This document shows, piece by piece, positions 1-64,000 of a DNA stretch of 64,000 bases. Source of the stretch: Escherichia coli (GTDB taxonomy: Bacteria; Pseudomonadota; Gammaproteobacteria; Enterobacterales; Enterobacteriaceae). The translations under genes were made by a program, and so were the position numbers. The stretch lies in NCBI RefSeq assembly GCF_003991155.1, contig NZ_CP031293.1. The stretch is one strand, 5' to 3'. Positions within the stretch are counted from its first letter, which is position 1. Each line of letters begins with the position of its first letter. The notes under the pieces are model-generated. The model had not been told where the DNA came from. It did not search any database and saw only the letters and a list, made by a program, of their open reading frames with translations.

Positions 1-716
1 GCAACCGCAGCAAGTTCACCATTACCGGATACGACCGGAATGTTGACCTTGCCTGCAGCAACACCTTTCACGGTGATGGTCATACCACTGACCGACACGG
101 TGGCTTTTGTTTTATCCGCAGACACCGCACGGAAGCTCTTGTCGGTTGCGCCTTCCGGCTGGAATGCCACGGTCAGCGTCGTGCTCTTCCCTTTCACCAC
201 CGAGGTGCTGGCAGGCGTCACGGTCATGCCGGTTGCCGCTGTTACCGTGCTGCGATCTTCTGCCATCGACGGACGTCCCACATTGGTGACTTTCACCGTG
301 CGGGTGATCACTTCCTTCGCCGTCACCGCCTTACCGATACTGCTGACCCAGCCGCGGAACACATCGATCGTGCCGTTCGGGAAGCGGATTTTATAGGCAC
401 GGGTATCACCTTCATTAAACCACGCCAGCAGCGCCTGCTGCCCCTGCTCTCCGGGCATCCACGCCAGCGTGAAGCTGGTATCTCCGGCAGATTTCTGCCC
501 CTGTCCGGTCGCGGTCCAGTCCGCATCTTCATCATCGAGATAACTGTCGTCATAGGACTCAGCGGTCAGTTCGCCGGGCGTCAGGTCTTTAACCTTTGCC
601 AGACGCGACCAGTCATTGTCTGAAAGCGGGTTTGCATAAGGGTCGCCGCTCCCGTTATAAACCCACAGTGTGGTCCCGGCCCCTTTCACCGGTGCCAGAG
701 GATTTGGTGTTGGCAT
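1..716 (-). CDS. V: Major tail protein V (partial; gene continues past window start)
   Basis: Minus-strand ATG at 716-714; translation begins [20 protein letters not shown]..., matching recalled lambda gpV; no stop before position 1, so absent from the ORF track. Confidence 0.88.
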
Positions 717-723
717 ATCGTCC

Positions 724-1119
724 TCACATTTCATAGGTAATGACATAAGTCAGATCGGCTGAACTCCACAGGCCCGCATCATCGTCGCGCCGGTAGTCAT
801 AGCCACTGGCCACCATACTGGTGATCAAATCTGACAGTGCCGGGATATCGCTCATCACCGGATAAATCCGGGACTCCATCCACGAATCCAGCTCTGAATC
901 CGGCACCTGAGCAGGCAGGAAAACTTCAATATGCAGCTCCGCCTGCCAGGTATCGCTGTCCAGCTCTTCGCCCGTGTATTCAGCGCCGGTGAGATAAACG
1001 GCAATTGCCGGAAAATCTTCCTCATCAAAAACAGCAGGGCGACCATCAAAAAGCGTCGCCCCGGTGTCATGCTTCTCCAGTGCATCCAGTACGGCTGCAC
1101 GGAGTTCAGTATGTTTCAT
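724..1119 (-). CDS. U: Tail terminator protein U
   Basis: 131 aa, same length and sequence as recalled lambda gpU; position between V and Z. Confidence 0.9.
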
Positions 1120-1694
1120 CGCTTTATTACCATTCTCAGTTGATGCTGCAGCGCATAGCCCAGCTCTTTCGGAAGACGCTCACGCCGTATCCGCTCAATA
1201 TTCTGTTTAAACGCCGTGGTCAGCGGCACCGCCATCGGGATTTTCACCACATCAATGGGGTAACGGTTTTTCCCGGCCACACGCTGCATGACATGCCACC
1301 GGCCATTTTTCAGTTGCTGAATAAACGCGCCGGGAATACGACGGTTTCCCACCACAAGCACGCTGCCGCCACCTTTCAGGGATGAACGCTGCCCCTTTTT
1401 ACGACGCCTGCGTCGGGACAGGACAACCCGCGCGTTACCCAGCCTGATTACGGGCAAATCCCCCCGGTTAACCTTGATTCTGGCCTGCGGATTTTTGACC
1501 GTGGCCCTTTTCAGCCTGGCCCTTTCCTTTACCAGTTTCCGGCGTACCTTTGTCTCACGGGCAACCTGTGACGCCGACTGCGATATCGCGGATGAAGCAA
1601 CGCGGTTAATGGCCATTGCGGCGGCACCGGGCACCGCCGTTCTGCTGATACGGCTGAGGTTTTCAACGGCCTGCTCAAGACCTTTTATGGCCAT
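1116..1694 (-). CDS. Z: Tail completion protein Z
   Basis: 192 aa, length and order as lambda gpZ; 4-nt overlap with U. Confidence 0.88.
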   Translation of the reverse strand: MAIKGLEQAVENLSRISRTAVPGAAAMAINRVASSAISQSASQVARETKVRRKLVKERARLKRATVKNPQARIKVNRGDLPVIRLGNARVVLSRRRRRKKGQRSSLKGGGSVLVVGNRRIPGAFIQQLKNGRWHVMQRVAGKNRYPIDVVKIPMAVPLTTAFKQNIERIRRERLPKELGYALQHQLRMVIKR

Positions 1695-1705
1695 ACATCC
1701 CCCTT

Positions 1706-2059
1706 TCAGCGGCGACGGTTAACGGCAGGCGGTACGCCCCGCCCAAGCCAGAGATGACAGCTTCCGCCATCATCCGGCGAAATCCGGTCTATCCAGAAGT
1801 TTTCCTCACCGATGGTCAGCGTGTCGCCGCGCCGCAGCTGCCGCACATCATCAGTCCGGACAAACAGGGACGGGCTGGAGCCTTCAACGCGCACGCCCTG
1901 TCCGGCATAGCTGATATTTTCAGGGTCATCAAAAACACCACGTATCACAGCACCGGACTGCTCACCGGATGTCATGGTGGCTGACGTTCCCATGTACCCG
2001 CGTATCGTTTCATCGGCGCGGGCAATGGCAGCATCGAACAGGTTATCGAAATCAGCCAC
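1706..2059 (-). CDS. FII: Head-tail joining protein FII
   Basis: 117 aa, matches recalled lambda gpFII (MADFDNLFDAAIARADETIRGYMG...). Confidence 0.9.
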   Translation of the reverse strand: MADFDNLFDAAIARADETIRGYMGTSATMTSGEQSGAVIRGVFDDPENISYAGQGVRVEGSSPSLFVRTDDVRQLRRGDTLTIGEENFWIDRISPDDGGSCHLWLGRGVPPAVNRRR

Positions 2060-2070
2060 AGCGCCTCCCG

Positions 2071-2469
2071 TTATTGCATTCTGGCCAGGCCGCGCTCTGT
2101 CATTTCAGCTGCCACACCGGCAGAGACACGGAACGCCGTTCCCGGCAGCACAAATGCCACAGGTTCATCCCGCGTGGCGTGAAGTGCATCAGTATGCAGC
2201 GTCACCAGTGCCACAACCGTGACCAGTTCAGCCGTATCCTGAATCACGGTATCCGGCTGCGCTGATACCACCTCATTTTCATGCCCGGTCAGCACATTTT
2301 CCCGGCTGAGAGGGGTGTCCTGACCGGCAGTTTCATCCGTGTCATCAAGCTCTTCTTCCAGCTCTGCCACACGAAGCGCCAGTTCTTCTTTCGTTCCCGT
2401 CAAACTGACATCGCGGTTCAGTTGCTCACCCAGCTCCTGAAGACGGGCAATCAGTTCATCTTTCGTCAT
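2071..2469 (-). CDS. FI: DNA packaging protein FI
   Basis: Track ORF 2071..2508; lambda FI-like sequence starts at internal Met (MTKDELIARL...), giving 132 aa. Confidence 0.85.
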   Translation of the reverse strand: MTKDELIARLQELGEQLNRDVSLTGTKEELALRVAELEEELDDTDETAGQDTPLSRENVLTGHENEVVSAQPDTVIQDTAELVTVVALVTLHTDALHATRDEPVAFVLPGTAFRVSAGVAAEMTERGLARMQ

Positions 2470-2510
2470 GAACTCCTCCACAGAGAGAAAATGGCCCCGA
2501 AGGGCCATGA

Positions 2511-3536
2511 TTACGCCAGTTGTACAGACACGAACTCATCAGGATCAGCCAGCAGCATCAGCGGTGCTGACTGAATCATGGTGAACTCACGCGCCGGATC
2601 GCCGGTGGTCACCCAGTTTTTCGGGTAACGGGCAGAGGCGTTAATGCCTTCGCGCTGTGCGTCCGCATCCTGAATGCAGCCATAGGTGCGCAGACCGCGT
2701 GCCTGAGTGTTCCCCAGCACCATCGTGTTGTCCGGCAGGAAGTTCTTTTTGACGCCGTTTTCCACGTACTGTCCGGAATACACGACGATGGCCACATCGC
2801 CATACATCCCCTTGTAGGACACCGCTTTGCCCAGGTCTTTCACCGCTGTCTCCAGCTCGGAATGAGAGCCGCGACGAGTATCCAGCTTCTCCTTGACGGC
2901 TTTGAAGGAACGGAACAGCGCCCAGCCTTTCGGATCAAACACGATGATATTCACCACTCCGCTGGCGTTCAGCGCGTAGGCTTCGATATCGTCGGTCGGG
3001 TCATACGTGGACTTGTCACGCTTGCTCCACTCCGTGCCGCCGGACTGCGTGATGTTGTTGGCCGCACTGCGGCCCATATCCACCTCAACCGGATCGAAAG
3101 CTTCACCGGTCATGGTGTATTTGCCCTTAAGCACGGCAGAAACTGCCTGCATCTCTTCGACCTGGGCAATGGCCAGCTCTTCGTCACGCATGTTCTGCAT
3201 AATGATGCGACGGCGGCGGTAAGCCGGGTCCGCCAGATTCTGCGGATCTTCATCCGGCAGGCGACGCAGGGTCATCTGCGGATTCACCTCATGCTTCGGC
3301 TTGACATATCCCGGCGTAAATTCAGAGGTGGAGCCGCCACGGGAGCGGATAACCTCACCGGAAACAATCGGCGAAACGTACAGCGCCATGTTTACCAGCC
3401 CCGGAATTTGTGAGAGATAGACTTTCTCCGTGGTGAAGGGATAGCTCTCACGGAAAAAGAGACGCAGAAACAGCGGATCAAACTTAAATTTCTGCTCATT
3501 TGCCGCCAGCAGCTGGGCGGTTGTGTACATCGACAT
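2511..3536 (-). CDS. E: Major capsid protein E
   Basis: Track ORF 2511..3563; lambda gpE-like sequence from MSMYTTAQLLAANEQKFKFDPLF..., 341 aa from that Met. Confidence 0.92.
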   Translation of the reverse strand: MSMYTTAQLLAANEQKFKFDPLFLRLFFRESYPFTTEKVYLSQIPGLVNMALYVSPIVSGEVIRSRGGSTSEFTPGYVKPKHEVNPQMTLRRLPDEDPQNLADPAYRRRRIIMQNMRDEELAIAQVEEMQAVSAVLKGKYTMTGEAFDPVEVDMGRSAANNITQSGGTEWSKRDKSTYDPTDDIEAYALNASGVVNIIVFDPKGWALFRSFKAVKEKLDTRRGSHSELETAVKDLGKAVSYKGMYGDVAIVVYSGQYVENGVKKNFLPDNTMVLGNTQARGLRTYGCIQDADAQREGINASARYPKNWVTTGDPAREFTMIQSAPLMLLADPDEFVSVQLA

Positions 3537-3591
3537 AAAAAAATCCCGTAAAAAAAGCCGCACAGGCGGCCTTTAGTGATGAAGGGTAAGG

Positions 3592-3924
3592 TTAAACGAT
3601 GCTGATTGCCGTTCCGGCAAACGCGGTCCGTTTTTTCGTCTCGTCGCTGGCAGCCTCCGGCCAGAGCACATCCTCATAACGGAACGTGCCGGACTTGTAG
3701 AACGTCAGCGTGGTGCTGGTCTGGTCAGCAGCAACAGCAAGAATGCCAACGGCAGCACCGTCGGTGGTGCCATCCCACGCAACCAGCTTACGGGTGGAGG
3801 TGTCCAGCATCAGCGGGGTCATTGCAGGCGCTTTCGCACTCAATCCGCCTGGCGCGGTTGCGGTATGAGCCGGGTCACTGTTGCCCAGCGGCTGGTAATG
3901 GGTAAAGGTTTCTTTGCTCGTCAT
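3592..3924 (-). CDS. D: Head decoration protein D
   Basis: Matches recalled lambda gpD ([27 protein letters not shown]...), 110 aa from internal Met. Confidence 0.92.
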
Positions 3925-3933
3925 AAACATCCC

Positions 3934-5233
3934 TTACACTGGTGTGTTCAGCAAATCGTTAACGGCATCAGATGCCGGGTTACCTGCAGCCAGCGGTGCC
4001 GGTGCACCCTGCATCAGACGATCCAGCGCAGTGTCACTGCGCGCCTGTGCACTCTGTGGTGCTGCGGCCAGAATGCGGCGGGCCGTTTCCACGGTCATAC
4101 CGGGGGTTTCTGCCAGAACGCGCGCCTGTTCTTCGCGTCCGTGAGCCTCCTCACAGTTGAGGATCCCCATAATGCGGCTGTTTTCTGCCGCAACCGCTGC
4201 AGTGATCTGCGCGTTCACGTCCGGCTGCGCCGCGCTGGCGTTTTCGCCCTCCGTCGCTGGCACCACCTCAGTAACGTCAGCCTGCGAAGCAGTGGCTGAA
4301 ACAGTTGTTGATTGAGTCTCTTTGGTCATTCGCCCTCCTGAGAGACGGGATTTATGTGCATCCAGTGCATCACGCATGACGGTGATCGCATCGGTGCTGT
4401 TAACAAGTTCATCAGCCAGTCCGGCATCAATGGCCTCCTGACCGCTGTACACTGCAGCCTCGGTATCCAGCACAGCCTGCACAGACAGGCCGGTATATGC
4501 CGACACCTTCTGCGCAAACATCCGGCGGGTTGCGTCCATCCGGGACTGCAGTGTCTCCCGGACGTCATCCGGAAGATGGCTGTAAGGATTGCCATCCACC
4601 TTATGGCTGCCGCTGTAAATCAGCGTGATTTCCACGCCCTGTTTCTCCAGGGCAGCACCGTAATTACTGTGAGCCATCATGACGCCGATGGAGCCTGTCC
4701 GGGCGGTCTGCGTGACCAGACGCCGGGAGGCGGCACTGGCAAGCAGCTGACCTGCACTGCAGTTCATGTCGTTGGCCAGCGCCCATACCGGTTTTATGTC
4801 ACGCACACGGGCGATGATGTCAGCGCAGTCAAATGCCCCCGCCACCATTCCGCCTGGCGTGTCCATATCGAGCAGAATGCCGTCCACCATCGGGTCGCTG
4901 GCGGCCTGTTGCAGACGGGCGATAATGCCGTTGTAACCGGTCATCCCCGAGTACGGCTGCAGCGCCCGCGTCCGGCTGACCAGCGTGCCGGACACCGGCA
5001 GCACGGCGATGCCGTTCATGACCTGATAACTGCGGGCCTGTCGTGGTCCGTCATCATCACCGGATAATGCCAGCGTCGCGAGTGCCTCCTGGGCAGTCAG
5101 GCTGTCGCCGGACACCGCATCCGTCAGGCGGCTGATCCCAAGCTGGCCTGCAAGCGCACAAAAGAAAACCCGCGCATAGGCGGGTTCAAGCATCAGCGGC
5201 TCATTAAAGGCCATGCTGGCAATATGCGGGAGA

Positions 5234-5253
<20 letters not shown>
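3934..5253 (-). CDS. C: Head maturation protease / scaffold protein C (Nu3 nested in-frame in the 3' part)
   Basis: Track ORF 3934..5367; lambda C-like sequence begins VTAELRNLPHIASMAFNEPLMLEP (GTG start at 5253), 439 aa; overlaps B 3' end as in lambda. Confidence 0.85.
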
Positions 5254-8934
<3,681 letters not shown>

Positions 8935-8960
<26 letters not shown>

Positions 8961-9480
8961 TCAGCAACCCCGGTATCAGTTCATCCAGCGCGGCTGCTTT
9001 GTTCATGGCTTTGATGATATCCCGTTTCAGGAAATCAACATGTCGGTTTTCCAGTTCCGGAAAACGCCGCTGCACCGACAGGGGGATCCCGTCGAGAATA
9101 CTGGCAATTTCACCTGCGATACGCGACAGCACGAAAGTACAGAATGCGGTTTCCACCACTTCAGCGGAGTCTCTGGCATTTTTCAGCTCCTGTGCGTCGG
9201 CCTGCGCACGCGTAAGTCGATGGCGTTCGTACTCAATAGTCCCTGGCTGGAGATCTGTCTCGCTGGCCTGCAGCAGTTCTTCAACCTCCCGGCGCAGCTT
9301 TTCGTTCTCAATTTCAGCATCCCTTTCGGCATACCATTTTATGACGGCGGCAGAGTCATAAAGCACCTCATTACCCTTGCCACCGCCTCGCAGAACGGGC
9401 ATTCCCTGTTCCTGCCAGTTCTGAATGGTACGGATACTCGCACCGAAAATGTCAGCCAGCTGCTTTTTGTTGACTTCCAT
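8935..9480 (-). CDS. Nu1: Terminase small subunit Nu1
   Basis: 181 aa, N-terminal HTH region (MEVNKKQLADIFGASIRTIQNWQEQGMP) as lambda Nu1. Confidence 0.93.
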
Positions 9481-9657
9481 TGCTCATTCCACGGACAAAA
9501 ACAGAGAAAGGAAACGACAGAGGCCAAAAAGCTCGCTTTCAGCACCTGTCGTTTCCTTTCTTTTCAGGGGGTGTTTTAAATAAAAACATTAGGTTACGGC
9601 GAAGAAGAACGGAAACACCTTAAACCGGAAAATTTTCATAAATAGCGAAAACCCGCG

Positions 9658-9669
9658 AGGTCGCCGCCC
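9658..9669. other. cos: cosN cohesive-end site (cos region spans roughly 9480-9700)
   Basis: Plus strand AGGTCGCCGCCC is the reverse complement of the lambda 12-nt cohesive end GGGCGGCGACCT; located about 180 bp upstream of Nu1 as in lambda. Confidence 0.75.
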
Positions 9670-9868
9670 CGTAACCTGTCGGATCGCCGGAAAGGACCCG
9701 CAAAATGATAATAATTATCATCTACATGTCACAACGTGCATCTACGCCATCAAACCACGTCAAATAATCAATTATGACGCAGGTATCGTATTAATTGATC
9801 TGCATCAACTTAACGTAAAAACAACTTCAGACAATACAAATCAGCGACACTGAATACGGGGCAACCTC

Positions 9869-10063
9869 ATGTCAACGAAGAACAGAACCCGCAGAACAAC
9901 AACCCGCAACATCCGCTTTCCTAACCAAATGATTGAACAAATTAACATCGCTCTTGAGCAAAAAGGGTCCGGGAATTTCTCAGCCTGGGTCATTGAAGCC
10001 TGCCGTCGGAGACTAACGTCAGAAAAGAGAGCATATACATCAATCCAAAGTGATGATGGATGA
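9869..10063 (+). CDS. Small conserved lambdoid protein, YlcI/DUF3950-like, possible ribbon-helix-helix fold
   Basis: 64-aa ORF in the position of the lambda right-end small ORF and DLP12 ylcI; beta-strand-then-helix pattern (IRFPNQMIEQINIALEQKG). Confidence 0.55.
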   Translation: MSTKNRTRRTTTRNIRFPNQMIEQINIALEQKGSGNFSAWVIEACRRRLTSEKRAYTSIQSDDG

Positions 10064-10425
10064 ACATCCCGGTTTCTTCCACCATCGCACCGGAAAAGCG
10101 ACTATGAGGGTAACCCTGCGTCTGTCAGCACAGTAAAACCCGGTGTGCATCGTTTTTGATTATTCCCGCACACTCACGCAGAAGGAATTCCCCGTCGGGC
10201 TACGGTCATGGTTAATGCGGGAATACGGCGACGATACAGCGCAGCTAAAAGGGTAATAGACGGATAGACCGGTTTATTTCATTCCACAGGATTCTGAGTG
10301 TCCCCAACTTCCTCCAATAGTCTGAGCGTACACCTATATAGTTTTAATTTTCATCAATCCATTTAACTATCGTTTAATTGTTGTCACATAGGATTCTGCC
10401 GTTTTTAACAATGCAGGATAATAAG

Positions 10426-10719
10426 ATGAAAAAAATGTTGTTTTCTGCCGCTCTGGCAATGCTTATTACAGGATGTGCTCAACAGACGTTTACTGTTGGA
10501 AACAAACCGACAGCAGTAACACCAAAGGAAACCATCACCCATCACTTCTTCGTTTCGGGAATTGGACAGGAGAAAACTGTTGATGCAGCCAAAATTTGTG
10601 GCGGCGCAGAAAATGTTGTTAAAACAGAAACCCAGCAAACATTCGTAAATGGATTGCTCGGTTTTATTACTTTAGGCATTTATACTCCGCTGGAAGCGCG
10701 TGTGTATTGCTCACAATAA
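10426..10719 (+). CDS. bor: Bor lipoprotein (serum-resistance, lysogenic conversion)
   Basis: Track ORF 10378..10719; Bor-like sequence from MKKMLFSAALAMLITGCAQQTF (lipobox LITGC), 97 aa; antisense to lysis genes as in lambda. Confidence 0.9.
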   Translation: MKKMLFSAALAMLITGCAQQTFTVGNKPTAVTPKETITHHFFVSGIGQEKTVDAAKICGGAENVVKTETQQTFVNGLLGFITLGIYTPLEARVYCSQ

Positions 10720-10750
10720 TTGCATGAGTTGCCCATCGATATGGGCAGCT

Positions 10751-11212
10751 CTATCTGCACTGCTCATTAATATACTTCTGGGTTCCTTCCAGTTGTTTTT
10801 GCATAGTGATCAGCCTCTCTCTGAGGGTGAAATAATCCCGTTCAGCGGTGTCTGCCAGTCGGGGGGAGGCTGCATTATCCACGCCGGAGGCGGTGGTGGC
10901 TTCACGCACTGACTGACAGACTGCTTTGATGTGCAACCGACGACGACCAGCGGCAACATCATCACGCAGAGCATCATTTTCAGCTTTCGCATCAGCTAAC
11001 TCCTTCGTGTATTTTGCATCGAGCGCAGCAACATCACGCTGACGCATCTGCATGTCAGTAATTGCCGCGTTCGCCAGCTTCAGTTCTCTGGCATTTTTGT
11101 CGCGCTGGGCTTTGTAGGTAATGGCGTTATCACGGTAATGATTAACCGCCCATGACAGACAGACGATGATGCAGATAACCAGAGCGGAGATAATCGCGGT
11201 TAATCTGTTCAT
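10751..11212 (-). CDS. Rz: i-spanin Rz
   Basis: 153 aa, matches recalled lambda Rz. Confidence 0.92.
10810..10992 (-). CDS. Rz1: o-spanin Rz1 (embedded in +1 frame of Rz)
   Basis: 60 aa, lipobox VVGCTS and proline-rich PPPPPAW region, nested inside Rz as in lambda. Confidence 0.88.
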
Positions 11213-11685
11213 ACCTCAATCTCTCTGACCATTCCGCCCGCTTCTTTGAATTTTGCAATCAGGCTGTCAGCCTTATGCTCGAACTGACCATAACCAGCGC
11301 CCGGAAGTGAAGCCCAGATATTGCTGCAACGGTCGATAGCCTGACGAATATCACCGCGATCAATCATCGGTAAAGCGCCACGCTCTTTAATCTGTTGCAG
11401 TGCCACAGCGTCCTGGCTTTTCGGAGAGAAGTCTTTCAGGCCAAGCTGCTTGCGGTAAGCAACCCACCAGCGTGAAAGAAGTTGATAACGGCCTGCAGCT
11501 GTTGATTTGAGTTTCGGGTTTAGCGTGACAAGTTTGCGAGGGTGATCGGAGTAATCAGTGAAGAGTTCTCCACCGACAATAACGTCATAACCGTGGTTAC
11601 GTGTCGGTTGTCGCCCGTTATCCGTTCCCTCTGACCATGCCACCATATCAAGGAAAGCTTTACGCTGGGAATTTAGTACCTGCAT
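11209..11685 (-). CDS. R: Endolysin R (lytic transglycosylase)
   Basis: 158 aa; sequence recognised as lambda R-like (ends ...[14 protein letters not shown]). Confidence 0.92.
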
Positions 11686-11688
11686 AAA

Positions 11689-12015
11689 TTACTCCTTAGA
11701 GCCACCAAACTTGTTACCGATTACTCTCATTGCAGCCCCACGAATAGCATCAACACCGATCAGCCCCACCCCACCACCAATGGCAACAGATAGTGATTTA
11801 GGCCATCCGACATACTCAAGAGCGGATGCAAAAGTCAGCGTCAGAGCGCCACAGAGTAGAATTTCGAGTGTTTTTCGCTTCCAGCCGCCACCACCGCCAA
11901 AATAGGCAATACGTAAACCAGCCATAACAATCGACATAATCACTGCGCCCAGCGGTGTGTCTCCACGCCACCAGCTCTGGACCAACTCCAGCCATGTATT
12001 TGGGTTATGAGGCAT
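11689..12015 (-). CDS. Holin (three predicted TM segments; not lambda S-like)
   Basis: 108 aa, three hydrophobic stretches and charged C-terminus, immediately upstream of endolysin; does not match recalled lambda S. Confidence 0.7.
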   Translation of the reverse strand: MPHNPNTWLELVQSWWRGDTPLGAVIMSIVMAGLRIAYFGGGGGWKRKTLEILLCGALTLTFASALEYVGWPKSLSVAIGGGVGLIGVDAIRGAAMRVIGNKFGGSKE

Positions 12016-12159
12016 TTGTAGTTATCTCTCACCTCGCTGATACAGCAGGTGCAAATTGAGGAAACATCATGTACCGCAAATCAGAAGCGGAAACGTCAAA
12101 GAAGCCGAGTCAATGGATAACTGCGGGATAGGCTAGGACCAAGGAATCCCCAGACCCAG

Positions 12160-12186
12160 AAACGACAAAACCCGCTCGATGGCGGG
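12160..12186 (-). terminator. Putative rho-independent terminator on minus strand (tR'-like, upstream of holin)
   Basis: Stem CCCGC (12171-12175) / GCGGG (12182-12186) with 6-nt loop, followed on the minus strand by TTTTGTCGTTT. Confidence 0.45.
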
Positions 12187-12306
12187 TTTAAGCTGTGTGG
12201 CGAAGTGAGCACACTTAACAGATTACGATATTTTTTGCGTACGCGTTAGTGTTTTGATAGAATTTTCAGCCACATAAAAATTCATTCTTATAATTCGGGA
12301 TATATA

Positions 12307-13170
12307 ATGGATATAACTTGTTTAGAATGTGGCAATGTTCTTGACGACCCAACTGTAGCTTGCGATAAATGCGGTGCCACGCCTCATGTTGTAGTGCTGG
12401 GCAAACAATCGTACTTTCCTATTGGTGCTGTAACAGCAAATCTTGAAAAAAATGATTCAAGAGCATTTGATTATCGATTAGGTGAAGTTTGGGATCTAAA
12501 AAATGAAGTCACATCTGAATTCATAACCAGAATTGAGAAAAAATTTAGCCGAAAAAACAAATTTCATAACTTCCTAGACTCAGATCACAACCCTTCATCC
12601 ATTCCTACGATCCTAAAAAAATACATTAATAAGAATAATGAATTCATTGATTTATCTAGAGCTATAATAGAGAAGCTTAAACATAATGCTAATAACGAAT
12701 CGAGAGTTGCCCAACTTCAGGGGGGGAGCGTTGTTTTCATCCACTATAAGTCTACCGAACCAGAGGATTTGGGGAAACTTCTAATCGTAATGGTTGATAA
12801 ACAAAGCGCCTATGACTTTGATTCGGATAAGTTGACCCCAACAAGATTAAATCCAATTAATACCGATGCCTTACGGCAGGCTGCGATGTTCGATTTAACT
12901 TTATTCGAAGCCAGTTATCCAGAAAACAAGGGTGACTCATATGTACATTTCTTGCAAGGTAAATCTAAAAGCGATTTTTTCAAAGACTCATTAGGTTGCC
13001 GACATGATTCGGACAATAAAAGAAGCATTCAGCAATTATTCAGTGCTATAGATATTTTTGCTAGTAAAAACTCACTCGGTCGTGTACTGCGTGATACTAT
13101 TGACAATGAAGTTAAATCCTTACTGGAAAAAAATCAAAAGATAAACACGGAAATAAGTCCGTTAAGATAG
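12307..13170 (+). CDS. AT-rich cargo gene 1: N-terminal zinc-ribbon protein of unknown function (likely frame-broken; see open frame 13128-13481)
   Basis: 287-aa ORF; N-terminus CLECG...CDKCG (C-x2-C / C-x2-C); visibly AT-rich; antisense to the phage late operon between Q and holin. Confidence 0.6.
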   Translation: MDITCLECGNVLDDPTVACDKCGATPHVVVLGKQSYFPIGAVTANLEKNDSRAFDYRLGEVWDLKNEVTSEFITRIEKKFSRKNKFHNFLDSDHNPSSIPTILKKYINKNNEFIDLSRAIIEKLKHNANNESRVAQLQGGSVVFIHYKSTEPEDLGKLLIVMVDKQSAYDFDSDKLTPTRLNPINTDALRQAAMFDLTLFEASYPENKGDSYVHFLQGKSKSDFFKDSLGCRHDSDNKRSIQQLFSAIDIFASKNSLGRVLRDTIDNEVKSLLEKNQKINTEISPLR

Positions 13171-13481
13171 AGGATATTTCAAAAATAATTGACTCATGCC
13201 TGACTGATTCACACAAATGTAAGGGAACGTTTGTCGATTTTGTTAATCTTAATGGTTTCCAGATTGACCCTCAATTTGAACCAACTCCTAAAGCAGCTGA
13301 AAGCGCGCTTACAATTGAAGTGGCAGATAACGACAATAATTTTAAGTTGAAAATAATGCGTGGAGCTATTGGAGACGAAAAGTCAAATAAGCCTGTAATT
13401 CTCACTGACAACAAATGCGAAATTGTGATAAAATTGAGTCAGGCAAATTATGATGAACTCAAAAGATATAGAGACAGCTAA
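13128..13481 (+). other. Start-less open frame (-1 relative to cargo gene 1) that probably encodes its C-terminal part
   Basis: Frame open from 13116 to stop TAA 13479-13481, about 115 protein-like codons, no long ATG-initiated ORF; begins at the A7 tract 13127-13133; ends 2 nt before the next gene's ATG. Confidence 0.5.
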
Positions 13482-13483
13482 TA

Positions 13484-22478: not shown

Positions 22479-23018
22479 TCATATTGCCCCCAGCATGGTG
22501 GTGACCATCGCCATCAGTGGACCAGCCAGATCTGGGTCCACACGAAACATCGACACAATACCTTCACTAATTTCCTTCAGTTTCTGGTGGCGTGGTGCGT
22601 TGAGAATGACAGCCTGTTTTGCCTCACTGAGTTCCTTTTCCATTTCAGCCAACCTAGCCATAAAGCTATCCTGCTCAACCAGGTAACCGCGATATTCCAG
22701 CGGTAGTACCGCCAGAATTGCCGGGGTCAGTTCACGCACGTTATTTCGGTATTTTTCAGAATCGAATTTGTTATCGAGGAAGCGGAACAGCTTCTGGCGT
22801 GCACGGCTGACATCATCAGGGAAATCGATGGTGCCGCCGCCCAGCTCCCGATACTCATTCACAATGAGTGCGGCAACAACATCCTGATTATCTGCAGCCG
22901 ACCAGGCGCGAACGGCATCACGGATTTTTTCGTGGCCTGGCGCCTGTTTTGTTTGAGAACGATTTATCACCGCAGTCGGGGTAAATCCGCTAGTCTGTTG
23001 GTATGTAATTGGTTGCAT
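22479..23018 (-). CDS. Protein in the cII position (179 aa; possibly CII/CP76-family regulator)
   Basis: ATG with AAGGA RBS; lies between cro and O; far longer than lambda cII and not matching it; family assignment is from memory only. Confidence 0.4.
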   Translation of the reverse strand: MQPITYQQTSGFTPTAVINRSQTKQAPGHEKIRDAVRAWSAADNQDVVAALIVNEYRELGGGTIDFPDDVSRARQKLFRFLDNKFDSEKYRNNVRELTPAILAVLPLEYRGYLVEQDSFMARLAEMEKELSEAKQAVILNAPRHQKLKEISEGIVSMFRVDPDLAGPLMAMVTTMLGAI

Positions 23019-23099
23019 AATTGATTCCTTTAGTTTGAATTGACTGTTAATCAGTCTGTTAAGTTGATTGCTTATTGTTAAAGAGCGTGAAATGGAAAT

Positions 23100-23330
23100 T
23101 TAAGCTGCGTTCTTTTCGGTGTGTGGAAACAACTTCGGAAGATCCGGGCGAATCTGGTATGCCTTCACAACTCCACCAGTAGCCGTAACAATGCTGCCGA
23201 CATGTTCAGGGGATACCTTTGCTTTGTTGTGAAGCCACTTATAGACGGCCTGCTGTGAAACTTCGCAGGCATCGCCCAGTTTCTTTTGTGAACCAACTAT
23301 ATTGATCGCTGTTTTGATTGCTGGGTTCAT
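23100..23330 (-). CDS. cro: Cro-like HTH repressor
   Basis: 76 aa, HTH-like segment (QKKLGDACEVSQQAVYKWL); divergent from cI across operator region; GGAGG RBS. Confidence 0.7.
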   Translation of the reverse strand: MNPAIKTAINIVGSQKKLGDACEVSQQAVYKWLHNKAKVSPEHVGSIVTATGGVVKAYQIRPDLPKLFPHTEKNAA

Positions 23331-23362
23331 AACAACCTCCGTGGTTAATCTGAACCAAGATT

Positions 23363-23425
23363 AAAACTATGGTTGTTTTTAGTCAACAACCATTTTCGTT
23401 TGATGGAATAAAACCTTGGTTGTAC
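23363..23425. promoter_or_regulatory. oR: oR operator/promoter region (pRM/pR) with three related sites
   Basis: 17-mer AAAACTATGGTTGTTTT (23363-23379), related sites near 23383-23399 and 23409-23425 (AAAACCTTGGTTGTACA); same motif recurs at oL. Confidence 0.6.
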
Positions 23426-23434
23426 ATTTGGTCT

Positions 23435-24124
23435 ATGAAAACAACACTCTCAGAAAGACTTAAAGAAGCCAGATCAGCGCGAGGCCTTACACAAAAGGCA
23501 CTTGGGGATTTGGTTGGGGTTAGCCAGGCTGCTATTCAGAAAATCGAAACAGGGAAAGCTAACCAAACAACTAAAATCGTGGAGATCGCGAACGCTTTGG
23601 GTGTGCGCGCAGAATGGTTATCTTCTGGCATTGGAAATATGTCAGACAGTACAGTGCAACCAATACAATCAACTCTCAGCCATTCCAAATACTTCAAGAT
23701 TGACGTTCTTGATATAGAAGTCAGTGCTGGGCCGGGAGTCATCAACCGTGAGTTTGTAGAAGTTCTACGCTCGGTTGAGTACTCGTTTGACGATGCTCGT
23801 CACATGTTCGATGGTAGGAAAGCGGAAAATATCCGCATCATTAACGTGCGTGGTGACAGCATGTCAGGAACGATCGAACCAGGTGATCTGCTGTTCGTTG
23901 ATATCACTGTTAAATCTTTCGACGGTGATGGTATCTATGCGTTTCTGTACGACGACACAGCCCATGTAAAGCGCCTGCAAATGATGAAGGATAAGCTGCT
24001 GGTCATCTCTGATAACAAAAGCTACTCACCGTGGGACCCGATCGAGAAAGACGAGATGAACCGGGTGTTCATCTTCGGTAAGGTTATTGGGAGCATGCCG
24101 CAGACGTACAGGAAACACGGATAA
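23435..24124 (+). CDS. cI: CI repressor (HTH + LexA-like S24 peptidase domain)
   Basis: Track ORF 23369..24124; likely start MKTTLSERLKEARSARGLTQKALG at 23435 with no SD (leaderless, as for lambda cI from pRM); C-terminal serine-protease-type region (GDSM...K). Confidence 0.88.
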   Translation: MKTTLSERLKEARSARGLTQKALGDLVGVSQAAIQKIETGKANQTTKIVEIANALGVRAEWLSSGIGNMSDSTVQPIQSTLSHSKYFKIDVLDIEVSAGPGVINREFVEVLRSVEYSFDDARHMFDGRKAENIRIINVRGDSMSGTIEPGDLLFVDITVKSFDGDGIYAFLYDDTAHVKRLQMMKDKLLVISDNKSYSPWDPIEKDEMNRVFIFGKVIGSMPQTYRKHG

Positions 24125-24204
24125 TCAGCTGCGTGCTGATGAGGCTTTAGGGTAATGCGCTGAAAGAATTCTTTATAAAAATAACATTACGGGAAAGGCA
24201 AAAA

Positions 24205-24474
24205 ATGAGTGATAAAAAACTTATTAAAAAATCAAATAACTGTGTAGATGCATATGCTGATGCATTTGGATATTCATCTTTTGGGGAAGATGACGATCGC
24301 TTAGGCTCCATATCTTTCTTTCAGCATGTTACAGAATGGGACGCTGATGGTAGTAATGACACTGAAAGCGTAAAGTACAACATTGCAACAATTCGCATGA
24401 CGGAAGATTTAATGCTTAAACTCGCTGACTTTATTCGCGATCAGCATGATAGAGCTAAAACCAATAAGTCATAA
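24205..24474 (+). CDS. Hypothetical acidic protein (89 aa) in the rexA position downstream of cI
   Basis: AT-rich ORF, same strand as cI, 80 nt after cI stop. Confidence 0.55.
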   Translation: MSDKKLIKKSNNCVDAYADAFGYSSFGEDDDRLGSISFFQHVTEWDADGSNDTESVKYNIATIRMTEDLMLKLADFIRDQHDRAKTNKS

Positions 24475-24482
24475 TATTAACA

Positions 24483-24923
24483 ATGAAATACGGTTATTAC
24501 GAAGCTCCAAACCTAACTGAAAAGCTTGAACAAGCGGCAAGATCATCATCTTTGCACACCGCAGCATTTTCTCAATCAGCTGGTATGTCTGGCGATAATG
24601 TACCTATGCTACAATCAAGTGGTAGCGGTGGCTCTGGGAGTAATAATGTGCTTGAATCAAAAGTTGCAAAGCTTGAGTCTGATGTGTCCTACATCCGACG
24701 TGACGTTGATGAGCTTAAGACAGATGTCAAATCTATCGACAGAAACATGATCGCTGTTCTGGAGCGACTCGATTCAATAAAAGAGTCACTAGCCAAAAAA
24801 CCATCCATCGATGCTATCGATAAAAAGATTTCAGACGCAAAGCTTGCGGTATTGCTTGGTGTTCCAGCAATCATCGCTGCAGGAACAGGGCTTTATAAGC
24901 TATCAATGTACTTTTTTCTTTAG
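24483..24923 (+). CDS. Hypothetical coiled-coil protein with C-terminal transmembrane anchor (146 aa)
   Basis: Gly/Ser-rich linker, heptad-like region (LESKVAKLESDVSYIRRDVDELKTDVKSIDRNMIAVLERLDSIKESL), hydrophobic C-terminus LAVLLGVPAIIAAGTGLYKLSMYFFL. Confidence 0.55.
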   Translation: MKYGYYEAPNLTEKLEQAARSSSLHTAAFSQSAGMSGDNVPMLQSSGSGGSGSNNVLESKVAKLESDVSYIRRDVDELKTDVKSIDRNMIAVLERLDSIKESLAKKPSIDAIDKKISDAKLAVLLGVPAIIAAGTGLYKLSMYFFL

Positions 24924-25005
24924 TGCTTAAGAAACTGCTCGCCACCTCGCATTAGGCAAAGCGATTTTTCATTCCCTATTACCCTTTCTTAACCAATCAT
25001 CTAAA

Positions 25006-25032
25006 CCCGGCCCCGTGCCGGGTTTTCTTTTG
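25006..25032 (+). terminator. Rho-independent terminator ending the cI-downstream operon
   Basis: Stem CCCGGC (25006-25011) / GCCGGG (25017-25022), then TTTTCTTTTG. Confidence 0.65.
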
Positions 25033-25144
25033 CCCTCCCCTCATCACACACACCGTTAAAAAAACCACCATAACCTCGCTTCAGTTATCGCTATGCGATT
25101 CAAGTCACAAAATAAATCCATCCTAAATACAACCAGTTATATCT

Positions 25145-25197
25145 AAAACAACCAATAAAACAACTTTTGTTGTTGACGATAAAACAACTATAGTTTT
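25145..25197. promoter_or_regulatory. oL: oL operator/promoter region (pL)
   Basis: AAAACAACTATAGTTTT (25181-25197) differs at one position from the reverse complement of the oR 17-mer; related sites at 25145-25161 and 25157-25174; TTGACG -35-like hexamer at 25172-25177. Confidence 0.55.
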
Positions 25198-25395
25198 AAA
25201 TAAGTTCATCGCAACAACACAACGATACGGCAACCACCTGATTCACCGTTGCGATGACCGCTTAGATCCGCAGCTTGAATTTCAGCAGGCTCCGGGGAGT
25301 GCGAGGGGTGAAGCGGACGCGTGAACGTCGGTGTGACCAGCTGAAATCAACTCAACACTTCATACCTCAGTCGCTTCAACGAGGCGGCTTAGTTA

Positions 25396-25685
25396 TGACA
25401 ACCGGCGGCCATCCACCGCCTGAATACGCGCAGAAGTCTCTATATGTTCAGCAGCCCAGCTTACGGGCAGGAGTTTTTATGGTTCATCAACATTACGGTA
25501 CGCAGACCGTTAATCGCGGTGCGGTCATGCCAGGAATGCTGGTCAAACACAAAGATGGTACCTGGACTGCATCGGCTAATTTACGCGGACGGCTTTATCT
25601 GCATCGCGGCGTCGAGCGCACTTATACCCGTGACTTGCTCGTGGAAATTTTTCTCGACGGACGCGGCAACGGCCTGAATCACTAA
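25396..25685 (+). CDS. Hypothetical early-left protein (N/kil/cIII position); function unknown
   Basis: Track ORF 25275..25685 starts at TTG; first ATG with GAGG RBS at 25396 ([20 protein letters not shown]...); no match to recalled lambda N, kil or cIII. Confidence 0.35.
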
Positions 25686-25760
25686 TCCCCTTTCCTGTTT
25701 TCCTAATCAGCCTGGCATTTCGCGGGCGATATTTTCACAGCCATTTTCAGGAGTTCAGCC

Positions 25761-26057
25761 ATGAACGCTTATTACATTCAGGATCGTCTTGAGGCTCAGA
25801 GCTGGGCACGTCACTACCAGCAGATCGCCCGTGAAGAGAAAGAGGCAGAACTGGCAGACGACATGGAAAAAGGCCTGCCCCAGCACCTGTTTGAATCGCT
25901 ATGCATCGATCATTTGCAACGCCACGGGGCCAGCAAAAAAGCCATTACCCGTGCGTTTGATGACGATGTTGAGTTTCAGGAGCGCATGGCAGAACACATC
26001 CGGTACATGGTTGAAACCATTGCTCACCACCAGGTTGATATTGATTCAGAGGTATAA
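25761..26057 (+). CDS. gam: Gam (RecBCD inhibitor), short form
   Basis: 98 aa, matches recalled lambda GamS ([21 protein letters not shown]...). Confidence 0.9.
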
Positions 26058-26062
26058 AACGG

Positions 26063-26848
26063 ATGAGTACAGCACTCGCAACGCTGGCTGGGAAGCTGGC
26101 TGAACGTGTCGGCATGGATTCAGTCGACCCACAGGAACTGATCACCACTCTTCGCCAGACGGCATTTAAAGGTGATGCCAGCGATGCGCAGTTCATCGCA
26201 TTGTTGATCGTCGCCAACCAGTACGGCCTTAATCCGTGGACGAAAGAAATTTACGCCTTCCCTGATAAGCAGAACGGCATCGTTCCGGTGGTGGGCGTTG
26301 ATGGCTGGTCCCGCATCATCAATGAAAACCAGCAGTTTGATGGCATGGACTTTGAGCAGGACAACGAATCCTGTACATGCCGAATTTACCGCAAGGACCG
26401 TAATCATCCGATCTGCGTTACCGAGTGGATGGATGAATGCCGCCGCGAACCATTCAAAACCCGCGAAGGCAGAGAAATCACGGGGCCGTGGCAGTCGCAT
26501 CCCAAACGGATGTTACGGCATAAAGCCATGATTCAGTGTGCCCGTCTGGCCTTCGGATTTGCTGGTATCTATGACAAGGATGAAGCCGAGCGCATTGTCG
26601 AAAATACCGCATACACTGCAGAACATCAGCCGGAACGCGACATCACTCCGGTTAACGATGAAACCATGCAGGAGATTAACACTCTGCTGATCGCCCTGGA
26701 TAAAACATGGGATGACGACTTATTGCCGCTCTGTTCCCAGATATTTCGCCGCGACATTCGCGCATCGTCAGAACTGACACAGGCCGAAGCAGTGAAAGCT
26801 CTTGGATTCCTGAAACAGAAAGCCACTGAGCAGAAGGTGGCAGCATGA
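26063..26848 (+). CDS. bet: Bet (Red-beta single-strand annealing protein)
   Basis: 261 aa, same length and sequence type as lambda Bet. Confidence 0.93.
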
Positions 26849-27525
26849 CACCGGACATTATCCTGCAGCGTACCGGGATCGACGTGAGAGCTGTCGAACA
26901 GGGGGATGATGCATGGCACAAATTACGGCTCGGCGTCATCACCGCTTCAGAAGTTCACAACGTGATAGCAAAGCCCCGCTCAGGAAAGAAGTGGCCTGAC
27001 ATGAAAATGTCCTACTTCCACACCCTGCTGGCTGAGGTTTGCACCGGTGTGGCTCCGGAAGTTAATGCTAAGGCGCTGGCATGGGGAAAACAGTACGAGA
27101 ACGACGCCAGAACTCTGTTTGAATTCACTTCCGGCGTGAATGTTACTGAATCCCCGATCATCTATCGCGACGAAAGTATGCGCACCGCCTGCTCTCCCGA
27201 TGGTTTATGCAGTGACGGCAATGGCCTTGAGCTGAAATGCCCGTTTACCTCCCGGGATTTCATGAAGTTCCGGCTCGGTGGTTTCGAGGCCATAAAATCG
27301 GCTTACATGGCCCAGGTGCAGTACAGCATGTGGGTGACGCGAAAAGATGCCTGGTACTTTTCCAACTATGACCCGCGTATGAAGCGTGAAGGCCTGCATT
27401 ATGTCGTGGTTGAGCGGGATGAAAAGTACATGGCGAGTTTTGACGAGATGGTGCCGGAGTTCATCGAAAAAATGGACGAGGCACTGGCTGAAATTGGTTT
27501 TGTATTTGGGGAGCAATGGCGATGA
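26845..27525 (+). CDS. exo: Exo (lambda exonuclease, Red-alpha)
   Basis: 226 aa, matches recalled lambda Exo ([30 protein letters not shown]...). Confidence 0.93.
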
Positions 27526-27676
27526 CGCATCCTCACGATAATATCCGGGTAGGCGCGATCACTTTCGTCTACTCCATTACAAAGCGAGGCTGGGTATTTC
27601 CCGGCCTTTCTGTTATCAGAAATCCACTGAAAGCACAGCGGCTGGCTGAGGAGATAAATAATAAACGGGGGGCTGT

Positions 27677-28234
27677 ATGACTGATTTCACCGGAAGCAAT
27701 ACTCCTGCCGAACATCGCGACAGCTGGCGCACACCACCAGAGATTTTTGCTGCGCTTAATGCAGAGTTCGTTTTTCAACTTGATGCTGCAGCCAGCGAAA
27801 AAAACCGACTATGTCGGCTTTTTATCTCACAGGAGCAGAACACATTAACCACTTCATGGCCTGAAGCAATGGGATATGCCTCTGGTTATGTCTGGTTGAA
27901 TCCACCATACAGCAATATTTCCCCTTTTGTGAAAAAGGCAGCCACTGAAAACAAATTCAGTAGTGTGGGATGTGTAATGTTATTGCCTGCTGACACATCT
28001 GTCGGATGGTTTCATGAAGCGATACAAACCGCCAGTGAGGTCAGATTCATCACGGCAGGACGACTGGCATTTATTAACCCACTCACCGGGAAACCCGTCA
28101 GTGGAAATAATAAAGGCTCGATGCTCATTATCTGGCACCCATACCCCCGTACACACTGCCACTTTACGACCGTTGATCGTGGAGAGTTGATGGCGTTCGG
28201 CTCAAGGATTCTTGCCCGTCGGGAGGCTGCATGA
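27677..28234 (+). CDS. Phage DNA N6-adenine methyltransferase (Dam-like)
   Basis: 185 aa; NPPY motif (WLNPPYSN) and upstream FQLDAAAS motif; no adjacent restriction endonuclease gene seen. Confidence 0.8.
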   Translation: MTDFTGSNTPAEHRDSWRTPPEIFAALNAEFVFQLDAAASEKNRLCRLFISQEQNTLTTSWPEAMGYASGYVWLNPPYSNISPFVKKAATENKFSSVGCVMLLPADTSVGWFHEAIQTASEVRFITAGRLAFINPLTGKPVSGNNKGSMLIIWHPYPRTHCHFTTVDRGELMAFGSRILARREAA

Positions 28235-28310
28235 CAACCACGGAATGCATTTTTCTGGCAGCGGGCTTCATATTCTGTGTGCTTATGCTTGCCGACATGG
28301 GACTTGTTCA

Positions 28311-28526
28311 ATGACACCTCAGCAGGAAAACGCCCTTCGCAGCATTGCCCGTCAGGCTAATTCTGAAATCAAAAAAGCCAGACAGCAGTTTCCGGATAAA
28401 AACGTCGATGACATTTGCCGTAGCGTACTGAAGAAGCACCGCGAAACGGTAACGCTGATGGGATTCACACCGACTCATTTAAGCCTGGCGATCGGCATGT
28501 TAAACGGCGTCTTTAAGGAGCGATGA
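28311..28526 (+). CDS. Hypothetical protein (71 aa)
   Basis: Track ORF 28212..28526; plausible start MTPQQENALRSIARQ at 28311, coupled to an upstream 27-codon hydrophobic micro-ORF. Confidence 0.35.
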   Translation: MTPQQENALRSIARQANSEIKKARQQFPDKNVDDICRSVLKKHRETVTLMGFTPTHLSLAIGMLNGVFKER

Positions 28527-28624
28527 ACATGAAAAGCAAAATCATCAGGGAGCTACAGGCTCCTTTTTTATTGTTCGCATTCATCCTCAAGCGTATTAAC
28601 CAACAATTCAGGGATTAATGGAAG

Positions 28625-28843
28625 ATGGCAGACATCATTGATTCAGCATCAGAAATCGAAGAATTACAGCGCAATACAGCAATAAAAATGCGTCGTCTGA
28701 ACTACCAGACTGTATCCGCAACTCATTGTTGTGAGTGTGGCGATCCGATAGATGAGCGAAGACGCCTGGCTGTTCAGGGTTGTCGGACTTGTGCAAGTTG
28801 CCAGGAGGAGATCGAACTTAAGAACAAACAATGGGGACTGTGA
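28625..28843 (+). CDS. TraR/DksA-family C4 zinc-finger protein
   Basis: 72 aa; C-terminal CxxC...CxxC (CECGDPIDERRRLAVQGCRTCASCQ). Confidence 0.75.
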   Translation: MADIIDSASEIEELQRNTAIKMRRLNYQTVSATHCCECGDPIDERRRLAVQGCRTCASCQEEIELKNKQWGL

Positions 28844-28890
28844 TGGCCTCAAAGCAGCAAATTTCAACATCGTCCAACTGAGGTGTAAAA

Positions 28891-29169
28891 ATGTTCAGAA
28901 TCATTTTTCCTAACACCTGGTACGTCGACCACCACGGCACTCCCTGCAAAATCCTGCGTTCTACCCACAACAAAGTTCACTACATCCGAAAAGGCAGAAC
29001 ATGTATCGCCAGCATGTTCCGCTTTAATCATGACTTTGAACCTGTGAATAAAGCTGATGCAGATCGGATAGCAGAAGAGATCGAAACGGCAGAACACATT
29101 AAGAAGTTACGTGACATGCGTTCAAAAAGCAGAGGTAACCATGGAATCATACAGCCTCACACTCGATGA
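28891..29169 (+). CDS. Hypothetical protein (92 aa)
   Basis: ORF in the early-left region upstream of xis; no family recognised. Confidence 0.4.
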   Translation: MFRIIFPNTWYVDHHGTPCKILRSTHNKVHYIRKGRTCIASMFRFNHDFEPVNKADADRIAEEIETAEHIKKLRDMRSKSRGNHGIIQPHTR

Positions 29170-29512
29170 GGCCTGTCAGTTTCTTAAGATATCCAGACCA
29201 ACCGCCACCAACTGGATACGAACAGGCCGCCTACAGGCAACACGTAAAGATCCAACCAAGCCAAAATCTCCTTACCTCACAACACGGCAAGCCTGCATTG
29301 CGGCGCTTCAGTCTCCGCTGCATACTGTCCAGGTGAGCGCGGGTGATGGCATAACAGAGGAAAGAAAATGTCACTCTTCCGCAGAAATGAAATATGGTAT
29401 GCCTCGTATTCGCTCCCGGGCGGGAAACGAATTAAGGAATCTCTTGGCACAAAGGACAAGCGGCAAGCTCAGGAGTTGCACGACAAGCGAAAAGCAGAAC
29501 TCTGGCGAGTAG
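29141..29512 (+). CDS. xis: Putative excisionase (HTH, AlpA/Xis-like); 3' end uncertain
   Basis: Met at 29141 in frame of track ORF 29111..29512; HTH-like segment [26 protein letters not shown]; directly upstream of and overlapping int. Confidence 0.45.
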
Positions 29513-30531
29513 AAAAGCTAGGGGATTTACCTGATGTCACTTTTGAAGAGGCCTGCCTAAGATGGCTTGAGGAAAAAGCTGATAAAAAATCTCTCGATTC
29601 AGATAAAAGCCGGATTGAGTTCTGGCTTGAACATTTTGAGGGTATAAGGCTTAAAGATATCTCGGAGGCAAAGATTTACTCTGCTGTAAGCAGAATGCAT
29701 AACAGAAAGACGAAAGAAATATGGAAACAGAAAGTTCAGGCCGCCATCAGGAAAGGTAAAGAACTGCCTGTTTATGAACCAAAGCCAGTATCAACTCAGA
29801 CAAAGGCAAAGCATCTTGCCATGATAAAGGCCATTCTCCGTGCTGCAGAACGCGACTGGAAGTGGCTGGAAAAAGCGCCTGTCATCAAGATACCAGCGGT
29901 CAGAAACAAGCGAGTCAGATGGCTGGAAAAGGAGGAAGCAAAACGCCTTATTGATGAGTGCCCCGAACCACTGAAATCTGTCGTCAAGTTTGCGCTGGCA
30001 ACTGGTCTGAGAAAGTCGAACATCATAAATCTGGAATGGCAACAAATCGACATGCAGCGACGAGTTGCCTGGGTGAATCCAGAAGAGAGCAAATCAAACC
30101 GCGCCATTGGTGTGGCGCTGAACGATACCGCCTGTAAAGTGTTGCGTGATCAAATAGGCAAGCATCGCAAATGGGTGTTTGTACATACCAAGGCGGCTAA
30201 GCGAGCAGATGGAACATCAACGCCTGCGGTCAGGAAGATGCGCATCGACAGCAAGACATCATGGCTATCAGCTTGTCGTCGTGCAGGAATTGAAGATTTC
30301 CGTTTCCATGACCTCAGACACACCTGGGCAAGCTGGCTGATTCAGTCAGGCGTCCCATTATCAGTGCTTCAGGAAATGGGCGGATGGGAGTCCATAGAAA
30401 TGGTTCGTAGGTATGCTCACCTTGCGCCTAATCATTTGACAGAGCATGCGAGGAAAATAGACGACATTTTTGGTGATAATGTCCCAAATATGTCCCACTC
30501 TGGAATTATGGAGGATATAAAGAAGGCGTAA
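29368..30531 (+). CDS. intD: Tyrosine integrase (DLP12 IntD-like)
   Basis: 387 aa; C-terminal catalytic region [15 protein letters not shown]...VRRYAHL; adjacent to tRNA-Arg. Confidence 0.93.
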
Positions 30532-30546
30532 CTGATTGAATTGTAA

Positions 30547-30623
30547 TGGCGCGCCCTGCAGGATTCGAACCTGCGGCCCACGACTTAGAAGGTCGTTGCT
30601 CTATCCAACTGAGCTAAGGGCGC
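30547..30623 (-). tRNA. argU: tRNA-Arg (anticodon UCU); 3' end carries the prophage att core
   Basis: Minus-strand sequence GCGCCCTTAGCTCAGTTGGATAGAGCAACGACCTTCTAAGTCGTGGGCCGCAGGTTCGAATCCTGCAGGGCGCGCCA; cloverleaf elements and CCA end visible. Confidence 0.93.
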
Positions 30624-30864
30624 GTTGATACCGCAATGCGGTGTAATCGCGTGAATTATACGGTCAACCCTTGCTGAGTCAATGGCTTTTGATCTGGTTG
30701 CTGAACAAGTGAACGACCGCGTCTGATTTTCTGATTTATTTCGTTATAGCGGCAAACAAACGCACACCGCTGCGCGTCTGAATCAAGAAAACCCGTATTT
30801 TCATGTATCAAGTACAATTTCCCGCCCTAACGGAAAATTGTCCGATCCAATGAGACTGGTAACT

Positions 30865-31497
30865 ATGAAACCAACGTCGGTGATCATTATGGATACTCAT
30901 CCTATCATCAGAATGTCTATTGAAGTTCTGTTGCAAAAAAACAATGAATTGCAAATTGTCCTGAAAACGGATGATTATCGCATAACCATCGATTATCTCC
31001 GAACCCGTCCTGTTGATTTAATCATTATGGATATAGACTTGCCCGGAACAGACGGTTTTACCTTCCTGAAAAGGATCAAACAAATCCAGAGTACAGTGAA
31101 AGTATTATTTTTATCATCGAAATCAGAATGCTTTTATGCTGGCAGAGCGATACAAGCTGGTGCTAACGGTTTTGTCAGTAAATGCAATGATCAGAATGAT
31201 ATTTTTCATGCCGTTCAGATGATCCTCTCCGGATACACTTTTTTTCCCAGCGAAACGCTCAACTATATAAAAAGCAATAAATGCAGTACGAATAGTTCAA
31301 CGGTCACGGTGCTATCTAATCGTGAAGTAACCATATTACGTTATCTGGTTAGCGGATTATCTAATAAAGAAATTGCCGATAAGTTATTACTTAGCAATAA
31401 AACAGTTAGTGCACATAAATCTAATATTTATGGCAAGCTAGGTTTGCATTCAATTGTAGAGCTTATCGACTACGCCAAATTATATGAATTAATATAA
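30865..31497 (+). CDS. fimZ: Fimbrial response regulator FimZ (LuxR-type)
   Basis: Track ORF 30838..31497; FimZ 210-aa sequence from MKPTSVIIMDTHPIIRMSIEVLL; receiver plus LuxR HTH. Confidence 0.9.
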   Translation: MKPTSVIIMDTHPIIRMSIEVLLQKNNELQIVLKTDDYRITIDYLRTRPVDLIIMDIDLPGTDGFTFLKRIKQIQSTVKVLFLSSKSECFYAGRAIQAGANGFVSKCNDQNDIFHAVQMILSGYTFFPSETLNYIKSNKCSTNSSTVTVLSNREVTILRYLVSGLSNKEIADKLLLSNKTVSAHKSNIYGKLGLHSIVELIDYAKLYELI

Positions 31498-31499
31498 TA

Positions 31500-32015
31500 T
31501 TAATTATAATTGATCATAAATATCGCATCCGCTTTCGCCACACCAGGCTGAACACCGCTGGCTAACGCTCGATAATTGGCAAAAAAGTTTAGTGTGACAT
31601 TGCCATTAGCATCAACTTCCTCAGTCGAGCTCGCCTCCCCCAGTGCGAGCCGGGAGCGATCGCTATTACGTAATTCGATGGCGACGGTTTGTGCCATTGC
31701 GGGATCATCCAGAGCCAGCAGGTTGGCATCAGATGCCGGCGTTCCCGTAAATAAAATCGCAACTGAACCCGGAGGACATCCCTCCAGCCGCAGGCTAAAA
31801 GGGACGAGTGCCGTGGTATCGCCAGCGCTCAGTAATTGTGTCGTAGGCCATCTGCCTAAATCTACCGTCTTATCCTTATCCGCTGTGTTTACGGTACAGG
31901 AGAAATCAACAACGTTACCGTGCAAATTGATATTAATCGTTCCTAAAGGGTCAACTGCCCATCCACTGGAACTCCACAGTAGCCCGCAGAAACAGCTAAA
32001 GAGTACTCTTCTCAT
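31500..32015 (-). CDS. sfmF: Fimbrial minor subunit SfmF
   Basis: 171-aa product from internal Met (MRRVLFSCFCGLLWSSSGWA signal peptide). Confidence 0.85.
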   Translation of the reverse strand: MRRVLFSCFCGLLWSSSGWAVDPLGTININLHGNVVDFSCTVNTADKDKTVDLGRWPTTQLLSAGDTTALVPFSLRLEGCPPGSVAILFTGTPASDANLLALDDPAMAQTVAIELRNSDRSRLALGEASSTEEVDANGNVTLNFFANYRALASGVQPGVAKADAIFMINYN

Positions 32016-32025
32016 TCTCCGTACC

Positions 32026-33033
32026 TCATTGATAATCGACGCGTAAATACCCCAGCGCGCTAAACGGCCCTTCGGTCGGTTTTTGACCGGTAATACTGAT
32101 AGGCCAGGCGCGAAGTGTGACATTGGCTGCCGCAGCTGCATCCAGACGGAAAGGAATAACGCTATTGAGATCGTTAGGCGTGATCGGCGTATCGTTCTGA
32201 TCGGCCACAATAAAACCTAAATCCTGATTGTCCGACACCATCGCCTGACCAGAAACGGCACTGGCTTCCAGACGCATTGTTAAATAAGCCTGCGCAGCAA
32301 CATTCGTACATTTGATCGCAATGCTCTTGGTTTGCGGCATGACACCAGCTGGTCGATTCCCCGGCCCTGCCGCACTAAATAACGATGCGCCGATATCACC
32401 AAAATCAAATTCAACAATTTGCCCGGCATTTAATTCGCAGTTTTGCGGTACTTCAACCCGGCCACCAAAACTAATGGTATAAACAGGTGTAACCAACGGA
32501 TCGTTAGGCGTTGATGTCACATACACGGTAAACATCACCTGTCTGGGGATCTCCACCATGTTAATAAAGGGACGAATAACCTTTAAACGAAATATCAAAC
32601 GAGAATCCATCACCCCGAACGGAAGGTTTTGCGAAACGTTAGGATCTGTTCCCATACGAATATAATTTTGCGGAGGGAATTGAATATCCATCACGCTATC
32701 AACCAGACTCATCGCACCTAATAGATAATCATTTAATTGCATATATTTATAATTATCGATAGTTTCCTGAACAATAAAGTTGGTGACATAACTACGGTAT
32801 GTATAATTCACCAGCGTGCCGGGTGGACAAATTGCTGATACACCTACCCAGCCGGATTTTTCCGGTAAAACAACAATCTGCCCTGGCTGGTTATTGGTGC
32901 TATTAAAGACATTTGAGAGATCATAGTGTTCATCTTCTGCTACGCCAGTACTATTTGCACAAACAGTAGCCCAGGATATGTTTGTTAACCACAAACATGC
33001 CATTGCCAATAATAATCTGCAGATTATCTTCAT
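32026..33033 (-). CDS. sfmH: Fimbrial adhesin-like protein SfmH
   Basis: Signal peptide plus fimbrial domain; operon position. Confidence 0.85.
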   Translation of the reverse strand: MKIICRLLLAMACLWLTNISWATVCANSTGVAEDEHYDLSNVFNSTNNQPGQIVVLPEKSGWVGVSAICPPGTLVNYTYRSYVTNFIVQETIDNYKYMQLNDYLLGAMSLVDSVMDIQFPPQNYIRMGTDPNVSQNLPFGVMDSRLIFRLKVIRPFINMVEIPRQVMFTVYVTSTPNDPLVTPVYTISFGGRVEVPQNCELNAGQIVEFDFGDIGASLFSAAGPGNRPAGVMPQTKSIAIKCTNVAAQAYLTMRLEASAVSGQAMVSDNQDLGFIVADQNDTPITPNDLNSVIPFRLDAAAAANVTLRAWPISITGQKPTEGPFSALGYLRVDYQ

Positions 33034-33045
33034 TGATAATTTCCT

Positions 33046-35655
33046 TTATGAGCCAGGATGTGTGCAAACTGCCGAAATAACAGTGACGGCTTGCTGTAAG
33101 CTTTGCTTCGGCAATACATAGTGCGCAATGCAGCGTGAGTTCGCGCCGTTTCCCCACTGAACCAGTAATTCACCAGACAATGGCGCACCGCTTAAATAAA
33201 CTTGCCCGTCATCACCCACCATACTGGTTATTCCGGTACTGTTTTCCCGTACCAGTGATCCAAACGGCACCGGTTTTCCGCCCTGGGTAACGGTAATGAG
33301 CGCCCGCACGCCTATGCGGGTATCAAAATTGGCACGAACCAACGCGCCTTGCGTCGGCACAACGCTGCTAATATTTTTTTCAACATCGATGGAATTCCCC
33401 ATCGTATTGGTATCAAGCGCGATACGGTTATACCGATAAACCGTGGCATACGGCATCACCGCATAGCCGCGCCAGTCGGTTAAAATTCCAGTTTGATTTT
33501 CAATGCGTACACCGCCTGCACCTGGCGCTTTAATCAAAACATTGGTATCCCCTAAAGGCTGGCTCAGCGTTATACCATTTTCATGCCCGACCACACCGCC
33601 AGACAGCTGCCAGTTAACGTCATGTTGATCGCGGTCGTAGTTATACCCGACCCCCAGCGTACCGTAAGCGGCCTGCCAGTTTGCCGTGGCGCTGCCCGTA
33701 TACCCATTATTCGAGGTATCGCCCTGGCTTACGTGATAACTCAGGTTGTGGCCTTCCAGTAAGGTCCCACCAACGCCTGCCAGCCAGCTATTTTGCCCGT
33801 TGCTGTTACGGTTGGCGTTAAAGGAGGCATAATCGCGGTCGAGCGCATTTTCCCGGGTGTAGCGACGTTTGGTCAGAACATTGAAAGGCACTGAAACATT
33901 AAGTCCGACAATACGTTCGTTATCGGGGATCCCTACAGATTCATTCCACGAAAATGAGAGTGAATAACTGATGCCAACCCAGCTGCTGGTATACCCCACC
34001 TGATACCAGGTATCTGAATCCGAAGTATTCCAGTATTTTTGATGGGTACCAGAAATATAAAGCGAGCCAAAGTCATTAAGTGATTGTGAAATATTTAACT
34101 GCAAACGGTCTTTACGACTAAAGCGTAAATTGTGGTAATTCACGATTATCGGTTCATCGCGATGCTCACCGTCATAATCGTAATCATATTCGTACCCCTC
34201 CATTCGACGATACGCAACATCATCAAGGGTATAAAAACCTTGTGTCGAATAGCGGTAACCCATTAACTGAAAATTGGTGCCGAAAGTGTTCATTGATTTC
34301 GCATAGAGGAAGCGAATGGAATCCCCCTCATGACGACTGTCGTCGGCTAACTGACTGCGCGCATGCGTTACATCCAGCGACACTGCGCCCCAGTTCCCGA
34401 GGTTGCGCCCCAGCCCTAACAAAAAGGCGGTGTAATTTGCAGATAATTGCGTCCCGCCGTAGGCAGTAAATTCCTGTGGTAAACCGCCGAGTGCCGTGCC
34501 CTGAAAAAAGAAAGGCGACGATTGCTGACTATTACCGCTACGAAAATCGCCCGCCGTCAGGTCAAATTTGAAACGCCCTTCGCGTTGTAAAATTGGCACT
34601 GTTGAATACGGAATCGTGTAATTCTGCTGATTACCATCACGCTCGTCGATGGTGACGTCCAGATCGCCATTTGAAGATGTCGGGTGCAAATCTGTAATTT
34701 CAAAAGCGCCGGGGGAAACATAGCTTTGATAGATAATAAAACCATTTTGCCGAATCGTTAGCTGGGCCGCCGTACGGGCAATCCCACGTACCGTTGGAGC
34801 AAACCCCTGCTGGCTATCAGGATACATATTATCGGAAGAATAAAGCCGTACACCTCGAAATCCAACGCCATCGAAAATATCACTCCCTGTATTACCGTCT
34901 CCCATTACCAGTTCACTTTTCAGCGGAATAATGGCGCGCTGTACCCAGGTGCCAATATTATTCCACTGTTCTGAATGATATCCATTTCCGCGAAAATAGT
35001 TCCAGGAACCATTGTTGCGTAAACGCCACGGGCCAATATTAATCCCGCTGAGTTCACTAAAAAAATAGCTATCGTTACCATTACCTCTGTTACCGGTGAA
35101 ATTATAATTCAGGAGTAAAGCAGGAATACCTTCATCCCACTCTTCAGGCGGAATGTAACCGTGAGCGCTACTCAACAACGCTATCTGAGGAATAGTGATG
35201 TTCAGGCGCATCGCTGCAAAATCAAAGTTAATTGTGGCATCAGGTACAGCTTTCAGTAAATTGATGCATTTATTATTTTGCTGCTGGGCTAACTCGGGGA
35301 ATGCACTGCTATTAAGGCCAATTCGTTCAAGGAGTGCCTGGTTAAAACAAGGCATTAACCCACCTGATTTATCACCTGTATTTACTGTCGTCGATTCAAA
35401 TACGATATCCTGTGAACCAATGAACTCATCATTACGCCAGAGATCCACCCGATACACGCCCGCAGGTTGATGATTACCTCTCTCAAAGCGCGATAAATCA
35501 GCAACGGATGTGCCATTCTCTAATAAAAATGCCGGGTTGAAATAACTTTCCGCATAGCTTAAAAAGGAAGGTAAAATGGCAAGAGATGAATAACAAATTC
35601 CGGCCAGACACCAGGTATACCTCTGCGGAATATCCGTAGTAGTGGGTATTTTCAT
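33046..35655 (-). CDS. sfmD: Fimbrial usher SfmD
   Basis: 869-aa outer-membrane usher-like protein in chaperone-usher operon. Confidence 0.9.
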
Positions 35656-35685
35656 AATTAGCTCTGATATTGTCAGATGATTCGG

Positions 35686-36378
35686 TTAGTTTAAGTTCAC
35701 TTCTCTGACCGGGGTTACTGAACCATAATCATTAACGGTCTGAAATTTCAGCTTTCCCTGCACTCCTGAGGGTAAGGGAATTTGTGAATTAACTCTGGGT
35801 GCAGCCATAGCATTCCCCAGTTTTTGGCTGCCCACTTGCAGGTTAACCAGGGTGACATAAAAAGGTGATGGATTATGAACATTGATATAGTTACCGGATC
35901 GCGAAAACTTGAGTGTGTCCGGCGCTTCTGCGGGTAATTCTTGTAATTGAATTGGACGGAGAAATAATTTCATGCGCGATAAAATCGCCAGTTGCAAAAC
36001 ATTCCTGCCGTTCAATGCATTTTTATCTACCGAAGGGATCGTCTTAACATTCATCCAGAACAGAGACTCACGATCTGCCGCCAGCGGTGGACCGGTGTAA
36101 ATAATACGCAAAGTATTTTCGCTTTTGGGTTCACTAACAAACAGTGGCGGTGTAATGATGAATGACTTTTCTTTTACACCGCTGCTGTTTTCAATCCACG
36201 AATTGACCAGAAAGCGCTCATTGGTATGGCTATTTCTGATCCATACCGCAGTCTGTTTAGCATCAGCGGGATAAATAATACGCGTGGCACCTAATGCGAT
36301 CCCTCCGGCAGCATGGGCGCTGGTCGAAATGATTAAATAAAATATAATGAGCATCAATAACTTTATTTTAGTCATCAT
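35686..36378 (-). CDS. sfmC: Periplasmic fimbrial chaperone SfmC
   Basis: Track ORF to 36492; 230-aa product from [23 protein letters not shown]. Confidence 0.88.
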
Positions 36379-36596
36379 AGTTAATACGCCTTGTGTATTC
36401 CTGACGGCAAAAATAAGGAGTATAAAGAAATGATTGCTTTGGTTTCTTACACACATCATTCCCTTTTCATTTAATAAAGCGGCATGATACAAAGTGAACG
36501 TGATTTCGATTTACATTGCCACCATACCGCTTCAGACAACCGGTACATTACTTTGTTATAAGACGTGATATATAATTCAAAACAACGTGGTTTTGA

Positions 36597-37139
36597 TTAT
36601 TCGTATCTCATAATAAAAGTCGCGTCAGCATTTGCTTGCCCTGCTGATGCACTTGTACCGGTGCCTTTATAACGTGCAGAAAAATGAAGAACGTTGGTCC
36701 CGGGGATCAAGTTCTGGTTGGTTGAGAAGCTATTCCCATCAGGTTTGAGAATTGCGGATGTATTATCAAGTATTTCAATACCGACACCCGTTGCTGTTGT
36801 TGTATTAGTACTGGATGCAATGGCCAATAAATTATCATTGATTGCATCCGCCTGACCAGAAAATGCAACGGCAGCATTAGCGGCAACGACAGGATCGCAG
36901 TCGTTCAACTGTATAGTGAATGGAATTAATGCAGAGGTATTACCAACAGCATTGAAAATATCGGTACGATATTGACCGAGTGTGACAACCTGGTCTGCCG
37001 AGTCAGTATTCACTGAACAGGCAGCATTCACCAGTTCGCCTTCAAAGTGAATTGTACCGCCATCTACAACGGCAGCATAACTACCCGTAGCGGCGAATAG
37101 TGCGGCGGCCAGCGCAGACGAAATAAATCTTAATTTCAT
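36597..37139 (-). CDS. sfmA: Fimbrial major subunit SfmA
   Basis: 180-aa product from [22 protein letters not shown]. Confidence 0.88.
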
Positions 37140-37610
37140 ATATATTCCTTCAATCTCATTTATCGACTCCACATCCGTATATAACCGATTACTTTATTTA
37201 AGACACTGATAGTAGTAAAATTCCTTTTTATCCTCTAAGAATGTCTTAATTGAAAATATGCACTCTATTCTAAAAAATAGAGAGCCCCGTTAGATGAATA
37301 TTTCCGCGCAAAATATATTCAACACAAATATAGACCTGAAGCGGTAAATTACCAGGCTGAAAATTCTTTTTATATTGTCAGGTATTTCTTAAATTATCTT
37401 AATCCTTAGACAAGGAAATAAATCAGTTCCAGATTTACAACGCCATCATGGACGAAAAATGAAGCTTTCAATCTCAGCGACGGTGCGCCTCACCTTCGCA
37501 AGAGGTCGCTTCACGCGATAAATCTGAAACGAAACCTGACAGCGCGCCCCGCTTCTGACAAAATAGGCGCATCCCCTTCGACCTACGTAACAGATGGAAT
37601 CCTCTCTCTG

Positions 37611-38477
37611 ATGGCAGCAAAGATTATTGACGGTAAAACGATTGCGCAGCAGGTGCGCTCTGAAGTTGCTCAAAAAGTTCAGGCGCGTATTGCAGCCGGA
37701 CTGCGGGCACCAGGACTGGCCGTTGTGCTGGTGGGTAGTAACCCTGCATCGCAAATTTATGTCGCAAGCAAACGCAAGGCTTGTGAAGAAGTCGGGTTCG
37801 TCTCCCGCTCTTATGACCTCCCGGAAACCACCAGCGAAGCGGAGCTGCTGGAGCTTATCGATGCGCTGAATGCCGACAACACCATCGATGGCATTCTGGT
37901 TCAACTGCCGTTACCGGCGGGTATTGATAACGTCAAAGTGCTGGAACGTATACACCCGGACAAAGACGTAGACGGTTTCCATCCTTATAACGTCGGTCGC
38001 CTGTGCCAGCGCGCGCCGCGTCTGCGTCCCTGCACCCCGCGCGGTATTGTCACGCTGCTTGAGCGTTACAACATTGATACCTTCGGCCTCAACGCCGTGG
38101 TGATTGGCGCATCGAATATCGTTGGCCGCCCGATGAGCATGGAACTGCTACTGGCAGGTTGCACCACCACCGTGACTCACCGTTTCACTAAAAATCTGCG
38201 TCACCACGTAGAAAATGCCGATCTACTGATCGTTGCCGTCGGCAAGCCGGGCTTTATTCCTGGTGACTGGATCAAAGAAGGCGCAATTGTGATTGATGTC
38301 GGCATCAACCGTCTGGAAAATGGCAAAGTTGTGGGCGACGTCGTGTTTGAAGACGCGGCTAAACGCGCCTCATACATTACGCCTGTTCCGGGCGGCGTTG
38401 GCCCGATGACGGTTGCCACGCTGATTGAAAACACGCTACAGGCGTGCGTTGAATATCATGATCCACAGGGTGAGTAA
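37611..38477 (+). CDS. folD: Methylenetetrahydrofolate dehydrogenase/cyclohydrolase FolD
   Basis: 288 aa, recognised FolD sequence. Confidence 0.95.
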
Positions 38478-38478
38478 C

Positions 38479-38691
38479 ATGGCGACATTTTCTTTAGGTA
38501 AACATCCGCACGTTGAGCTGTGCGACTTGCTGAAACTGGAAGGCTGGAGCGAAAGCGGCGCGCAGGCGAAAATCGCGATTGCCGAAGGCCAGGTGAAAGT
38601 CGACGGTGCGGTTGAAACGCGCAAACGCTGCAAAATCGTCGCCGGGCAGACAGTGAGTTTTGCAGGTCACAGCGTACAGGTTGTTGCCTGA
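38479..38691 (+). CDS. ybcJ: YbcJ (S4-like RNA-binding protein)
   Basis: 70-aa product from MATFSLGKHPHVELCDLL. Confidence 0.85.
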   Translation: MATFSLGKHPHVELCDLLKLEGWSESGAQAKIAIAEGQVKVDGAVETRKRCKIVAGQTVSFAGHSVQVVA

Positions 38692-38798
38692 TCCCTTTCC
38701 CGGCCTGTAACAACAGGCCGGTTCTCTTTTCAGACTGTTGCCCTCTACGCCCCGTTCATCCATGCTGATAGCATCGACATTTTGCCGAAGCGACCATC

Positions 38799-39320
38799 AT
38801 GCCAACCGTTATTACGCACGCCGCCGTTCCCCTTTGCATTGCTTTAGGGTTGGGTTCGAAAGTCATCCCTCCGCGCCTGTTATTTGCCGGAATCATCCTG
38901 GCGATGCTGCCCGATGCCGACGTCTTGTCGTTTAAATTTGGCGTTGCTTACGGCAATGTTTTTGGTCATCGCGGGTTTACCCATTCGCTGGTGTTTGCGT
39001 TTGTTGTCCCGCTGTTATGTGCGCTGATTGGACGCCGATGGTTCAGGGCTGGGCTGATTCGCTGCTGGCTGTTTTTAACCGTCTCGTTGCTATCGCACAG
39101 CTTGCTGGATTCGGTAACCACTGGCGGTAAAGGCGTTGGCTGGCTGTGGCCGTGGTCAGATGAACGCTTTTTCGCCCCCTGGCAGGTGATTAAAGTCGCG
39201 CCGTTTGCATTGTCTCGTTACACCACAGCGTACGGGCATCAGGTGATTATTTCTGAATTGATGTGGGTGTGGTTGCCGGGGATGCTACTGATGGGAATGT
39301 TGTGGTGGCGCAGACGATAA
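38799..39320 (+). CDS. ybcI: YbcI inner-membrane protein
   Basis: 173 aa, multiple hydrophobic segments; conserved position. Confidence 0.85.
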   Translation: MPTVITHAAVPLCIALGLGSKVIPPRLLFAGIILAMLPDADVLSFKFGVAYGNVFGHRGFTHSLVFAFVVPLLCALIGRRWFRAGLIRCWLFLTVSLLSHSLLDSVTTGGKGVGWLWPWSDERFFAPWQVIKVAPFALSRYTTAYGHQVIISELMWVWLPGMLLMGMLWWRRR

Positions 39321-39355
39321 CCGGATGCGAAAACTCGCATCCGGCAATAGCGCAA

Positions 39356-40741
39356 TTACTTACGACGCCAGGTGGTCCCTTGTGGGCCATCTTCCAGCAC
39401 GATCCCCATCTCGTTAAGACGGTCACGCGCCGCATCTGCCGCCGCCCAGTCTTTGGCTTTACGGGCATCCAGACGCTGTTGAATTAACGCTTCAATCTCA
39501 GCCACTTCGCTGTCGTCTGCCTGCGCGCCGCTTTGCAGGAACGCTTCCGGTTCTTGCTCCAGCAGGCCCAATACGGCGGAAAGTTTACGCAGGTGAGATG
39601 CCATTGCATTCGCCGCTGCCATATCTTCTGCTTTCAGACGGTTCACTTCACGCGCCATATCAAACAGCACGGAATAGGCTTCCGGGGTGTTGAAATCGTC
39701 GTCCATCGCTTCAATAAAGCGCGCTTCAAACGCTTCGCCACCGGCAGGCGCAACAGTTTTATCTGTGCCGCGCAGCGCAGTGTAGAGACGCTCCAGCGCC
39801 GCACGCGCCTGCTTCAGGTTCTCTTCGCTATAGTTCAGCTGGCTGCGATAGTGCCCCGACATCAGGAAGTAACGCACGGTTTCCGCGTCGTAGTATTTCA
39901 GCACATCGCGCACGGTAAAGAAGTTACCCAGCGATTTGGACATCTTCTCGCGGTCAACCATCACCATCCCCGAGTGCATCCAGTAGTTCACATACTGGCC
40001 ATCATGGGCACAGGTGGACTGCGCGATTTCGTTCTCGTGGTGCGGGAACATCAGGTCAGAACCGCCGCCGTGGATATCAAAGTGGTTACCCAGCTGCTTG
40101 CAGTTCATTGCCGAACATTCAATGTGCCAGCCTGGACGGCCCGCGCCCCACGGAGACGGCCAGCTCGGCTCGCCCTCTTTCGACATCTTCCACAGAACGA
40201 AGTCCATCGGGTTGCGTTTGTCATCGACCACGTCAACGCGCGCGCCTGCCTGCAGCTGGTCGAGATCCTGACGCGACAGCACGCCATAGGTCGGATCGGT
40301 CGGGACGTCGAACATCACGTCGCCGTTGTCCGCCACATAAGCGTGACCTTTGGCGATCAGTTGTTCAGTGAGTTCAATAATTTCTGCGATATGGTGCGTC
40401 GCGCGCGGCTCCATATCCGGGCGCAAAATGTTCAACGCATCAAAATCTTTGTGCATTTCGGCGATCATGCGATCCACCAGCGCCACAAAGCTTTCGCCAT
40501 TTTCATTGGCGCGTTTGATGATTTTGTCGTCGATATCAGTAATGTTGCGCACATACTTCAGCTTATAGCCGAGGAAACGCAGATAGCGCGCGACCACGTC
40601 AAAGGCAACAAAGGTACGCCCGTGACCGATATGACAGAGATCGTAAACGGTGATTCCACACACGTACATGCCGACTTCCCCGGCGTGAATAGGCTTAAAT
40701 TCCTCTTTTTGGCGTGTCAGAGTATTGAAGATTTTTAGCAT
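39356..40741 (-). CDS. cysS: Cysteinyl-tRNA synthetase
   Basis: 461 aa; HIGH (CHIGHGRT) and KMSKS motifs. Confidence 0.95.
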
Positions 40742-40914
40742 CGAAGATTCCGTTTAGACATGTGTGGGTAATTGAGTTGCGTATAATACCCATATTTCCC
40801 GCGCGAATCAGCATACATTGCGTGATGATCCGATCGTGCGGTTATGCTATAACACCACCCTATATATGACCCGAACCGGGTTGAAGCACCAATCAAACGG
40901 AACAGGATGCAAAA

Positions 40915-41409
40915 ATGGTTACTTTCCACACCAATCACGGCGATATTGTCATCAAAACTTTTGACGATAAAGCACCTGAAACAGTTAAAAACTTCCTGGA
41001 CTACTGCCGCGAAGGTTTTTACAACAACACCATTTTCCACCGTGTAATCAACGGCTTTATGATTCAGGGCGGCGGTTTTGAACCTGGCATGAAGCAAAAA
41101 ACCACCAAAGACCCGATCAAAAACGAAGCCAATAACGGTCTGAAAAATACCCGTGGTACGCTGGCAATGGCCCGTACTCAGGCACCGCACTCTGCAACTG
41201 CACAGTTCTTCATCAACGTGGTTGATAACGACTTCCTGAACTTCTCTGGCGAAAGCCTGCAAGGTTGGGGTTACTGCGTGTTTGCTGAAGTGGTTGAAGG
41301 CATGGACGTGGTAGACAAAATCAAAGGTGTGGCAACCGGTCGTAGCGGTATGCACCAGGACGTGCCAAAAGAAGACGTTATCATTGAAAGCGTGACCGTT
41401 AGCGAGTAA
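40915..41409 (+). CDS. ppiB: Peptidyl-prolyl cis-trans isomerase B
   Basis: 164 aa cyclophilin sequence. Confidence 0.95.
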
Positions 41410-41411
41410 TC

Positions 41412-42134
41412 GTGGCGACACTCTTTATTGCAGATCTTCATCTCTGCGCGGAAGAACCGGCGATCACCGCCGGTTTTCTGCGTTTTTTAGCGGGGGAAGC
41501 CCGCAAGGCCGACGCGCTGTATATTCTTGGCGATCTGTTTGAAGCGTGGATTGGCGACGACGATCCCAACCCACTCCATCGCCAGATGGCGGCAGCGATC
41601 AAAGCGGTGTCCGATTCCGGTGTTCCCTGTTATTTCATTCATGGCAACCGTGATTTTCTGCTCGGCAAACGCTTTGCCCGTGAAAGCGGCATGACGTTAT
41701 TGCCGGAAGAAAAGGTGCTCGAACTGTATGGTCGCCGGGTATTGATTATGCATGGCGACACGCTGTGCACCGATGACGCCGGTTATCAGGCTTTTCGCGC
41801 CAAAGTCCACAAACCCTGGCTGCAAACGCTATTCCTCGCCCTGCCGTTGTTTGTGCGCAAACGCATTGCCGCGCGAATGCGAGCGAACAGCAAAGAAGCC
41901 AACAGCAGTAAATCGCTGGCGATCATGGACGTTAACCAAAACGCGGTGGTCAGTGCAATGGAAAAACATCAGGTGCAATGGCTGATCCACGGACATACCC
42001 ATCGCCCGGCGGTACATGAACTTATCGCCAATCAGCAACCTGCTTTTCGCGTCGTGCTGGGTGCCTGGCATACGGAAGGTTCAATGGTGAAAGTCACGGC
42101 GGATGACGTTGAGCTGATTCATTTTCCGTTTTAA
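41412..42134 (+). CDS. lpxH: UDP-2,3-diacylglucosamine hydrolase LpxH
   Basis: 240 aa, metallophosphatase motifs (GDLFEAW, GNRDF). Confidence 0.93.
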
Positions 42135-42250
42135 ATACCCGCAACTTTGCTGATTTCACAGCCACGCAACCGTTTTCCTTGCTCTCTTTCCGTGCTATTC
42201 TCTGTGCCCTCTAAAGCCGAGAGTTGTGCACCACAGGAGTTTTAAGACGC

Positions 42251-42760
42251 ATGTCTTCCCGCAATAATCCGGCGCGTGTCGCCATCGTGATGGGGTCCAA
42301 AAGCGACTGGGCTACCATGCAGTTCGCCGCCGAAATCTTCGAAATCCTGAATGTCCCGCACCACGTTGAAGTGGTTTCTGCTCACCGCACCCCCGATAAA
42401 CTGTTCAGCTTCGCCGAAAGCGCCGAAGAAAACGGTTATCAGGTGATTATTGCGGGCGCAGGCGGCGCGGCGCACCTGCCAGGCATGATTGCCGCCAAAA
42501 CGCTGGTGCCTGTGCTGGGCGTGCCAGTACAGAGCGCCGCACTGAGCGGTGTCGATAGCCTCTACTCTATCGTGCAAATGCCACGCGGCATTCCGGTGGG
42601 TACGCTGGCGATTGGTAAAGCTGGCGCGGCAAACGCGGCGTTACTGGCAGCACAAATTCTTGCGACTCATGATAAAGAACTGCACCAGCGTCTGAATGAC
42701 TGGCGCAAAGCACAAACTGATGAAGTGCTGGAAAACCCGGACCCGCGAGGTGCGGCATGA
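42251..42760 (+). CDS. purE: N5-carboxyaminoimidazole ribonucleotide mutase PurE
   Basis: Track ORF 42224..42760; 169-aa product from [20 protein letters not shown]. Confidence 0.93.
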
Positions 42761-43824
42761 AACAGGTTTGCGTCCTCGGTAACGGGCAGTTAGGCCGTAT
42801 GCTGCGTCAGGCAGGCGAACCGTTAGGCATTGCTGTCTGGCCAGTCGGGCTGGACGCTGAACCGGCGGCGGTGCCTTTTCAACAAAGTGTGATTACCGCT
42901 GAGATCGAACGCTGGCCGGAAACCGCATTAACCCGCGAGCTGGCGCGCCATCCGGCCTTTGTGAACCGCGATGTGTTCCCGATTATTGCTGACCGTCTGA
43001 CTCAGAAGCAGCTTTTCGATAAGCTCCACCTGCCGACCGCACCGTGGCAGTTACTTGCCGATCGCAGCGAGTGGCCTGCGGTGTTTGATCGTTTAGGTGA
43101 GCTGGCGATTGTTAAGCGTCGCACTGGTGGCTATGACGGACGCGGTCAATGGCGTTTACGCGCCGATGAAACCGAACAGTTACCGGCTGAATGCTACGGC
43201 GAATGTATTGTCGAGCAGGGCATAAACTTCTCTGGTGAAGTGTCGCTGGTTGGCGCGCGCGGCTTTGATGGTAGCACCGTGTTTTATCCGCTGACGCATA
43301 ACCTGCATCAGGACGGTATTTTGCGCACCAGCGTCGCTTTCCCGCAGGCCAACGCGCAGCAGCAGGCGCAGGCCGAAGAGATGCTGTCGGCGATTATGCA
43401 GGAGCTGGGCTATGTGGGCGTGATGGCGATGGAGTGTTTTGTCACCCCGCAAGGTCTGCTGATCAACGAACTGGCTCCGCGTGTGCATAACAGCGGTCAC
43501 TGGACACAAAACGGTGCCAGCATCAGCCAGTTTGAGCTGCATCTGCGGGCGATTACCGATCTGCCGTTACCGCAACCGGTAGTGAATAGTCCGTCGGTGA
43601 TGATCAACCTGATTGGTAGCGATGTGAATTATGACTGGCTGAAACTGCCGCTGGTGCATCTGCACTGGTACGACAAAGAAGTCCGTCCGGGGCGTAAAGT
43701 GGGGCATTTAAATTTGACCGACAGCGACACATCGCGTCTGACCGCGACGCTGGAAGCCTTAATCCCGCTGCTGCCGCCAGAATATGCTAGCGGCGTGATT
43801 TGGGCGCAGAGCAAGTTCAGTTAA
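42757..43824 (+). CDS. purK: N5-CAIR synthetase PurK
   Basis: 355 aa ATP-grasp protein; overlaps purE stop. Confidence 0.93.
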
Positions 43825-43841
43825 TTGATGCTCATTTTCTT

Positions 43842-44030
43842 GCCGCATGCGGCGTGAACGCCTTATCCGGCCTACCGTTCCAACACCGACTGTAGGCCTG
43901 ATAAGATGCGCCAGCATCGCATCAGGCATGGTGTGCCGATTGCCGGATGCGGCGTGAACGCCTTATCCGGCCTACCGTTCCGACACCGCCTGTAGACCTG
44001 ATAAGACGCGCCAGCATCGCATCAGGCTAG
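43842..44030. repeat. REP/BIME tandem repeat (two ~99-bp units)
   Basis: Near-identical units starting about 43842 and 43941 (GCCGSATGCGGCGTGAACGCCTTATCCGGCCTAC...), typical REP palindromes between convergent genes. Confidence 0.75.
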
Positions 44031-44056
44031 ATGTGCCAATTGCCTGGTGCCCATCA

Positions 44057-44950
44057 CTACAGCGAAATACAGGTCCCCGCTTCGCCCGCCAGCGTCTCTT
44101 CAATCCGCGATAACGCCCCAATCCACGCAGGTTTACCACGGCTTCTGACATAGCCACTCACCGCCGTTACCTTCGGCCCCATCGAACCATCGGCTTTGGC
44201 AAATGGCGCTAACTCATCCGGTGTGGCATGGCGAATGGCACGTTGCTGCGGCGTTCCCCAGTTTTCATATACCGCATCAGCATCGGTGAGGATCACCAGT
44301 CCATCGGCATTAATCTGCTCGGCGAGCAACGCAGCGGCGAGATCTTTATCAATCACCGCTTCACTCCCTGCCCCGTCTTCCGCCACAGGCACACCGCCGC
44401 CGCCACTGCAAATCACCACATGCCCCTCTTTGAGCAACAACTCGATGGCTTCGCTGTCGAGAATTTTACGCGGTTGCGGAGACGCCACCACCCGGCGCAA
44501 ATATTTACCATCACGTTTCATCTGCCAGCCGTAAGCCGCTTCCAGTGCCTCTTGTTCTTCTGGCTGATAAACCGGACCGATAAACTTCTCTGGCTGTAAA
44601 AACGCCGGATCATCAGGCGAAACCTCAATGCGCGTCAGCACCGTCGTGACAGGCGGCATCTGCGGCTGTGCGCTCAAGCTCTGCGCCAGCATATAGCCAA
44701 TCATCCCCTGGCTTTCCGCCACCAGCACATCCAGCGGATACGGTTCTACCTCTTTCCACGCCAGATTCTGTAACGCCAGCAGTCCCACCTGCGGTCCGTT
44801 GCCGTGAACAATCGCCAGCCGATAAGAACGGGCCAGGCGCGCCAGCGCGGGTACAGCACTGGCAATATTGCGATATTGATTTTCTGCCGTCAGCGCCTCA
44901 CCGCGCTGGAGTAAGGCGTTGCCCCCAAGAGCCACAACCAGTGTTTTCAT
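44057..44950 (-). CDS. ybcF: Carbamate kinase-like protein YbcF (ArcC family)
   Basis: Track ORF to 45064; 297-aa product from [18 protein letters not shown]. Confidence 0.85.
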
Positions 44951-45762
44951 GGTTTTCCTTGTAATAATTGTTGGCCAAGCCAGAACCCCAGCAGCGTATC
45001 GGCCCCTGACGTATGCCCCAGCGCCAGCAGCGAATCGATCGCCGCTGCGGTACGTTTCGGGCAACTCAGAGCATGAACAAAGTGCAGGAGTGGCGAGGCG
45101 AAATATCCTTGCGCGGCATAACGTAAATAACTGACGCTCACCGCTGTGGTAACGAGTTGAAGATTGTCGGAACAGGCAAAAAACGGGCGACCGGAGCGCG
45201 CATCTAAAGCGCCATAATACCAGGCCGCCAGCAGCATTCCGCTCAGCGTGTCATCATGACTTGGCGTTAATCCGGGGCCTTTACCCAGCCAGTGCCGCCA
45301 GTCGGTCTTAACGCCATTGAGCGCGGCCTGAAAACAGTGACGAAACTGGCGTAATTCAGCAGGCAGCGGATCGCTTGCCGCCAACGCCAGCGGCCCGAAA
45401 AGCCCGGTTTCCTCCGCGCGTTGCATCCATGCAGCCGCAAGCGGTTGAGGATGCGCAGGCGGCGTAATACGTAGCAAACAATAACGCTGTGGCTGTTTAA
45501 CCGTGAAACGCCCGAGGCGAATCCCTTGAGCCACAACCTGTGGTCGTTCATTGCCGCATAATCCACCGCATAACGCATCGAATTGCGCGCGGCGAAGCAC
45601 CCATCCTCCGGGGCCGAAACCACTACCCTGACGATGCAGCGTTAACAGTTCGCCGCTTTCCGTCATCAGGTTAATCGCCCGCCGCCACACTCCCGCTAAC
45701 CGCCAGGACTGGCGATAATTCGGTGCGCTACTACTGGCAAGCAGAGGATGGATGATCGTCAT
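44947..45762 (-). CDS. ylbF: YlbF
   Basis: Track ORF to 45855; 271-aa product from [18 protein letters not shown]; conserved position. Confidence 0.8.
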
Positions 45763-45772
45763 TGCGCGGTCC

Positions 45773-47032
45773 TCAACCAATACCCATGCTTTCAGCCAGA
45801 GCTTCCAGCGCCTGTTCAAAGCACGCCAGCGGTGCCCGCACAGTGCCTGCGCCAATCTGCCCGATCCCCGCCTCTTTATGGGCGATACCCGTATTGATGA
45901 GTGGTGTAATGCCGGTTTCTACCACGCGACGAATATCCAGCCCCAGACACGCGCCCTGGAAATCCCAGCCAGGGATCTGCAACTGCATATTGCGTTCAAG
46001 GAAGATTTCCGCCATCTCTTCAGATACCGCTCTGGCCGCTTCCATGCCACCCGCACCGACAAAGCGCGTTACGCCAGGGGCTGCGATCATTGCCGCACCA
46101 CCGATACCAAAGGTTTCGGTAATCGCGCTATCGCCCATATCCGGGTTCGCCTGCTCCTGCGAGAAGCCGGTGAAAAACAGACCTTGCGGAGTGTTTACAG
46201 GCGCAGTAAACCAGCGTTCGCCCAGCCCGCTTACCCGAATCCCGAACATATTGCCGTTGCGGGTCATTGCCGTGACGATGCTGCCTGCGCGGATCATCGC
46301 GCCTGCATCCATCGCCGCCTTGCAGTAGGCCATCGCGAGGTTGAGGAAGAACTGATCGGTCACGCTGAGGAAATCCATCACTTCCGCAATGTGCTGTTTA
46401 TCATGATCGAGGCGAGCAATTTGTGGGGCCAGCGCACGCATTAACAGTGCAGAGGAAGCAATGTTGCGTTGATGGAACTCATCGCCCATGGTAATGCCCT
46501 GCGCCATCATTGCCGTGAGATCGATACCGCGCTCCATGCGCCCCAGCGCCGCGCTTAATACTGGCATTAACACATCGCGCATCCAGCGATGGCGAGTCAG
46601 GACATCTTCGCCGTAAGCGCCAAAACGCATCACTTTGCCGATACCTTCGTTGAGGTTGCAGTACGCCCGGTTGCCGTCGGTCACGTTCTCGACCACCAGC
46701 ATCGGCATACTGGCAGAAGTAATGCCACCCATTGGCCCGACGGCATTCACATGGTGACAAGGAATGAAGTTCACTTCCCCCTGCTCCAGCATCGCCAGCG
46801 CCTGCGCTTCATCTTTCGCCCAGCCTTCGAACAGACATGCGCCCACGCACGCCCCTTTCATGGGTCCGGTCATCTCCTGCCAGCGCATTGGCGGCCCGGC
46901 GTGAAGCAGTGTTTTGCCCTTGTTTAGTTCGCTGATAAGTGAAGAAGCCGGTTGCACATCCAGCCAGTGTGGACGAGCGCGACGAATTTGTTCGATAACC
47001 GCAGCATTGGCTTGCGCCACTGATGTAAACAT
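45773..47032 (-). CDS. ylbE: YlbE
   Basis: 419-aa ORF, conserved neighbour of fdrA. Confidence 0.8.
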
Positions 47033-47041
47033 GGGAACCCC

Positions 47042-48709
47042 TTATTGCAAACGTTCTAATAAACGAGCCAGTTTTTTATTGCCGCCGGCGACTGGCGACC
47101 ATTGGTAATGCACAACCGGTTTGCTGGCGCTTTGTAGCTCCAGCGCAAAGCTGCGTAATCCGATGTTAATCACGGCGACGTTTTCCAGTAATGACGGTGT
47201 GTGTTGCTGTGTGGCAGGCGAGAGCGGATGAATTAACGCCGCCGCCAGCAAGGTGGCTTCCGGTAGCGAACTCACTACCGCGATCCCCGCATCTTCCAAC
47301 GTGGCGATTTGCTGCGCGCGGCATTGCGGGTCACGTTCAGTGCCTGTCACCGTGGCAATGGCATACAGTGGTTGATTGTCTGAACGCGCGGCACAGGCTT
47401 TTTGCCAGGCGCTCACCAGCGAGGCGGCAGGATCGGCGGTCGCACCGAAGCCAATCACGACATCAAGCAGCAACACGCGCACTTGCGGTTTAGCGCCGAG
47501 ATCGGCAATTAACAGGTTGCGTAAGGTCGGGTCGATCATCGGATGGGGACGCCCGACGGTGTAAAAATCATCGCCCAGGTCGAGGATCTGATGTCCGTCG
47601 GCGTCCAGCATCATGCCATGTTGATGGGTATCGTCGGCTTCCACGCCAAGGTGTCCGGCAAGTAATCCCGCCGCTTCAGCAGCCAGCGTACCGCCGGTAT
47701 ACAAACCGCAAATAAATCCGCTGCTGACAGGCGCTATCGCGTTACGTCGCGCAGTGACGCGTGAAAGCAGACAAGCCAGGCGTGCGGCCTCATCCAGCGA
47801 GGAGGCAAACCAGACATTCTCGTCGCGGGCCACCGCCGGGGTATAACCTAAAAACAGCGCCACCGTCGGTTTGCCAGTTGCTTTCATGGCATTAACAATT
47901 TTCAGACGCACAGCTTCGGCAGGTGGTTTTGAAACAAATGCCAGCACTTCGCTTTTCTCGTCTGCACTGAGCATTTCCAGCGCCGTCAGCGCACTGATGC
48001 CGCCAACTTCACGGCTGAGGTCACGCCCGCCAAGGCCAATCGCATGAGTAATTCCCTCCCCTGCCAGCGCAATCTGTGAGCACAGCTCCTGAATCCCGGT
48101 ACCGGAAGCGCCAATGACGCCAATGTTGCCTTCCGGCATCACGTTAGCAAAAGCCAGCGGCGTGGCGGCAATCATCGATGTACCGCAGTCTGGCCCCATC
48201 ACCAGCAAGCCTTTTCCCCGCGCGCGGGTTTTAAGTTGGATTTCATCTTCCAGCGTGACGTTATCGGAGAACATCATCACGTTGAGGTTGCGATCCAGCG
48301 CCTGATTCGCCAGCTCCGCCGCATACTCACCAGCCACTGAAATCAGCGCCAGATTGGCATCGGGTAATTTCTGACAGGCACTGTCCCAGCGACGCACCTG
48401 CGTCAACGCCTGGCTGCTGCCTGAACCCTGCGCCAGTTGTTTTAGCGCCTCTTCAAGCTGTTGCATAATCGCCTGCGCGATCCCCGCATCCGCCGCTTCG
48501 CTACGAATTGCCACGCAAATATCGTTCGGCGTGGCGTTATTAAAATCGTCATGCCAGAAACCTGTGGTATCTAATAACGCTTTATTGGCGGGCGTACCCA
48601 TCATTACGGAAACATCATCAACATTTTCTGATTCGCTGAGTTTTCGTGAAATAATCATTAAACTGACCGAATCCTGAAAACACCCTTTTTTAATAAAGGC
48701 GTGGATCAT
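47042..48709 (-). CDS. fdrA: FdrA (acyl-CoA synthetase-like protein)
   Basis: 555 aa; conserved position. Confidence 0.88.
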   Translation of the reverse strand: MIHAFIKKGCFQDSVSLMIISRKLSESENVDDVSVMMGTPANKALLDTTGFWHDDFNNATPNDICVAIRSEAADAGIAQAIMQQLEEALKQLAQGSGSSQALTQVRRWDSACQKLPDANLALISVAGEYAAELANQALDRNLNVMMFSDNVTLEDEIQLKTRARGKGLLVMGPDCGTSMIAATPLAFANVMPEGNIGVIGASGTGIQELCSQIALAGEGITHAIGLGGRDLSREVGGISALTALEMLSADEKSEVLAFVSKPPAEAVRLKIVNAMKATGKPTVALFLGYTPAVARDENVWFASSLDEAARLACLLSRVTARRNAIAPVSSGFICGLYTGGTLAAEAAGLLAGHLGVEADDTHQHGMMLDADGHQILDLGDDFYTVGRPHPMIDPTLRNLLIADLGAKPQVRVLLLDVVIGFGATADPAASLVSAWQKACAARSDNQPLYAIATVTGTERDPQCRAQQIATLEDAGIAVVSSLPEATLLAAALIHPLSPATQQHTPSLLENVAVINIGLRSFALELQSASKPVVHYQWSPVAGGNKKLARLLERLQ

Positions 48710-49025
48710 AACAACTCCTTAAAAATTGCACCCATGGCAATTGCACGAGCAGTGTTAATGTGGCGATTACGGTATCGATGACAACGAGTAAATAAGGTGA
48801 TGAATATCACACAGGGATTATTAACAAAAGAATTCAAATAACCGCCAGGTTATTACGCGTTATTTTTTAATAAGCGTGGTTGTTTTAAAAACCAGGTTAA
48901 AAGCGAGCGGATTATCAAATAAATTCTAACTATATTTTTTTGCCTGTCTGGATCACATAATCCAGATATTTTCCCTGTATGTTAATTGCAGTCATGCTTC
49001 ACACCGTCGTTAAAAAGGAAGACAG

Positions 49026-50075
49026 ATGAAAATCAGTCGGGAAACACTCCACCAGCTAATCGAGAATAAACTCTGCCTGGCTGGGTTAAAACGTGAGCAC
49101 GCTGCAACCGTGGCTGAAGTATTGGTTTACGCCGATGCCAGAGGGATCCACTCTCATGGCGCGGTGCGCGTGGAATACTACGCCGAACGTATTTCAAAAG
49201 GCGGCACCAACCGCGAACCAGAGTTTCGTCTTGAAGAAACCGGACCGTGCTCGGCAATTTTACATGCCGACAATGCCGCCGGACAGGTCGCGGCGAAAAT
49301 GGGTATGGAACATGCCATCAAAACCGCCCAGCAAAATGGCGTTGCGGTGGTCGGTATCAACCGGATGGGTCACAGCGGCGCAATCTCTTATTTTGTGCAG
49401 CAGGCAGCCCACGCCGGATTGATTGGTATTTCAATGTGCCAGTCCGATCCAATGGTGGTGCCGTTTGGCGGCGCGGAAATTTACTACGGTACTAACCCAC
49501 TGGCCTTTGCCGCGCCGGGAGAAGGCGACGAGATCCTTACCTTTGATATGGCGACGACCGTACAGGCATGGGGAAAAGTGCTCGACGCCCGCTCGCGCAA
49601 TATGTCTATACCCGATACCTGGGCGGTCGATAAAAACGGTGCGCCAACAACCGATCCGTTCGCGGTACATGCTCTGCTCCCCGCAGCTGGGCCGAAAGGG
49701 TATGGCCTGATGATGATGATTGACGTCCTCTCAGGCGTCTTACTCGGCTTACCGTTCGGGCGACAGGTTAGTTCGATGTATGACGATTTACACGCCGGGC
49801 GTAATTTGGGGCAATTACATATCGTTATTAATCCGAGCTTTTTCTCCTCCAGCGAATTATTCCGTCAACATCTTAGCCAGACCATGCGCGAATTAAATGC
49901 CATTACCCCCGCGCCCGGTTTTAATCAGGTTTATTATCCCGGACAGGATCAGGATATTAAACAACGCAAAGCCGCCGTCGAAGGCATCGAAATTGTTGAT
50001 GATATTTACCAGTATTTGATTTCCGACGCGCTTTATAACACGTCATACGAAACGAAAAATCCCTTTGCGCAATAA
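49026..50075 (+). CDS. allD: Ureidoglycolate dehydrogenase AllD
   Basis: 349 aa; conserved position in allantoin cluster. Confidence 0.9.
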   Translation: MKISRETLHQLIENKLCLAGLKREHAATVAEVLVYADARGIHSHGAVRVEYYAERISKGGTNREPEFRLEETGPCSAILHADNAAGQVAAKMGMEHAIKTAQQNGVAVVGINRMGHSGAISYFVQQAAHAGLIGISMCQSDPMVVPFGGAEIYYGTNPLAFAAPGEGDEILTFDMATTVQAWGKVLDARSRNMSIPDTWAVDKNGAPTTDPFAVHALLPAAGPKGYGLMMMIDVLSGVLLGLPFGRQVSSMYDDLHAGRNLGQLHIVINPSFFSSSELFRQHLSQTMRELNAITPAPGFNQVYYPGQDQDIKQRKAAVEGIEIVDDIYQYLISDALYNTSYETKNPFAQ

Positions 50076-50096
50076 TTATTGAGACAGGACTTTCTT

Positions 50097-51332
50097 ATGA
50101 TTACACATTTCCGTCAAGCTATAGAAGAAACGCTGCCCTGGCTTTCCTCTTTTGGCGCTGACCCAACCGGCGGTATGACCCGTTTACTTTATTCGCCGGA
50201 ATGGTTGGAAACCCAGCAGCAATTTAAAAAAAGAATGGCAGCAAGTGGGCTGGAAACACGTTTCGATGAAGTGGGGAATTTATACGGTCGACTGAGTGGC
50301 ACCGAATATCCACAGGAAGTGATTCTGAGCGGTTCGCATATTGATACCGTGGTTAACGGCGGTAACCTCGACGGGCAATTCGGTGCGCTGGCGGCGTGGC
50401 TGGCAATTGACCGGCTGAAAACGCAATACGGCGCGCCGTTACGTACGGTCGAAGTGGTGGCGATGGCAGAAGAAGAAGGCAGCCGCTTCCCGTATGTCTT
50501 CTGGGGCAGTAAAAATATCTTTGGGCTGGCGAATCCTGACGACGTGCGGAATATCTGTGATGCCAAAGGAAATAGTTTTGTCGATGCGATGAAGGCTTGC
50601 GGATTTACTCTGCCGAACGCCCCACTAACTCCGCGTCAGGATATTAAAGCCTTTGTCGAACTGCATATCGAACAGGGCTGTGTGCTGGAAAGTAATGGGC
50701 AGTCAATTGGCGTGGTGAATGCAATTGTCGGGCAACGTCGCTATACGGTGACGCTGAATGGCGAATCAAACCATGCAGGCACCACGCCGATGGGTTATCG
50801 TCGTGATACGGTTTACGCTTTCAGTCGCATTTGCCATCAGTCGATCGAAAAAGCGAAAAAGATGGGCGACCCGCTGGTGCTGACCTTTGGTAAGGTGGAG
50901 CCGCGCCCGAATACGGTGAATGTGGTGCCGGGTAAAACCACGTTCACCATTGATTGTCGTCATACCGACGCCGCCGTGCTGCGCAATTTCACCCAACAGT
51001 TAGAAAACGACATGCGGGCGATTTGCGATGAAATGGATATTGGTATTGATATCGATTTATGGATGGACGAAGAACCCGTGCCGATGAATAAGGAGCTGGT
51101 CGCCACCCTGACAGAATTGTGTGAAAGTGAAAAACAGAACTACCGGGTAATGCACAGTGGTGCCGGACACGACGCGCAAATTTTCGCGCCTCGCGTGCCG
51201 ACCTGCATGATTTTCATTCCCAGCATCAACGGGATCAGTCATAACCCGGCGGAACGCACCAATATTACCGACCTTGCCGAAGGGGTCAAAACGTTGGCAC
51301 TCATGCTTTATCAACTTGCCTGGCAGAAATAA
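50097..51332 (+). CDS. allC: Allantoate amidohydrolase AllC
   Basis: Track ORF 50079..51332; product from MITHFRQAIEETLPWL; M20 peptidase-like. Confidence 0.9.
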   Translation: MITHFRQAIEETLPWLSSFGADPTGGMTRLLYSPEWLETQQQFKKRMAASGLETRFDEVGNLYGRLSGTEYPQEVILSGSHIDTVVNGGNLDGQFGALAAWLAIDRLKTQYGAPLRTVEVVAMAEEEGSRFPYVFWGSKNIFGLANPDDVRNICDAKGNSFVDAMKACGFTLPNAPLTPRQDIKAFVELHIEQGCVLESNGQSIGVVNAIVGQRRYTVTLNGESNHAGTTPMGYRRDTVYAFSRICHQSIEKAKKMGDPLVLTFGKVEPRPNTVNVVPGKTTFTIDCRHTDAAVLRNFTQQLENDMRAICDEMDIGIDIDLWMDEEPVPMNKELVATLTELCESEKQNYRVMHSGAGHDAQIFAPRVPTCMIFIPSINGISHNPAERTNITDLAEGVKTLALMLYQLAWQK

Positions 51333-51342
51333 GGAGTTATAA

Positions 51343-52128
51343 ATGGGATATTTAAATAACGTCACCGGTTACCGCGATGATTTACTGGCTAACCGTGCGA
51401 TTGTGAAACACGGTAATTTCGCGCTGTTAACCCCGGACGGCCTGGTAAAAAATATTATTCCGGGCTTTGAAAATTGTGACGCGACAATCCTCTCCACGCC
51501 AAAACTGGGTGCCTCTTTTGTTGATTATCTGGTCACACTGCATCAAAACGGCGGCAACCAACAGGGCTTCGGTGGCGAAGGCATTGAAACGTTCCTGTAT
51601 GTGATCTCTGGAAATATCACTGCCAAAGCCGAAGGGAAAACATTTGCCTTAAGCGAAGGTGGCTATCTTTATTGCCCGCCAGGCTCCTTAATGACGTTTG
51701 TTAACGTCCAGGCCGAAGACAGCCAAATCTTTTTATATAAGCGTCGCTATGTTCCGGTAGAAGGCCATGCGCCGTGGCTGGTTTCTGGCAATGCCAGCGA
51801 ACTGGAACGCATTCATTATGAAGGCATGGACGATGTTATTCTGCTGGATTTTCTGCCCAAAGAGTTAGGTTTTGATATGAACATGCATATCCTCTCTTTT
51901 GCGCCAGGTGCCAGCCACGGTTATATCGAAACTCACGTCCAGGAACACGGTGCCTATATTCTTTCCGGTCAGGGGGTTTATAACCTCGACAATAACTGGA
52001 TCCCGGTGAAAAAAGGCGATTACATCTTTATGGGCGCTTATTCCTTACAGGCTGGTTATGGCGTAGGGCGTGGTGAAGCGTTCAGCTATATTTACTCGAA
52101 AGATTGCAACCGCGACGTAGAGATTTAA
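51343..52128 (+). CDS. allE: Ureidoglycine aminohydrolase AllE (YlbA), cupin
   Basis: 261 aa; conserved position. Confidence 0.88.
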   Translation: MGYLNNVTGYRDDLLANRAIVKHGNFALLTPDGLVKNIIPGFENCDATILSTPKLGASFVDYLVTLHQNGGNQQGFGGEGIETFLYVISGNITAKAEGKTFALSEGGYLYCPPGSLMTFVNVQAEDSQIFLYKRRYVPVEGHAPWLVSGNASELERIHYEGMDDVILLDFLPKELGFDMNMHILSFAPGASHGYIETHVQEHGAYILSGQGVYNLDNNWIPVKKGDYIFMGAYSLQAGYGVGRGEAFSYIYSKDCNRDVEI

Positions 52129-52257
52129 GTCATACCACTCGCCTGATTATTTTTAGCTATGTTGGATTTTGCCACGGTTTATTCCGTGGCTTTTTTTGCG
52201 GTAAATTCAGGTAAAAAACGGATGCGATATAAATCGCATCCGCTTTAAAGGTAATAG

Positions 52258-53403
52258 TCAGTTTTTAATTCCCTGACCTATTTTAATGGCGCAGGCAATA
52301 TTTCGTGCGCTGTTGAAGAGATTGGTTTCACCGCTGGCGAGCACTTCGGCTAAAGGTGCCAGACGTGGCAAAATGCTGAACACCGCGTCAATGCCGTACT
52401 GGTGCACCACTTCCACGCCATCACCCAATACGCCAGCAATCCCAATCACCGGGACATTAAACTGCTTCGCCACCGATGCCACACCCAGCGGCGCTTTACC
52501 GCCTGCCGTTTGCGAGTCGATGCGCCCTTCCCCGGTGATCACCAGTGCTGCACCCTGCACTGCCTGCGCAAGATTGACCGCATTCAACACAATCTCAATA
52601 CCCGGTTTAATATCCGCATTGAGGAATACCGCCGCCGCAATGCCCATACCGCCCGCCGCGCCACCACCCGCCATCTGGCAGACGTTGATTTCAGTTAGCT
52701 GTTGTAAAACACGGGCGTAATTTTGCAGCCCCTGTTCCAACTCTTCGACCATCTCCGGCGTTGCCCCTTTTTGCGGGCCAAACACCGCCGCCGCGCCGCG
52801 TGCCCCTACCAGCGGGTTATCAACATCACATGCGACTTCAATATGACAGTTCGCCAGACGCGGATCGCATTCATTCATCTCAATACTTGCCACGCGCGCT
52901 AAATTGCCGCCGTTAGCCGCCAGCGGCTGACCGTCGGCATCAAGGAAACGCACACCGAGCGCCTGCGCCATGCCCATACCGCCGTCGACCGTCGCACTGC
53001 CGCCAATGCCGAGAATAATATGGCGAATGCCGTTATCCAGCGCATGGCGAATTAACTCCCCCGTACCAAAACTGGAGGCCAGCAACGGATTACGCTTTTC
53101 AGGCGCGACCAGCATCAGGCCACTTGCTGCCGCCATCTCAATCACTGCCGTTTTCCCGTCGCCGGTAAGGCCATAAAAAGCATTCACTGTTTCGCCCATC
53201 GGTCCACAGACTTCAAGCTTCACGATGTTACCGTCCGTCGCGGCGACCATCGCCTCCACCGTCCCTTCGCCGCCATCCGCTATCGGCAAACAGATATAGT
53301 GCGCATCGGGAAAGAGGGTCGAAAACCCGGCTTTAATTGCCTGACAACATTTTTCTGCACTTAAGCTCTCTTTAAAAGAGTCTGGCGCAATGACAATCTT
53401 CAT
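52258..53403 (-). CDS. glxK: Glycerate kinase II GlxK
   Basis: Product from [18 protein letters not shown]; conserved position. Confidence 0.9.
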
Positions 53404-53424
53404 TATCAATCCTTTTTCAACAAA

Positions 53425-54732
53425 TTATTCGATGCGTTCCCACGGAATAAGATTATCCATAAGAACAGCCAGTAAAATTCCGACCAGTAAGCCGTTACTG
53501 AGCAGAGGACGAAGCGTTAATGGAAGGTCTTGCAGATACACAGGCGGTAATGCCATTAAAAATATGCCGACAAATAACGGCAATGCGAGTCGATAAATAT
53601 TGCGAGCGGTAAACGTTATTTGCTGGCTAAACACCAGCGCGGAAAAGAGTAAAGGCAGATAAGAAACCAGCATGACCGCGCTACTCACGGGTAAAGGGAT
53701 ACTGCAAAACAGTCGCGTGAGTGCCGGAACCAGTGCCACCAGCAGGCAAATAACGCTGCCATAAATAAACGAACGCCGCGTGTAATCGCCAGTCTGGGTT
53801 AATAAACCAATGGATGAAACAAACGGTGAAAATGGAATTACTGCCAGCGGCACGGTTATCAGTGTCATAAATCCGGTCGCCACAAAGCTGCGACGATAAC
53901 GCGTATTCCCCGCGCCCTGCTGCGGATAAAAAACATCCGTGCCCCGAATCGCACCGTAGGTATTGCTGATATTTACCAGACCTGTAATCACCGCCGTCAG
54001 AATAATCCCCGGCGACAAAGCACCGCCACTGCCGAGCGGGAACCACTGCCAGTGCAACTCACCGGAGAGCGAATGCGAAGAAGGAAAGCAAAAGTACCAC
54101 AACAACCAGCCGGTTATTGTACCGACCAGCAGGCCGTAACGGGCAAAACGTTGTGGCAGGAAAATAATCATCGCCAGTACCAGGCACATCACCGCCACCG
54201 AGAGCGCGAACGGCGGTAATTGAATTTTAAAATTCGGGTCGGCTATGCCAAACGGCAGCCCGAGCATACCTTTGAAAAAGATAGTGGTCAGTTGCGCACC
54301 CAGCATCAACATAAACAAGACCATCACAGACGGCGTAAATAACCGTGCCAGGCGATGGCCTAATCCGCTAAAACCAATCAACATCGTCAGCACGCCGGAG
54401 AGCGCAATCCCCACCGCCAGACTGGTAGCGATATCGTTGATCGGTGTCCCGCGCGATGCTTCGCCAAGGGTGATAGTCAGGATGGTTCCCCACCACAGGC
54501 CGCCCGGCCCCTCCATAATAGCGCGACGATGACCACAGAACGCCTGAGCGAAGCAGGCCAGTGCGGTAGCAAGAAAAGCATATTGCGTGAGCGTAAGCAG
54601 GCTACTTTGCGGCAACTGAAAAGCAGAAAGTAGCGTAGGAGGAACCACAACCGTGTTGCAAAAAATAAAGAAAAACCACTGAAATCCTGATAATAGGCTT
54701 TCGCGGCCCACTGCAAAATTGAACATAAACAC
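53425..54732 (-). CDS. ybbY: Putative purine permease YbbY
   Basis: 435-aa polytopic membrane protein; start not refined. Confidence 0.85.
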   Translation of the reverse strand: MFMFNFAVGRESLLSGFQWFFFIFCNTVVVPPTLLSAFQLPQSSLLTLTQYAFLATALACFAQAFCGHRRAIMEGPGGLWWGTILTITLGEASRGTPINDIATSLAVGIALSGVLTMLIGFSGLGHRLARLFTPSVMVLFMLMLGAQLTTIFFKGMLGLPFGIADPNFKIQLPPFALSVAVMCLVLAMIIFLPQRFARYGLLVGTITGWLLWYFCFPSSHSLSGELHWQWFPLGSGGALSPGIILTAVITGLVNISNTYGAIRGTDVFYPQQGAGNTRYRRSFVATGFMTLITVPLAVIPFSPFVSSIGLLTQTGDYTRRSFIYGSVICLLVALVPALTRLFCSIPLPVSSAVMLVSYLPLLFSALVFSQQITFTARNIYRLALPLFVGIFLMALPPVYLQDLPLTLRPLLSNGLLVGILLAVLMDNLIPWERIE

Positions 54733-54781
54733 ACCTTAACCGGAGAATGCCCGCCACAAGGACGGGCATTGCAGGGCCAGA

Positions 54782-56143
54782 TTACTGCTGATGTTTAAGG
54801 ATAAATTGACCTTTCGGCGCAACAGGGAAGCCCTGTTCGATATCGTAAATCACATCACCACGTAAGATGGTTTTCGTGATACGCGCGCCAATAGTACGGC
54901 CAACATACGGGCTGACTTTGTGGCGATATTCCAGAGCGTCATTGGTAAGAACATAGCTGCTATTCGGCTGAATGAAGACGAAGTCGGCATCTTTTCCTGG
55001 GGCGATACGGCCTTTTTGCTGCAGACCGAAAATATCTGCTGCGTTAGTCGCCATTAATTTGCCGAACATTGGCAGAGACATTCCGCGTTTCTGTACCGCT
55101 TCATCGAACATCACGTCCATGCAGCTTTGCAGACCAGCGATACCGCCCCACGCTTTCATGATGTTACCGGCTTTCATTTCCGGCGGGCATGGAGAGTGGT
55201 CGGAAACCAGGCAGTCTATTTCACCGTTAAACAGTTTTTCCCACATGCCTTTCTGGTTTTCCAGATCGCGGATCGGCGGTGAACACTTCGCCAGAGTACC
55301 GATTTCTTCGAACTGATCGGTATCCAGCACAAAGTAATGCGGGCAGGATTCACAAGTAACATCCTGACCTTCCTGACGTGCACGAGTCACTTCCTCAACA
55401 CCTTCCGGGCTGCTGACGTGGCAAACGTGCAGACGGCAACCAGCGACTTTCGCCAGGTACAGTACGCGGCGAATCGCTTCCACTTCGGTAAATACCGGAC
55501 GCGAAGCCACATAGTCATGGGCAGTTACGCGACCTTCACGCTTCGCTTCTTCGCCCAGTGCGTCACAGATCAGCGCGTTTTCGCAGTGCACCAGCACCGG
55601 CTGGCCTAGTTCACCCAGCTTCTGCGCGCCTTTGAAGAATTGCCAGTCATTGACGTCACGGAAGTCGTTGTCGATACCGCGATCGCCACAGGTCGCAACG
55701 AAGCATTTGAAACCGACAACACCCACTTCATCCAGCTCATGCAGACGGTCAATGTTGTAAGACACCAGGCCACCGAGTTGTGCCGCATCGATAGTCAGCT
55801 TTCCTTTAGCGGCATCGAACTTCAGTTCAATTGAGGCGCGGTCAACCGTTGCAGGCAGCTGGTTGAGCGGCATTTCGATCATGGTGGTGATACCACCTTT
55901 TGCTGCTGCGCGAGTACCGGTTTCATAACCTTCCCAGTGGCTGCGACCCGGTTCAGAAATATGGGTGTGCGCATCAACCATGCCCGGCGAAACCACCAGA
56001 CCAGACGCATCCATAACGTCTTTTGCATCGCCCAGATCCTGGCCGATAGCAGCAATTTTTCCGTCTTTAACGGCGATATCTACAACGCGAGCTTCGTTTT
56101 CTAAAATAACGGTGCCGTTTTTAATGATTAAATCAAAAGACAT
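54782..56143 (-). CDS. allB: Allantoinase AllB
   Basis: 453 aa amidohydrolase. Confidence 0.93.
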
Positions 56144-56202
56144 AACAAACTCCTTGTAAAATACAGATTGGTTTTTAACTCAATGTTCAATATCGTGATT
56201 AA

Positions 56203-64000: not shown

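Follow-up and report, generated by a model that had tools for sequence, protein, structure and literature searches.

The lysis genes described here most probably form a standard lambdoid four-gene cassette (S, R and Rz/Rz1) that encodes a single-start holin of the lambda family, carries a crossover in R and belongs to an apparently intact prophage at the DLP12 site, a reading to which we assign a probability of about 0.9. They lie in a 64,000-nucleotide stretch of Escherichia coli DNA, the whole of which is called the window. Judged by comparison with related phages, the cassette is a recombinant: its leader, S and the first two-thirds of R are SfIV-like, and the rest of R is lambda-like, together with Rz, Rz1 and bor. 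The features concerned, in window coordinates, are the following.

10426..10719, plus strand, bor/iss lipoprotein gene, convergent (PF06291, E 6.6e-31; Iss in RefSeq)
10751..11212, minus strand, Rz i-spanin of lambda type, 153 aa (PF03245, E 2.6e-54; 99% identity to lambda Rz)
10810..10992, minus strand, Rz1 o-spanin lipoprotein, 60 aa (PF06085, E 2.9e-20; 98% identity to lambda Rz1)
11209..11685, minus strand, R endolysin, soluble lytic transglycosylase of lambda type, 158 aa (94% identity to lambda R)
11332..11338, best-supported crossover interval inside R, SfIV-like on its 5′ side and lambda-like on its 3′ side
11689..12015, minus strand, S holin, 108 aa, lambda-family class I of the SfII/SfIV/SfV type, single start codon
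12016..12255, minus strand, leader upstream of S, common to SfII and SfIV (87-92% nt identity), with the Shine-Dalgarno-like GAGGTGAGAGA
14678..15034, minus strand, antiterminator Q, 118 aa (PF06530, E 4.5e-47)

The holin gene is a 108-codon open reading frame with an ATG start, found at exactly these coordinates in the list of open reading frames, and is clearly not a chance ORF. Three hydrophobic segments, predicted from Kyte-Doolittle hydropathy only, are centred near residues 23-37, 54-65 and 78-93 and are in register with those of lambda S in the hydropathy profile. The sequence-only reading of this DNA had described a 108-aa holin with three predicted transmembrane segments, and both points hold. 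Holins of class I have about 100-110 residues and three transmembrane segments and are encoded immediately upstream of a soluble endolysin without a secretion signal; the window holin agrees with this description in its length, in its hydropathy prediction and in the position of its gene directly before R in the lysis cassette.

Aligned with the holins that had been proposed for comparison, with DLP12 EssD standing for S21, it shares 24% identity with lambda S (BLASTP, E 8e-7) and 25% with P22 gp13, and shows no similarity to the S21-type EssD (E 3.5). A tblastn search of 50,697 phage records did not lead from the holin to a lambda-type S at E<=0.01, so that profile models were needed to recognize the relationship. 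The Pfam model PF05106 ('Phage holin family, lysis protein S') matches residues 3-102 with E 5.7e-25 and 88.1 bits against a cut-off of 23.8, the NCBIfam equivalog TIGR01594 (holin_lambda) gives 121.3 bits for the window holin and 127.3 for lambda S against a curated cut-off of 55.05, and PHROG 126 is common to the window holin (E 1.1e-36) and lambda S. In a four-way alignment that includes lambda S and P22 gp13, the sequences are collinear end to end and 25 columns are invariant. It is unlikely that the profile matches are owed to composition or transmembrane bias, because the holin aligns with the lambda S family collinearly over its full length and conserved G, C, D and R positions are found in this alignment. 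On these comparisons, the window holin is best regarded as a deeply diverged, genuine member of the lambda S class I family. The earlier statement that it does not resemble lambda S is accurate for pairwise searches and fails at the family level; the label 'non-lambda' has to be given up, since the profile models place the protein as a diverged lambda S allele, though as a distant homologue and not a close one.

A spacer of 3 nt, TTT, separates the S stop codon from the start of R, whose Shine-Dalgarno sequence is provided by the last S codons (AAG GAG TAA). At the protein level, R shares 92% identity with SfII R and matches lambda lysozyme (PDB 1am7) with E 1.3e-99. It has no N-terminal hydrophobic or SAR segment and keeps the catalytic Glu19 in the context ...VAWSEGT, in agreement with what defines the lambda R transglycosylases (GH104). 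Rz1 is wholly embedded in Rz in a different reading frame, the arrangement of the two-component embedded spanins of lambda type, in which Rz (PF03245) has a transmembrane segment at its N-terminus and Rz1 (PF06085) is a lipoprotein. The lambda-like block ends with bor: DNA identity to lambda is ~93% from bor up to the beginning of R, and the lambda DNA match extends to window 10372. With the lambda proteins translated from NC_001416, the identities listed above (94%, 99% and 98%) confirm that R, Rz and Rz1 match lambda closely.

To locate the junction, the window cassette was aligned with lambda, SfII and SfIV, and the sites where these references differ were scored. From ~12200 down to ~11338 (leader, S and the first ~350 nt of R) the informative sites are SfIV-like, and from 11332 downward (3′ end of R, Rz/Rz1 and bor) the sequence is lambda-like at 97-100%. 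With SfIV as reference, the maximum chi-square breakpoint in R falls at 11338/11332 (chi2 51.8), a value reached by 0 of 2000 permutations; 37 sites of SfIV type against 7 of lambda type lie on its 5′ side, and 37 of lambda type against 2 of SfIV type on its 3′ side. With SfII as reference the breakpoint interval becomes 11443-11488; the interval is thus reference-dependent. Nucleotide identities follow the same division: for the S ORF they are 98.5% to SfIV and 40.1% to lambda, for the 5′ part of R 93.1% and 84.7%, for the 3′ part of R 70.8% and 96.9%, and for Rz 38.9% and 98.7%, respectively.

The cassette is mosaic relative to lambda, as the sequence-only reading had it, and its resemblance to lambda breaks off sharply a little before GGAGTA, the ribosome-binding site of R. 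The position that it gave for the recombination junction, between holin and R, does not stand: S and the 5′ part of R belong to one SfIV/SfII-like block, and the breakpoint is inside R. The drop in similarity before the R ribosome-binding site is better read as an older module boundary, common to all SfV-type phages, and the event that made the present cassette as a homologous crossover inside R, the only segment conserved between the SfIV-like and lambda lineages. As judged from the alignments, this crossover swapped SfII/IV-type spanins for lambda Rz/Rz1/bor and left the holin in place.

Two other accounts of the holin deserve to be weighed against this reading. One of them, implied by the sequence-only reading, joins a holin from outside the lambda family to lambda R/Rz/Rz1 by a junction between S and R. 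It can draw on the identity of only 24% to lambda S, on the failure of tblastn to reach a lambda-type S at the threshold used, on a megablast match to lambda that ends at window 11667, 18 nt inside R, and on an S/R boundary built differently from that of lambda (the TTT spacer against an overlap of 17 nt). It is nevertheless very improbable, as three independent profile libraries put the holin in the lambda S family with scores close to that of lambda S itself, the first 350 nt of R are nearer to SfIV than to lambda and the supported breakpoint is inside R, and the same S occurs with a lambda-type R in SfII and SfIV. Nor is this pairing peculiar to the window, given the 92% identity of SfII R and the presence of an identical cassette in many E. 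coli genomes. The other account makes the holin an S21-type class II pinholin, as in DLP12 at the same site in K-12, and gains what credit it has from the location of the prophage at the DLP12 attachment site and from the many genes shared with DLP12 (ybcK, emrE, ybcN, rusA and nohD). Against it, DLP12 EssD has no similarity to the window holin by BLASTP and falls in a different PHROG, the window holin has three hydrophobic segments and not two, and its partner endolysin is a soluble lambda-type R without a SAR domain, in contrast to DLP12 RrrD, which matches PF00959 (Phage_lysozyme). The pinholin account retains next to no probability and is refuted by the EssD and PHROG comparisons. The lambda-family assignment with a crossover in R is therefore kept in what follows.

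Within that family, the holin belongs to a well-populated allele group. At the protein level it is 99% identical to SfIV S, 98% to SfII S and 95.5% to SfV S, and S with ~240 nt of upstream DNA matches the Shigella phages SfII and SfIV at 92-95% (megablast, with leader matches ending at 12255 for SfII and at 12220 for SfIV). The S DNA also matches SfV, Escherichia phage mEp460 and several temperate vB_Eco phages. Phage records annotate the holin as 'class I holin' or 'Lambda-like group I holin', and its RefSeq name is 'phage holin, lambda family'. A database search listed 120 homologue clusters, and all but two short fragment clusters among them have precomputed PF05106. Holin residues 8-19 (window ~11959-11994) form a segment that ends in SWWRGD(T/V)P and hardly varies across the subfamily, and the motif W[WF]RG[DE] occurs in 104 of the 120 listed clusters. 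A W-P-D tripeptide is present in SfV and in most relatives.

The pairing of this holin allele with a lambda-type R is, on the available sequences, already established in SfII/SfIV and in many E. coli prophages. Other members of the subfamily keep different company, since the Fels-1 and YeP1 holins are paired with a GH19-type endolysin and not with lambda R; in P22, a lambda-type S is paired with a PF00959 lysozyme. The S/R boundary is a general exchange point.

The start region of S departs from that of lambda. The N-terminus of the window holin reads MPHNPNTW, and its start aligns with Met3 of lambda S, i.e. with the S105 start. The in-frame codons leading to it are GAG AGA TAA CTA CAA ATG, and the TAA three codons before the ATG makes an N-terminal extension impossible; further into the frame, Met comes next at codons 27 and 31, both within the first hydrophobic segment (TMD1). 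A Met-Lys/Arg-Met dual start yields a holin and an antiholin, and is typical of lambda and P22 without being required for membership of the family. This antiholin motif, for which a search had been suggested, is absent from the N-terminus of the window holin. The region from -70 to +30 around the S start has no significant RNA structure (fold z = -0.02) and provides no evidence for an sdi-like structure. A 59-aa alternative-frame ORF within S (11816-11995) was considered as an antiholin and rejected; read by eye, its product is rich in charged residues and shows no obvious membrane span.

Comparison with relatives gives this single start a direction. The WWRGD motif occurs in 77 full-length-like clusters, of which 61 start with M-K/R-M (e.g. 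MKMPHNPNTWPDWLELFQSWWRGD) and 16, the window allele included, have a single start; the Fels-1 homologue is annotated 'Dual start motif'. In the DNA alignment, the GAGGTGAGAGA ribosome-binding region is conserved in all aligned subfamily members. Next to it, relatives with a dual start read (T/C)C ATG AAA ATG, the window and SfIV read TAA CTA CAA ATG, and SfV has another disrupted version of the dual-start region. The single start thus looks like a derived loss within a mostly dual-start subfamily. By analogy with lambda, the window allele should make only an S105-type holin and no S107-type antiholin. Without a lambda-type dual start, a different lysis timing, as anticipated by the sequence-only reading, becomes plausible, and analogy with lambda S105-only mutants suggests that the shift would probably be towards earlier lysis. 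The lambda antiholin is dispensable and tunes timing only. The absence of a dual start in SfI/II/IV/V is already published, with a statement that timing control in these phages is unknown (PMC3851460).

On the minus strand, 153 nt ahead of S, the leader has a terminator-like hairpin (12168-12189) with the sequence AAACCCGC-CATCGA-GCGGGTTT and a T-rich tail. An Rfam scan of 9500-15500 at E<=1 returned only chance-level matches to eukaryotic miRNAs and snoRNAs. Q shares 55% identity with SfIV Q and 45% with DLP12 QuuD, and presumably activates the late transcription of the lysis genes. Consensus promoter scans of the interval from the island described below to S and of the region just downstream of Q did not locate a minus-strand pR′. 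The 3′ ends of Q and of the convergent gene DS1_2 overlap by 21 nt (14678-14698), which leaves no intergenic room for pR′ directly after Q. As an opposite-strand island of 2.4 kb separates Q from S, the route of late transcription into S is inferred.

This AT-rich island has two genes on the plus strand (window 12307-14698), opposite to Q and S. Its proteins match NF053868 (DS1_1, nucleoid-associated anti-phage protein with a YejK/NA37 domain) with 349 bits and NF053869 (DS1_2) with 375 bits in NCBIfam, and the island apparently corresponds to DS-1 in the DefensePredictor study, in which the YejK nucleoid-associated domain is among the domains newly validated in defence (PMC13092281). A PADLOC 2023 scan of both proteins gave no match; PADLOC 2023 has no model for DS-1. 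The whole 64-kb window is the same as E. coli 2016C-3878 (NZ_CP029747) except for one base in DS1_1, at window 13127-13133, where a run of seven A residues stands in place of eight. With the shorter run, DS1_1 no longer encodes 391 aa and is reduced by a frameshift to a 287-aa ORF (12307-13170) with a leftover 53-aa ORF (13320-13481). The change could be genuine, as a homopolymer slip that inactivates the gene or is phase-variable, or could come from a sequencing error. The Q-to-S interval (window 12016-14700) is a recurrent cargo site in related prophages: it holds opposite-strand nmpC, with IS5, in DLP12, two opposite-strand genes in SfII, two genes and IS1 in SfIV, orf48 in SfV, an opposite-strand 159-aa gene in a metagenomic relative and DS-1 in the window.

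The cassette is part of a lambdoid prophage integrated at tRNA-Arg(UCU) (30547-30623), the DLP12 site. The integrase gene intD abuts this tRNA gene at the argU/DLP12 attachment site (window ~29369-30623). The annotation gives the order integrase, recombination, immunity, replication, nin-region, Q, lysis, terminase, head and tail, with the host genes fimZ/sfm to allS beyond the prophage. Genes like those of DLP12 (emrE, ybcK, ybcN, rusA and nohD) are found along it. Its gene content suggests an intact prophage that is related to the cryptic one of K-12 and differs from it in the holin/endolysin module. In a set of 5426 complete E. coli genomes, the S allele is present at >=80% nt identity in 1198, and the 1.6-kb leader-S-R-Rz region is covered to >=80% in 270, at least 24 of which have it at 100% identity.

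Whether the cassette is functional, and how its holin is timed, are questions on which other views can be taken. It is unlikely that the prophage is defective and that the cassette survives in it unexpressed, with no current role in lysis. Such a view would fit its place at the locus of a cryptic prophage, the frameshift in the adjoining DS1_1 and the failure of consensus scans to find pR′, but each of the four lysis ORFs is intact and almost identical to a functional phage gene, the annotation has no pseudogenes in the integrase, replication, Q, lysis, terminase, head and tail modules, and the same S allele is carried by isolated phages (SfII, SfIV, mEp460 and the vB_Eco series). As to timing, the authors of the SfIV paper, for whom the mechanism in the single-start Sf-phage holins was unknown, speculated on a late-gene HNH protein as timing factor (PMC3851460). 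The corresponding idea for the window, namely that a separate antiholin or timing factor encoded elsewhere in the prophage regulates the single-start holin, has that statement in its favour together with the Trp-rich N-terminal segment ending in SWWRGD, conserved across the subfamily. The idea is nonetheless quite doubtful: the ORF list has no further membrane-protein ORF in or beside the cassette, an antiholin that only tunes timing can be dispensed with in lambda, and dual-start relatives conserve the Trp-rich segment just as well, so that it is no replacement specific to single-start alleles. There is a small chance that the SfV/SfIV-type allele times lysis other than by an S107/S105 ratio, either through this periplasmic segment (W..L..SWWRGD), which would control the insertion of TMD1, or through an unrecognised partner protein. 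The reading of an ordinary lambdoid cassette in an apparently intact prophage accordingly remains the preferred one.

In that preferred reading, the course of lysis would be the one known from lambda. Class I holins open holes that are large and non-specific, their timing is programmed, and energy poisons can trigger them early. Q-dependent late transcription would express S, R and Rz/Rz1; S would accumulate in the inner membrane and trigger at an allele-specific time to form large holes; the soluble transglycosylase R would exit through them and degrade the murein; and the Rz/Rz1 spanin complex would then disrupt the outer membrane. Because identity to lambda S is low (24%), details established for S105, such as hole size and the behaviour of TMD1, would carry over to the window holin by family analogy only.

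Beyond correct annotation, the result has little import. Module exchange within lambdoid lysis cassettes is textbook mosaicism, and the present case is an ordinary and well-documented example of it; earlier records already cover the holin allele, its family assignment, the missing dual start and the pairing with a lambda-type endolysin. Two small refinements can be added, namely that a crossover inside the conserved R swapped the spanin/bor module while the holin stayed, and that the single start looks like a derived loss in a mostly dual-start subfamily. The MKM and M alleles make a natural pair for testing the contribution of an antiholin to lysis timing outside lambda.

Compared with known systems, the window holin shares with lambda S and P22 gp13, the prototype class I holins, the Pfam, NCBIfam and PHROG family, the length, three predicted transmembrane segments in register and the place directly upstream of the endolysin in the late operon. 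It differs from both by a longer Trp-rich N-terminal segment, by a shorter and less charged C-terminal tail and by the lack of the Met1-Lys2-Met3 dual start of lambda S (S105/S107) and P22 gp13; the SWWRGD segment itself is missing from lambda S, and the 17-nt overlap of lambda S and R is replaced by a spacer. The Fels-1/ST64B holin and the enterobacterial 'MKM...SWWRGD' holins of Salmonella, Klebsiella, Citrobacter, Erwinia and Serratia are of the same subfamily (51-90% identity). These relatives have the W..L..SWWRGD N-terminal segment and the GAGGTGAGAGA ribosome-binding region in common with the window holin, but keep the M-K-M dual start that the window allele lacks.

The nearest counterparts are the holins of SfII and SfIV, which agree with the window holin in length (108 aa), single start and leader and are likewise paired with a lambda-type R of 158 aa; SfV S has a three-residue W-P-D insertion (9 nt) that the window, SfII and SfIV alleles lack. 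The likeness ends at the spanins, as SfII, SfIV and SfV have a different, shorter Rz (130 aa) with an overlapping Rz1, in contrast to the lambda Rz/Rz1/bor of the window, and SfII Rz matches DUF2570 only below threshold (E 7e-5) and PF03245 not at all. For that module the counterpart is the DLP12 cassette (essD-rrrD-rzpD/rzoD-borD), which occupies the same locus, has the same lambda-type Rz/Rz1/bor and likewise carries opposite-strand cargo (nmpC) between Q and S, but combines a 71-aa EssD holin with the PF00959-type lysozyme RrrD where the window has a class I holin and lambda R.

Follow-up and report, generated by a model that had tools for sequence, protein, structure and literature searches.

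A probable compact late promoter cassette beside the holin gene of a DLP12-like Escherichia coli prophage, separated from Q by an antisense anti-phage module

The stretch of DNA analyzed here (hereafter, the window) comprises 64,000 nucleotides of Escherichia coli contig NZ_CP031293.1 (assembly GCF_003991155.1) and contains a DLP12-like lambdoid prophage on its minus strand. Read on that strand, the genes upstream of the prophage cargo are BstA (16720-17649), a NinB-like ybcN homolog, ninE, ybcO (15615-15944), rusA (15256-15618), ylcG, and the antiterminator gene Q (14678-15034). Next come the two cargo genes, which encode a DS-1 anti-phage system on the plus strand (12307-13481 and 13484-14698), and, again on the minus strand, the first late gene, coding for holin S (11689-12015; Pfam family PF05106, E value of 5.7e-25), followed by the endolysin gene (11209-11685), Rz (10751-11212), and Rz1. 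A bor/iss gene, on the plus strand, lies between Rz/Rz1 and the small terminase subunit gene (8935-9480, minus strand), past which there are further large minus-strand open reading frames (ORFs) resembling genes for packaging and the head. Q, the holin, endolysin, Rz, and small terminase subunit genes and the large downstream ORFs are all intact. The stretch from Q through the cargo to the holin gene is found, with at least 80% of the query covered, in 78 of the 5,426 complete E. coli genomes, and 75 records are at least 99% identical to this region.

The Q gene codes for a 118-aa protein of the short, Q21-family type, which is named “antiterminator Q family protein” in RefSeq, matches Pfam entry PF06530 with an E value of 2.7e-47 (160 bits at a cut-off of 26), and is 92% identical to the Q protein of Stx2a_WGPS2. 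Its match to the structures of phage 21 Q is weak yet specific (E value of 0.0013); the phage 21 protein belongs to the same family, yet the similarity is marginal and it consists of 162 aa as opposed to 118. The earlier note had placed the end of Q about 2.5 kb away from the late genes, with a 21-nt overlap between Q and cargo gene 2; the actual distance is 2.45 kb (2,452 bp from the Q stop codon to the −10 hexamer discussed below, so the late promoter cassette does not lie directly downstream of Q), and the overlap is at 14678-14698. Nucleotide homology among the Q genes ends at 14707-14712, about 30 nt short of the stop codon in the window, and the 3′ tail of Q (14678-14711), including the overlap, is encoded by cargo-specific DNA. 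Among related loci, the C-terminal tail of Q likewise varies with the type of cargo.

Cargo gene 1 encodes a YejK/NA37-like nucleoid-associated protein, recognized by the NCBIfam model NF053868 (DS1_1_antiphage; 349 bits at a cut-off of 330) as well as by Pfam NA37, and cargo gene 2 is recognized by NF053869 (DS1_2_antiphage; 375 bits at a cut-off of 315). Both proteins score above the NCBIfam equivalog cut-offs for DS-1, but only gene 2 is intact: gene 1 is frameshifted in the A-run at 13127-13133, which has seven A residues in the window and eight in the intact copies, where the gene is 1,176 nt long, although the missing A may be a homopolymer sequencing error. In RefSeq, the respective products are named “nucleoid-associated anti-phage protein” and “anti-phage protein.” DS-1, a YejK-domain defense system, is among those validated in the DefensePredictor study (PMC13092281). 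A PADLOC search with the two cargo proteins gave no match with the 2023 library, which is older than DS-1. Candidate promoter elements of the cargo, on the plus strand, lie in 12254-12306 and include TTGATA (12254-12259), separated by 16 nt from AAAAAT (12276-12281), and a perfect TATAAT (12289-12294) read from the sequence. The cassette homology with Shigella phage SfII starts at 12255, and the cargo promoter stretch is not common to SfII. Promoter-like matches within the cargo itself occur at the chance level (12 versus the expected 10.8 ± 3.9).

A putative intrinsic terminator of the tR′ type occupies positions 12160-12189 of the minus strand. Its stem-loop (12168-12189), which reads AAACCCGC/CATCGA/GCGGGTTT from 12189 to 12168, is followed by a T-rich tail (TGTCGTTTCT) that extends down to 12160, 144 nt away from the holin ATG. 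The minus-strand hairpin and T-tract that had been noted upstream of the holin gene are therefore real features of the sequence, and their likeness to tR′ is borne out by a column-for-column alignment with the first rho-independent terminator annotated after pR′ in phage 933W. The stem has 8 bp, including 5 G-C pairs, and this is the top-ranked terminator-like site in the 11600-15400 region. That ranking says little, as the 3.8-kb region contains eight such sites versus 3.4 ± 1.8 in shuffled sequences, pattern matching alone being weak evidence, and the z-score for the fold of the 54-nt RNA is only −1.45. The comparison with related cassettes is what lifts this hairpin above chance: a hairpin with a dG of −7 kcal/mol or lower and a T-tract that is complete by +70 relative to the predicted transcription start are present in 40 of the 58 distinct related cassettes, as compared to 5.3 of 58 in shuffled sequences and 6 of 56 in real DNA taken 400 nt downstream. 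The stems in these cassettes belong to several, at least six, mutually unrelated sequence types, so the predicted terminator function appears to be kept even though the sequence is not. An Rfam scan of 11600-15400 returned nothing relevant.

Extraction of the region between the cargo and the first late gene from SfII, Stx2a_WGPS2, Stx1_14040, DLP12, ev243, and PA-2 revealed a shared segment of ~100 bp adjoining the cargo. In the window, this segment (12160-12260, minus strand) can be described as a late regulatory cassette that combines a putative pR′ promoter, a candidate Q-binding element, an initial transcribed block, and the terminator, and it can be aligned with its counterparts in SfII, WGPS2, Stx1_14040, DLP12, Stx2_14040, and 933W. 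The 933W record annotates pR′ (−35 TTTACG, −10 TATCAT), qut, and a terminator at the positions that align to the window cassette. In BLAST searches, window positions 12255 to 11900 are 92.7% identical to SfII, a stretch that takes in the whole leader from the terminator to the holin gene (12016-12159, minus strand), and positions 12243 to 12030 show approximately 74% identity to numerous lambdoid phages, PA-2 and ev243 among them. The cassette, its invariant block, and its conserved transcribed block are each found in a single copy in the 64-kb window. One of the two placements considered in the earlier note, with pR′ in 12187-12306 by the cargo promoter, thus coincides with a conserved promoter cassette at 12213-12260, the only one in the window.

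The −10 hexamer of the putative pR′, TAATCT (12220-12225), aligns with TATCAT of 933W; it matches the consensus in 3 of 6 positions, and six of the seven phages in the alignment retain its T1, A2, and T6. The −35 element, at about 12242-12248 (TAACGC/AACGCG), is weak. A search for qut, −10, and −35 elements had been proposed for 12187-12306 and for the DNA below 14678: it recovered homologous elements in the former, but a sigma-70 consensus scan of its minus strand gave no match, and the cargo DNA that follows Q in the latter has no cassette. An A-tract is present at about −42 to −39; in most relatives it is longer (CAAAAA) and, judging by the published consensus, resembles the proximal subsite of the UP element, which could offset the weak −35. 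An alternative −10 located 5 nt upstream (TATCGT) was discarded, as neither DLP12 nor 933W conserves it.

The late transcription start can be predicted at 12213 (±1 nt), the position homologous to position 746 of L090, the Sp5 sequence of strain Sakai. The start of the Sp5 late promoter has been mapped by dRNA-seq, with the 3′ end of the transcript 258 nt further on and an RNase E cut at +173, between GU and AUU (PMC7547250, Sy et al.). When the start is assigned to the A residue 7 nt after TATCAT, the T-tract of the second Sp5 terminator ends at +258 and the GUAUU cut falls exactly at +173; position 746 is the sole start that fits both published distances. These internal distances (258 nt and +173) were used for the placement, as the Sakai coordinates in PMC7547250 refer to NC_002695.1. 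The position in the window was transferred from Sp5, whose Q, by the value for the 933W Q, is only ~46% identical to the window protein. With this start, the hairpin is located at +25 to +46 and the terminator with its tail at +25 to +54, with the S-R-Rz genes downstream, so that the terminated RNA is predicted to be about 50 nt long.

The DNA around and immediately past the predicted start (12195-12219, minus strand) contains a conserved initial transcribed block that includes the “qut” position of 933W and is a putative sigma-dependent pause region. The block proper, GTTAAGAGTGGTTACTTCGCCACAC, lies at about +1 to +19 and is conserved in all Q classes. In the window it has three substitutions relative to the consensus (AGTGGTTACT); one of them, a T-to-C change (GGTCACT), is widespread in other cassettes, and the other two are seen in no other variant. 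At the qut/pause position, 933W has TACATT and the window has CACTTC, with no clear −10-like pause element.

Additional evidence comes from the DNA between Q and the cassette. When IMG/VR was queried with an alignment built from these Q proteins, it yielded 80 loci in which Q is 83 to 100% identical to the one in the window, and 79 loci, drawn from IMG/VR, the reference phages, and the window, were analyzed. In these 79 loci, the cassette follows Q, with which it shares the strand, at distances from 32 bp to 3.8 kb, and the slot between them is either empty (32 to 39 bp) or filled with cargo, which forms 38 clusters with G+C contents of 28 to 45%. Empty slots, measured from the Q stop codon to the −10 hexamer, are exemplified by Stx2_14040 (32 bp) and the IMG/VR locus L040 (39 bp); further loci of groups C and D have 21 to 40 bp between Q and the cassette, and in 933W the cassette abuts or overlaps the 3′ end of Q. 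Since the empty-slot relatives have the cassette right after Q, pR′ in the window can be assigned to the holin side, with the cargo inserted between Q and its promoter. The same cassette variant as in the window is found in four loci in total, three of which are IMG/VR contigs.

The content of the slot is highly diverse, but its orientation is not. Among the non-nested slot ORFs of at least 100 aa, 72 of 73 are antisense to Q (20,903 versus 346 codons), and the stop codons of Q and the cargo overlap in 6 clusters and are 0 to 43 nt apart in 24 more (30 of 38). A strict antisense orientation maintained over 38 types of cargo suggests selection, and its simplest reason would be that constitutive transcription of the cargo is thereby aimed away from the lysis genes. 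Family searches with 62 representative cargo proteins identified Kiwa (KwaA/KwaB), four DS-1 variants, DS-8, DS-9, the PADLOC candidates M53 and S42, cytosine methyltransferases, PtuA-like ATPases, and the known porin, and many of the 62 had no family match. The porin is the cargo of QuuD-type loci, and loci with the third Q class include both empty and occupied slots. Between L040 (empty) and L056 (occupied), the difference of 1.57 kb is flanked by a direct repeat, (G/A)TTATGA, which suggests loss or gain via microhomology. Overall, the slot looks like a defense hotspot, and the Q-to-promoter interval can be expected to be a rich and easily found place for new prophage defense systems.

Within the cassette, the block CTAACGCGTACGCAAAAA (12232-12249, minus strand; −36 to −19), which overlaps the weak −35 element, is near-invariant in ~55 distinct group-A cassettes; the stretch between this block and the −10 hexamer varies among them, as do the terminators. 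The block includes a perfect palindrome, GCGTACGC (12237-12244; −31 to −24), which on sequence grounds is a candidate Q-binding site. Other classes of Q have a different palindrome in the same place, and the class of the helix-turn-helix in Q pairs one-to-one with the core in 205 of 206 loci, representing 78 distinct Q proteins. The helix-turn-helix of the window group (..CSDGTIRKELQTA.., GTIRKELQ-type) is associated with the core GCGTACGC, that of QuuD (..CSDGYIGKRLQKA.., GYIGKRLQ type) with ACGTACGT, that of 933W (..CSDTCIGKRLHKA.., close to the GYIGKRLQ type) with ACGATCGT, and that of the third class (..K(S/D)EKxIRIExQxA.., EKxIRIExQ type) with GCGGTCCGC. The lone exception is a locus that has been rearranged upstream of the −10 hexamer. 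Because Q and the cassette lie on either side of the variable slot, this pairing must have outlived many module exchanges, which argues for a functional coupling of Q and the cassette, although the match could partly reflect physical linkage and not binding specificity.

The proposed element would differ from the one described for phage 21. Like lambda Q, Q21 binds between the −35 and −10 elements (PMC6606751); it loads on the sigma-dependent paused complex and prevents formation of the terminator hairpin (10.1101/651190; PMC6606751). The Q21 element is a direct TGAGCA repeat, whereas the window candidate is a palindrome located further upstream, at −31 to −24. A search for TGAGCA-N2-TGAGCA with up to two mismatches gave no relevant match, only two matches elsewhere, which is below chance. 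A lone TGAGCA on the plus strand (12206-12211) is the conserved transcribed block read backwards and is not part of a repeat.

Taken together, these data make it quite probable that the hairpin serves as the Q-sensitive terminator within a compact late cassette contained wholly in 12160-12260, with the cargo outside the late operon. In a lysogen, RNA polymerase starting at 12213 would make an RNA of ~50 nt and then stop at the hairpin. Upon induction, Q would be produced from the early operon, at a distance of 2.45 kb, diffuse to the cassette, and load onto the polymerase, which could then pass the hairpin and transcribe S-R-Rz and the packaging and head genes. The DS-1 genes would fill the hypervariable slot between Q and pR′, facing away from the lysis genes and using their own promoter in 12254-12306, back-to-back with pR′. 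The cargo (12307-14698) lies upstream of the predicted start and is divergent from pR′, so that late transcription is not expected to cross it. Recombination could exchange the modules in the slot, with the conserved body of Q at one end and the invariant promoter block at the other; owing to such recombination, the last ~10 codons of Q would be cargo-module DNA that overlaps the 3′ end of the cargo. Thus, the late switch of this prophage would be packed into ~100 bp by the holin gene, and the 2.4-kb antisense block would represent a swappable anti-phage module.

The other placement that had been proposed, with pR′ just below 14678 and late transcription running antisense through the whole DS-1 module to the hairpin and the holin gene, corresponds to the classical position of pR′ beside Q in lambda, 21, 82, and 933W, and it could draw on a weak promoter-like match on the minus strand (14408 to 14381) and on the precedent of phi80, where Q-dependent transcription can cross an antisense defense gene (PMC11364771). 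However, the DNA below 14707 changes with each of the 38 types of cargo, outside 12195-12249 the window lacks any cassette, invariant block, or transcribed block, and the match at 14408 to 14381 is located in AT-rich coding DNA, in which the number of such matches is at chance. The empty-slot relatives show that a conserved cassette is what normally follows Q, and the DNA that follows it in the window is cargo-specific and lacks one, which makes transcription through the cargo from a promoter beside Q extremely improbable. Only slightly less remote is the suggestion that the holin operon is driven mainly by another, Q-independent promoter, e.g., of the RpoE type, possibly in 12016-12159. RpoE-dependent transcription of the DLP12 lysis cassette, from essDp, was reportedly described by Rueggeberg et al. 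in 2015 (cited in PMC7918800), and TTGACT and TTGACG motifs are present downstream of the hairpin. These motifs, however, have no usable −10 at a workable spacing and were rejected as a promoter; there is nothing promoter-like on the minus strand in 12016-12160, and a constitutive promoter directly before the holin gene would be a hazard to the host. Such a promoter is therefore considered very unlikely.

A third possibility is that the cassette has been identified correctly but has decayed in this prophage, impairing its late switch. DLP12-type prophages are often defective, the initial transcribed block has three substitutions, two of them private to this variant, the −35 element is weak, and gene 1 of DS-1 is frameshifted. 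On the other hand, the occurrence of the variant in four loci and the 75 nearly identical records of the region point to a stable lineage, the intactness of Q, the lysis genes, the small terminase subunit gene, and the large downstream ORFs speaks against decay, and the T-to-C change in GGTCACT is common elsewhere. An impaired switch is accordingly unlikely, if less so than either of the alternative promoter placements, and a working cassette on the holin side is the preferred reading.

This organization had been called unusual, which is justified insofar as it differs from that of lambda; it is, however, the common state of this Q subfamily, found also in DLP12 (quuD-nmpC-essD), PA-2 (lc), SfII, several Stx phages, and with the 38 types of cargo in IMG/VR. 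The window has the DLP12/PA-2 architecture with DS-1 as the cargo and is an ordinary example of an already documented layout. Similarly to the window, both DLP12 and PA-2 have a short Q21-family Q, antisense cargo, and a cassette with a hairpin before the holin gene, and the ybcO-rusA-ylcG-Q neighborhood is likewise shared. They differ from the window in that the cargo is a porin and not a defense system and that the core is ACGTACGT. In addition, QuuD of DLP12 keeps its full C-terminal tail, with a spacer of ~190 bp before the cargo, unlike the window Q, and the DLP12 holin is of the essD family, as opposed to the lambda-type S of the window. According to Rueggeberg et al. (reportedly in both 2013 and 2015), the promoter on which the DLP12 Q acts is situated before essD, on the far side of nmpC; by analogy, this placement would agree with a pR′ on the holin side in the window. 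Zhang et al. 2018 (PMC6266700) and the Pas sRNA preprint (PMC13192938) add nothing on the Q-cargo-cassette layout.

The convergence of Q and DS-1 deserves a separate comment. A pattern scan of both strands detected nothing terminator-like between the two; therefore, read-through from the early operon would be antisense to DS-1 and read-through from DS-1 would be antisense to Q. A regulatory role similar to those of lambda paQ or phi80 tai is possible by analogy. In lambda, the RNA antisense to Q comes from paQ, a dedicated promoter that is located within Q and depends on cII, and it could damp Q expression in lysogens, whereas an anti-Q RNA in the window would be a by-product of cargo read-through. 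The paQ transcript has been mentioned as a regulatory RNA (PMC7547250). The “noncontiguous operon” of phi80 tai resembles the window in having an antisense prophage defense gene near a Q-controlled region (PMC11364771), but Q-dependent transcription runs across tai, which is located past the late promoter, whereas the window cargo is upstream of pR′, and therefore only read-through from the early operon could cross it.

These observations could be combined into a broader idea, which is put forward tentatively and is itself rather doubtful, namely, that the slot in lambdoid phages with a short Q21-family Q is a dedicated, orientation-locked hotspot for cargo and defense genes whose convergent packing against Q has a function and that this Q subfamily recognizes palindromes. 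If so, cargo read-through in the lysogen would supply an anti-Q RNA that damps leaky lysis, and early-operon read-through after induction would silence the defense genes during the phage's own lytic cycle. The palindromes GCGTACGC, ACGTACGT, or GCGGTCCGC would then suggest symmetric binding by Q, unlike the direct repeat of Q21. Most worth following up appear to be the statistics of the slot and the palindromes that are candidates for Q binding.

In Stx phages, Shiga toxin expression is under the control of the same cassette, whose pR′ fires constitutively but is subject to termination in lysogens (PMC7547250), and a candidate Q-binding element for each class of Q could help explain the differences in toxin output between q alleles. 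Like the window, 933W and Sp5 have a PF06530-type Q and share the −10 hexamer, the start position, the initial transcribed block, and the first hairpin; they differ in the lack of cargo between Q and the cassette, a better −35 element (TTTACG), and the core, ACGATCGT instead of GCGTACGC. The RNA detected in Sp5 reads through its counterpart of this first hairpin and has its 3′ end at a second terminator, at +258 (PMC7547250). Of this transcript, the source of the StxS small RNA, only nt 2 to 46 match the window, and the functional 74-nt 3′ part has no match. A second terminator was found in the window neither by the minus-strand pattern scan, which detected no further terminator-like or promoter-like site in the leader (12016-12159), nor by comparison with the Sp5 transcript. 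Given that the Sp5 RNA runs past the homologous hairpin and that the window has no second terminator, termination at the first hairpin may be leaky and thus less than fully efficient; the T-tract that follows it is interrupted (TTTTGTCGTTT). A 26-nt match to the Sp5 hairpin at window positions 5162-5187 is a chance resemblance in the coding sequence of a long late-strand ORF, whose translation we take to be the lambda C protein.

The late promoter pR', whose start is inferred at approximately position 12213 on the minus strand, carries a short palindrome at -31 to -24 (12237-12244, minus strand), which was compared with the equivalent position in the related Q loci L001-L250. The class of the helix-turn-helix in the Q antiterminator agrees with the palindrome of the respective late promoter in all but one of 206 loci, the palindromes of the successive classes being GCGTACGC, ACGTACGT or ACGATCGT, and GCGGTCCGC. 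This class-specific match between protein and promoter sequences suggests that the palindrome is a candidate symmetric Q-binding site. Whereas the Q protein of phage 21 uses a direct repeat, the candidate site here is palindromic.

The initial transcribed block of the ∼100-bp late regulatory cassette (12195-12219, minus strand), otherwise highly conserved, contains three substitutions (AGTGGTTACT to TGTGCTCACT), two of which are absent from every other cassette variant; this variant is represented by four identical copies, including the one in the window. Upstream of pR', at positions 12250-12260, the minus strand carries a semi-conserved A-rich stretch, TAnCAAAA, which on the plus strand reads as a cargo-facing -35-like hexamer, TTG(A/T)(T/A)A. 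This stretch may serve as a shared -35 element for the promoter of any incoming cargo or, alternatively, as an UP element for pR'.

Two related loci, L040 with an empty slot between Q and the cassette and L056 with an occupied one, have identical Q tails and differ by a 1.57-kb cargo bordered by the direct repeat (G/A)TTATGA (L040 positions 7340-7365 versus L056 positions 7340-7360 and 8900-8945). This looks like gain or loss of the cargo via microhomology. In the window, where the slot is occupied by the two anti-phage genes of DS-1, the homopolymer at 13127-13133 is A7, whereas the majority of the other copies in E. coli have A8, and this 1-base difference results in a frameshift of DS-1 gene 1. 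The frameshift may reflect genuine inactivation of the gene, slippage resembling phase variation, or an error in sequencing.

The same prophage encodes, upstream of its nin-like region, the abortive-infection defence protein BstA (16720-17649, minus strand; PADLOC BstA, E value of 3.6e-121), which brings its defence modules to two. The terminator hairpin of the Sakai Stx prophage Sp5 has a 26-nt near-copy in the window, GAACCCGCCTATGCGCGGGTTTTCTTTT (5162-5187, minus strand), which falls within a long late-strand open reading frame resembling lambda gene C; the similarity of this coding sequence to the hairpin is most likely due to chance. A bor/iss lipoprotein gene (10378-10719, plus strand; Pfam Lambda_Bor), located between the Rz and small terminase subunit genes, runs antisense to the late operon and thereby adds another cargo gene in this orientation, this time downstream of pR' and in the path of late transcription.

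Follow-up and report, generated by a model that had tools for sequence, protein, structure and literature searches.

The closest described counterpart of the locus analyzed here is DS-1, an anti-phage system entered as transcription unit D390 and marked as replicated in the supplement of the DefensePredictor study (DeWeirdt et al., Science 2026, PMC13092281). DS-1 comprises two proteins, WP_000355468.1 and WP_000150292.1, hereafter DS-1A and DS-1B. The first is YejK-like, with a YejK/NA37 domain that the supplement assigns by HHpred to residues 42-382, and the second is its partner of 404 aa; the pair was validated against phage Bas1 (PMC13092281). In the screen of the intact system, -log EOP was 7.6 for Bas1, 2.7 for Bas26, 1.7 for both Bas3 and T3, 1.0 for T5 and 0.9 for T7 (PMC13092281, Table S7). 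The only allele assayed for protection was the intact one, in which the gene for DS-1A carries a run of eight adenines (A8). The specifics of DS-1 are given in the supplement, the main text holding none, and those parts of the main text and supplements that a term search covered make no mention of a polymorphism in the A tract (PMC13092281).

Several other known systems bear on the locus. YejK/NdpA (Pfam NA37; PDB 9be2) shares the NA37 domain with DS-1A, but DS-1A differs from it by a non-equivalog score, an extra N-terminal zinc-ribbon-like motif, carriage on a prophage and the presence of the partner DS-1B. The phase-variable restriction-modification genes of Haemophilus, Neisseria and Campylobacter resemble DS-1A in having a mononucleotide run within a defence gene. 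The likeness to phase-variable contingency loci is that gain or loss of a single unit, on otherwise identical haplotypes, turns DS-1A off; in contrast to such loci, however, the DS-1A tract has only eight units and is absent from the Klebsiella orthologue. Among recoding sites, the -1 frameshift of dnaX (A AAA AAG, with an upstream Shine-Dalgarno-like element and a downstream hairpin) is comparable in its A-rich X XXY YYZ heptamer in the zero frame. The A AAA AAG heptamer of dnaX shifts, whereas AAU in the A site shifts poorly in E. coli compared with AAG; the DS-1A heptamer ends in U rather than G, has no stimulatory structure and belongs to a split layout that is not conserved. Finally, slippage by RNA polymerase matters at a run of about nine in many bacteria and of eight in some (Baranov et al. 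2005, PMC1088944). Here the likeness is a frameshift within an A run, where an extra A in the mRNA would restore the DS-1A reading frame; the run is, however, seven in the allele studied and eight in the wild type, both short of about nine, and the wild-type frame is not split. Since the run is only seven, transcriptional rescue, if any, should be weak.

The window, a stretch of 64,000 nt from E. coli (contig NZ_CP031293.1), holds a disrupted copy of DS-1. The same two genes are present in the same order as in the described system, but DS-1A is split by a 1-nt deletion and the copy is probably inactive. Both genes score above the cutoffs of the DS-1 families, and only DS-1B is intact, DS-1A being frameshifted. 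After repair of the frame, DS-1A matches NCBIfam NF053868 (DS1_1_antiphage) without interruption over positions 3-369 of 369 with 451 bits (cutoff 330), while the truncated 287-aa form, aligned over positions 3-277 of 369, still scores 349 bits. The second gene matches NF053869 (DS1_2_antiphage) with 375 bits (cutoff 315). Its product, DS-1B (13484..14698, plus strand, 404 aa), bears the accession of the cloned DS-1 protein, WP_000150292.1, since the window and strain LWY24 do not differ in this region. DS-1A residues 1-275 are identical to the cloned protein, and so are residues 276-391 once a single A is restored. Gene and system alike have been described before, and RefSeq already lists the truncated protein under an accession of its own.

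Structural and profile comparisons place DS-1A near YejK but outside its equivalog family. The YejK structure 9be2_A aligns to DS-1A residues 64-324, across the break, with E = 1.2e-9, and the YejK/NdpA equivalog NF001557 gives 81 bits against a cutoff of 341. By inference, DS-1A, as a YejK-like DNA-binding protein with an N-terminal zinc-ribbon-like motif, may recognize or bind DNA, with DS-1B as its partner or effector. A hydropathy scan of DS-1B returned one weak hydrophobic window (residues 291-309), too weak for a membrane-protein call. PADLOC 2.0 (2023) has no model for the system, which it predates, and matched neither DS-1 gene.

The truncated DS-1A frame (12307..13170, plus strand) opens with an ATG at 12307 and closes with a TAG at 13168-13170; its product, of 287 aa, has the same sequence as RefSeq WP_001588485.1. 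The product comprises an N-terminal CxxC...CxxC zinc-ribbon-like motif and the first two thirds or so of the YejK/NA37-like domain, and its last 12 residues (NQKINTEISPLR) are out of frame. The frame breaks at an A7 homopolymer (13127..13133, plus strand), the site of the 1-nt deletion. In the frame of the first gene the codons spanning the run are CTG GAA AAA AAT (13123-13134), and the functional A8 allele reads GAA AAA AAA TCA (E K K S). The seven bases A AAA AAT at 13128-13134 fit an X XXY YYZ heptamer in that frame. From 13116, directly downstream of a stop codon, the -1 frame stays open for 121 codons to a TAA at 13479-13481, and the ATG of DS-1B at 13484 follows after 2 nt. At some 0.078 stops per codon, a rough estimate from the local base composition, 121 codons would stay open by chance with a probability of about 5e-5. 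The -1 frame has no ATG, and its sole in-frame start candidate is a GTG at 13320. From KKSKDKHG onward it encodes, residue for residue, the C-terminus of the intact 391-aa protein, so that the stranded 3' part of DS-1A (13131..13481, plus strand) encodes the 116 C-terminal residues KSKDKHGNKSV...ELKRYRDS*. In all of this geometry, namely the end of the first gene, the A7 tract, the in-frame slippery heptamer, and the -1 frame open from 13116 to 13481 without a start of its own and stopping 2 nt before the second gene, the preliminary description was exact, and the repaired product that it put at about 390 aa has 391.

To establish the normal state of the tract, the locus was searched in 5,426 complete E. 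coli genomes, which returned 106 records, all at 99% identity or more. About 99 of the 106 carry A8 and a single 391-aa frame annotated as WP_000355468.1. An exact match to the 81-nt query around the run, and hence A7, was found in three records (LWY24, 2018-166 and STEC2018-553), and the 83-nt version of the query region, corresponding to A9, in four records from three strains; the other rows listed among the 106 are of 82 nt, that is A8. One A is the sole difference between the aligned A7 and A8 genes. The same holds over a much longer distance, since the A8 strain 2016C-3878 aligns to positions 1-49999 of the window with 0 mismatches and one gap, the missing A. The opposite change is also disruptive: the A9 product (P0003) has 279 aa and ends in ...LLEKKIKR*. 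The frame break is thus probably the unprogrammed loss of one nucleotide from the DS-1A coding sequence, turning A8 into A7, as in the homopolymer indel that the preliminary description had listed among its explanations.

Some of these records differ in other respects. LWY24, which shares A7, is separated from the window by an IS3 insertion and one SNP over about 48.7 kb aligned. The two sequences agree up to 18933, and the IS3-family element lies in the ybcK recombinase gene of LWY24 (window 18929-18933 against 19025-20253 in LWY24), the window being free of it. One copy of the DS-1 locus is found on NZ_CP146678.1 (E. coli MS 69-1; 64,057 bp), which is classed as a plasmid and may be a phage-plasmid or an unplaced prophage contig. 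In NZ_OZ547033.1 an IS1 lies inside DS-1A, and at an A8 locus in GCA_900449285.1 an extra T in DS-1B leaves a product of 388 aa, indicating that DS-1 is inactivated by other routes too.

Changes of the tract recur widely in E. coli. Among public contigs, 373 encode the A7 product, 97 the A9 product and at least 1000 the A8 product, and the corresponding numbers of gene-index blocks were 744, 246 and 10333. Roughly 7-9% of loci are therefore off (7/106 complete records, or 6.6%, and 990/11323 index blocks). In an alignment of the 2.9-kb cassette (MAFFT, fast settings) from 33 loci, picked by allele, plus the window, three SNP haplotypes each occurred with A7, A8 and A9, and further A7 and A9 alleles were seen on Stx-phage-like and other haplotypes. 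The alleles reside in three prophage backbones, a Nu1/gpA lambda-like type, a TerL/HNH type and a Stx-like type with a SASA esterase. To account for this sharing of haplotypes and backbones, one A must have been lost four or more times and gained five or more times independently, unless many recombinations took place. When reset to A8, all 22 off alleles examined (22/22) encode a 391-aa DS-1A with 0-1 amino-acid changes next to an intact 404-aa DS-1B. No homopolymer of eight or more is present in the 64-kb window, so the wild-type A8 would be the longest of the region. The pattern fits a mutational hot spot that has repeatedly been changed by one A in E. coli, with off alleles that are young; this youth could reflect either their slow removal or their reversion.

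A second, rarer slippage site may be the G7 run of DS-1A (12720..12726, plus strand), which is in frame in the window. On 8 contigs, the 265-aa product P0007 begins out of frame and picks up the DS-1A sequence from GGSVVF, the outcome expected if the run were G8. Neither the Salmonella nor the Klebsiella orthologue contains the G7 run. A further N-terminal disruption of DS-1A may be represented by P0004, a product of 230 aa from the internal Met162 found on 87 contigs.

Of the three explanations in the preliminary description, which had put the heptamer first, the homopolymer indel is supported, sequencing error is unlikely as a general cause, and programmed -1 frameshifting is rejected. Homopolymer undercalls are the usual residual error in long-read assemblies, and the strain might truly be A8, with one A lost from the consensus at 13127-13133. 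In favour of this, the missing A is the sole difference from 2016C-3878 in 50 kb; but with no further indel against this nearest relative, the 50 kb give no second hint of homopolymer error and the assembly cannot be called error-ridden. The same prophage was assembled independently from LWY24, and A7 is found there as well. The exact A7 product occurs on the 373 contigs mentioned above, among them many short ones and assemblies whose accessions date from the 2013 era (GCA_000457065.1, GCA_000459275.1), making error unlikely as a general explanation. Contigs of 20 kb or less do carry an excess of off products (74% of A7 and 82% of A9 against 37% of A8), and some of the counts may therefore reflect low-quality assemblies or mixed populations. 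On the other hand, contigs above 1 Mb make up similar shares of A7 (3.2%), A8 (3.0%) and A9 (2.4%; Fisher p = 0.65 and 0.85). The longest assemblies, presumably built from long reads, thus hold no excess of off alleles. Taken for this strain by itself, a lost base in the consensus is quite unlikely. Programmed -1 ribosomal frameshifting on A AAA AAT, by which the 287-aa and 391-aa isoforms would both be made by design, has in its favour that the heptamer lies in the frame of the first gene and that a -1 slip would yield exactly the wild-type protein. AAU is, however, a poor shifter in the A site of E. coli ribosomes. A-rich sites such as C AAA AAA can give 25-60% shifted product when over-expressed in E. 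coli (PMC1851650). The comparison of orthologues nevertheless argues strongly against a programmed event, since neither the heptamer nor the two-frame layout is conserved. More than 90% of E. coli loci have one uninterrupted frame, as do the Salmonella orthologue (95.8% nt identity, A8, intact) and the Klebsiella orthologue, which occupies the same Q-to-holin slot of a lambdoid prophage. The latter (85% nt identity, intact) has GAACGAAAG at this site, reading GAA CGA AAG TCA, and contains neither run nor heptamer. Single-frame orthologues of different tract length are what the preliminary description had named as the mark of a simple indel or error. The downstream pseudoknot or hairpin that it proposed to look for did not emerge either: the minimum free energy of the 80 nt downstream is -8.8 kcal/mol against -7.97 +/- 2.46 in shuffled sequences (z = -0.34), the only element in these 80 nt being a 5-bp hairpin 13 nt after the heptamer, and the site has no Rfam match. 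The opposite break, A9 (+1), is also found in E. coli, and a -1 device could not serve it; both the NF053868 profile and the YejK structure 9be2_A align straight across the break. Because the orthologues are intact, with A8 or tract-free, and no significant structure follows the heptamer, programmed -1 frameshifting is rejected on these sequence comparisons and appears highly improbable.

Whereas these alternatives concern the origin of the frame break, a third takes the deletion as real and asks whether the A8 tract, and perhaps the G7 run as well, might have been selected as a reversible on/off switch for a prophage defence that is costly or self-toxic. This reading is raised by the repeated independent changes of one A in both directions on identical cassette haplotypes, seen at least three times and in three prophage backbones, and by the lack of secondary decay in the off alleles, none of the 22 examined having suffered further damage, which fits young or reversible states. 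The share of off loci, at about 7-9%, and the standing of the wild-type A8 as the sole homopolymer of eight or more in the region point the same way. Against it, the tract is not conserved, being A8 in E. coli and Salmonella but missing from the intact Klebsiella orthologue, and runs of A are expected from the composition of a cassette with 35% G+C alone. A tract of eight is short for bacterial phase variation, and mismatch-repair-proficient E. coli has few such loci. Many young off alleles would be produced equally well by a high rate of forward mutation under weak purifying selection, and the 33 aligned loci, sampled by allele, carry no switching rates. To our knowledge no contingency locus in E. 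coli serves a defence system of this class, and nothing relevant emerged from the literature searched for prophage defence genes that vary in phase through homopolymers. We consider a selected switch unlikely and the tract polymorphism a weak candidate for phase variation, the non-programmed deletion at a mutable A8 run remaining the preferred reading of the frame break.

The most likely mechanism of this deletion would be strand slippage at A8 during DNA replication. DS-1A would then be cut at residue 275 of 391, within the YejK-homologous region, losing 116 residues and gaining the 12 foreign ones. Translational coupling of DS-1A and DS-1B is likely in the intact allele, because the stop of the one and the start of the other lie 2 nt apart and no good Shine-Dalgarno sequence was seen upstream of DS-1B. 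With the A7 allele, ribosomes would stop 313 nt before DS-1B, so that any such coupling would be lost and DS-1B expression should fall. DS-1 would thus be off or strongly weakened in this strain, although the 287-aa product still passes the NCBIfam cutoff (349 against 330 bits), which speaks against a loss of function. RNA polymerase adding a single A, or ribosomes slipping by -1 on A AAA AAT, would restore the wild-type LEKKSKD, and some full-length DS-1A may leak from the A7 allele in this way; such a leak would be low and adventitious, not programmed. In the current RefSeq/PGAP annotation the fragment WP_001588485.1 is an ordinary 'nucleoid-associated protein' rather than a pseudogene, and 13171-13483 is unannotated. 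In A9 genomes the stranded 3' part is annotated as a separate hypothetical protein of 125-127 aa.

The DS-1 cassette is carried by a lambdoid, DLP12-like E. coli prophage adjoining tRNA-Arg, and its 35% G+C compares with 50% for the window. It is located between the Q antiterminator (14678-15034) and the holin (11689-12015), on the strand opposite to both, and DS-1B overlaps the 3' end of Q convergently by 21 nt. Immediately upstream of the holin, at 12168-12189, the minus strand carries a strong terminator-like hairpin with a T run after it. The prophage may thus have its late promoter and terminator between DS-1A and the holin (region 12190-12306), in which case the DS-1 cassette would separate Q from the promoter that Q targets. 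A scan for promoter-like sites gave 12 against 10.4 in shuffled sequences, which is no excess, and no cassette promoter is named on this basis. The same prophage encodes a BstA abortive-infection protein (16720-17649, minus strand; PADLOC BstA, 401.8 bits) and hence carries at least two defence cargoes, of which DS-1 is one, and broken.

For annotation, WP_001588485.1 together with the following unannotated 313 nt is best read as a disrupted DS-1A, neither a short isoform nor a recoding site, and strains with the A7 allele should not be scored as DS-1-positive unless a functional test supports it. The DS-1 tract is a modest candidate for slippage-based on/off variation of an E. coli prophage defence gene; should this improbable reading hold, E. 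coli lysogens would turn a prophage-encoded defence off and on by slippage at A8, with G7 as a second site. The occurrence of A7, A8 and A9 on identical backgrounds offers a natural comparison for whether DS-1 is costly to its host. Broader interest lies in one feature alone, a single A8 run at which a validated prophage defence system is repeatedly polymorphic between on and off states.

Follow-up and report, generated by a model that had tools for sequence, protein, structure and literature searches.

YdaT assembles as a tetramer through a C-terminal helix that forms a four-helix bundle, and it carries a POU-like helix-turn-helix domain (PMC9986795). The tetramer binds an 18-bp inverted repeat, TTGATT-N6-AATCAA, located at the junction of ydaS and ydaT (PMC9986795). 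In the prophage CP-933P this YdaT-box lies at the end of ydaS (PMC9986795, PMC8630535), and YdaT activates the promoter PRE933P (PMC8630535). In Rac the box, ATGATT-CATGAA-AATCAA, spans the ydaT start codon, and YdaT was found to confer a 29-fold, box-dependent activation of leftward transcription together with an increase in racR expression (PMC11879457). The published models differ in where they place the promoter. For Rac, the activated promoter is PracR4, which lies ∼190 bp from the box and inside ydaS (PMC11879457), while in the CP-933P papers the mapped start coincides with the box or lies upstream of it (PMC8630535, PMC9986795). [quoted passage not shown]

Here, a prophage gene of the same family was analyzed in a 64,000-nt stretch of an Escherichia coli genome (contig NZ_CP031293.1), referred to as the window. 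The gene and its neighbors are listed below.

22479..23018, minus strand: the 179-aa gene in the cII slot; long-form YdaT family, very probably a phi80-type CII transcription factor
23100..23330, minus strand: cro-like gene, 76 aa, YdaS family, immediately upstream of the cII-slot gene
23369..24124, plus strand: divergent CI-like repressor gene, HTH_3 and Peptidase_S24 (Pfam, RefSeq annotation and ORF translation)
21463..22482, minus strand: replication gene O, directly downstream of the cII-slot gene (PF04492, sequence and alignment)
22367 to ∼22475, plus strand: candidate antisense RNA resembling oop and phi80 M3, in the interval from the cII stop to the O start
23075..23087, minus strand: exact boxA, CGCTCTTTAACAA, nutR-like, in the cro-cII spacer; the only exact match in the window

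The gene in the cII slot and its surroundings

The ORF list places the 179-aa ORF on the minus strand, from an ATG at 23018 to 22479 (the original prediction gave no strand), with a ribosome-binding site, AAGGA, 8 nt upstream of the ATG. It is a real gene and not a chance ORF, because it matches a Pfam family with an E value of 8.4e-30 and has 683 database homologues. That match, the only one in Pfam, is to PF06254 (YdaT_toxin; 103.5 bits against a cut-off of 21, residues 67-154). PHROG 163, a "CII-like transcriptional activator" family, matches residues 17-179 with an E value of 5.8e-67, no NCBIfam model matches the protein, and its only sequence matches in the PDB are 8bt1 (CP-933P YdaT) and 3c4r. 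Genes annotated as cII in the Escherichia phages 3W, Perceval and the PhiR series are 96-97% identical, and the counterpart in phage 4A7 carries the annotation "CII-like transcriptional activator". Identity to phi80 cII is 66% across 180 aa, the full length of the protein. Rac YdaT is 34% identical over 96 residues (E 4e-11), and R79 aligns with the Rac R57 in a column that is at least 90% conserved in an alignment of 38 sequences. The protein thus exceeds the Pfam threshold of the YdaT family and shares its fold layout, conserved arginine and gene order, and it is very probable that the gene encodes the prophage's CII-equivalent regulator of lysogeny establishment, of the phi80 type and within YdaT family PF06254. 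This identification draws on sequence, predicted fold, homology to phi80 CII and conserved gene position. Family and role are already known, and the protein is a catalogued phi80-type CII protein.

The original prediction had described a gene in the cII slot between cro and O, nearly twice the size of lambda cII and without a match to it. The gene map of the window confirms the slot, and the protein is 1.85 times as long as lambda CII (97 aa). No Pfam match to Phage_CII (PF05269) was obtained for the 179-aa protein, and a tblastn search of the whole window with lambda CII gave a best E value of 0.24 at an unrelated place. A typical cII gene elsewhere in the prophage, which had been named beforehand as counter-evidence, was found neither by this search of the window nor in the RefSeq prophage annotation. 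The remark that some prophages carry YdaT-type genes at this position also proved apt, the protein being a member of PF06254.

On the minus strand, the gene order is cro-like gene, 179-aa ORF, O (PF04492), P (PF06992) and ren. The cro-like protein matches PF15943 (YdaS; E 6.6e-17, 61.5 bits), with a weak Pfam match to P22_Cro, and belongs to PHROG 35, a transcriptional repressor family. The CI-like repressor gene would be the presumed target of CII-dependent establishment transcription. The order of repressor, cro, YdaT-family gene and replication genes is preserved in 16 of 16 related loci for which gene maps are available (phi80, CobraSix, mEp237, HK639, KO-TP1, PHB10, pAEv1818, Rac and metagenomic loci). 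According to the NZ_CP029747 annotation, which corresponds to window positions 700-44200, the gene resides within a complete lambda-like prophage at the argU/DLP12 site. The chromosomes of many E. coli strains contain the 3.5 kb from 20700 to 24200 with 100% identity, and the cII-slot stretch has matches in thousands of complete E. coli genomes.

Elsewhere in the prophage, the serine recombinase gene ybcK and the multidrug efflux gene emrE (18283-20452) are situated between ren and the nin genes, a placement like that in the K-12 DLP12 remnant, and an iss/bor-type lipoprotein gene and a nucleoid-associated protein gene are found near the lysis cassette. Downstream of two small ORFs on the pL side, ∼550 nt (24923-25479) contain no convincing ORF, and this stretch might be the place of the prophage's N-equivalent or of a put-like RNA. 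Searches by tblastn with lambda N and Kil queries returned no homologues; divergent analogues of these two, and of CII and CIII, may exist.

Several features of the intergenic regions resemble those of other lambdoid phages. The 81-nt region between cro and cII is largely accounted for by the boxA site, and since it carries an exact CGCTCTTTAACAA, the boxA consensus of lambdoid nut sites, the spacer is probably nutR. A 12-bp near-duplication 18 nt downstream of boxA gives rise to a hairpin, GACUG-AUUAA-CAGUC (23042-23056; stem 5 bp, loop 5 nt), which could be boxB. As a DNA palindrome (GACTG-TTAAT-CAGTC, 23042-23056) the same element was rejected as an operator, because the near-duplication occurs only in the window and in 1 of 80 close relatives; the TTGATT-like repeats of the spacer were likewise rejected, since the spacer is unrelated in other carriers of this cII allele. 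Between cro and cI there are palindromes built on AACAACC/GGTTGTT, one of the form ATGGTTGTT-N7-AACAACCAT at 23369-23393 and further arms at 23321-23337 and 23343-23359, which are probably the oR operators. Because the palindrome at 23369-23393 overlaps the annotated start of cI, the real start may be the Met at residue 23, near 23435.

At the other end of the gene, the RefSeq start of O (22482) overlaps the cII stop as ATGA. This start is probably ∼30 codons too far upstream, and one at 22392 is favored, where a lambda-like O N-terminus, MANTAEIF, begins with GGGAGGA before it. The 87 nt between the two contain the oop-like element. At 22367-22395 this candidate RNA has a promoter-like sequence, TTGAAT-17-(TG)CATAAT, whose upstream TG overlaps the start codon of O. 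Positions 22429-22463 form a predicted strong hairpin (fold z-score -2.86), after which comes a weak U-tract, and in alignments the region corresponds to the stretches of phi80 and HK639 that are annotated as M3 RNA. An Rfam scan of positions 21000-26000 at E≤1 gave only two matches, both at chance level and neither of them in 24923-25479.

An AlphaFold2 model built from the 38-sequence alignment (mean pLDDT 84.3) predicts that residues 1-25 are disordered and that the remainder of the protein is helical, and Foldseek matches it to both 8bt1 and 3c4r with a probability of 1.0. In the model, a POU-like helix-turn-helix domain (residues ∼29-113), with its predicted recognition helix at ∼70-82 (SRARQKLFRFLDN), is followed by a long C-terminal helix. 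The predicted helix 119-138 is the counterpart of the tetramerisation helix of YdaT, and by homology the 179-aa protein is probably tetrameric. Two further predicted helices, 143-159 and 162-178, close the protein with a conserved hydrophobic tail, GPLMAMVTTMLGAI. The 38-sequence alignment separates the family into a long form of ∼180 aa, found in phi80, the prophage studied here and many phages of Klebsiella, Enterobacter and Citrobacter, and a short form of ∼140 aa, found in Rac and CP-933P. Only the long form has a 27-residue N-terminal extension and the C-terminal tail EGIxSxFRxxPxxxGPLMxMVTSMLGxM, which is modelled as two additional helices. Speculatively, and with little weight, this hydrophobic tail may render the protein unstable, as the C-termini of lambda CII and 186 CII do; the last 24 residues of 186 CII confer FtsH/RseP-dependent instability (PMC7708051). 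The resemblance between the tail and that of 186 CII (P.M..V..TM.G.I) was not significant by shuffling (p 0.12-0.34), and tblastn with a cIII query found no cIII homologue in the window.

A predicted operator and promoter within the gene

Two elements near the 5' end of the gene, both on the strand directed toward cI, are predicted to constitute an establishment operator and promoter.

22953..22970, plus strand: predicted operator, a YdaT-box-like inverted repeat, TTGAGA-ACGATT-TATCAC, antisense to codons 17-22
22991..22996, plus strand: predicted -10 hexamer, TAGTCT, of a cI-directed (pRE-like) promoter, 20 nt past the box

The predicted operator corresponds to gene positions +49 to +66. It is a poor match to the published box TTGATT-N6-AATCAA, agreeing at 8 of 12 positions with 4 of 6 pairs symmetric, and the -10 hexamer is weak. 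With a start ∼7 nt after the hexamer, near 23003, the center of the box would fall at about -41.5. This is the classical position for an activator that overlaps the -35 region.

The arrangement recurs in relatives of the gene. An inverted repeat of the form 6-N6-6 is present at the identical gene coordinate in all 18 long-type relatives, most of which match the published box better than the window does (9-10 of 12 positions, or perfect palindromes). On the antisense strand, TAnnnT follows exactly 20 nt after the box at 18 of 18 long-type loci, the hexamer being TAGTCT in the window, TATTGT in phi80, and TATTTT, TATTAT, TATCAT or TAACAT elsewhere. The composite motif [nTGAnn-N6-nnTCAn]-20 nt-[TAnnnT] is antisense and at a constant gene coordinate in 18/18 long-type loci, which are related, partly recombinant and hence not independent. 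Six of the 18 are relatives with 28-49% identity in which the half-sites (TGATT, TGAGA, TGAAA) and the encoded peptides differ, and here the two half-sites change symmetrically (GTGAGA…TCTCAC, ATGAAA…TTTCAT, CTGATG…AATCAG). Among the 12 diverse loci first examined, 11 contained a box-like 18-mer matching at 8 or more of 12 positions; the match was 10/12 in mEp237 and the Klebsiella phages and 9/12 in an Aeromonas phage, although the peptide encoded by the latter differs. The short-type genes are similar: Rac has TATGAT 20 nt after the footprinted box (E. coli K-12 NC_000913 1420620-1420700), a good -10 on the racR-directed strand, and a short-type Klebsiella phage has a 21-nt spacing from box to TATCAT. 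Of 19 loci, 16 have the strict pattern TGA-N10-TCA-N21-TAnnnT where cII begins, and it occurs only twice elsewhere in 128 kb of related loci, both times as the same palindromes read in reverse. In the 64-kb window it has a single match, at 22954-22996, where 0.35 would be expected. In the YdaT and CII literature consulted for the homologues, no mention of the operator-20 nt-TAnnnT arrangement was found.

Synonymous-site identity is also elevated at the 5' end of the gene, at 0.74-0.88 over codons 1-15 as compared to 0.51 for the whole gene. This conservation could also be due to selection on the N-terminal peptide or to recombination that shares 5' ends, and such sharing is visible among phi80, CobraSix, KO-TP1 and HK639.

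The window shows no enrichment of the canonical box, with 45 occurrences at three or fewer mismatches against 40.6 expected. A near-perfect Rac-type YdaT-box with one mismatch, ATGATTATGTAAAATCAA, is present at 16688-16705, between two small ORFs of the nin region. By a rough estimate ∼0.2 such sites would be expected by chance, and the site was rejected as an operator, being compatible with chance and having no TAnnnT at the family spacing. No second box-promoter cassette was found near int or Q in the window, so the pI and paQ branches of the lambda scheme are unsupported here.

The boundaries of the exchanged module were followed in 80 IMG/VR loci with 96-98% identical cII alleles, a set that was used for these boundaries and not for diversity. 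About half of the 80 carry a completely unrelated cro and spacer, and at least two unrelated cro alleles occur next to the cII-O module (96-98% identity). For one class of these mosaics, the similarity to the window sets in exactly at the cII ATG, which makes this junction a sharp boundary in the mosaic immunity region. Since exchange involves the cII-O module as a whole, a target site that it needs should lie within cII.

These observations suggest the following course of events. After infection, transcription from pR would yield Cro and then the CII-slot protein, which would bind TTGAGA-N6-TATCAC within its own codons 17-22. Bound at about -41.5, the protein would activate the weak promoter with -10 TAGTCT and a start near 23003, reading along the plus strand of the window (leftward on the phage map). 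The transcript would cross the nutR spacer and run antisense through cro into cI, and so would establish repression and lower Cro, as from lambda pRE. By analogy with its homologues, the CII-slot protein is most likely a helix-turn-helix activator of such a leftward, cI-directed establishment promoter. Taken across the family, the 27-residue disordered N-extension of the long proteins may essentially be the translated promoter-operator, and the YdaT-activated promoter of Rac may be the proximal one, with -10 TATGAT, and not the one ∼190 bp away. We consider the chances even that all three parts hold together, namely the family-wide antisense cassette at the 5' end, the N-extension as translated promoter-operator and the proximal Rac promoter. 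If true, this would explain how one cII-O module works with unrelated cro and cI alleles, and for researchers of phage switches it provides a precise, testable location for the establishment operator and promoter of phi80-type CII.

The protein could instead be a CII-like regulator for which the repeat and TAnnnT within the gene are not the promoter, activation coming, for example, from a reverse promoter inside cro, with the 5' conservation reflecting the peptide, translation signals or shared recombinant ends. The assignment of Rac activation to PracR4, ∼190 bp from the box, has this form (PMC11879457), and neither the Rac nor the CP-933P model contains a -41.5 arrangement (PMC11879457, PMC8630535, PMC9986795). 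The recombinational sharing of 5' ends and the weakness of the predicted -10 in the window point in the same direction, and inside cro a promoter-like sequence, TTCACA-17-AACAAT, lies on the plus strand at 23164-23192, ∼200 bp from the box. That sequence, however, is no better than chance (2 promoter-like sites against 1.8 expected) and sits in a cro allele that is absent from many carriers of the same cII allele. The 20-nt spacing to TAnnnT, in contrast, stays constant while half-sites and peptides change, and is the same beside the Rac box itself. Furthermore, the Rac reporter, as described, also contained the proximal region and hence does not discriminate between the proximal and distal promoters. 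The published Rac data could be re-read as a promoter adjoining the YdaT-box. While a promoter outside the gene deserves to be taken seriously, we regard it as unlikely.

A second possibility is that the protein is mainly a repressor or autoregulator, its binding within the gene blocking rightward pR transcription into cII, O and P, such that replication would be delayed and cI would not be activated. The candidate box does lie in the transcribed and translated part of its own operon, and in Rac the ydaS promoter is covered by bound YdaT as well (PMC11879457). In its title and abstract, the structural study presents YdaT as equivalent to a "CII repressor" (PMC9986795). Reporters for both homologues nevertheless show leftward activation (PMC8630535, PMC11879457), and in Rac the binding of the YdaT-box has little effect on ydaT expression (PMC11879457). 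A pure roadblock would not predict that TAnnnT is conserved at constant spacing from the box. Repression as the main function is improbable, and an activator of leftward transcription is preferred.

Toxin names and the CP76 family

The RefSeq product name of the protein is "toxin YdaT domain-containing protein", and Pfam calls PF06254 "Bacterial toxin ydaT" and PF15943 "Bacterial toxin YdaS". Read literally, the protein would be the toxin of a YdaS/YdaT toxin-antitoxin (TA) pair, neutralised by the YdaS-like protein encoded upstream, and the original prediction had also raised toxin-like genes of the YdaT type. Overexpression of Rac YdaT does lead to filamentation and death, but this toxicity is attributed to transcriptional activation of the host gene rcsA (PMC11879457), CP-933P YdaT is non-toxic (PMC8630535), and lambda CII is likewise toxic when overproduced (PMC5917428). 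The toxin names stem from a TA prediction algorithm, and a direct test, cited in PMC5917428 and PMC9986795, gave no TA behavior; the label has also been contested on grounds of genetic context (PMC5917428). The experiments on the Rac and CP-933P homologues thus contradict a toxin-like reading. In addition, the predicted fold is of the DNA-binding helix-turn-helix tetramer type, sequence and fold are unlike any known toxin, and the immunity region, in whose cII slot the gene sits, is otherwise ordinary. It is very improbable that the protein acts as a TA toxin, and the database name is misleading for what is most likely a lysogeny regulator.

The original prediction had also tentatively placed the protein in a CP76/CII-like family and had proposed profile and structure searches. 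The functional half of that placement stands, as the protein's family serves as the CII equivalent in phi80-, Rac- and CP-933P-like lambdoid phages, while the CP76 half is corrected: the searches assign the protein to the YdaT/phi80-CII family and not to CP76. Despite a similar size (169 versus 179 aa), a similar role, a shared layout of helix-turn-helix plus helical C-terminus, the 186 regulator 6vli as the first non-YdaT Foldseek match, and a borderline local alignment between the C-terminal halves of phi80 CII and 186 CII (p 0.053), membership of the phage 186 CII/CP76 family (PF06892) has a negligible probability and was rejected, because PF06892 detects the 186 CII control at 3.7e-48 but neither the 179-aa protein nor phi80 CII at E≤10, the hhalign probability against 186 CII is 0.65%, and the Foldseek match to 6vli has an E value of 0.28 and a TM score of 0.23.

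Comparison with 186, lambda, Rac and phi80

Phage 186 is P2-like, and its switch architecture differs from that of the prophage studied here. Its CII (PF06892), a helix-turn-helix activator of comparable length, is needed to establish lysogeny, and by annotation its binding site and the promoter pE both overlap with the first 28 nt of its own gene. It belongs to a different Pfam family and has no significant profile or fold match to the 179-aa protein.

In lambda, pRE and the CII site overlap the 5' end of the CII gene itself and are directed antisense through cro into cI, and CII binds a direct repeat, TTGC-N6-TTGC, that flanks the -35 region. Lambda CII (PF05269) occupies the same slot and follows the same inferred logic of a tetrameric helix-turn-helix activator (PMC9986795), but has no sequence similarity to the 179-aa protein. 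Counterparts of lambda cIII, pI and paQ were not found in the window.

The YdaT proteins of Rac, CP-933P (8bt1) and E. coli O6 (3c4r) are 28-34% identical to the 179-aa protein and ∼140 aa long, lacking the 27-residue N-terminal extension and the conserved two-helix C-terminal tail. In these three the box overlaps or precedes the start codon, whereas the candidate box of the window lies in codons 17-22.

Phi80 CII (JX871397, PHI80_49, 180 aa) is collinear with the 179-aa protein over its full length, including the N-terminal extension and the tail GPLMxMVTxMLG. It belongs to the same Pfam family and sits in the same slot, between cro and the O-like gene 15, with an oop/M3-type RNA region after the cII stop as in the window. 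The cro and cI partners of phi80 differ from those of the window, and so do the spacers between cro and cII, of 30 nt with a GC hairpin over the cro stop in phi80 and of 81 nt with boxA in the window. At the candidate operator, the half-sites are TTGAGC/TATCAT in phi80 and TTGAGA/TATCAC in the window.

Follow-up and report, generated by a model that had tools for sequence, protein, structure and literature searches.

A putative 434-like immunity switch with a probably leaderless cI gene in a lambdoid prophage of Escherichia coli

With reference to the described systems, phages lambda and 434 and the CP-933P element of E. coli O157:H7 are the closest to the immunity region considered here. Lambda carries 17-bp operators of the TATCACCGCCAGTGGTA type, unlike those reported below, with centre spacings of 23 and 24 bp, and has the N gene and nut sites after pL. 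The operators of phage 434 are annotated as 14-bp sites of the form ACAA-N6-TTGT, in which the outer bases are conserved and the centre is variable, and they are spaced by 22/23 bp at oR, where there are three sites, and by 23 and 31 bp at oL. In CP-933P, 5' RACE and N-terminal sequencing showed the pRM transcript of PaaR2, the cI analogue beside ydaS/ydaT, to be leaderless, and the footprints of the repressor and YdaS overlap within a 97-bp intergenic region (PMC8630535).

In this study, the immunity region of a lambdoid prophage integrated at argU in E. coli was investigated within a window of 64 kb, by which we mean the whole stretch of DNA analysed (Table 1). The order cro - oR1 oR2 oR3 - cI - cargo - terminator - oL - pL is common to lambda and the window. 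The cro-like gene and cI are divergent and 104 bp apart, with three sites between them; a second operator cluster (oL2 and oL1, 25160-25197) is located at pL, past the terminator and upstream of kil-like, gam, bet and exo; and the repressor combines an HTH domain with a LexA-like S24 domain holding the Ala-Gly, Ser and Lys residues. The Cro of the window belongs to the YdaS family, unlike the Cro of 434, and its CII belongs to the YdaT family (Pfam), as is the case for both proteins in CP-933P. The cro-like gene is preceded by a strong Shine-Dalgarno sequence, GGAGG (anti-SD pairing -10.2 kcal/mol). No N gene was seen in the window, in contrast to lambda. A put-like antiterminator RNA in the pL leader was considered and found no support, as it had no Rfam match and a folding z-score of 0.5, and BLAST of the leader disclosed neither similarity to HK022 putL nor a second copy in the window. 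The two cargo ORFs are co-transcribed with cI and stand outside the switch proper; they gave no informative Pfam match, and the genes in this slot differ among phages that share the immunity type. Taken as a whole, the region is likely to be an immunity switch in which cI and Cro share 14-bp 434-like operators at oR and oL, with a leaderless cI.

Table 1. Coordinates of the genes, predicted promoters, operator sites and exchanged blocks of the immunity region
Feature	Position	Strand	Basis
Swapped cassette, cro-oR-cI N-terminal domain	23020..about 23570		unrelated to 4A7; flanks 98% (left) and 89% (right) identical
cro-like lytic repressor gene, 76 aa, YdaS/Cro family	23100..23330	-	Pfam YdaS_toxin (6.6e-17) and P22_Cro
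Predicted pR: -35 TTGACT (23386..23381), 17-bp spacer holding oR1, -10 TAATCT (23363..23358)	23358..23386	-	sequence
oR1, 14-bp operator AAAACTATGGTTGT	23363..23376		best PWM match in the window, 20.2 (matrix from other lineages only)
oR2, 14-bp operator ACAACCATTTTCGT, weaker right half	23386..23399		5th of 63,987 positions, independent PWM 15.0
Predicted pRM: -35 TTGATG (23400-05), 17-bp spacer, -10 TACATT (23423-28)	23400..23435	+	lambda geometry
oR3, 14-bp operator AAAACCTTGGTTGT, overlaps pRM -10	23410..23423		exact AMAACNNNNGTTKT match; independent PWM 18.0
cI repressor, 229 aa	23435..24124	+	Pfam HTH_3 and Peptidase_S24
Two cargo ORFs, 89 and 146 aa, rexAB position	24205..24923	+	ORF list
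Intrinsic terminator ending the cI operon	25003..25025	+	9-pair stem then T run; conserved in phage 4A7 and L005
Swapped oL/pL cassette	25117..25207		unrelated to 4A7; near-identical to about 25116 and from about 25208
Candidate weak oL3 ACAACCAGTTATAT	25129..25142		left half-site alone good; uncertain
oL2, 14-bp operator ACAACTTTTGTTGT	25160..25173		perfect ACAAC/GTTGT dyad; PWM and pattern match
Predicted pL: -35 TTGACG (25173-78), 17-bp spacer holding oL1, -10 TTAAAT (25196-25201)	25173..25208	+	conservation
oL1, 14-bp operator ACAACTATAGTTTT (17-mer at 25181-25197)	25184..25197		pattern and PWM

Operator sites and the length of the repeating unit

The sequence-only reading had proposed that one 17-mer, present once at oR and once at oL with a single difference, defines the immunity specificity, and that each region holds two further related sites. 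Both copies were recovered, namely AAAACTATGGTTGTTTT at 23363-23379 (+) and AAAACAACTATAGTTTT at 25181-25197, whose reverse complement AAAACTATAGTTGTTTT has one mismatch to the oR copy. When the window was scanned for the motif, this pair were the sole matches at three mismatches or fewer, against 0.22 expected in 64 kb, and two or more matches occurred in 2 of 100 shuffles. The pair flanks the cI gene, the two cargo ORFs and the terminator, and comparison with relatives supports the view that the copies serve a lambdoid immunity region as its oR and oL operators. The proposed site number held at oR, where two further sites were found (23386-99 and 23410-23), and was only partly borne out at oL, with one strong further site (25160-73) and a third that is at best weak. 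As read from the sequence, the clusters comprise three sites at oR and two clear sites at oL, not three. The candidate oL3 has one conserved half-site, kept 31-32 bp from oL2 in four of five lineages (31 bp in the window, which is also the oL2-oL3 distance in phage 434), and is absent among the PWM matches scoring at least 10. Another half-site, AAAACAACC at 25145-53, was rejected as a third oL site, being not conserved in L005 or L092 and overlapping oL2.

Most probably, the unit that repeats is a 14-bp site of the phage 434 type, A(C/A)AAC-N4-GTT(G/T)T, rather than the 17-mer. The exact pattern AMAACNNNNGTTKT has five matches in the window against 0.32 expected, a number reached in none of 100 shuffles; four of the five are operators, and the fifth lies inside a host gene 14 kb outside the prophage. 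An independent PWM, built solely from the oR sites of E. coli KCJ3K291, a Klebsiella phage, a Providencia phage and an Erwinia phage, ranks the five sites of the window 1 to 5 of 63,987 positions, and in each of the four loci from which the matrix was derived the five best matches comprise three sites at oR and, 24 bp from each other, two at oL. The centres of oR1, oR2 and oR3 are spaced by 23 and 24 bp and those of oL1 and oL2 by 24 bp. Across five lineages the outer 5-bp half-sites are conserved, and the centres vary (TATG, CTTA, CATA, CATT, TATA, CTTG, CACG, TGAA, CAGC). This is the behaviour of the 434-like class of 14-bp HTH_3 repressor operators, in which the outer 4-5 bp are conserved and the central 4-6 bp are not. 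Likewise, oR3 is conserved in relatives with variation of its central 4 bp. The oR2 pattern ACAAC-N4-TTCGT is retained in five lineages; TTCGT makes a weak right half, and the adjoining -35 of pRM may account for part of its conservation.

The sequence-only reading had instead taken the operators as 17-bp lambda-style sites AAAAC-N7-GTTTT, three per region. In its favour, the oR1 and oL1 17-mers agree at 16 of 17 positions, six of eight position pairs are symmetric, a 17-mer PWM also places oR1, oL1 and oL2 at the top, and the 23/24-bp centre spacing is that of lambda. Against it, the three bases by which the 17-mer exceeds the 14-mer are not conserved in relatives: position 15, where a key symmetric T would be expected, carries A in both L004 and L005, and the flanking triplet is ATC in phiEt88. 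Leaving out each site in turn gave oR2 and oR3 the poor ranks of 20 and 159 with the 17-mer model, compared with 14 and 4 with the 14-mer model. Moreover, phage 434, whose repressor is the homologue of the one studied here, the Stx1 type and phage 4A7 all have 14-bp sites. The 17-mer model also returned a strong match at 16713, outside the immunity region, which the 14-mer model does not support. We consider 17-bp sites unlikely, although the two models overlap and computation alone separates them incompletely.

The match at 16713-16729 was rejected as an operator, since it sits at a mosaic junction, is absent from K-12 DLP12 and falls to 11.0 in the 14-mer model; the stretch holding it is complete in only 107 genomes, against 1520 with the immunity region. 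A second match of the 17-mer PWM, at 19914, was likewise rejected, being identical in K-12 ylcJ, where there is no cognate repressor.

Promoters, repressor and the start of cI

In the predicted pR and pL, as in lambda, the -35 stands at the edge of site 2 and site 1 occupies the spacer. The layout of pR recurs in relatives with a -10 of TATTCT, TATTAT or TATAAT. The predicted start of pL is near A25208, and TTGAC(G/T/A)-17-TT(A/T)AAT with a conserved cATC start is found in five lineages. A generic consensus promoter scan of the window called none of pR, pL and pRM, which agree with the consensus at 8-9 of 12 positions each, pR falling below the threshold and pL having T as the second base of its -10 in place of the A that the scan demands. 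Two other matches were set aside: an antisense promoter-like match (25214..25187) rests on TATAGT inside oL1, which is CATAGT in L004, and a terminator-like match (23369-23393) arises simply from pairing of the oR1 right half with the oR2 left half, and its conservation does not extend to L005.

The repressor carries a 434-like HTH N-terminal domain, whose closest solved structure in the PDB is the 434 repressor (E 2e-8), and an S24 peptidase domain with invariant Ser142 and Lys179. Its A98-G99, S142 and K179 align with lambda cI, and Ala98-Gly99 is the putative RecA-stimulated cleavage site. As had been claimed before the comparison, the protein differs from lambda cI in sequence: the two are 26% identical overall, most of this identity falling in the S24 domain, and the N-terminal domain, closest to 434, is unrelated in sequence to that of lambda CI.

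It was also proposed earlier that cI lacks a Shine-Dalgarno sequence and starts just after the third oR site, as for the leaderless lambda cI, and these observations were reproduced. The anti-SD pairing ahead of ATG 23435 is -2.6 kcal/mol, compared with -3.0 for lambda cI, and the neighbouring genes tested gave -4.9 to -10.2 kcal/mol, with the exception of orf146 (24483) at -1.0; oR3 ends 11 nt before the ATG. The pRM of the window (TTGATG-17-TACATT-6-ATG) has the same geometry as that of lambda (TAGATA-17-TAGATT-6-ATG), and its -10 stands 6 nt before the cI ATG, which puts the predicted transcription start at the A of the ATG, 23435. In seven related phage lineages, a -10-like hexamer stands 6-7 nt ahead of the cI ATG, the variants among relatives being TAGATT, TAAATT, TATCTT and TAACTT. 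No columns of the region vary more than the 6 nt that separate the -10 from the ATG, so that the sequence signature of the leaderless class, with no Shine-Dalgarno and no conserved upstream sequence, is present. These data suggest that cI is very probably translated from ATG 23435 on a leaderless pRM transcript; promoter geometry and comparison lend good support to this conclusion, in which the transcription start is predicted. In phage 434, whose repressor is the nearest relative to have been characterised, an 18-nt leader and a ribosome-binding site are annotated ahead of cI, both absent in the window, so leaderless cI is not universal in the family. Presumably, cI is also made from an establishment promoter, giving a long leader.

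It is quite improbable that cI starts at the upstream ATG 23369, as in the 251-aa protein of RefSeq, or is read from a conventional leadered mRNA. The 251-aa ORF is annotated by PGAP and in the PhiR34_1 record, no stop codon interrupts the frame in the window or in most close relatives, and the annotated leader of 434 cI would be in line with such an arrangement. However, the in-frame ATG 23369 sits within oR1 and has no Shine-Dalgarno sequence (-0.7 kcal/mol), the extension is stopped by TAG in L004 and has no ATG in L005, and homologues as well as the 434 repressor start at the MKTTL position, the alignment with the latter beginning at cI residue 5, equivalent to 434 residue 2. The gap from oR3 to ATG 23435 is only 11 nt, against 31 nt in 434. 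The RefSeq start thus falls inside oR1, and the comparison favours a protein of 229 aa.

Natural domain swaps and specificity

The earlier proposal that the motif sets the immunity specificity is supported by co-variation; it would do so jointly with the cI N-terminal domain and Cro. Two natural chimeras disclose that the operators follow the N-terminal domain of the repressor. L004, in which the same cI N-terminal domain is joined to a different C-terminal domain, has kept the operators. Phage 4A7 agrees in the C-terminal domain and has another N-terminal domain and another Cro, and its unrelated operators lie in exactly two replaced blocks (Table 1). The recognition helices of cI and Cro co-vary within each immunity type, and that of Cro, SQQAVYK in the window, co-varies with the cI helix across the types as well. 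Among 84 close loci, 4 of 51 columns are variable inside the 17-bp operator windows against 15 of 53 outside (Fisher p 0.01), and with two divergent loci added the counts are 9 of 51 inside and 24 of 53 outside (p 0.003).

The same comparison bears on whether the likeness of oR1 and oL1 merely mirrors two related promoters, pR and pL, sharing their -35, spacer and -10, and not recognition by a repressor. The similarity, TTGAC(T/G)...AAAACAAC(C/T)ATAGTTTTAA, does extend past the site, over the -35 and -10. Yet the motif is also present at oR2, oR3 and oL2, in other promoter contexts and in both orientations; its half-sites are conserved with a variable centre and flanks; and heteroimmune phages with the same flanks replace it along with the repressor N-terminal domain and Cro. 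An origin in promoter likeness is therefore hardly credible, and the reading of the motif as operators is retained.

Since there is overlap between the operators and the 434 consensus, to which oL2 conforms perfectly, a simple residue-to-base code may set specificity. Such a code in the repressor family, pairing helix residue 2 with bp 2 and residue 6 (Lys/Arg/Gln) with bp 5, is suggested as a reading of low probability, together with natural partial cross-recognition with a 434-type repressor or Cro. The domain swaps and the related specificities (half-sites ACAAC/AAAAC, ATAAC, ATACG and ACAA) make a ready series on the change of 434-like specificity.

Proposed switch and comparison with known systems

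The sites, the conservation they show and the way they co-vary with the protein domains were observed, and from these we propose a model for binding, order of occupancy, pRM activation and transcription start. The cI-type repressor and the Cro-type protein would both bind the two-fold symmetric 14-bp operators and in this way control pR, pL and pRM. By analogy with lambda and 434, repressor on oR1, oR2, oL1 and oL2 would silence pR and pL; repressor on oR2, which is flanked by the -35 elements of pR and pRM and has its centre at -42.5 from the predicted pRM start, would assist RNA polymerase at the weak pRM; oR3 would provide negative autoregulation; and Cro would shut off pRM through the same sites. 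The pRM transcript is expected to begin at, or about one base from, the A of the cI ATG and, with a start at the ATG, cI would be translated from leaderless mRNA, as in lambda.

The immunity type is present in 1520 of 5426 complete E. coli genomes (28%). For this type, which ranks among the most frequent lambdoid immunity types of E. coli, the result provides an operator sequence and corrects the start of the repressor. In literature searches the operator strings gave no match, and the names of related phages led to nothing relevant. This is an ordinary switch of known kind, which reveals no new kind of mechanism, and its particular binding sequence has no description found in the searched literature. 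Knowledge of the operator sequence aids the prediction of superinfection immunity among prophages, and the switch could yield an orthogonal repressor-operator pair for engineering.

Comparison of the half-sites with known immunity types places the operators in the 434-type 14-bp class and not in imm434 itself. In 434 and in the window alike, the -35 of pRM abuts oR2, the -10 abuts oR3, and the repressor has a C-terminal S24 self-cleaving domain. The repressors are distantly related, with the recognition helix SQAAIQK in the window and TQQSIEQ in 434, whereas true imm434 phages are 100% identical. The operators of imm434 have the form ACAA-N6-TTGT with an invariant ACA; oL2 is the sole exact match to this consensus in the window, and oR1, oR3 and oL1 each have an AAAAC half-site. 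Position 5 of the half-site is C in nine of the ten window half-sites and never C in the twelve of 434, and position 2, always C in 434, may be A in the window. PaaR2 of CP-933P, a short repressor of about 15 kDa, is encoded at the head of a toxin-antitoxin operon, in contrast to the S24 self-cleaving cI of the window, and its operators are 18-bp palindromes with the consensus GTTTAGTAA, unrelated to the window motif. Matches to the YdaT-type site TTGATT-N6-AATCAA occur at chance level, with none between the cro and cII of the window. Comparatively, the type of the Stx1-phage SH2026Stx1 and the 4A7/Bievrevirus type are arranged like the window, with three 14-bp oR sites and two oL sites, and have a -10-like hexamer 7 nt before the cI ATG. 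Their specificities differ from that of the window, the Stx1 type having the half-site ATAAC (helix SQPAIQK) and 4A7, which has the cI C-terminal domain and both flanks in common with the window, the half-site ATA(C/G)(G/C) (helix AQPTIWR).

The operator unit and its sites

The sequence-only reading had placed two related 17-mers on either side of cI, at 23363-23379 (oR) and 25181-25197 (oL). Both were found there, one base apart after reverse complementing, and a motif scan allowing up to three mismatches returned these two sites as the sole matches in 64 kb, with 0.22 expected; the pair is real and not a product of chance. A repeating unit of 17 bp, as that reading proposed, is less likely in the light of related loci. 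We compared 84 near-identical loci (viral contigs and phages) together with the E. coli prophage L004 (83% identical at the nucleotide level over the 341-bp oR/cI stretch tested), the Klebsiella phage L005 (62% identity in the repressor N-terminal domain), the Providencia phage L092 and the Erwinia phage L093. In every locus examined, the cro-cI interval holds three sites and pL a further two. The unit is read as most likely 14 bp because the relatives conserve only A(C/A)AAC-N4-GTT(G/T)T, with the middle four bases free to differ; at oR1 the additional triplet of the 17-mer reads TTT, ATT, ATT, TTT and ATC and is not conserved.

A weight matrix made from the oR sites of relatives only, with the window sequence excluded, ranked the five window operators 1 to 5 among 63,987 positions, and the sixth place fell to a host gene beyond the prophage. 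For the exact pattern AMAACNNNNGTTKT five matches were counted where 0.32 would be expected, and none of 100 shuffles gave as many. When sites were left out one at a time, oR2 and oR3 ranked 20 and 159 with the 17-mer model and 14 and 4 with the 14-mer model. Within the 17-bp operator windows, 4 of 51 columns varied among close relatives, versus 15 of 53 outside (p 0.01); the counts became 9 of 51 versus 24 of 53 once two divergent loci were added (p 0.003).

Of the three sites per region claimed earlier, all three stood at oR, and only two at oL. A full third oL site is not supported; a weak candidate is kept, since an ACAACC half-site 31-32 bp from oL2 is conserved in four of five lineages and the oL2-oL3 distance of 434 is equal (31 bp). 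Centre-to-centre distances are 23 and 24 bp at oR; at oL the two clear sites are 24 bp apart, with 31 bp to the candidate.

Two further matches were considered. The stretch 16713-16729 (AAAACAATTATGGTTTA) was rejected as an operator, being outside the immunity region and given no support by the 14-mer model (11.0, versus 18.9 with the 17-mer matrix, null 0.01 per 64 kb); the match is probably due to chance. Its position coincides exactly with a mosaic junction where the shared nin region meets a cargo block, made up of a 314-aa ORF lacking a Pfam match and a C-terminal piece of a P22 antirepressor, and the surrounding stretch is complete in only 107 genomes. An exact 14-bp match at 44934-44947 (ACAACCAGTGTTTT), in a host ORF 14 kb away from the prophage, is consistent with a single chance match, in line with the 0.32 expected.

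Coordinates of the switch and neighbouring features (promoters are predicted)
Feature	Position	Strand	Detail
oR1	23363-76		AAAACTATGGTTGT
oR2	23386-99		ACAACCATTTTCGT
oR3	23410-23		AAAACCTTGGTTGT
oL1	25184-97		ACAACTATAGTTTT
oL2	25160-73		ACAACTTTTGTTGT
oL3, weak candidate only	25129-42
pR	-35 23386..23381; -10 23363..23358		TTGACT, 17 bp with oR1, TAATCT
pRM	-35 23400-05; -10 23423-28; ATG 23435		TTGATG, 17 bp with oR3, TACATT, 6 nt
pL	-35 25173-78; -10 25196-25201		TTGACG, 17 bp with oL1, TTAAAT
O, P, ren, emrE		minus
YdaT-family CII analogue	23018..22479	minus
cro	23330..23100	minus
cI	23435..24124	plus
Two small cargo ORFs	24205-24923	plus	after cI
Intrinsic terminator	25003-25025	plus
kil-like ORF, gam, bet, exo		plus	beyond terminator
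tRNA-Arg argU	30547-30623		insertion site of the lambdoid prophage

Promoters and the start of cI

The predicted pL would start near a conserved cATC at 25208, and all its elements are kept in five lineages. The pR -10 position reads TATTCT, TATTAT or TATAAT in relatives, and the pR leader of about 21 nt carries GGAGG. A consensus promoter scan of the window called none of pR, pL and pRM. For pRM such a miss is to be expected; for pR and pL it counts as a caveat. The oR2 centre lies at -42.5 from the predicted pRM start, compared with -42 for its lambda counterpart and, by the annotation, -43.5 for OR2 of 434; the lambda and 434 repressors activate pRM from site 2 at about that position.

The claim that the cI start at 23435 has no Shine-Dalgarno was borne out: its anti-Shine-Dalgarno pairing is -2.6 kcal/mol (lambda cI, -3.0), and the neighbouring genes tested gave -4.9 to -10.2 kcal/mol, with the exception of orf146 (24483; -1.0). 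Lambda pRM, TAGATA-17-TAGATT-taacgt-ATG, and the window, TTGATG-17-TACATT-tggtct-ATG, have equal geometry. The -10-like hexamer lies 6 nt from the ATG also in L004 (TAGATT), L005 (TAAATT) and L093 (TAACTT), and 7 nt in L092 (TATCTT), the Stx1 type (TAGATT) and the heteroimmune phage 4A7 (TAAATT). No columns of the region vary more than those between this hexamer and the ATG.

RefSeq/PGAP (WP_061092793.1) and the PhiR34_1 record give instead a cI of 251 aa from an ATG at 23369 (23369-24124), which lies within oR1, also without a Shine-Dalgarno. In L004 a stop codon interrupts the extension, in L005 its ATG is missing, and the 434 repressor alignment begins at residue 5 of the 229-aa form. Comparison thus favours the 229-aa protein from 23435, and the 251-aa form is likely a systematic mis-annotation across many genomes. 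With this start, we consider it fairly probable that cI is leaderless from pRM. PaaR2, the cI analogue of CP-933P, another E. coli prophage with YdaS/YdaT-type Cro/CII, is experimentally proven leaderless (PMC8630535). Against this, the annotation of 434 cI includes an 18-nt leader with a ribosome-binding site. The gap from oR3 to the cI ATG is only 11 nt in the window versus 31 nt in 434.

Immunity specificity and mosaic structure

The cI protein displays Pfam HTH_3 and S24 peptidase domains with Ala98-Gly99, Ser142 and Lys179, and the nearest solved structure to its N-terminal domain is the phage 434 repressor (E 2e-8). L004 shares this domain and its recognition helix (SQAAIQKIETGK) with a different C-terminal domain, and its operators are kept. 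In phage 4A7 the C-terminal domain is the same and the flanks are 89-98% identical; its N-terminal domain (AQPTIWRL) and Cro differ, and its operators are unrelated 14-bp sites of the ATACG-N4-CGTAT type. Divergence from 4A7 is limited to two blocks, 23020 to ~23570 and 25117-25207. Within each immunity type the recognition helices of cI and Cro co-vary with the half-site.

Recognition helices and operator half-sites of four immunity types
Type	cI helix	Cro helix	Half-site
Window	SQAAIQK	SQQAVYK	A(C/A)AAC
4A7	AQPTIWR	AQPTVWR	ATA(C/G)(G/C)
Stx1 (SH2026Stx1)	SQPAIQK	TQPAVHK	ATAAC
434	TQQSIEQ	KQQSIQL	ACAA(A/G/T)

The comparative evidence is good that immunity specificity would be set jointly by the motif, the N-terminal domain and Cro. 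Lys at helix position 6 accompanies the invariant C at base pair 5, a position that is never C in 434, and Pro at helix position 2 accompanies T at base pair 2; drawn from four types, this suggests a possible residue-to-base code linking helix positions 2 and 6 with base pairs 2 and 5.

The cI gene itself is mosaic. Its S24 C-terminal domain is ~90% identical to those of the heteroimmune 4A7, Perceval and Lambda_4C10, the one joined in L004 to the shared N-terminal domain is unrelated to it, and the recombination joint lies within the linker, at about residues 45-80 (23568-24123 versus loci L086 and L004).

Occurrence, gene layout and known systems

Among 5426 complete E. coli genomes, 1520 carry the immunity module (23300-23640) with 95-100% identity, in one copy in nearly every case, and the type is also present in six sequenced phages. 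The window is a piece of E. coli chromosome, and strain 2016C-3878 (NZ_CP029747) is 100% identical to it over the stretch tested. The argU site is also that of the K-12 DLP12 remnant, which lacks the module, its entire cI-cro region being lost. Because the exact operator strings have no match among 8 million searchable papers, the specificity of the window's operators appears uncharacterised. The result is unsurprising, and its value lies in annotation and specificity studies.

The slot between cI and the terminator, the rexAB position, carries different cargo among phages sharing the immunity type: two unknown ORFs in the window, GevT/GevA in PhiR47_2, a YafO-family toxin pair in L004, RexA/RexB in L005 and nothing in PhiR34_1. 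Past pL, the first ORF encodes a 96-aa kil-like protein (start 25395), and no N-like antiterminator gene was seen in 25208-25480. Even heteroimmune phages share the ~190-nt pL leader at 97-99% identity, and a 60-bp piece (25359-25420) is shared with HK225 (97%) and phi80 (85%); the leader (25208-25480) gave no Rfam match, its folding energy is not unusual, and BLAST showed no similarity to HK022 putL. In the cro-cII intergenic region (23020-23099) two copies of TTGATT and one of AATCA recall YdaT half-sites; the dyad TTGATT-N6-AATCAA is absent from it and matches across the window at chance level.

Compared with the lambda map, the window runs in inverted orientation. In layout and in its predicted leaderless pRM the switch resembles lambda, and in repressor fold and operator geometry it resembles 434, whose annotated operators are 14 bp (ACAA-N6-TTGT), with centres 22 and 23 bp apart at oR and 23 and 31 bp apart at oL. 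The immunity type is distinct from imm434: the two have different recognition helices, and of the window's operators oL2 alone agrees with the 434 consensus.

What the first reader, a model, noticed from the sequence alone, without database searches (positions are those of the whole stretch)
24205..25032. Two-gene operon in the rexAB position downstream of cI: acidic small protein plus membrane-anchored coiled-coil protein
Directly after cI, on the same strand and ended by a clear terminator (25006-25032), lie an 89-aa acidic protein and a 146-aa protein with a Gly/Ser-rich linker, a heptad-like coiled-coil and a single C-terminal TM helix. In lambda this slot, co-transcribed with cI in the lysogen, holds rexA/rexB, the classic prophage exclusion system; other lambdoid phages place different exclusion genes here. 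These proteins do not resemble RexA or RexB as I recall them, and the segment is AT-rich. The architecture fits a sensor plus membrane-effector abortive-infection pair; the second protein loosely recalls XhlA-like membrane proteins.
Basis: partly seen in the sequence, partly recalled or inferred. Interest (0 to 1): 0.75.

Follow-up and report, generated by a model that had tools for sequence, protein, structure and literature searches.

The report
Uncharacterised two-gene prophage cassette after cI
A small accessory cassette sits exactly where phage lambda keeps its rexAB exclusion genes; it encodes an acidic soluble protein and a membrane-anchored coiled-coil protein of unknown function, and is a good untested candidate for a new way prophages fend off other phages.

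Summary
After a cI-type repressor in an E. coli lambdoid prophage at the DLP12 site lie an 89-aa acidic protein (A) and a 146-aa protein (B). B has a variable N-terminus, a Gly/Ser linker, a heptad coiled coil and one C-terminal TM helix. A shared intrinsic terminator follows.

The pair is a discrete 879-bp cassette. Two sequenced phages with 98%-identical flanks have an empty site between the cI stop and that terminator.

Homologous pairs occupy three cargo slots: after cI, after mnt in P22-like phages (the sieA/orf59a position), and as opposite-strand genes in tail clusters. None is on a plasmid.

B belongs to a modular family. Its N-terminal type matches the upstream partner family, while its membrane end is swapped freely; one swapped type is Pfam XhlA.

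Neither protein resembles RexA, RexB or SieA, and neither matches PADLOC, NCBIfam or PDB. All annotations read "hypothetical".

Best guess (about 0.45): a lysogen-expressed phage-exclusion module, with A as specificity subunit and B as membrane effector. Function is untested. A conserved internal start codon with a linker-encoded Shine-Dalgarno suggests a second, short B isoform.

The parts
23435..24124 (+). cI-type repressor (HTH + S24 peptidase). RefSeq starts it at 23369, inside an operator-like palindrome.
   Evidence: phrog_4 transcriptional repressor E 6.5e-73; RefSeq 'S24 family peptidase'; palindrome 23369-23393.
24124..25002 (+). The 879-bp accessory cassette. It is the segment absent from otherwise 98%-identical phages PhiR34_1 and Turner, which carry 119 bp of unrelated DNA instead.
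   Evidence: blastn breakpoints: homology ends at 24123 and resumes at 25003; annotation of the empty sites.
24205..24474 (+). Gene A: 89-aa soluble acidic protein, predicted as a three-stranded beta-sheet plus a C-terminal helix; orphan family (phrog_4231).
24483..24923 (+). Gene B: 146-aa tail-anchored coiled-coil membrane protein (phrog_3556).
24483..24614 (+). B residues 1-44: partner-specific variable N-terminal region (motif YYEAPNLxEKLE...MLQSS); mostly disordered in the model, with a short helix at residues 11-20.
   Evidence: This N-terminal type occurs only with A-family partners, 15 of 15 loci; alignment; dN/dS 0.27-0.55; AF2.
24615..24647 (+). B residues 45-55: Gly/Ser linker. It contains an SD-like GGGAG at 24636-24640.
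24648..24650 (+). Conserved internal start-capable codon (GTG here, ATG in relatives), 7 nt after the SD-like motif. It would give a 91-aa short isoform consisting of coiled coil plus TM only.
   Evidence: M or V at this column in the B-family alignment; SD-like motif upstream in 12 of 14 distinct genes; GGA codon enrichment, p 2e-5; gene callers often choose this start. Inferred, not shown.
24648..24836 (+). B residues 56-118: conserved heptad coiled coil, cytoplasmic by inference.
   Evidence: Heptad register analysis; family conservation of 'MLEARVAKLESDVSYIRRDVDELK'.
24837..24893 (+). B residues 119-137: single TM helix (AKLAVLLGVPAIIAAGTGL), followed by a 9-residue tail (24894-24920).
   Evidence: KD19 maximum 1.8. 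Lysines precede the helix, so N-in/C-out is inferred from the positive-inside rule.
25003..25033 (+). Intrinsic terminator shared by cI and the cassette. It is conserved in relatives with an empty slot.
25159..25201 (+). Operator-like palindrome AACAACTTTTGTTGTT and a putative pL (TTGACG-17-TTAAAT) that opens the Kil-Gam-Bet-Exo operon.
   Evidence: Read from the sequence. The strict promoter scan did not list it. Inferred.

Best explanation
A-B is a horizontally mobile accessory cassette (a moron) that the prophage expresses during lysogeny by read-through from the repressor gene. B is inserted in the inner membrane by its C-terminal helix, with its coiled coil and N-terminal tether in the cytoplasm. 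A is a soluble specificity or regulatory subunit that works with B's partner-specific N-terminal tether.

The most likely job is exclusion of other phages. On a signal from an infecting phage, A releases or activates B. B's conserved, small-residue-rich TM helices then compromise the membrane, or co-operate with the invader's holin, giving a Rex-like abortive infection or premature lysis.

Shown: gene reality, cassette boundaries, slot distribution, modular architecture, partner/N-terminus linkage.

Inferred: co-transcription with cI, topology, A-B contact, any role in defence, the membrane-lesion step.
For: 1. Precise cargo insertion between the cI stop and the cI terminator, with an empty site in viable phages. 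No terminator or promoter consensus lies between cI and A.
2. Homologous pairs sit immediately after mnt (start overlapping or 3 nt from the mnt stop) in P22-like phages, replacing orf59a and sieA. They also occur as opposite-strand genes in tail clusters. All three are slots known to hold prophage-expressed exclusion genes: rexAB and sieA.
3. A is followed by a B-like gene in 30 of 30 viral loci. A partner ORF precedes B within -50 to +8 nt in all 69 B-family viral loci that could be scored, of 80 fetched. The gene upstream of the partner is cI-like in 47, Mnt-like in 8 and unclassified in 14.
4. Modularity typical of arms-race systems: each N-terminal type goes with one partner family only, while each partner family combines with 2-4 different membrane ends. 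Mosaic breakpoints lie at the linker.
5. One membrane end is Pfam XhlA. In PBSX, XhlA is a membrane protein required together with the holin XhlB for lysis (PMC5589764).
6. The type-1 TM segment is nearly invariant across genera, which suggests it is more than an anchor.
7. The same slot in other E. coli holds alternative cargo or is empty, so it is a variable hotspot.
Against: There is no experimental datum and no match to any PADLOC, NCBIfam or Pfam defence family. The window's B itself fails the XhlA threshold.

AlphaFold2 on a B(1-75)-linker-A fusion with a 12-row paired alignment gave no confident docking: B N-terminus pLDDT below 62, pTM 0.33.

No enzymatic or known sensor domain is present. 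The cargo slots also carry non-defence genes, for example a BamE-like lipoprotein. A constitutively expressed holin-like protein would need tight control, and that control is only hypothesised.
Confidence: 0.45

Rival explanations
1. Superinfection exclusion at the entry step. B in the inner membrane blocks DNA injection of related phages, as SieA, HK97 gp15 or Sie2009 do, and A is an accessory factor.
For: The pair replaces sieA/orf59a between mnt and gene 16 in P22-like phages. SieA is an inner-membrane injection blocker. Tail-region morons such as HK97 gp15 act this way (own knowledge).
Against: Almost all of B is cytoplasmic, and type-1 leaves only about 9 residues beyond the TM helix. Known injection blockers are polytopic or exposed to the periplasm; SieA has 3 TM helices. 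There is no similarity to SieA. This model does not explain the need for a soluble, family-specific partner.
Confidence: 0.15
2. A function in the prophage's own life cycle rather than in defence. Candidates are control of lysis timing or of induction (holin accessory or antiholin, in the manner of XhlA), or a toxin-antitoxin-like addiction module that stabilises the prophage, with acidic A neutralising membrane-toxic B.
For: XhlA-type relatives; XhlA acts with a holin in PBSX lysis. The order 'small acidic protein first, membrane protein second' resembles TA operons. A possible dual-start pair of isoforms recalls the holin/antiholin pair.
Against: The cassette lies in the lysogenic (repressor) transcription unit, not in the late lysis cassette. 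Closely related viable phages lack it, so it is not needed for lysis or lysogeny. None is found on plasmids, where addiction modules are common.
Confidence: 0.15
3. A lysogenic-conversion gene pair that changes host physiology or virulence, for example envelope stress tolerance or a 'cell-associated haemolysin', without acting on phages.
For: Morons in these slots include host-fitness genes. A BamE-like lipoprotein occupies the same slot in other strains. Niu et al. 2015 proposed a virulence role for the XhlA-domain gene beside cI in Mannheimia lambda-like phages (PMC4553209).
Against: The haemolysin idea rests only on the name of the Pfam family. B-family proteins are about 90-170 aa, tail-anchored, and have no secretion signal. 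The hypervariable partner-specific modules fit an antagonistic co-evolving target better than a housekeeping host function.
Confidence: 0.12
4. The ORFs are decaying or non-functional remnants.
For: No known domains; AT-rich.
Against: dN/dS 0.06-0.13. Intact and 100% identical in more than 20 complete genomes, and present at 80% coverage or more in 197 of 5426. Pair synteny is conserved across genera.
Confidence: 0.02

Closest known systems
Lambda RexA/RexB
   Same: Same genomic slot: directly after cI, same strand, before the terminator and OL/pL. Same two-gene logic of a soluble protein followed by a membrane protein, presumably expressed in the lysogen.
   Different: No sequence similarity by BLASTP or hhalign. 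RexA is 278 aa against 89 aa for A. RexB is a polytopic channel-like protein (own knowledge), whereas B is a single-pass tail-anchored coiled coil. An abortive-infection phenotype has not been tested here.
P22 SieA (with orf59a) in the immI region
   Same: In P22-like phages the A-B pair lies between mnt and gene 16, in mnt orientation, exactly where P22 has orf59a and sieA. Both are inner-membrane proteins expressed from a prophage.
   Different: SieA is a single 162-164-aa protein with 3 TM helices. There is no similarity to B or A. A-B is a two-protein system with a cytoplasmic coiled coil.
XhlA family (Pfam PF10779; PBSX XhlA, which acts with the holin XhlB)
   Same: Architecture: N-terminal coiled coil plus one C-terminal TM helix. 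Mosaic relatives sharing B's coiled-coil head and linker match PF10779 (i-E 2.8e-5) and are named 'hemolysin XhlA' by NCBI. An XhlA-domain 1-TM gene also lies beside cI in Mannheimia lambda-like phages.
   Different: The window's B scores E 0.26 against PF10779, and only 1 of 39 family members passes 0.001. Its TM and C-terminal module is a different type. PBSX xhlA lies in a late lysis operon with a holin and an endolysin, not in a repressor operon with a soluble partner.
Mycobacteriophage two-gene prophage defences beside the repressor (e.g. Butters gp30/gp31)
   Same: A soluble protein plus a membrane protein, encoded next to the immunity repressor and expressed from the prophage. This comparison rests on my own knowledge: the paper PMC7542560 appeared in the list, but only the start of its abstract was read.
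   Different: Unrelated hosts, and no homology was tested. This is only an analogy of organisation.

Membership tests
RexAB | Sequence or profile homology to RexA and RexB | tested here: not met
   BLASTP best E 5.3 for A against RexA, and no hit for B against RexB. hhalign of the A family against RexA gives probability 0.3%. PADLOC gives no Rex hit.
RexAB | Located downstream of cI in the repressor transcription unit | tested here: met
   cI stop at 24124, A start at 24205, no terminator or promoter consensus between them, shared terminator at 25003; lambda layout.
RexAB | Abortive infection through membrane depolarisation when a phage infects | not testable with these tools
   Needs phage challenge and membrane-potential assays.
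SieA | Homology to SieA types A-C, three TM helices, motif FxRYPxEAxxFNK | tested here: not met
   BLASTP E 1.6 over 18 residues. B has one TM helix. SieA features come from PMC10883804.
SieA | Position between gene 16 and gene 9 in the immI region of P22-like phages | tested here: met
   Met for the homologous pairs in UPF_BP1 and in Serratia, Leclercia and other prophages. It does not apply to the window copy, which is in a lambdoid prophage.
XhlA (PF10779) | Significant match to the Pfam XhlA model | tested here: not met
   Window B: i-E 0.26. Relatives with a different C-terminal module do match: P0103 at 2.8e-5. Of 39 family members, 1 is at or below 0.001 and 11 at or below 0.1.
XhlA (PF10779) | Coiled coil followed by a single C-terminal TM helix | tested here: met
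XhlA (PF10779) | Encoded with a holin and an endolysin and required for lysis | tested here: not met
   The neighbours are cI and a terminator; no holin or endolysin lies in the unit. The functional requirement cannot be tested here.
Known anti-phage systems (PADLOC v2.0.0) | Match to any defence-system protein model | tested here: not met
   A: no families. B and its relatives: only coiled-coil noise with E above 0.005. DefenseFinder models and systems published after 2023 could not be checked.
Moron (autonomous accessory cassette in a phage genome) | Presence/absence polymorphism with sharp boundaries, deviant base composition, occurrence in different genomic slots | tested here: met
   Sharp boundaries and empty sites; lower GC; three slots. 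An own promoter for the tail-cluster copies was not convincingly found, so that point is inconclusive.

The most novel reading that the evidence does not exclude
A-B is the founding example of a large, unrecognised and highly modular class of prophage immunity systems in Enterobacterales, perhaps also Pasteurellaceae. In this class, interchangeable small soluble sensor proteins (at least three unrelated families) each dock to a matching hypervariable N-terminal tether of an XhlA-superfamily tail-anchored coiled-coil protein. Infection triggers that protein to form, or to nucleate, a holin-like membrane lesion. A linker-encoded internal Shine-Dalgarno and start codon yield a tether-less short isoform that tunes or executes the response, analogous to S107/S105 or SieB/Esc.
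Probability: 0.3. Interest if true: 0.8.

Novelty: new variant of a known kind. Interest (0 to 1): 0.58.

Why it matters
If the pair excludes phages, it adds a new, compact and widespread system to prophage-encoded immunity. This allele group is in 197 of 5426 complete E. coli genomes, and the wider family is found across many enteric genera. It is built from proteins unrelated to RexAB or SieA but sits in the very slots those classics occupy.

The strict partner/N-terminus pairing with free swapping of membrane ends offers a natural experiment in how sensors and effectors are recombined. It would also give XhlA-like proteins a function outside lysis cassettes, and would correct 'haemolysin' annotations that derive only from a Pfam name. 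If it does not exclude phages, it remains a very common lysogen-expressed membrane module of unknown role.

Tried and rejected
- Family searches. Pfam, NCBIfam, PADLOC, PHROGs and PDB sequence searches for A and B gave only 'unknown function' PHROGs and coiled-coil noise.
- Exhaustive profile search of the A family against 1.84 billion representatives. It found only 8 true clusters and one spurious WD40 protein.
- AlphaFold2 of a B(1-75)-linker-A fusion with a hand-paired 12-row alignment. No confident interface; inconclusive because the alignment is shallow and only per-residue confidence is returned.
- Scan of one genome per species for A. No confirmed hit.
- Plasmid searches. None.
- Rfam on 22800-25900. 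None.
- Promoter scans of tail-cluster copies. No convincing own promoter or terminator.
- Literature. No paper mentions the accessions or PHROG ids. Searches on rexAB hotspots, XhlA plus exclusion, and 'downstream of cI' gave nothing on this pair. The DefensePredictor supplements lack the accessions. Brenes & Laub 2025 (Cell Host Microbe) is not held and could not be checked. The Salmonella prophage transcriptome paper gave no information on the Gifsy-2 copy.
- Weak hits of B to P22-like tail-needle and Lpp coiled coils. Treated as compositional similarity of trimeric coiled coils, not homology.

Full report
**What is there**

The window carries an E. coli lambdoid prophage integrated at the argU/DLP12 site; it is 100% identical to strain 2016C-3878 and more than 20 other complete genomes. 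On the + strand a cI-type repressor (HTH plus S24 peptidase; phrog_4, E 6.5e-73) ends at 24124. It faces a divergent cro-like gene, a YdaT-domain gene in the cII position, and the O/P replication genes.

After an 80-nt spacer come gene A (24205-24474, 89 aa) and, 8 nt later, gene B (24483-24923, 146 aa). An intrinsic terminator follows: stem at 25003-25025, then a T-run. Beyond it lie an operator-like palindrome, a probable pL, then Kil (25479-25685; phrog_294), Gam, Bet and Exo. The arrangement mirrors lambda cI-rexA-rexB-OL/pL-N.

- A is acidic: pI 4.82, net charge -5.3.
- B has a Gly/Ser linker (residues 45-55).
- B has a clean heptad pattern over residues 56-118, with 74% hydrophobic a/d positions in one register.
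- B has a single hydrophobic helix at residues 119-137, followed by nine residues.
- GC content drops to 37-42% against about 52% in the neighbours.

**The genes are real and selected**

Against four diverged homologous cassettes, A has dN/dS 0.06-0.11. The coiled-coil/TM part of B has 0.12-0.13 where the module is the same type. The N-terminal 55 codons of B have 0.27-0.55, so that region is faster-evolving but still coding.

**It is a discrete, dispensable cassette**

Two sequenced coliphages, PhiR34_1 (host recorded as K-12 MG1655) and Turner, share 98% identity with the window up to the last base of cI (24123) and again from the terminator (25003). Between those points they carry only 119 bp of unrelated DNA. 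The 879-bp A-B segment is therefore an insertion or replacement that uses the repressor gene's own terminator. The consensus scans find no terminator or promoter between cI and A. Co-transcription with cI is thus the simplest reading, but it is an inference.

A query made of the two flanks matched 2232 of 5426 E. coli complete genomes, and in 1141 of them one place covered at least 80% of it. In the sampled rows the slot is mostly empty. Otherwise it holds one of these cargos:
- A-B alleles;
- a different pair, made of a phrog_4293 protein plus a B-like protein (L060);
- a BamE-like lipoprotein (L059);
- a 287-aa phrog_5147 protein with a weak match to the PADLOC candidate PDC-S42 (L058).

The A-B allele group itself covers at least 80% of the 931-bp query in 197 genomes.

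**Where else the pair occurs**

All 30 viral-contig loci that encode an A homologue have a B-like gene directly after it, from overlapping to a 13-nt gap. The cassette is found in three places:
- After cI. The cI alleles have two different DNA-binding N-termini, so the cassette is not tied to one immunity type.
- Immediately after mnt in P22-like phages and prophages: Salmonella phage UPF_BP1, Serratia, Leclercia and others.
- On the opposite strand inside tail gene clusters (L046, L049).

The P22 reference genome shows that the mnt-to-gene-16 interval is where orf59a and the superinfection-exclusion gene sieA lie. SieA is an inner-membrane blocker of DNA injection (PMC10883804).

The more remote A homologues also lie after cI or mnt. 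None is on a plasmid. A is a narrow orphan family, with eight clusters at 50% identity among 1.84 billion proteins.

**B belongs to a modular superfamily**

The 109 clusters related to B share the coiled-coil head 'MLEARVAKLESDVSYIRRDVDELK' and a preceding Gly-rich linker. They differ in a 25-60-residue N-terminal region and in the C-terminal coiled-coil/TM module.

I examined 80 further viral loci fetched with the B alignment. In 69 of them both the coiled-coil motif and an upstream ORF could be identified. In all 69 that partner ORF (87-187 aa) ends within -50 to +8 nt of B's start. Three results follow:
- The partners form six BLAST clusters. Some of these are remotely related through phrog_5893; the others are A and a 112-132-aa family.
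- Each N-terminal type of B occurs with one partner family only. All 15 A-linked loci have the 'YYEAPNL...MLQSS' type.
- Each partner family is combined with two to four membrane-end types. For A these are the window's 'LLGVP' type, the UPF_BP1 type and an XhlA type.

The selection figures show the same mosaicism with a junction at the linker. Against L029 the N-terminal part is the more diverged half; against L038 the C-terminal part is. The gene upstream of the partner is cI-like in 47 loci, Mnt-like in 8 and unclassified in 14.

**Relation to XhlA**

Members with the 'ALNGLVLK' end match Pfam XhlA (P0103, i-E 2.8e-5) and are named 'hemolysin XhlA' by NCBI. The window's B does not reach significance (E 0.26), and only one of 39 representatives passes 0.001.

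PBSX XhlA is a membrane protein needed together with the holin XhlB and the endolysin for lysis (PMC5589764). A paper on Mannheimia lambda-like phages listed an XhlA-domain, 1-TM gene beside cI and took it for a possible haemolysin (PMC4553209). That reading follows the Pfam name, not an assay.

**Structure**

A fusion of B(1-75) and A, modelled with a hand-paired alignment, gave no confident interface. B's N-terminus is mostly disordered, with a short helix at residues 11-20. An A-B contact is therefore supported only by the genomic co-variation.

**Comparison with known systems**

No similarity to RexA, RexB, SieA or orf59a was found. There are no PADLOC or NCBIfam families and no solved relatives. 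All database names are 'hypothetical protein'. I found no paper on the pair. One likely relevant paper (Brenes & Laub 2025) is not held.

**Interpretation**

The evidence establishes four things:
- an accessory cassette that is presumably expressed in the lysogen;
- a soluble subunit genetically matched to the N-terminal tether of a tail-anchored coiled-coil protein;
- free exchange of the membrane end;
- restriction to temperate-phage cargo slots that are known to hold exclusion genes.

This pattern fits a phage-versus-phage function best. I rate a Rex-like abortive or premature-lysis mechanism at about 0.3, an entry block at about 0.15, a role in the prophage's own lysis, induction or stability at about 0.15, and host conversion at about 0.12. 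Taken as one claim, that the cassette is an exclusion module in which B is the membrane effector, I give about 0.45.

No step of any mechanism has been tested. The XhlA link concerns relatives, not this protein.

**An unexpected detail**

Right after the linker, at the first residue of the conserved coiled coil and not at a heptad core position, almost every family member has Met. The window has GTG-Val at 24648.

In 12 of 14 distinct genes an SD-like GGAGG or GGAG lies 4-11 nt upstream, usually 7 nt. It is built from GGA-GGN glycine codons. GGA makes up 34% of linker glycine codons against 14.6% in the window's long ORFs (binomial p 2e-5, though the sequences are not independent).

Gene callers often pick this start, giving the many 90-93-aa entries. 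A second, tether-less 91-aa isoform is therefore plausible. It recalls the lambda S107/S105 and P22 SieB/Esc pairs (own knowledge).

**Verdict**

The pair is not a member of the Rex, SieA or (strictly) XhlA families. It is best described as a new variant of the prophage two-gene exclusion theme, and it deserves experimental testing.

Noticed in passing
window 24636-24650: An SD-like GGGAG lies 7 nt before an in-frame GTG at the first residue of B's coiled coil. The start-capable codon and the GGA-rich linker are conserved across the family, which suggests a second 91-aa isoform.
   Followed up: partly
window 25479-25685 (+): A 68-aa Kil-type cell-division inhibitor (phrog_294, E 7.7e-37) is the first recognisable gene after the putative pL. 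The longer mechanical ORF 25275-25685 (136 aa) is probably not the real gene, and no N-like antiterminator was identified.
   Followed up: partly
window 23369-23393 and 25159-25174: Operator-like palindromes with AACAAC/GTTGTT half-sites flank the immunity region. The first overlaps the ATG that RefSeq uses for cI, so the start at 23435 (MKTTLSERL...) is more likely.
   Followed up: no
window 22479-23018 (-): The gene in the cII position is a 179-aa YdaT-domain protein, not a lambda-type CII. The same arrangement (YdaS/YdaT-like genes next to cI) recurs in the Citrobacter loci L005-L008.
   Followed up: no
L058 850-1713; L059 1013-1393; L060 818-1629 (same slot in other E. coli): Alternative cargo between the same cI and terminator: a 287-aa phrog_5147 protein (weak PADLOC PDC-S42 hit, E 1.5e-4), a BamE-like lipoprotein (phrog_3135), and a phrog_4293 protein plus a B-like protein. 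The slot is a cargo hotspot.
   Followed up: partly
L005 6474-6854; L003 6957-7262: Some cassettes carry a third gene after B: a 126-aa lipoprotein in Citrobacter (phrog_3135, with a weak N-terminal match to the Cor exclusion protein) and a 101-aa secreted protein in Serratia.
   Followed up: no
window 24648-24836 (B coiled coil): The weak matches to solved structures include several trimeric coiled coils (Lpp, P22-like tail needle gp26, viral fusion proteins), with E 0.0075-0.087. This may hint at an oligomeric state and is probably only compositional.
   Followed up: no
L009-L012 (Salmonella prophage next to pncB, Gifsy-2-like): A phrog_5893 partner plus a B-like gene lies directly after the short Gifsy-type repressor. 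The B gene is annotated from the internal Met (90 aa), although the upstream in-frame extension is open (127-aa form, P0060).
   Followed up: partly
L061 3053-3797 (Salmonella phage 29485): A more distant partner plus B-like pair lies on the same strand as, and just upstream of, the tail chaperone and tape-measure genes. It is unclear whether this is cargo or a structural-module gene.
   Followed up: no

Follow-up and report, generated by a model that had tools for sequence, protein, structure and literature searches.

The window analysed here (64,000 nucleotides of Escherichia coli contig NZ_CP031293.1, assembly GCF_003991155.1) carries an N-less lambda-like prophage of the Perceval/Bievrevirus type, and the interval 25198-25685 is its pL leader, about 270 nt long, followed by a gene that by its sequence matches is a kil of the KilR/phi80 type. 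On balance, the leader appears to be a cis-regulatory device acting on the stability, translation or attenuation of the message for the toxic kil product, not an antiterminator of the N or put type. It comprises a conserved 5' stem (P1), a middle segment confined to this phage family, and a cassette of hairpins with a mini-ORF (25359-25478) that is reused by phi80, HK225 and many other phages and is a candidate new cis-regulatory RNA family. The features are listed in Table 1. Kil proteins and N-less lambdoid phages are already known; the hairpin and mini-ORF cassette is apparently undescribed, the literature search for its sequence (and for phi80 tL1/nutL) having returned nothing relevant and an Rfam scan of positions 24900-25800 (E <= 10) having given chance-level matches only, none of them significant. 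The RefSeq record has no annotation in the leader region.

Table 1. Features of the prophage and of its early-left control region, in window coordinates.
Feature	Position	Strand	Description
Q-like late antiterminator	14678-15085	minus	
Large serine recombinase	18283-19809	minus	moron cargo
QacE/EmrE-like gene	20066-20449	minus	moron cargo
O	21463-22482	minus	
cII-like gene			between O and cro in the listed gene order
cro	23100-23330	minus	
Palindromic operator	23369-23393		
cI	23369-24124		
Two rex-position ORFs, then terminator	25003-25025 (terminator)		
Predicted pL	25173-25201	+	-35 TTGACG 25173-25178, 17-nt spacer, -10 TTAAAT 25196-25201; read from sequence
P1 stem-loop	25206-25257	+	arms 25206-15 and 25248-57; C-rich 32-nt loop; predicted 5' end of pL transcript
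Middle segment	25258-25358	+	101 nt; confined to this phage family
Predicted hairpin in middle segment	25267-25296	+	
G-rich tract in middle segment	25288-25335	+	
TCAAC tandem in middle segment	25347-25356	+	
P4	25360-25398	+	upper stem 25369-77/25381-89; lower stem CAU 25361-63 with AUG 25395-97; covariation
Mini-ORF start MTTGGHPPP	25395-25421	+	nine codons, near-invariant in all cassette types
P5 GC hairpin	25403-25419	+	GGCGG-CCAUCCA-CCGCC
P6 small hairpin	25454-25473	+	GCCC 25454-57 / GGGC 25465-68, then AGGAG 25469-73
kil	25479-25685	+	68-aa conserved core; predicted cell-division inhibitor of KilR/phi80 type
tL3-like hairpin	27586-27608	+	inside orf60a homologue; identical to lambda ~31262-31287
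Second good terminator-like site	28547-28565	+	upstream of DksA-like gene, xis, int

The early-left operon and its promoter

The plus strand of the window corresponds to the leftward direction of lambda, and the early-left order is cI, two rex-position ORFs, terminator, pL, leader, kil, gam, bet, exo, orf60a, methylase, DksA-like gene, xis and int, with kil directly upstream of gam, bet and exo. Positions 25679-27679 are 97.6% identical to lambda 33193-31194, and homology to the lambda kil/gam region is found only in this 3' flank, from 25679. Of 5426 complete E. coli genomes, 2313 (about 43%) contain the leader, mostly at an identity of at least 95%, which makes it one of the commonest prophage control regions of E. 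coli; the genes that follow it are those of a toxic cell-division inhibitor and of Red recombination. Its family members are 95-100% identical to each other, and some have been deposited as whole phage genomes, of which two come from environmental sampling, the host being E. coli.

ACAAC/GTTGT operator-like repeats overlap the predicted pL, and promoter geometry places the predicted transcription start near A25208 of the sequence CAT. Identical geometry and a CATCG start are present in phiEt88 and at the annotated pL of HK639, and the CATCG start recurs at the other loci compared; a promoter consensus scan did not return the predicted pL of the window. The conserved leader is attached to at least three different pL/operator types, with junctions at 25208/9 or 25242. 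Phage phiEt88 combines the same pL/oL type with a canonical putL at the equivalent position, at which the window has other sequence instead.

Two further observations concern the surroundings of the operon. A block of about 85 nt that separates oL from the terminator of the cI operon (25030-25115) is conserved across phages of different immunity, which differ from one another in the operators on one side of this block and in their rex-position genes on its other side. Two cargo genes occupy the nin region of the pR operon, as they do in Perceval and DLP12: one is a QacE/EmrE-like gene for small multidrug resistance, and the other encodes a large serine recombinase.

A predicted kil gene in the N position

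The first ORF of the operon was described in the initial annotation as an unrecognised gene with its ATG at 25396, unlike lambda N, kil and cIII and possibly a divergent N. The ATG lies one base earlier (25395-25397) and opens an ORF of 96 codons (25395-25685) that ends with the stop codon 25683-25685. Its dissimilarity to the three lambda proteins stands, as no Pfam family, Lambda_Kil included, matched the ORF at E <= 1. The gene is nevertheless recognisable: the profile search proposed for the 96-aa protein did find a family, which was that of Kil and not one of N. Residues 20-96 match PHROG 294 (phrog_294, "Kil protein for bacterial septation inhibition") at E = 6.9e-38, and the last 68 residues match NCBIfam NF008465 ("FtsZ inhibitor protein") at E = 5.8e-17 with 61.5 bits against a curated cut-off of 92. 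This 68-aa core is 39% identical to phi80 Kil (BLASTP E = 6e-16) and 76-85% identical to Kil of HK225, SEN34 and Klebsiella phage GZ7, and similar genes occur in Citrobacter, Leclercia, Silvania and Kluyvera. By these matches, the gene in the N position is a kil of the KilR/phi80 type, neither N nor lambda Kil, and the suggestion of a divergent N at this ORF falls away.

All of the Kil homologues start at the equivalent of ATG 25479, in other genera with the sequence MV(H/N)QHYG, and the AGGAG at 25469-73 is the kil Shine-Dalgarno sequence, 5 nt upstream of that codon. RefSeq annotates exactly the 207-nt coding sequence from ATG 25479. Substitutions among relatives number 45 synonymous to 19 non-synonymous in the kil frame, versus 11:51 and 8:50 in the other two frames.

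The position of kil relative to its leader varies elsewhere: Salmonella phage SEN34 (locus L139, 2005-2541) has an HNH endonuclease gene between a conserved pL leader and kil, and in Citrobacter amalonaticus (locus L221) the same leader as in SEN34 directly precedes kil.

A conserved stem at the predicted 5' end of the pL transcript

The perfect 10-bp inverted repeat reported downstream of oL is present as described, TCATCGCAAC (25206-25215) and GTTGCGATGA (25248-25257) being exact reverse complements with 32 nt between them. Such repeats are not rare in the window, where 65 inverted-repeat pairs (10-nt exact seed, at most 60 nt apart) were counted, among them two further perfect 10-bp inverted pairs with gaps of 45-46 nt, of which kind about 3 are expected; for this reason, the P1 repeat needed comparative support. 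Taken alone, the repeat is within chance expectation, and it is the comparative data that lift P1 above chance.

Instead of being absent from related phages, the repeat has invariant arms in 95 unique relatives, with none of 16 arm positions polymorphic as against 10 of 32 loop positions (Fisher's exact p = 0.02). The RNA of positions 25207-25260 has a predicted folding energy of -11.6 kcal/mol (z = -2.76), equalled by 3 of 200 shuffled sequences. In Perceval-type phages, which have another immunity and the junction at 25208/9, pairing at 25207/25208 is retained via G.U wobbles. The O157-type variant has all sequence to the left of 25242 replaced, including the left arm of P1; pairing of the unchanged right arm survives in a single predicted fold, in which its partner is the new 5' end AUUGCA, and this fold (z = -0.36) is no better than shuffled sequence. 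P1 is at best weak in this variant. The kil-first leaders of Leclercia, Silvania, Entomohabitans and Kluyvera each have a different 5' hairpin in the same place. P1 is a conserved stem whose structure is kept while its sequence varies, and of the readings offered for the repeat in the initial annotation that of an RNA stem is the best. Hairpins at the 5' end are known to stabilise E. coli mRNAs, and P1 is probably an mRNA 5' hairpin with a stabiliser role.

The kil-first leaders of Leclercia (locus L222, 1415-1500) and Silvania (locus L223) are short, about 85 nt. In both, a downstream conserved block, GCCUGGCGAC, offers a second partner for the right arm of the 5' hairpin, GUUGUCAGG, and the two resulting folds are mutually exclusive.

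A mobile cassette of hairpins with a mini-ORF

Positions 25355-25425 fold as two hairpins, P4 and P5, at -25.2 kcal/mol (z = -4.2), with none of 200 shuffled sequences folding as well. P4 is predicted to bury both GAGG 25381-84 and AUG 25395. Its upper stem exists in three sequence types among 51 unique variants, with 98.9% canonical pairing and double compensatory changes at six of nine pairs (shifted-partner controls, 34-50% paired), a count in which the gap of one type (type B) was placed by structure, favouring pairing, and in which the arms are self-complementary within each type. The MAFFT alignment was set aside for this count because the type-B gap fell inside the stem, and the structure-placed alignment was used instead. 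P5 is 97% paired and gains little independent support, because it is almost invariant and its rare changes are uncompensated. At the position of P6, other cassette variants have GCGC/GCGC or GCC/GGC, a tentative sign of covariation by sequence.

The same cassette was found in phi80, HK225, an E. coli prophage (locus L239) and about 80 IMG/VR contigs. In those phages it adjoins the T-run of an intrinsic terminator downstream of the N-position gene (annotated as tL1A in phi80), and in the window neither that N-position gene nor its terminator precedes it. The genes behind the cassette vary among relatives and include kil, a membrane ORF and others. The cassette is mobile and is reused before unrelated genes. 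A search of viral contigs for related loci by Kil alignment returned only near-identical loci.

Within the cassette, the nine codons MTTGGHPPP begin a mini-ORF that in relatives has 14-24 codons and mostly ends with EVLY and a stop codon. Its length variants (16, 21, 22 and 24 aa) are in frame, and the other two frames are closed. In the window the mini-ORF continues in frame into kil, which accounts for the 96-aa ORF; this fusion is found in most members of the window family and is broken by indels or frameshift in a minority. Within the family, the 28 codons 25395-25478 show 6 synonymous and 14 non-synonymous substitutions, like the other frames, that is, no coding signal. Translation of the mini-ORF is plausible, and three consecutive prolines are a known ribosome-stalling motif; equally, the mini-ORF may never be translated if, as modelled, P4 sequesters its AUG and GAG(G).

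It is quite improbable that this is an ordinary untranslated region in which the repeat arose by chance and the leader was conserved by travelling with a recently spread kil-gam-bet-exo module. Comparable 10-bp inverted repeats do occur by chance in the window, the near-identity of family members indicates little time for divergence, and the middle segment (see below) is not folded better than shuffled sequence, all as such a region would have it. Against this, P4 has compensatory changes over three stem types, the invariant arms of P1 enclose a variable loop and a 5' hairpin is retained with other sequences in other genera, the cassette recurs before unrelated genes, and the leader is polymorphic at about 10% of sites versus about 26% of kil third codon positions.

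Absence of N, nut and put

The initial annotation suggested that the prophage may do without N, and this is confirmed: N is absent both from its usual position and from the rest of the early-left operon, where no ORF matches N in Pfam and PHROG comparisons, and Perceval, a curated and fully annotated relative, has no N in its whole genome. A known N family preceded by canonical boxA and boxB was likewise not found, the ORF being Kil and the leader being devoid of boxA (no match to GCTCTTTAACA with up to two mismatches in 25200-25480). A single exact copy of GCTCTTTAACA exists in the window, behind cro on the minus strand (23076-23086). No leader segment recurs in the pR operon as a shared boxB would.

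The boxA behind cro is of the rrn type, is located 14 nt after the cro stop codon in the nutR position, and is accompanied by a hairpin at about 23040-23054 (5-bp stem, 5-nt loop). The pair was considered as a nutR site and rejected, as the hairpin stems from a 12-nt duplication that IdasGreatGrand and PhiR26_1 do not have. The entire cro-side spacer that holds this boxA is absent from Perceval-type phages.

The put element is a two-stem RNA of about 70 nt that binds the zinc-binding domain of the RNA polymerase beta-prime subunit and suppresses termination (PMC9378689). Its consensus, GAACGGC...GGUCAGGAUGA...CAAUG, has no sequence match in the leader. A covariance model of five put RNAs (MAFFT/RNAalifold) had poor structure, and hence a sequence profile (nhmmer) was made from the same five (putL and putR of HK022, putL and putR of phiEt88, and putL of HK639); this recovered all seven controls in HK022, HK639 and phiEt88 with E = 1e-14 to 3e-20, and its best match in the window was E = 0.52 at 39183-39205, outside the leader. 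Nor was a second copy of the leader, of the kind that put has, found behind pR, where cro and cII are 81 nt apart in the window and about 24 nt apart in Perceval. The negative Rfam scan says nothing about nut or put because Rfam holds no models of either, a control on the HK022, lambda and phiEt88 loci having given only Lambda_thermo. The check for nut and put elements proposed in the initial annotation hence came out negative in the leader for both the boxA scan and the put profile, and its reading of the inverted repeat as a nut- or put-like element fails on the same grounds together with the lack of a boxB shared with pR. A large group of lambdoid phages evidently operates its early-left operon without N, nut or put; an N-less lambdoid phage was noted previously, and use of put was guessed (PMC12315714).

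Elsewhere, the E. coli ES5 prophage (locus L239) has an RNA resembling the putL of HK639 (1875-2000) followed by a gene (2154-2450) identical to the phi80 'N' gene (WP_000564503.1). The phi80 'N' protein is without an arginine-rich N-terminus, and there is doubt whether it is an N-type antiterminator.

An N-independent cis-acting RNA would still be conceivable if the leader or part of it (P1 with 25258-25358) made RNA polymerase resistant to terminators, as an analogue of HK022 put that replaces N. This is unlikely, even though the phage has no N, family members are deposited as complete phage genomes, the conserved leader begins at +1 like putL, phiEt88 with its similar pL/oL has putL at the equivalent place, and both the hairpin at 27586-27608, which we take to be tL3 from its identity to the lambda hairpin, and the site at 28547-28565 precede xis and int. 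The leader has no sequence similarity to put and no second copy in the pR operon, in which Perceval-type phages have only the narrow gap between cro and cII; its middle segment is not unusually structured; the cassette follows terminators in phages already equipped with N or put; and the short kil-first leaders of other genera lack the middle segment altogether. The one positive argument for needing such an RNA is indirect, namely that transcription of an N-less phage would have to pass the presumed tL3 and the second site to reach xis and int. Both the identity of the lambda hairpin as tL3 and its strength as a terminator are presumed here, the papers that name tL3 giving no coordinates for it.

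The middle segment and its arginine-rich ORF

The middle segment folds no better than shuffled sequence (z = +0.25) and is polymorphic at about 11% of sites, as against about 26% of kil third codon positions. Its TCAAC tandem has a third copy in 3 of 102 relatives. Homology of the middle segment to the SEN34/Citrobacter leader was considered and rejected, as alignment is confined to about 30 nt at the beginning and about 50 nt at the end.

Reading from TTG 25275 gives an ORF for an arginine-rich peptide, RGVKRTRERRCDQLK, which is similar to the RRERRAEKQ motif of lambda N. A 31-aa version of this ORF was called by one annotator, and a 31-aa copy is present in a public protein set. It is nonetheless highly improbable that the peptide is a divergent mini-N acting as an antiterminator: the ORF has a TTG start without a Shine-Dalgarno sequence, is ended by a stop at 25368 in 26 of 102 variants, and has 6 synonymous to 7 non-synonymous substitutions, resembling other frames and giving no coding signal. 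A search of 5.8 billion proteins gave no longer homologue resembling N, and the sole match in PHROGs, Pfam and NCBIfam was to phrog_25330, which at E = 0.09 is not significant. Neither a boxA nor a boxB partner is present. The N protein carries NusA- and polymerase-binding regions, for which this peptide is too short. The possibility that 25242-25358 is a relic of N was also rejected, as its nucleotide sequence resembles no N leader and the arginine-rich ORF has no homologue at the protein level.

A 14/15-nt match, CGCAGCTTGAATTTC, links leader positions 25269-25283 with the 3' end of cro (23109-23095, minus strand) in the same transcriptional orientation. It was taken for a chance match (E = 3.3), being within immunity-specific coding sequence and missing in other immunity types.

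A model for the control of kil

A toxic Kil would be expected to be under tight control; kilR of the Rac prophage is silenced by Rho. From sequence, we infer every functional step of the following model. P1 would shield the pL transcript from 5'-end-dependent decay, and the cassette would act in cis to control the gene that follows it, here the toxic kil. P4 would gate initiation at AUG 25395; a ribosome that does initiate would meet the PPP stall motif within P5 and open that hairpin; and, once stalled, it could alter access to the kil ribosome-binding site, or access of Rho to the leader, which has C-rich, G-poor stretches at 25208-47 and 25328-87.

A broader proposal, more speculative and rather doubtful at present, is that the cassette is a regulatory module found in the early-left operons of lambdoid phages, in which a polyproline leader peptide (MTTGGHPPP), gated by a hairpin, couples the status of the ribosome or EF-P, or access of Rho, to expression of the next gene. 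The N/tL1 checkpoint normally delays expression of kil and the recombination genes. In the N-less family, the cassette together with the 5' hairpin and the family-specific segment might replace that checkpoint.

Comparison with known systems

Rac KilR and phi80 Kil, members of a family of small proteins (about 68-73 aa) that inhibit FtsZ and cell division, are encoded like the Kil described here in the early-left operon just upstream of recombination genes. The present kil differs in being the first gene after pL, in the in-frame upstream fusion of 28 codons carried by most window-family members, and in scoring below the NF008465 cut-off.

Like lambda N/nut, the leader is positioned directly downstream of oL/pL; unlike that system, it has no N protein and no boxA or boxB, and the boxA on the cro side has no conserved hairpin. 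The put RNAs of HK022 share with it the location at or near +1 of the pL transcript of an N-less lambdoid phage and the possession of stem-loops, whereas the leader has no sequence similarity to put and no pR copy, and its promoter-proximal stem is replaced in one sub-family.

The leader of Salmonella mgtCBR contains mgtP, a leader-peptide attenuator with proline codons. In attenuators of this type, hairpins ahead of the controlled gene enclose a short conserved ORF that has a run of prolines, an arrangement that the cassette with its putative mini-ORF would share; the start codon of the mini-ORF, by contrast, is itself buried in a hairpin, and competing terminator and antiterminator folds were not recognised. 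The phi80 annotation places a Rho-dependent terminator, tL1B, immediately behind the cassette, and in the window no terminator was found between the cassette and kil.

The 5' untranslated region of ompA is a 5'-terminal stabiliser hairpin of an E. coli mRNA. P1 resembles stabilisers of this type in having its stem within a few nucleotides of the (here predicted) 5' end and in that its structure, and not its sequence, is conserved.

Follow-up and report, generated by a model that had tools for sequence, protein, structure and literature searches.

Does a phage adenine methyltransferase gene that lies among overlapping micro-ORFs form a unit with them, or do these ORFs belong to the phage genome independently of it, and which of these genes deserves attention? 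This question is raised by a locus in an Escherichia coli window, which is the whole 64,000-nt stretch of contig NZ_CP031293.1 (GCF_003991155.1) analyzed here. The explanation that we consider best, with a probability of about 0.7, is that a methylase cassette (dam) was swapped into the pL operon of a lambdoid prophage, that its product would protect the phage by GATC methylation, and that the following 27-codon ORF (orf27) would encode a membrane peptide. Overall, the locus is an ordinary methylase beside a modestly interesting small gene; the methylase adds little and the 27-aa ORF matters more. The features of the locus are as follows.

26845..27525, + strand: exo, lambda exonuclease (YqaJ domain), the upstream neighbour, whose stop overlaps the orf60a start.
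27522..27680, + strand: orf60a homologue (DUF1317; PF07026, 117.8 bits; phrog_1998; NCBI annotation; lambda orf60a).
27586..27608, + strand: terminator-like hairpin in orf60a, with the sequence of the predicted terminator 't1' of Bloch et al. 2014 (PMC4195576, Table 4).
27666..27671, + strand: G6 run just 5' of the dam ATG.
27677..28234, + strand: dam, orphan phage N6-adenine DNA methyltransferase, 185 aa, 558 bp (PF05869/TIGR01712).
27899..27910, + strand: catalytic motif IV NPPY, residues 75-78 of dam.
28231..28314, + strand: orf27, 27-aa hydrophobic ORF (MTTTECIFLAAGFIFCVLMLADMGLVQ), with ATGA overlaps to dam (28231-28234) and orf61 (28311-28314).
28311..28526, + strand: orf61, full-length 71-aa form (phrog_303; variable sites by codon position 5, 5 and 16; PMC8614690).
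28523..28618, + strand: 31-aa ORF (orf31), or 29 aa from ATG 28529.
28547..28575, + strand: intrinsic-terminator-like hairpin and T-run in the 31-aa ORF, equal to the predicted 't2' of Bloch et al. 2014 (PMC4195576).
28625..28843, + strand: orf73, TraR/DksA C4 zinc-finger protein (PF01258, phrog_54), conserved downstream exo-xis gene.

The initial annotation of this region described most of these elements correctly. The NPPY N6-adenine methyltransferase was recovered at 27677-28234 (185 aa), and profile searches revealed no endonuclease partner among its neighbours, as had been proposed. The 27-codon hydrophobic ORF lies exactly at the positions given for it (28231-28314), with ATGA overlaps at both ends, and the 71-aa ORF said to follow is present at 28311-28526. 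The flanking cistrons had been called translationally coupled, and they are indeed tightly overlapped as if coupled, with six consecutive ATGA junctions (bet>exo>orf60a>dam>orf27>orf61>orf31). For the upstream 53-codon ORF assigned to 27519-27680, the ORF itself and its overlap with the exo stop were confirmed, while its start was placed 3 nt off, 27519 being a GCG codon. The end of the described range, 28618, is real as the end of the further 31-aa ORF (28523-28618), which had been left without description.

An intact lambdoid prophage of the DLP12 type lies here at argU of E. coli, and the locus is the exo-xis part of its leftward early (pL) operon. The gene order is bet, exo, ..., an xis-like HTH gene, intD and argU, which places the locus between exo and xis/int. 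E. coli 2016C-3878 is 100% identical to the window, with intD, tRNA-Arg(tct) and fimZ adjoining; over the region, methylase included, 99% identity was also obtained with PhiR30_1, a phage of host E. coli C whose genome was deposited as complete. Outside the dam cassette, the DNA was aligned to lambda and ev243 with 96-100% identity. Matches to DUF1317, phrog_303 and zf-dskA_traR show that orf60a, orf61 and orf73 of the lambda exo-xis block are all present, while orf63 (DUF1382) is absent with the methylase in its exact place. Downstream of orf73, ea22 is missing and the orf73-int interval contains only a DUF4222 ORF and an HTH_17 remnant. [quoted passage not shown] The differences are the methylase in place of orf63, the loss of ea22, and orf61, which is the full-length 71-aa form here but frameshifted in the lambda copy (+1 A in the lambda reference). 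Transcription of the exo-xis region is described as starting from pL (PMC4195576), and its genes collectively modulate the lysis-lysogeny decision (PMC8614690). No promoter-like site was found on the + strand between 26800 and 29600.

Judged from the alignments, dam is an exact replacement of lambda orf63 from ATG to TGA. The alignments to lambda and ev243 break exactly after ...GCTGTATG and before ATGACAACC, and the start/stop overlaps of orf63 are inherited by dam. Among 91 unique contexts, orf63 was present in 75 and dam in 14, the two being mutually exclusive and at fixed spacing. The dam form was detected in 243 of 5,426 complete E. coli genomes and the flanks in 3,603. Most Dam-bearing relatives have G5 in place of the G6 run, so that the orf60a stop lies 7 nt further downstream and an 8-nt overlap replaces the ATGA. 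The exact ORF-for-ORF allele of orf63 is the only new point on the methylase, and the dam/orf63 pair is a clean case of cassette exchange at overlapped start/stop codons within lambdoid mosaicism.

The suggestion that the micro-ORFs are tied to the methyltransferase was not borne out, as the same ORFs and ATGA junctions occur in lambda and in thousands of orf63-bearing prophages. By this comparison, the small ORFs on either side of the methylase belong to the resident lambda gene set; they are independent of it and not its accessories. orf60a could be read as 52 aa from ATG 27522 or as 54 aa from ATG 27516. The former appears the more likely start; its ATG overlaps the exo stop (27523-27525) as ATGA, it is the start used in the NCBI pipeline and in the lambda annotation, and the DUF1317 profile match begins there. 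At its C-terminus, orf60a lacks 8 aa relative to lambda, the overlap having been altered by the cassette swap. The ribosome-binding site of orf61 is weak. The 31-aa ORF is preceded by a strong ribosome-binding site (TAAGGAG) and has no codon-position bias (variable sites 6, 6 and 7); it is probably the 'orf2313' (31 aa) of lambda ribosome profiling (PMC8614690).

The ORF between the methylase and orf61 is identical in lambda (30925-31008, complement), and no annotation of it was found in lambda RefSeq, ev243, PhiR30_1, phage 434, VT2-Sakai or E. coli 2016C-3878. About 60% of complete E. coli genomes contain a match to the 306-nt stretch carrying orf27 and orf61, at up to five places each, and the copies of the 84-nt orf27 region in complete genomes number about 4,400; the exact orf27 peptide is encoded on at least 981 contigs, and the ORF is intact in all 85 of 85 unique contexts. 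Of 15 polymorphisms, 11 leave the residue unchanged in the orf27 frame, where 25% would be expected to be synonymous (P=1.3e-4); the test comprises only these 15 polymorphisms from sequences at least 95% identical. The other five frames gave from 1/15 to 7/15 synonymous changes. The value of 7/15 (P=0.03) belongs to the antisense frame that shares the wobble positions of orf27; one polymorphism kills the start codon of this antisense frame and two others alter its Met or Lys. Variable sites fall at the three codon positions of orf27 as 3, 1 and 9, like those of the accepted genes orf61 (5, 5 and 16) and orf73 (23, 12 and 36), and dN/dS calculated from the synonymous and non-synonymous counts was roughly 0.12. 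This pattern of substitution shows the signature of purifying selection on the reading frame of orf27 itself.

More distant sequences were also searched. BLAST found no diverged homologues of orf61/orf27, all phage and E. coli matches being at least 95% identical. A search of 5.8 billion proteins returned a few 'diverged' ones, which were rejected because they came from assemblies with frameshifts or from a copy disrupted by IS3. When 100,044 species genomes were scanned with a degenerate pattern, matches were confined to two contigs from metagenome bins, and neither differed from the lambda-type sequence.

The composition of orf27 points to a membrane location. Its GRAVY of 1.62 is in the top 1.5% among 269 short ATG ORFs in the window, and its best 19-residue Kyte-Doolittle window, which is of transmembrane length, scored 2.33 (top 1% of the short ORFs in the window). 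The product would be a translated 27-residue peptide with a single membrane helix, and its translation would probably also feed ribosomes to orf61, with its weak ribosome-binding site. KdpF, AcrZ and MgtS, small single-helix E. coli membrane proteins, are what we take to be the comparable class; orf27 is of like length, has one hydrophobic segment of helix length, and is as easily overlooked by annotation. It differs from them in having no sequence similarity to them, in being phage-encoded and coupled on both sides, and in that its membrane location is predicted. The peptide sequence was found in none of the papers searched. The extra ORFs that lambda ribosome profiling added to this block are of 7 and 31 aa, not 27 aa, according to the summary in a review (PMC8614690).

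The initial annotation had compared orf27 with small membrane toxins or Kil-like host-killing peptides. The hydrophobic stretch of transmembrane length and the location in the early-left operon, which is also the home of kil, would suit such a function. No toxin, Kil or other family match was obtained for orf27 in Pfam, NCBIfam, PHROGs or PADLOC. The peptide contains two acidic and no basic residues (no Lys or Arg), for a net charge of -2, and the known type I toxins, such as TisB, Ibs and ShoB, are basic. orf27 also has neither its own promoter nor an antisense RNA, being embedded in a coupled operon, and the abundance of the 306-nt stretch in E. coli, with up to five places per genome, speaks against toxicity as well. 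The resemblance claimed is therefore not sustained, and we consider a host-killing role very unlikely.

It could also be that orf27 has no function as a peptide and that its 84 nt serve as a translational coupler to orf61, as an N-terminal extension that makes orf61 93 aa long, or as a weak internal promoter. Many annotations do extend orf61 upstream from ATG 28245 (for example VT2-Sakai H0081 and the PHROG 303 profile), a weak promoter p2 was predicted inside the stretch by Bloch et al. (PMC4195576), the weak orf61 ribosome-binding site and the ATGA overlaps suit coupling, and there is no family, structure or experiment in support of a peptide function. The polymorphisms point the other way. 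Past ATG 28245, 8 of 9 change the residue in the orf61 frame (including G>R, S>C and H>Y), while 7 of the same 9 are silent in the orf27 frame. Neither a coupler nor a promoter would place variation at third codon positions or keep an amino-acid sequence at the dN/dS calculated above. A common G>T at 28242, which creates a stop in the orf61 frame, was considered as decisive evidence against the extended orf61 and set aside because it lies one codon upstream of ATG 28245, where the extension begins; what counts against the extension is the 8:1 excess of non-synonymous changes downstream of it. A stretch with no peptide function is in our view doubtful. That orf27 is a genuine translated lambdoid membrane peptide of 27 residues, missed by annotation and responsible for a part of the 'orf61' deletion phenotypes, is given by us slightly less than an even chance from the sequence data.

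The possible peptide matters for work already published. Lambda is the best-studied phage, and yet orf27 is missing from its reference annotation and from the inspected NCBI-annotated E. coli records. It lies wholly inside the 'orf61' of the lambda record, itself a frameshifted chimera, in another frame; therefore, the deletion mutants from which orf61 was given a role in the lysis-lysogeny decision probably lost orf27 too. Because of this complete overlap, some of the published effects of 'orf61' deletions on lysis-lysogeny and adsorption would be due to orf27, if orf27 is real. The distinction between orf27 and orf61 is also relevant to exo-xis work on Shiga-toxin phages.

The methylase itself is clearly, on profile and alignment evidence, an orphan Dam-family N6-adenine methyltransferase of phage origin, belonging to the T1/HP1/VT2 family. 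It matched PF05869 with 190.9 bits (cut-off 28.1) and the TIGR01712 equivalog with 168.2 bits (cut-off 97.05). In an alignment of 86 family members including T1, HP1 and VT2 Dam, all family-invariant residues (D36, N75, P77 and R129) are present in dam; N75 and P77 of the NPPY motif are invariant, and P76 and Y78 are at least 90% conserved. The neighbours of dam are exo, DUF1317, orf27, orf61, TraR-like and DUF4222 genes, and no restriction nuclease family was matched among the neighbouring ORFs in Pfam, NCBIfam, PHROGs or PADLOC; the best PADLOC match for dam is 'orphan methyltransferase' (oMTase). The gene is already known, being named by the NCBI pipeline, and is an ordinary, routinely annotated orphan phage Dam. 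Its polymorphisms (12 synonymous and 8 non-synonymous, P=9e-4) indicate purifying selection. A frameshift is carried by one of 10 dam haplotypes, and dam is therefore dispensable.

The AF2 model of dam (pLDDT 95, pTM 0.90) is a single domain with the class I (Rossmann) AdoMet methyltransferase fold. All top PDB matches to the model are AdoMet methyltransferases, mostly N6-adenine enzymes; no PF05869 member was found in the PDB by sequence, and the fold matches are distant only. The best match is PCIF1/CAPAM, the cap-specific mRNA m6Am methyltransferase (PDB 6IRX and related; E=1.8e-5, TM 0.55), which carries NPPF where dam carries NPPY. The Rossmann fold is common to both, but identity is just 11-18% and the matched part is one domain of a far larger eukaryotic RNA enzyme, so this is a fold resemblance and not family membership.

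T1 Dam and HP1 Dam are GATC enzymes. GATC is also the stated target of VT2 Dam (PMC6602927). dam is 47% identical to VT2 Dam, 45% to T1 Dam and 40% to HP1 Dam, and these three share just 33-38% identity among themselves. Since dam is closer to each of them than they are to one another, GATC is its likely target, and if all three methylate GATC, parsimony favours GATC for dam too; this call is extrapolated from relatives at 40-47% identity, and small changes in methyltransferases can alter the target. The new methylated motif that had been anticipated is accordingly unlikely, as dam falls within the range of sequences covered by T1, HP1 and VT2 Dam. In a lysogen, a GATC signal from dam would in any case be hidden by the Dam of the host. 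M.EcoVT2Dam (from the nin region of VT2-Sakai/933W), T1 Dam and HP1 Dam (orf13) belong to the same HMM family with NPPY and invariant D36 and R129, and like dam they are small, single-domain, orphan and phage-borne. dam differs in its position in the orf63 slot of the pL exo-xis region, the copies of VT2-Sakai and Min27 lying between ninB and ninE in the pR operon.

A target other than GATC, or a relaxed one, would give broad protection against several restriction systems and a new motif. Such a target is suggested by the modest identity to the characterised GATC enzymes, by a family that has no separate target-recognition domain (185 aa and a single-domain model for dam), and by the closest relatives of the Dam domain. 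These relatives, with 72-76% identity, are fusions of a C5-cytosine methylase and Dam in Enterobacter phages (for example vB_EclS_CobraSix gp41, 637 aa), an arrangement typical of multi-target anti-restriction enzymes. They are likewise located between exo and DksA-like/xis/int genes, but their Dam domain forms the C-terminal part of a two-enzyme protein, whereas dam encodes this domain only. The greater nearness of dam to the T1, HP1 and VT2 enzymes than of those three to each other argues by parsimony against a different target, and the adenine methylases known to lack specificity are, by their descriptions, enzymes of other types. Hia5 is said to be a relative of the classical Dam enzymes that have a DPPY motif (PMC3299994), and M.EcoGII is placed in the beta class (PMC7544214); a link of dam to either was rejected on these grounds. 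We consider a different or relaxed target unlikely.

For dam, an anti-restriction role is plausible. The gene has no apparent promoter of its own and would be expressed only after prophage induction or infection, alongside the recombination genes, and its product would methylate phage DNA during replication, with GATC as the most likely target. In packaged lambda DNA, methylation reaches only about 50% of the Dam sites (PMC3299994). Because host Dam leaves the fast-replicating lambda DNA about half methylated, the phage enzyme would complete the job. The progeny would then be protected against restriction enzymes cutting unmethylated GATC (MboI/DpnII type), also after growth in Dam-poor hosts.

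The slot occupied by dam could instead suggest a developmental regulator, acting epigenetically on phage or host promoters as a substitute for the pro-lytic orf63. Deletion of orf63 is reported to delay and weaken prophage induction (PMC6213356), and the exo-xis genes as a group affect the lysis-lysogeny decision (PMC8614690). We regard a mainly regulatory role as quite improbable, as dam and Orf63 have no sequence or fold relationship and no data tie phage Dam copies to regulation. The same family is found between ninB and ninE (nin region) in VT2-Sakai and Min27, which argues for a function that is independent of position.

As a minor observation on composition, the GATC observed/expected ratio was 0.71 in positions 1-30531 of the window, which hold the prophage, and 0.95 beyond, a difference too weak for interpretation.

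The initial annotation had described a methyltransferase flanked by small ORFs, and the ORF listing and reading of the sequence confirmed the 185-aa methyltransferase ORF with NPPY at residues 75-78, the 27-codon ORF encoding MTTTECIFLAAGFIFCVLMLADMGLVQ with ATGA overlaps at its start and stop, and the 71-aa ORF. The upstream small ORF is also present, but the start assigned to it, 27519, has no start codon. Its candidate starts are ATG 27516 (54 aa) and ATG 27522 (52 aa); the latter overlaps the exo stop in an ATGA, is the start chosen by the NCBI pipeline and the lambda annotation, and coincides with the beginning of the DUF1317 profile match. The range originally described ended at 28618, which is the end of a further 31-aa ORF. 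Six ATGA junctions follow in a row (bet>exo>orf60a>dam>orf27>orf61>orf31), with these features from dam onwards:

dam: 27677-28234, + strand, methyltransferase of 185 aa, NPPY at 27899-27910
orf27: 28231-28314, + strand, 27 codons, ATGA at both ends
orf61: 28311-28526, + strand, 71 aa, phrog_303
orf31 (31-aa ORF): 28523-28618, + strand, 29 or 31 aa, perfect ribosome-binding site TAAGGAG

By sequence, lambda genes resident in this block account for the micro-ORFs beside the methyltransferase: orf60a (DUF1317, 117.8 bits) is the first, and the 71-aa ORF is orf61, whose protein was 100% identical in 80/80 IMG/VR loci (80 kept of 409 relatives). The lambda reference (L003, NC_001416; 3340-3525, minus strand; window 28311-28526) contains one A too many in a run of A's within orf61 (A7 vs A6), so that the annotated 61-aa lambda orf61 is a frameshift chimera, which starts upstream, passes out of frame through the orf27 region and ends early. 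Most other lambdoid phages have an intact 71-aa Orf61, and a review has already remarked that lambda Orf61 looks truncated (PMC8614690). Insertion sequences have entered the block in some genomes: in one E. coli assembly orf61 is interrupted by an IS3-family element (L088 1253-2560), and strain PEC408 has an IS1 element inside the matched region from the exo 3' end to orf61.

The orf27 DNA does not differ between the window, lambda and phage ev243, and the ORF was intact in 85/85 unique contexts. Of 5,426 complete E. coli genomes, 3,249 had a match to the 306-nt stretch with orf27 and orf61, at up to five places per genome. No orf27 annotation was present in lambda, phage 434, E. coli 2016C-3878 or the feature summaries listed for the other NCBI-annotated genomes, while some GenBank and UniProt entries label it a hypothetical protein. 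The orf27-orf61 pair seems to be restricted to lambdoid phages of E. coli. Two contigs of a species-representative genome set, from metagenome bins labelled Segatella copri and Nanosynbacter (L216 and L217), carry an orf63-orf27-orf61 junction in which orf27 matches the lambda-type sequence exactly, most likely through contamination or mis-binning.

Selection on orf27 was assessed in 78 unique haplotypes aligned across 28231-28843. Within its 84 nt there were 15 distinct polymorphic changes, a small number of events from a sample that holds no diverged homologue, and 11 of these 15 were synonymous in the orf27 frame (25% expected; P=1.3e-4). Only 1/15 was synonymous in the orf61 frame, 3/15 in the third forward frame and 4 to 7 of 15 in the antisense frames; the antisense frame sharing the orf27 wobble positions has its start codon destroyed by one common variant. 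The distribution of variable sites over codon positions was as follows.

Variable sites at codon positions 1, 2 and 3
orf27: 3, 1, 9
orf61 (accepted gene): 5, 5, 16
orf73 (accepted gene): 23, 12, 36
31-aa ORF: 6, 6, 7

Judged by these substitution patterns, orf27 varies as a real gene would. The same changes speak against the popular annotation in which orf61 starts further upstream, at ATG 28245: 8/9 changes in the extension alter an amino acid, and 7/9 are silent in the orf27 frame. The peptide has a transmembrane-length hydrophobic stretch and carries two acidic but no basic residues. We put at slightly below even odds (about 0.45) the reading that orf27 encodes a functional membrane peptide of lambda, which would have been missed because the frameshifted orf61 annotation covers the same DNA. 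The initial annotation had likened the peptide to small toxins or Kil; sequence similarity, the only membership test available, gave no family match in Pfam, NCBIfam, PHROG or PADLOC, and the likeness stays a loose functional analogy. The peptide sequence was not found in the literature searched. A predicted weak sigma-70 promoter, p2-lambda (Bloch et al. 2014), lies within orf27 at 28245-28276 (-35 ATGCAT, -10 TCATATTCT); our scan found no + strand promoter-like site at that position.

This layout bears on published deletions. The Δorf61 mutants of lambda and Phi24B are described as having 'the nucleotide sequence of orf61' exchanged for a scar (PMC6213356). Since the annotated lambda orf61 (30839-31024) encloses the whole of orf27 (30925-31008), these mutants, as described there, probably lack orf27 as well. 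In VT2-Sakai the homologue, H0081, has the extended 93-aa annotation, and this too covers orf27.

Aligned with lambda and ev243, this part of the window is near-identical as far as ...GCTGTATG and once more from ATGACAACC, and between these alignment breakpoints lies orf63 (192 nt) in lambda and the methyltransferase gene (558 nt) in the window. From these breakpoints the exchange spans start codon to stop codon, and on this alignment the methyltransferase gene is a cassette allele of orf63. The swap leaves both junctions in place, the overlap with orf60a on one side and the ATGA shared with orf27 on the other; among 91 unique contexts (IMG/VR and reference phages), 75 carried orf63, 14 dam and none both, with fixed spacing. 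Orf60a is eight residues shorter after the swap because lambda orf63 overlaps the end of orf60a. Directly 5' of the dam ATG is a G6 homopolymer (27666-27671), which is G5 in most dam-bearing IMG/VR copies and in phage PhiR30_1; this difference alters the Orf60a C-terminus among dam copies (…RGAV* vs …RGLYD*), and with G5 the two genes overlap by 8 nt instead of by an ATGA.

On all features testable here the methyltransferase is, by sequence, a member of a known family, and its GATC target is what we infer. It scored 190.9 bits against PF05869 (curated cut-off 28.1) and 168.2 bits against the NCBIfam equivalog TIGR01712, 'phage N-6-adenine-methyltransferase' (cut-off 97), and retains every residue invariant in 86 family members. 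The AlphaFold model from this 86-member alignment (pLDDT 95, pTM 0.90) is one Rossmann-type domain. A sequence search of the PDB found no PF05869 member, and the best structural matches of the model were distant, with PCIF1/CAPAM, the cap m6Am methyltransferase, at the top (E=1.8e-5, TM 0.55), followed by TrmM, KsgA and E. coli Dam; a eukaryotic cap-specific enzyme outranks bacterial Dam as neighbour of a predicted phage Dam. The orphan status proposed at the outset held: no restriction nuclease was matched among neighbouring ORFs in Pfam, NCBIfam, PHROGs or PADLOC, so the label is correct, and the best PADLOC match of the enzyme was itself 'orphan methyltransferase'.

Identity was 47% to VT2-Sakai Dam, 45% to T1 Dam and 40% to HP1 Dam, and these three share 33-38% with one another. 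According to the older literature, both T1 Dam and HP1 Dam act on GATC. The VT2-Sakai record itself mentions similarity to both, and VT2 Dam is stated to target GATC (PMC6602927). Since the methyltransferase lies inside the identity span of three GATC enzymes, GATC is most likely its target. In the rightward operon of VT2-type phages a family member lies between ninB and ninE, so the function of the family is probably independent of genome position. Closest to the enzyme, at 72-76% identity, are the C-terminal domains of fusion proteins of Enterobacter phages (P0128, P0130 and P0132; 515-663 aa), the N-terminal part of which is a C5-cytosine DNA methylase. In Enterobacter phage CobraSix (L214 1633-3546) the fusion gene likewise lies between exo and DksA-like/xis/int genes. 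By analogy, the fusion arrangement looks like self-protection of phage DNA. Host Dam reportedly methylates packaged lambda DNA only about half (PMC3299994), which would give a rationale for a phage Dam copy made in lytic growth.

No promoter-like site was found by the scan of the + strand from 26800 to 29600, and in the simplest reading dam would be expressed from pL and its translation coupled via the ATGA chain. Methylome sequencing of the lysogen, proposed in the initial annotation, would probably show nothing new, because lysogens likely do not express the gene and the host already methylates the motif that the enzyme likely recognises. The protein is already named by the NCBI pipeline, and its exact sequence occurs on at least 1,000 contigs. 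The dam form was found in 243/5,426 complete E. coli genomes (flanks, 3,603/5,426) and in only 1/221 matching phage records. Nine intact dam haplotypes showed 12 synonymous vs 8 non-synonymous polymorphisms (P=9e-4), and a tenth carries a frameshift.

The 31-aa ORF is found in lambda too and, because of its length, is probably 'orf2313', which was detected by lambda ribosome profiling according to a review (PMC8614690). Its variable sites have no codon-position bias. A conserved intrinsic-terminator-like hairpin inside it (28547-28565) is the published 't2', and ribosomes crossing this hairpin might, speculatively, modulate termination ahead of orf73.

The exo-xis region is known in the literature as pL-transcribed, conserved, dispensable in the laboratory and tied to the lysis-lysogeny decision; the window locus is this block, but of the five conserved genes it lacks two, orf63 having been replaced and ea22 being missing. 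These genes belong to a ~45-kb lambdoid prophage at tRNA-Arg(tct) argU, adjoining fimZ, and the chromosome of E. coli 2016C-3878 is 100% identical to the window. From this site and its gene content (intD, emrE, ybcK, ybcN, rusA, Q, iss, nohD, and complete head and tail genes), the prophage is related to DLP12, the cryptic prophage of K-12, but is intact, whereas DLP12 occupies the same site and has lost the exo-xis segment. PhiR30_1, a phage of host E. coli C whose genome was deposited as complete, has 99% identity across the whole 1.5 kb, methyltransferase included, and is nearly identical to the window through the xis-like ORF up to and including int. That xis-like HTH_17 ORF (29111-29512) is an incomplete pseudogene according to the NCBI pipeline, like K-12 xisD. 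In the ~530 bp at 24945-25478 no gene is annotated and no N-like ORF is evident; this gap lies between ORFs downstream of a cI-like S24 peptidase gene (23369-24124) and a kil-like ORF (25479-25685). Rfam matches unrelated to the methyltransferase or the micro-ORFs were found on the minus strand of the chromosomal part, namely to the sRNA families naRNA4 (83 bits, 43895-43972) and STnc480 (82 bits, 52135-52201).
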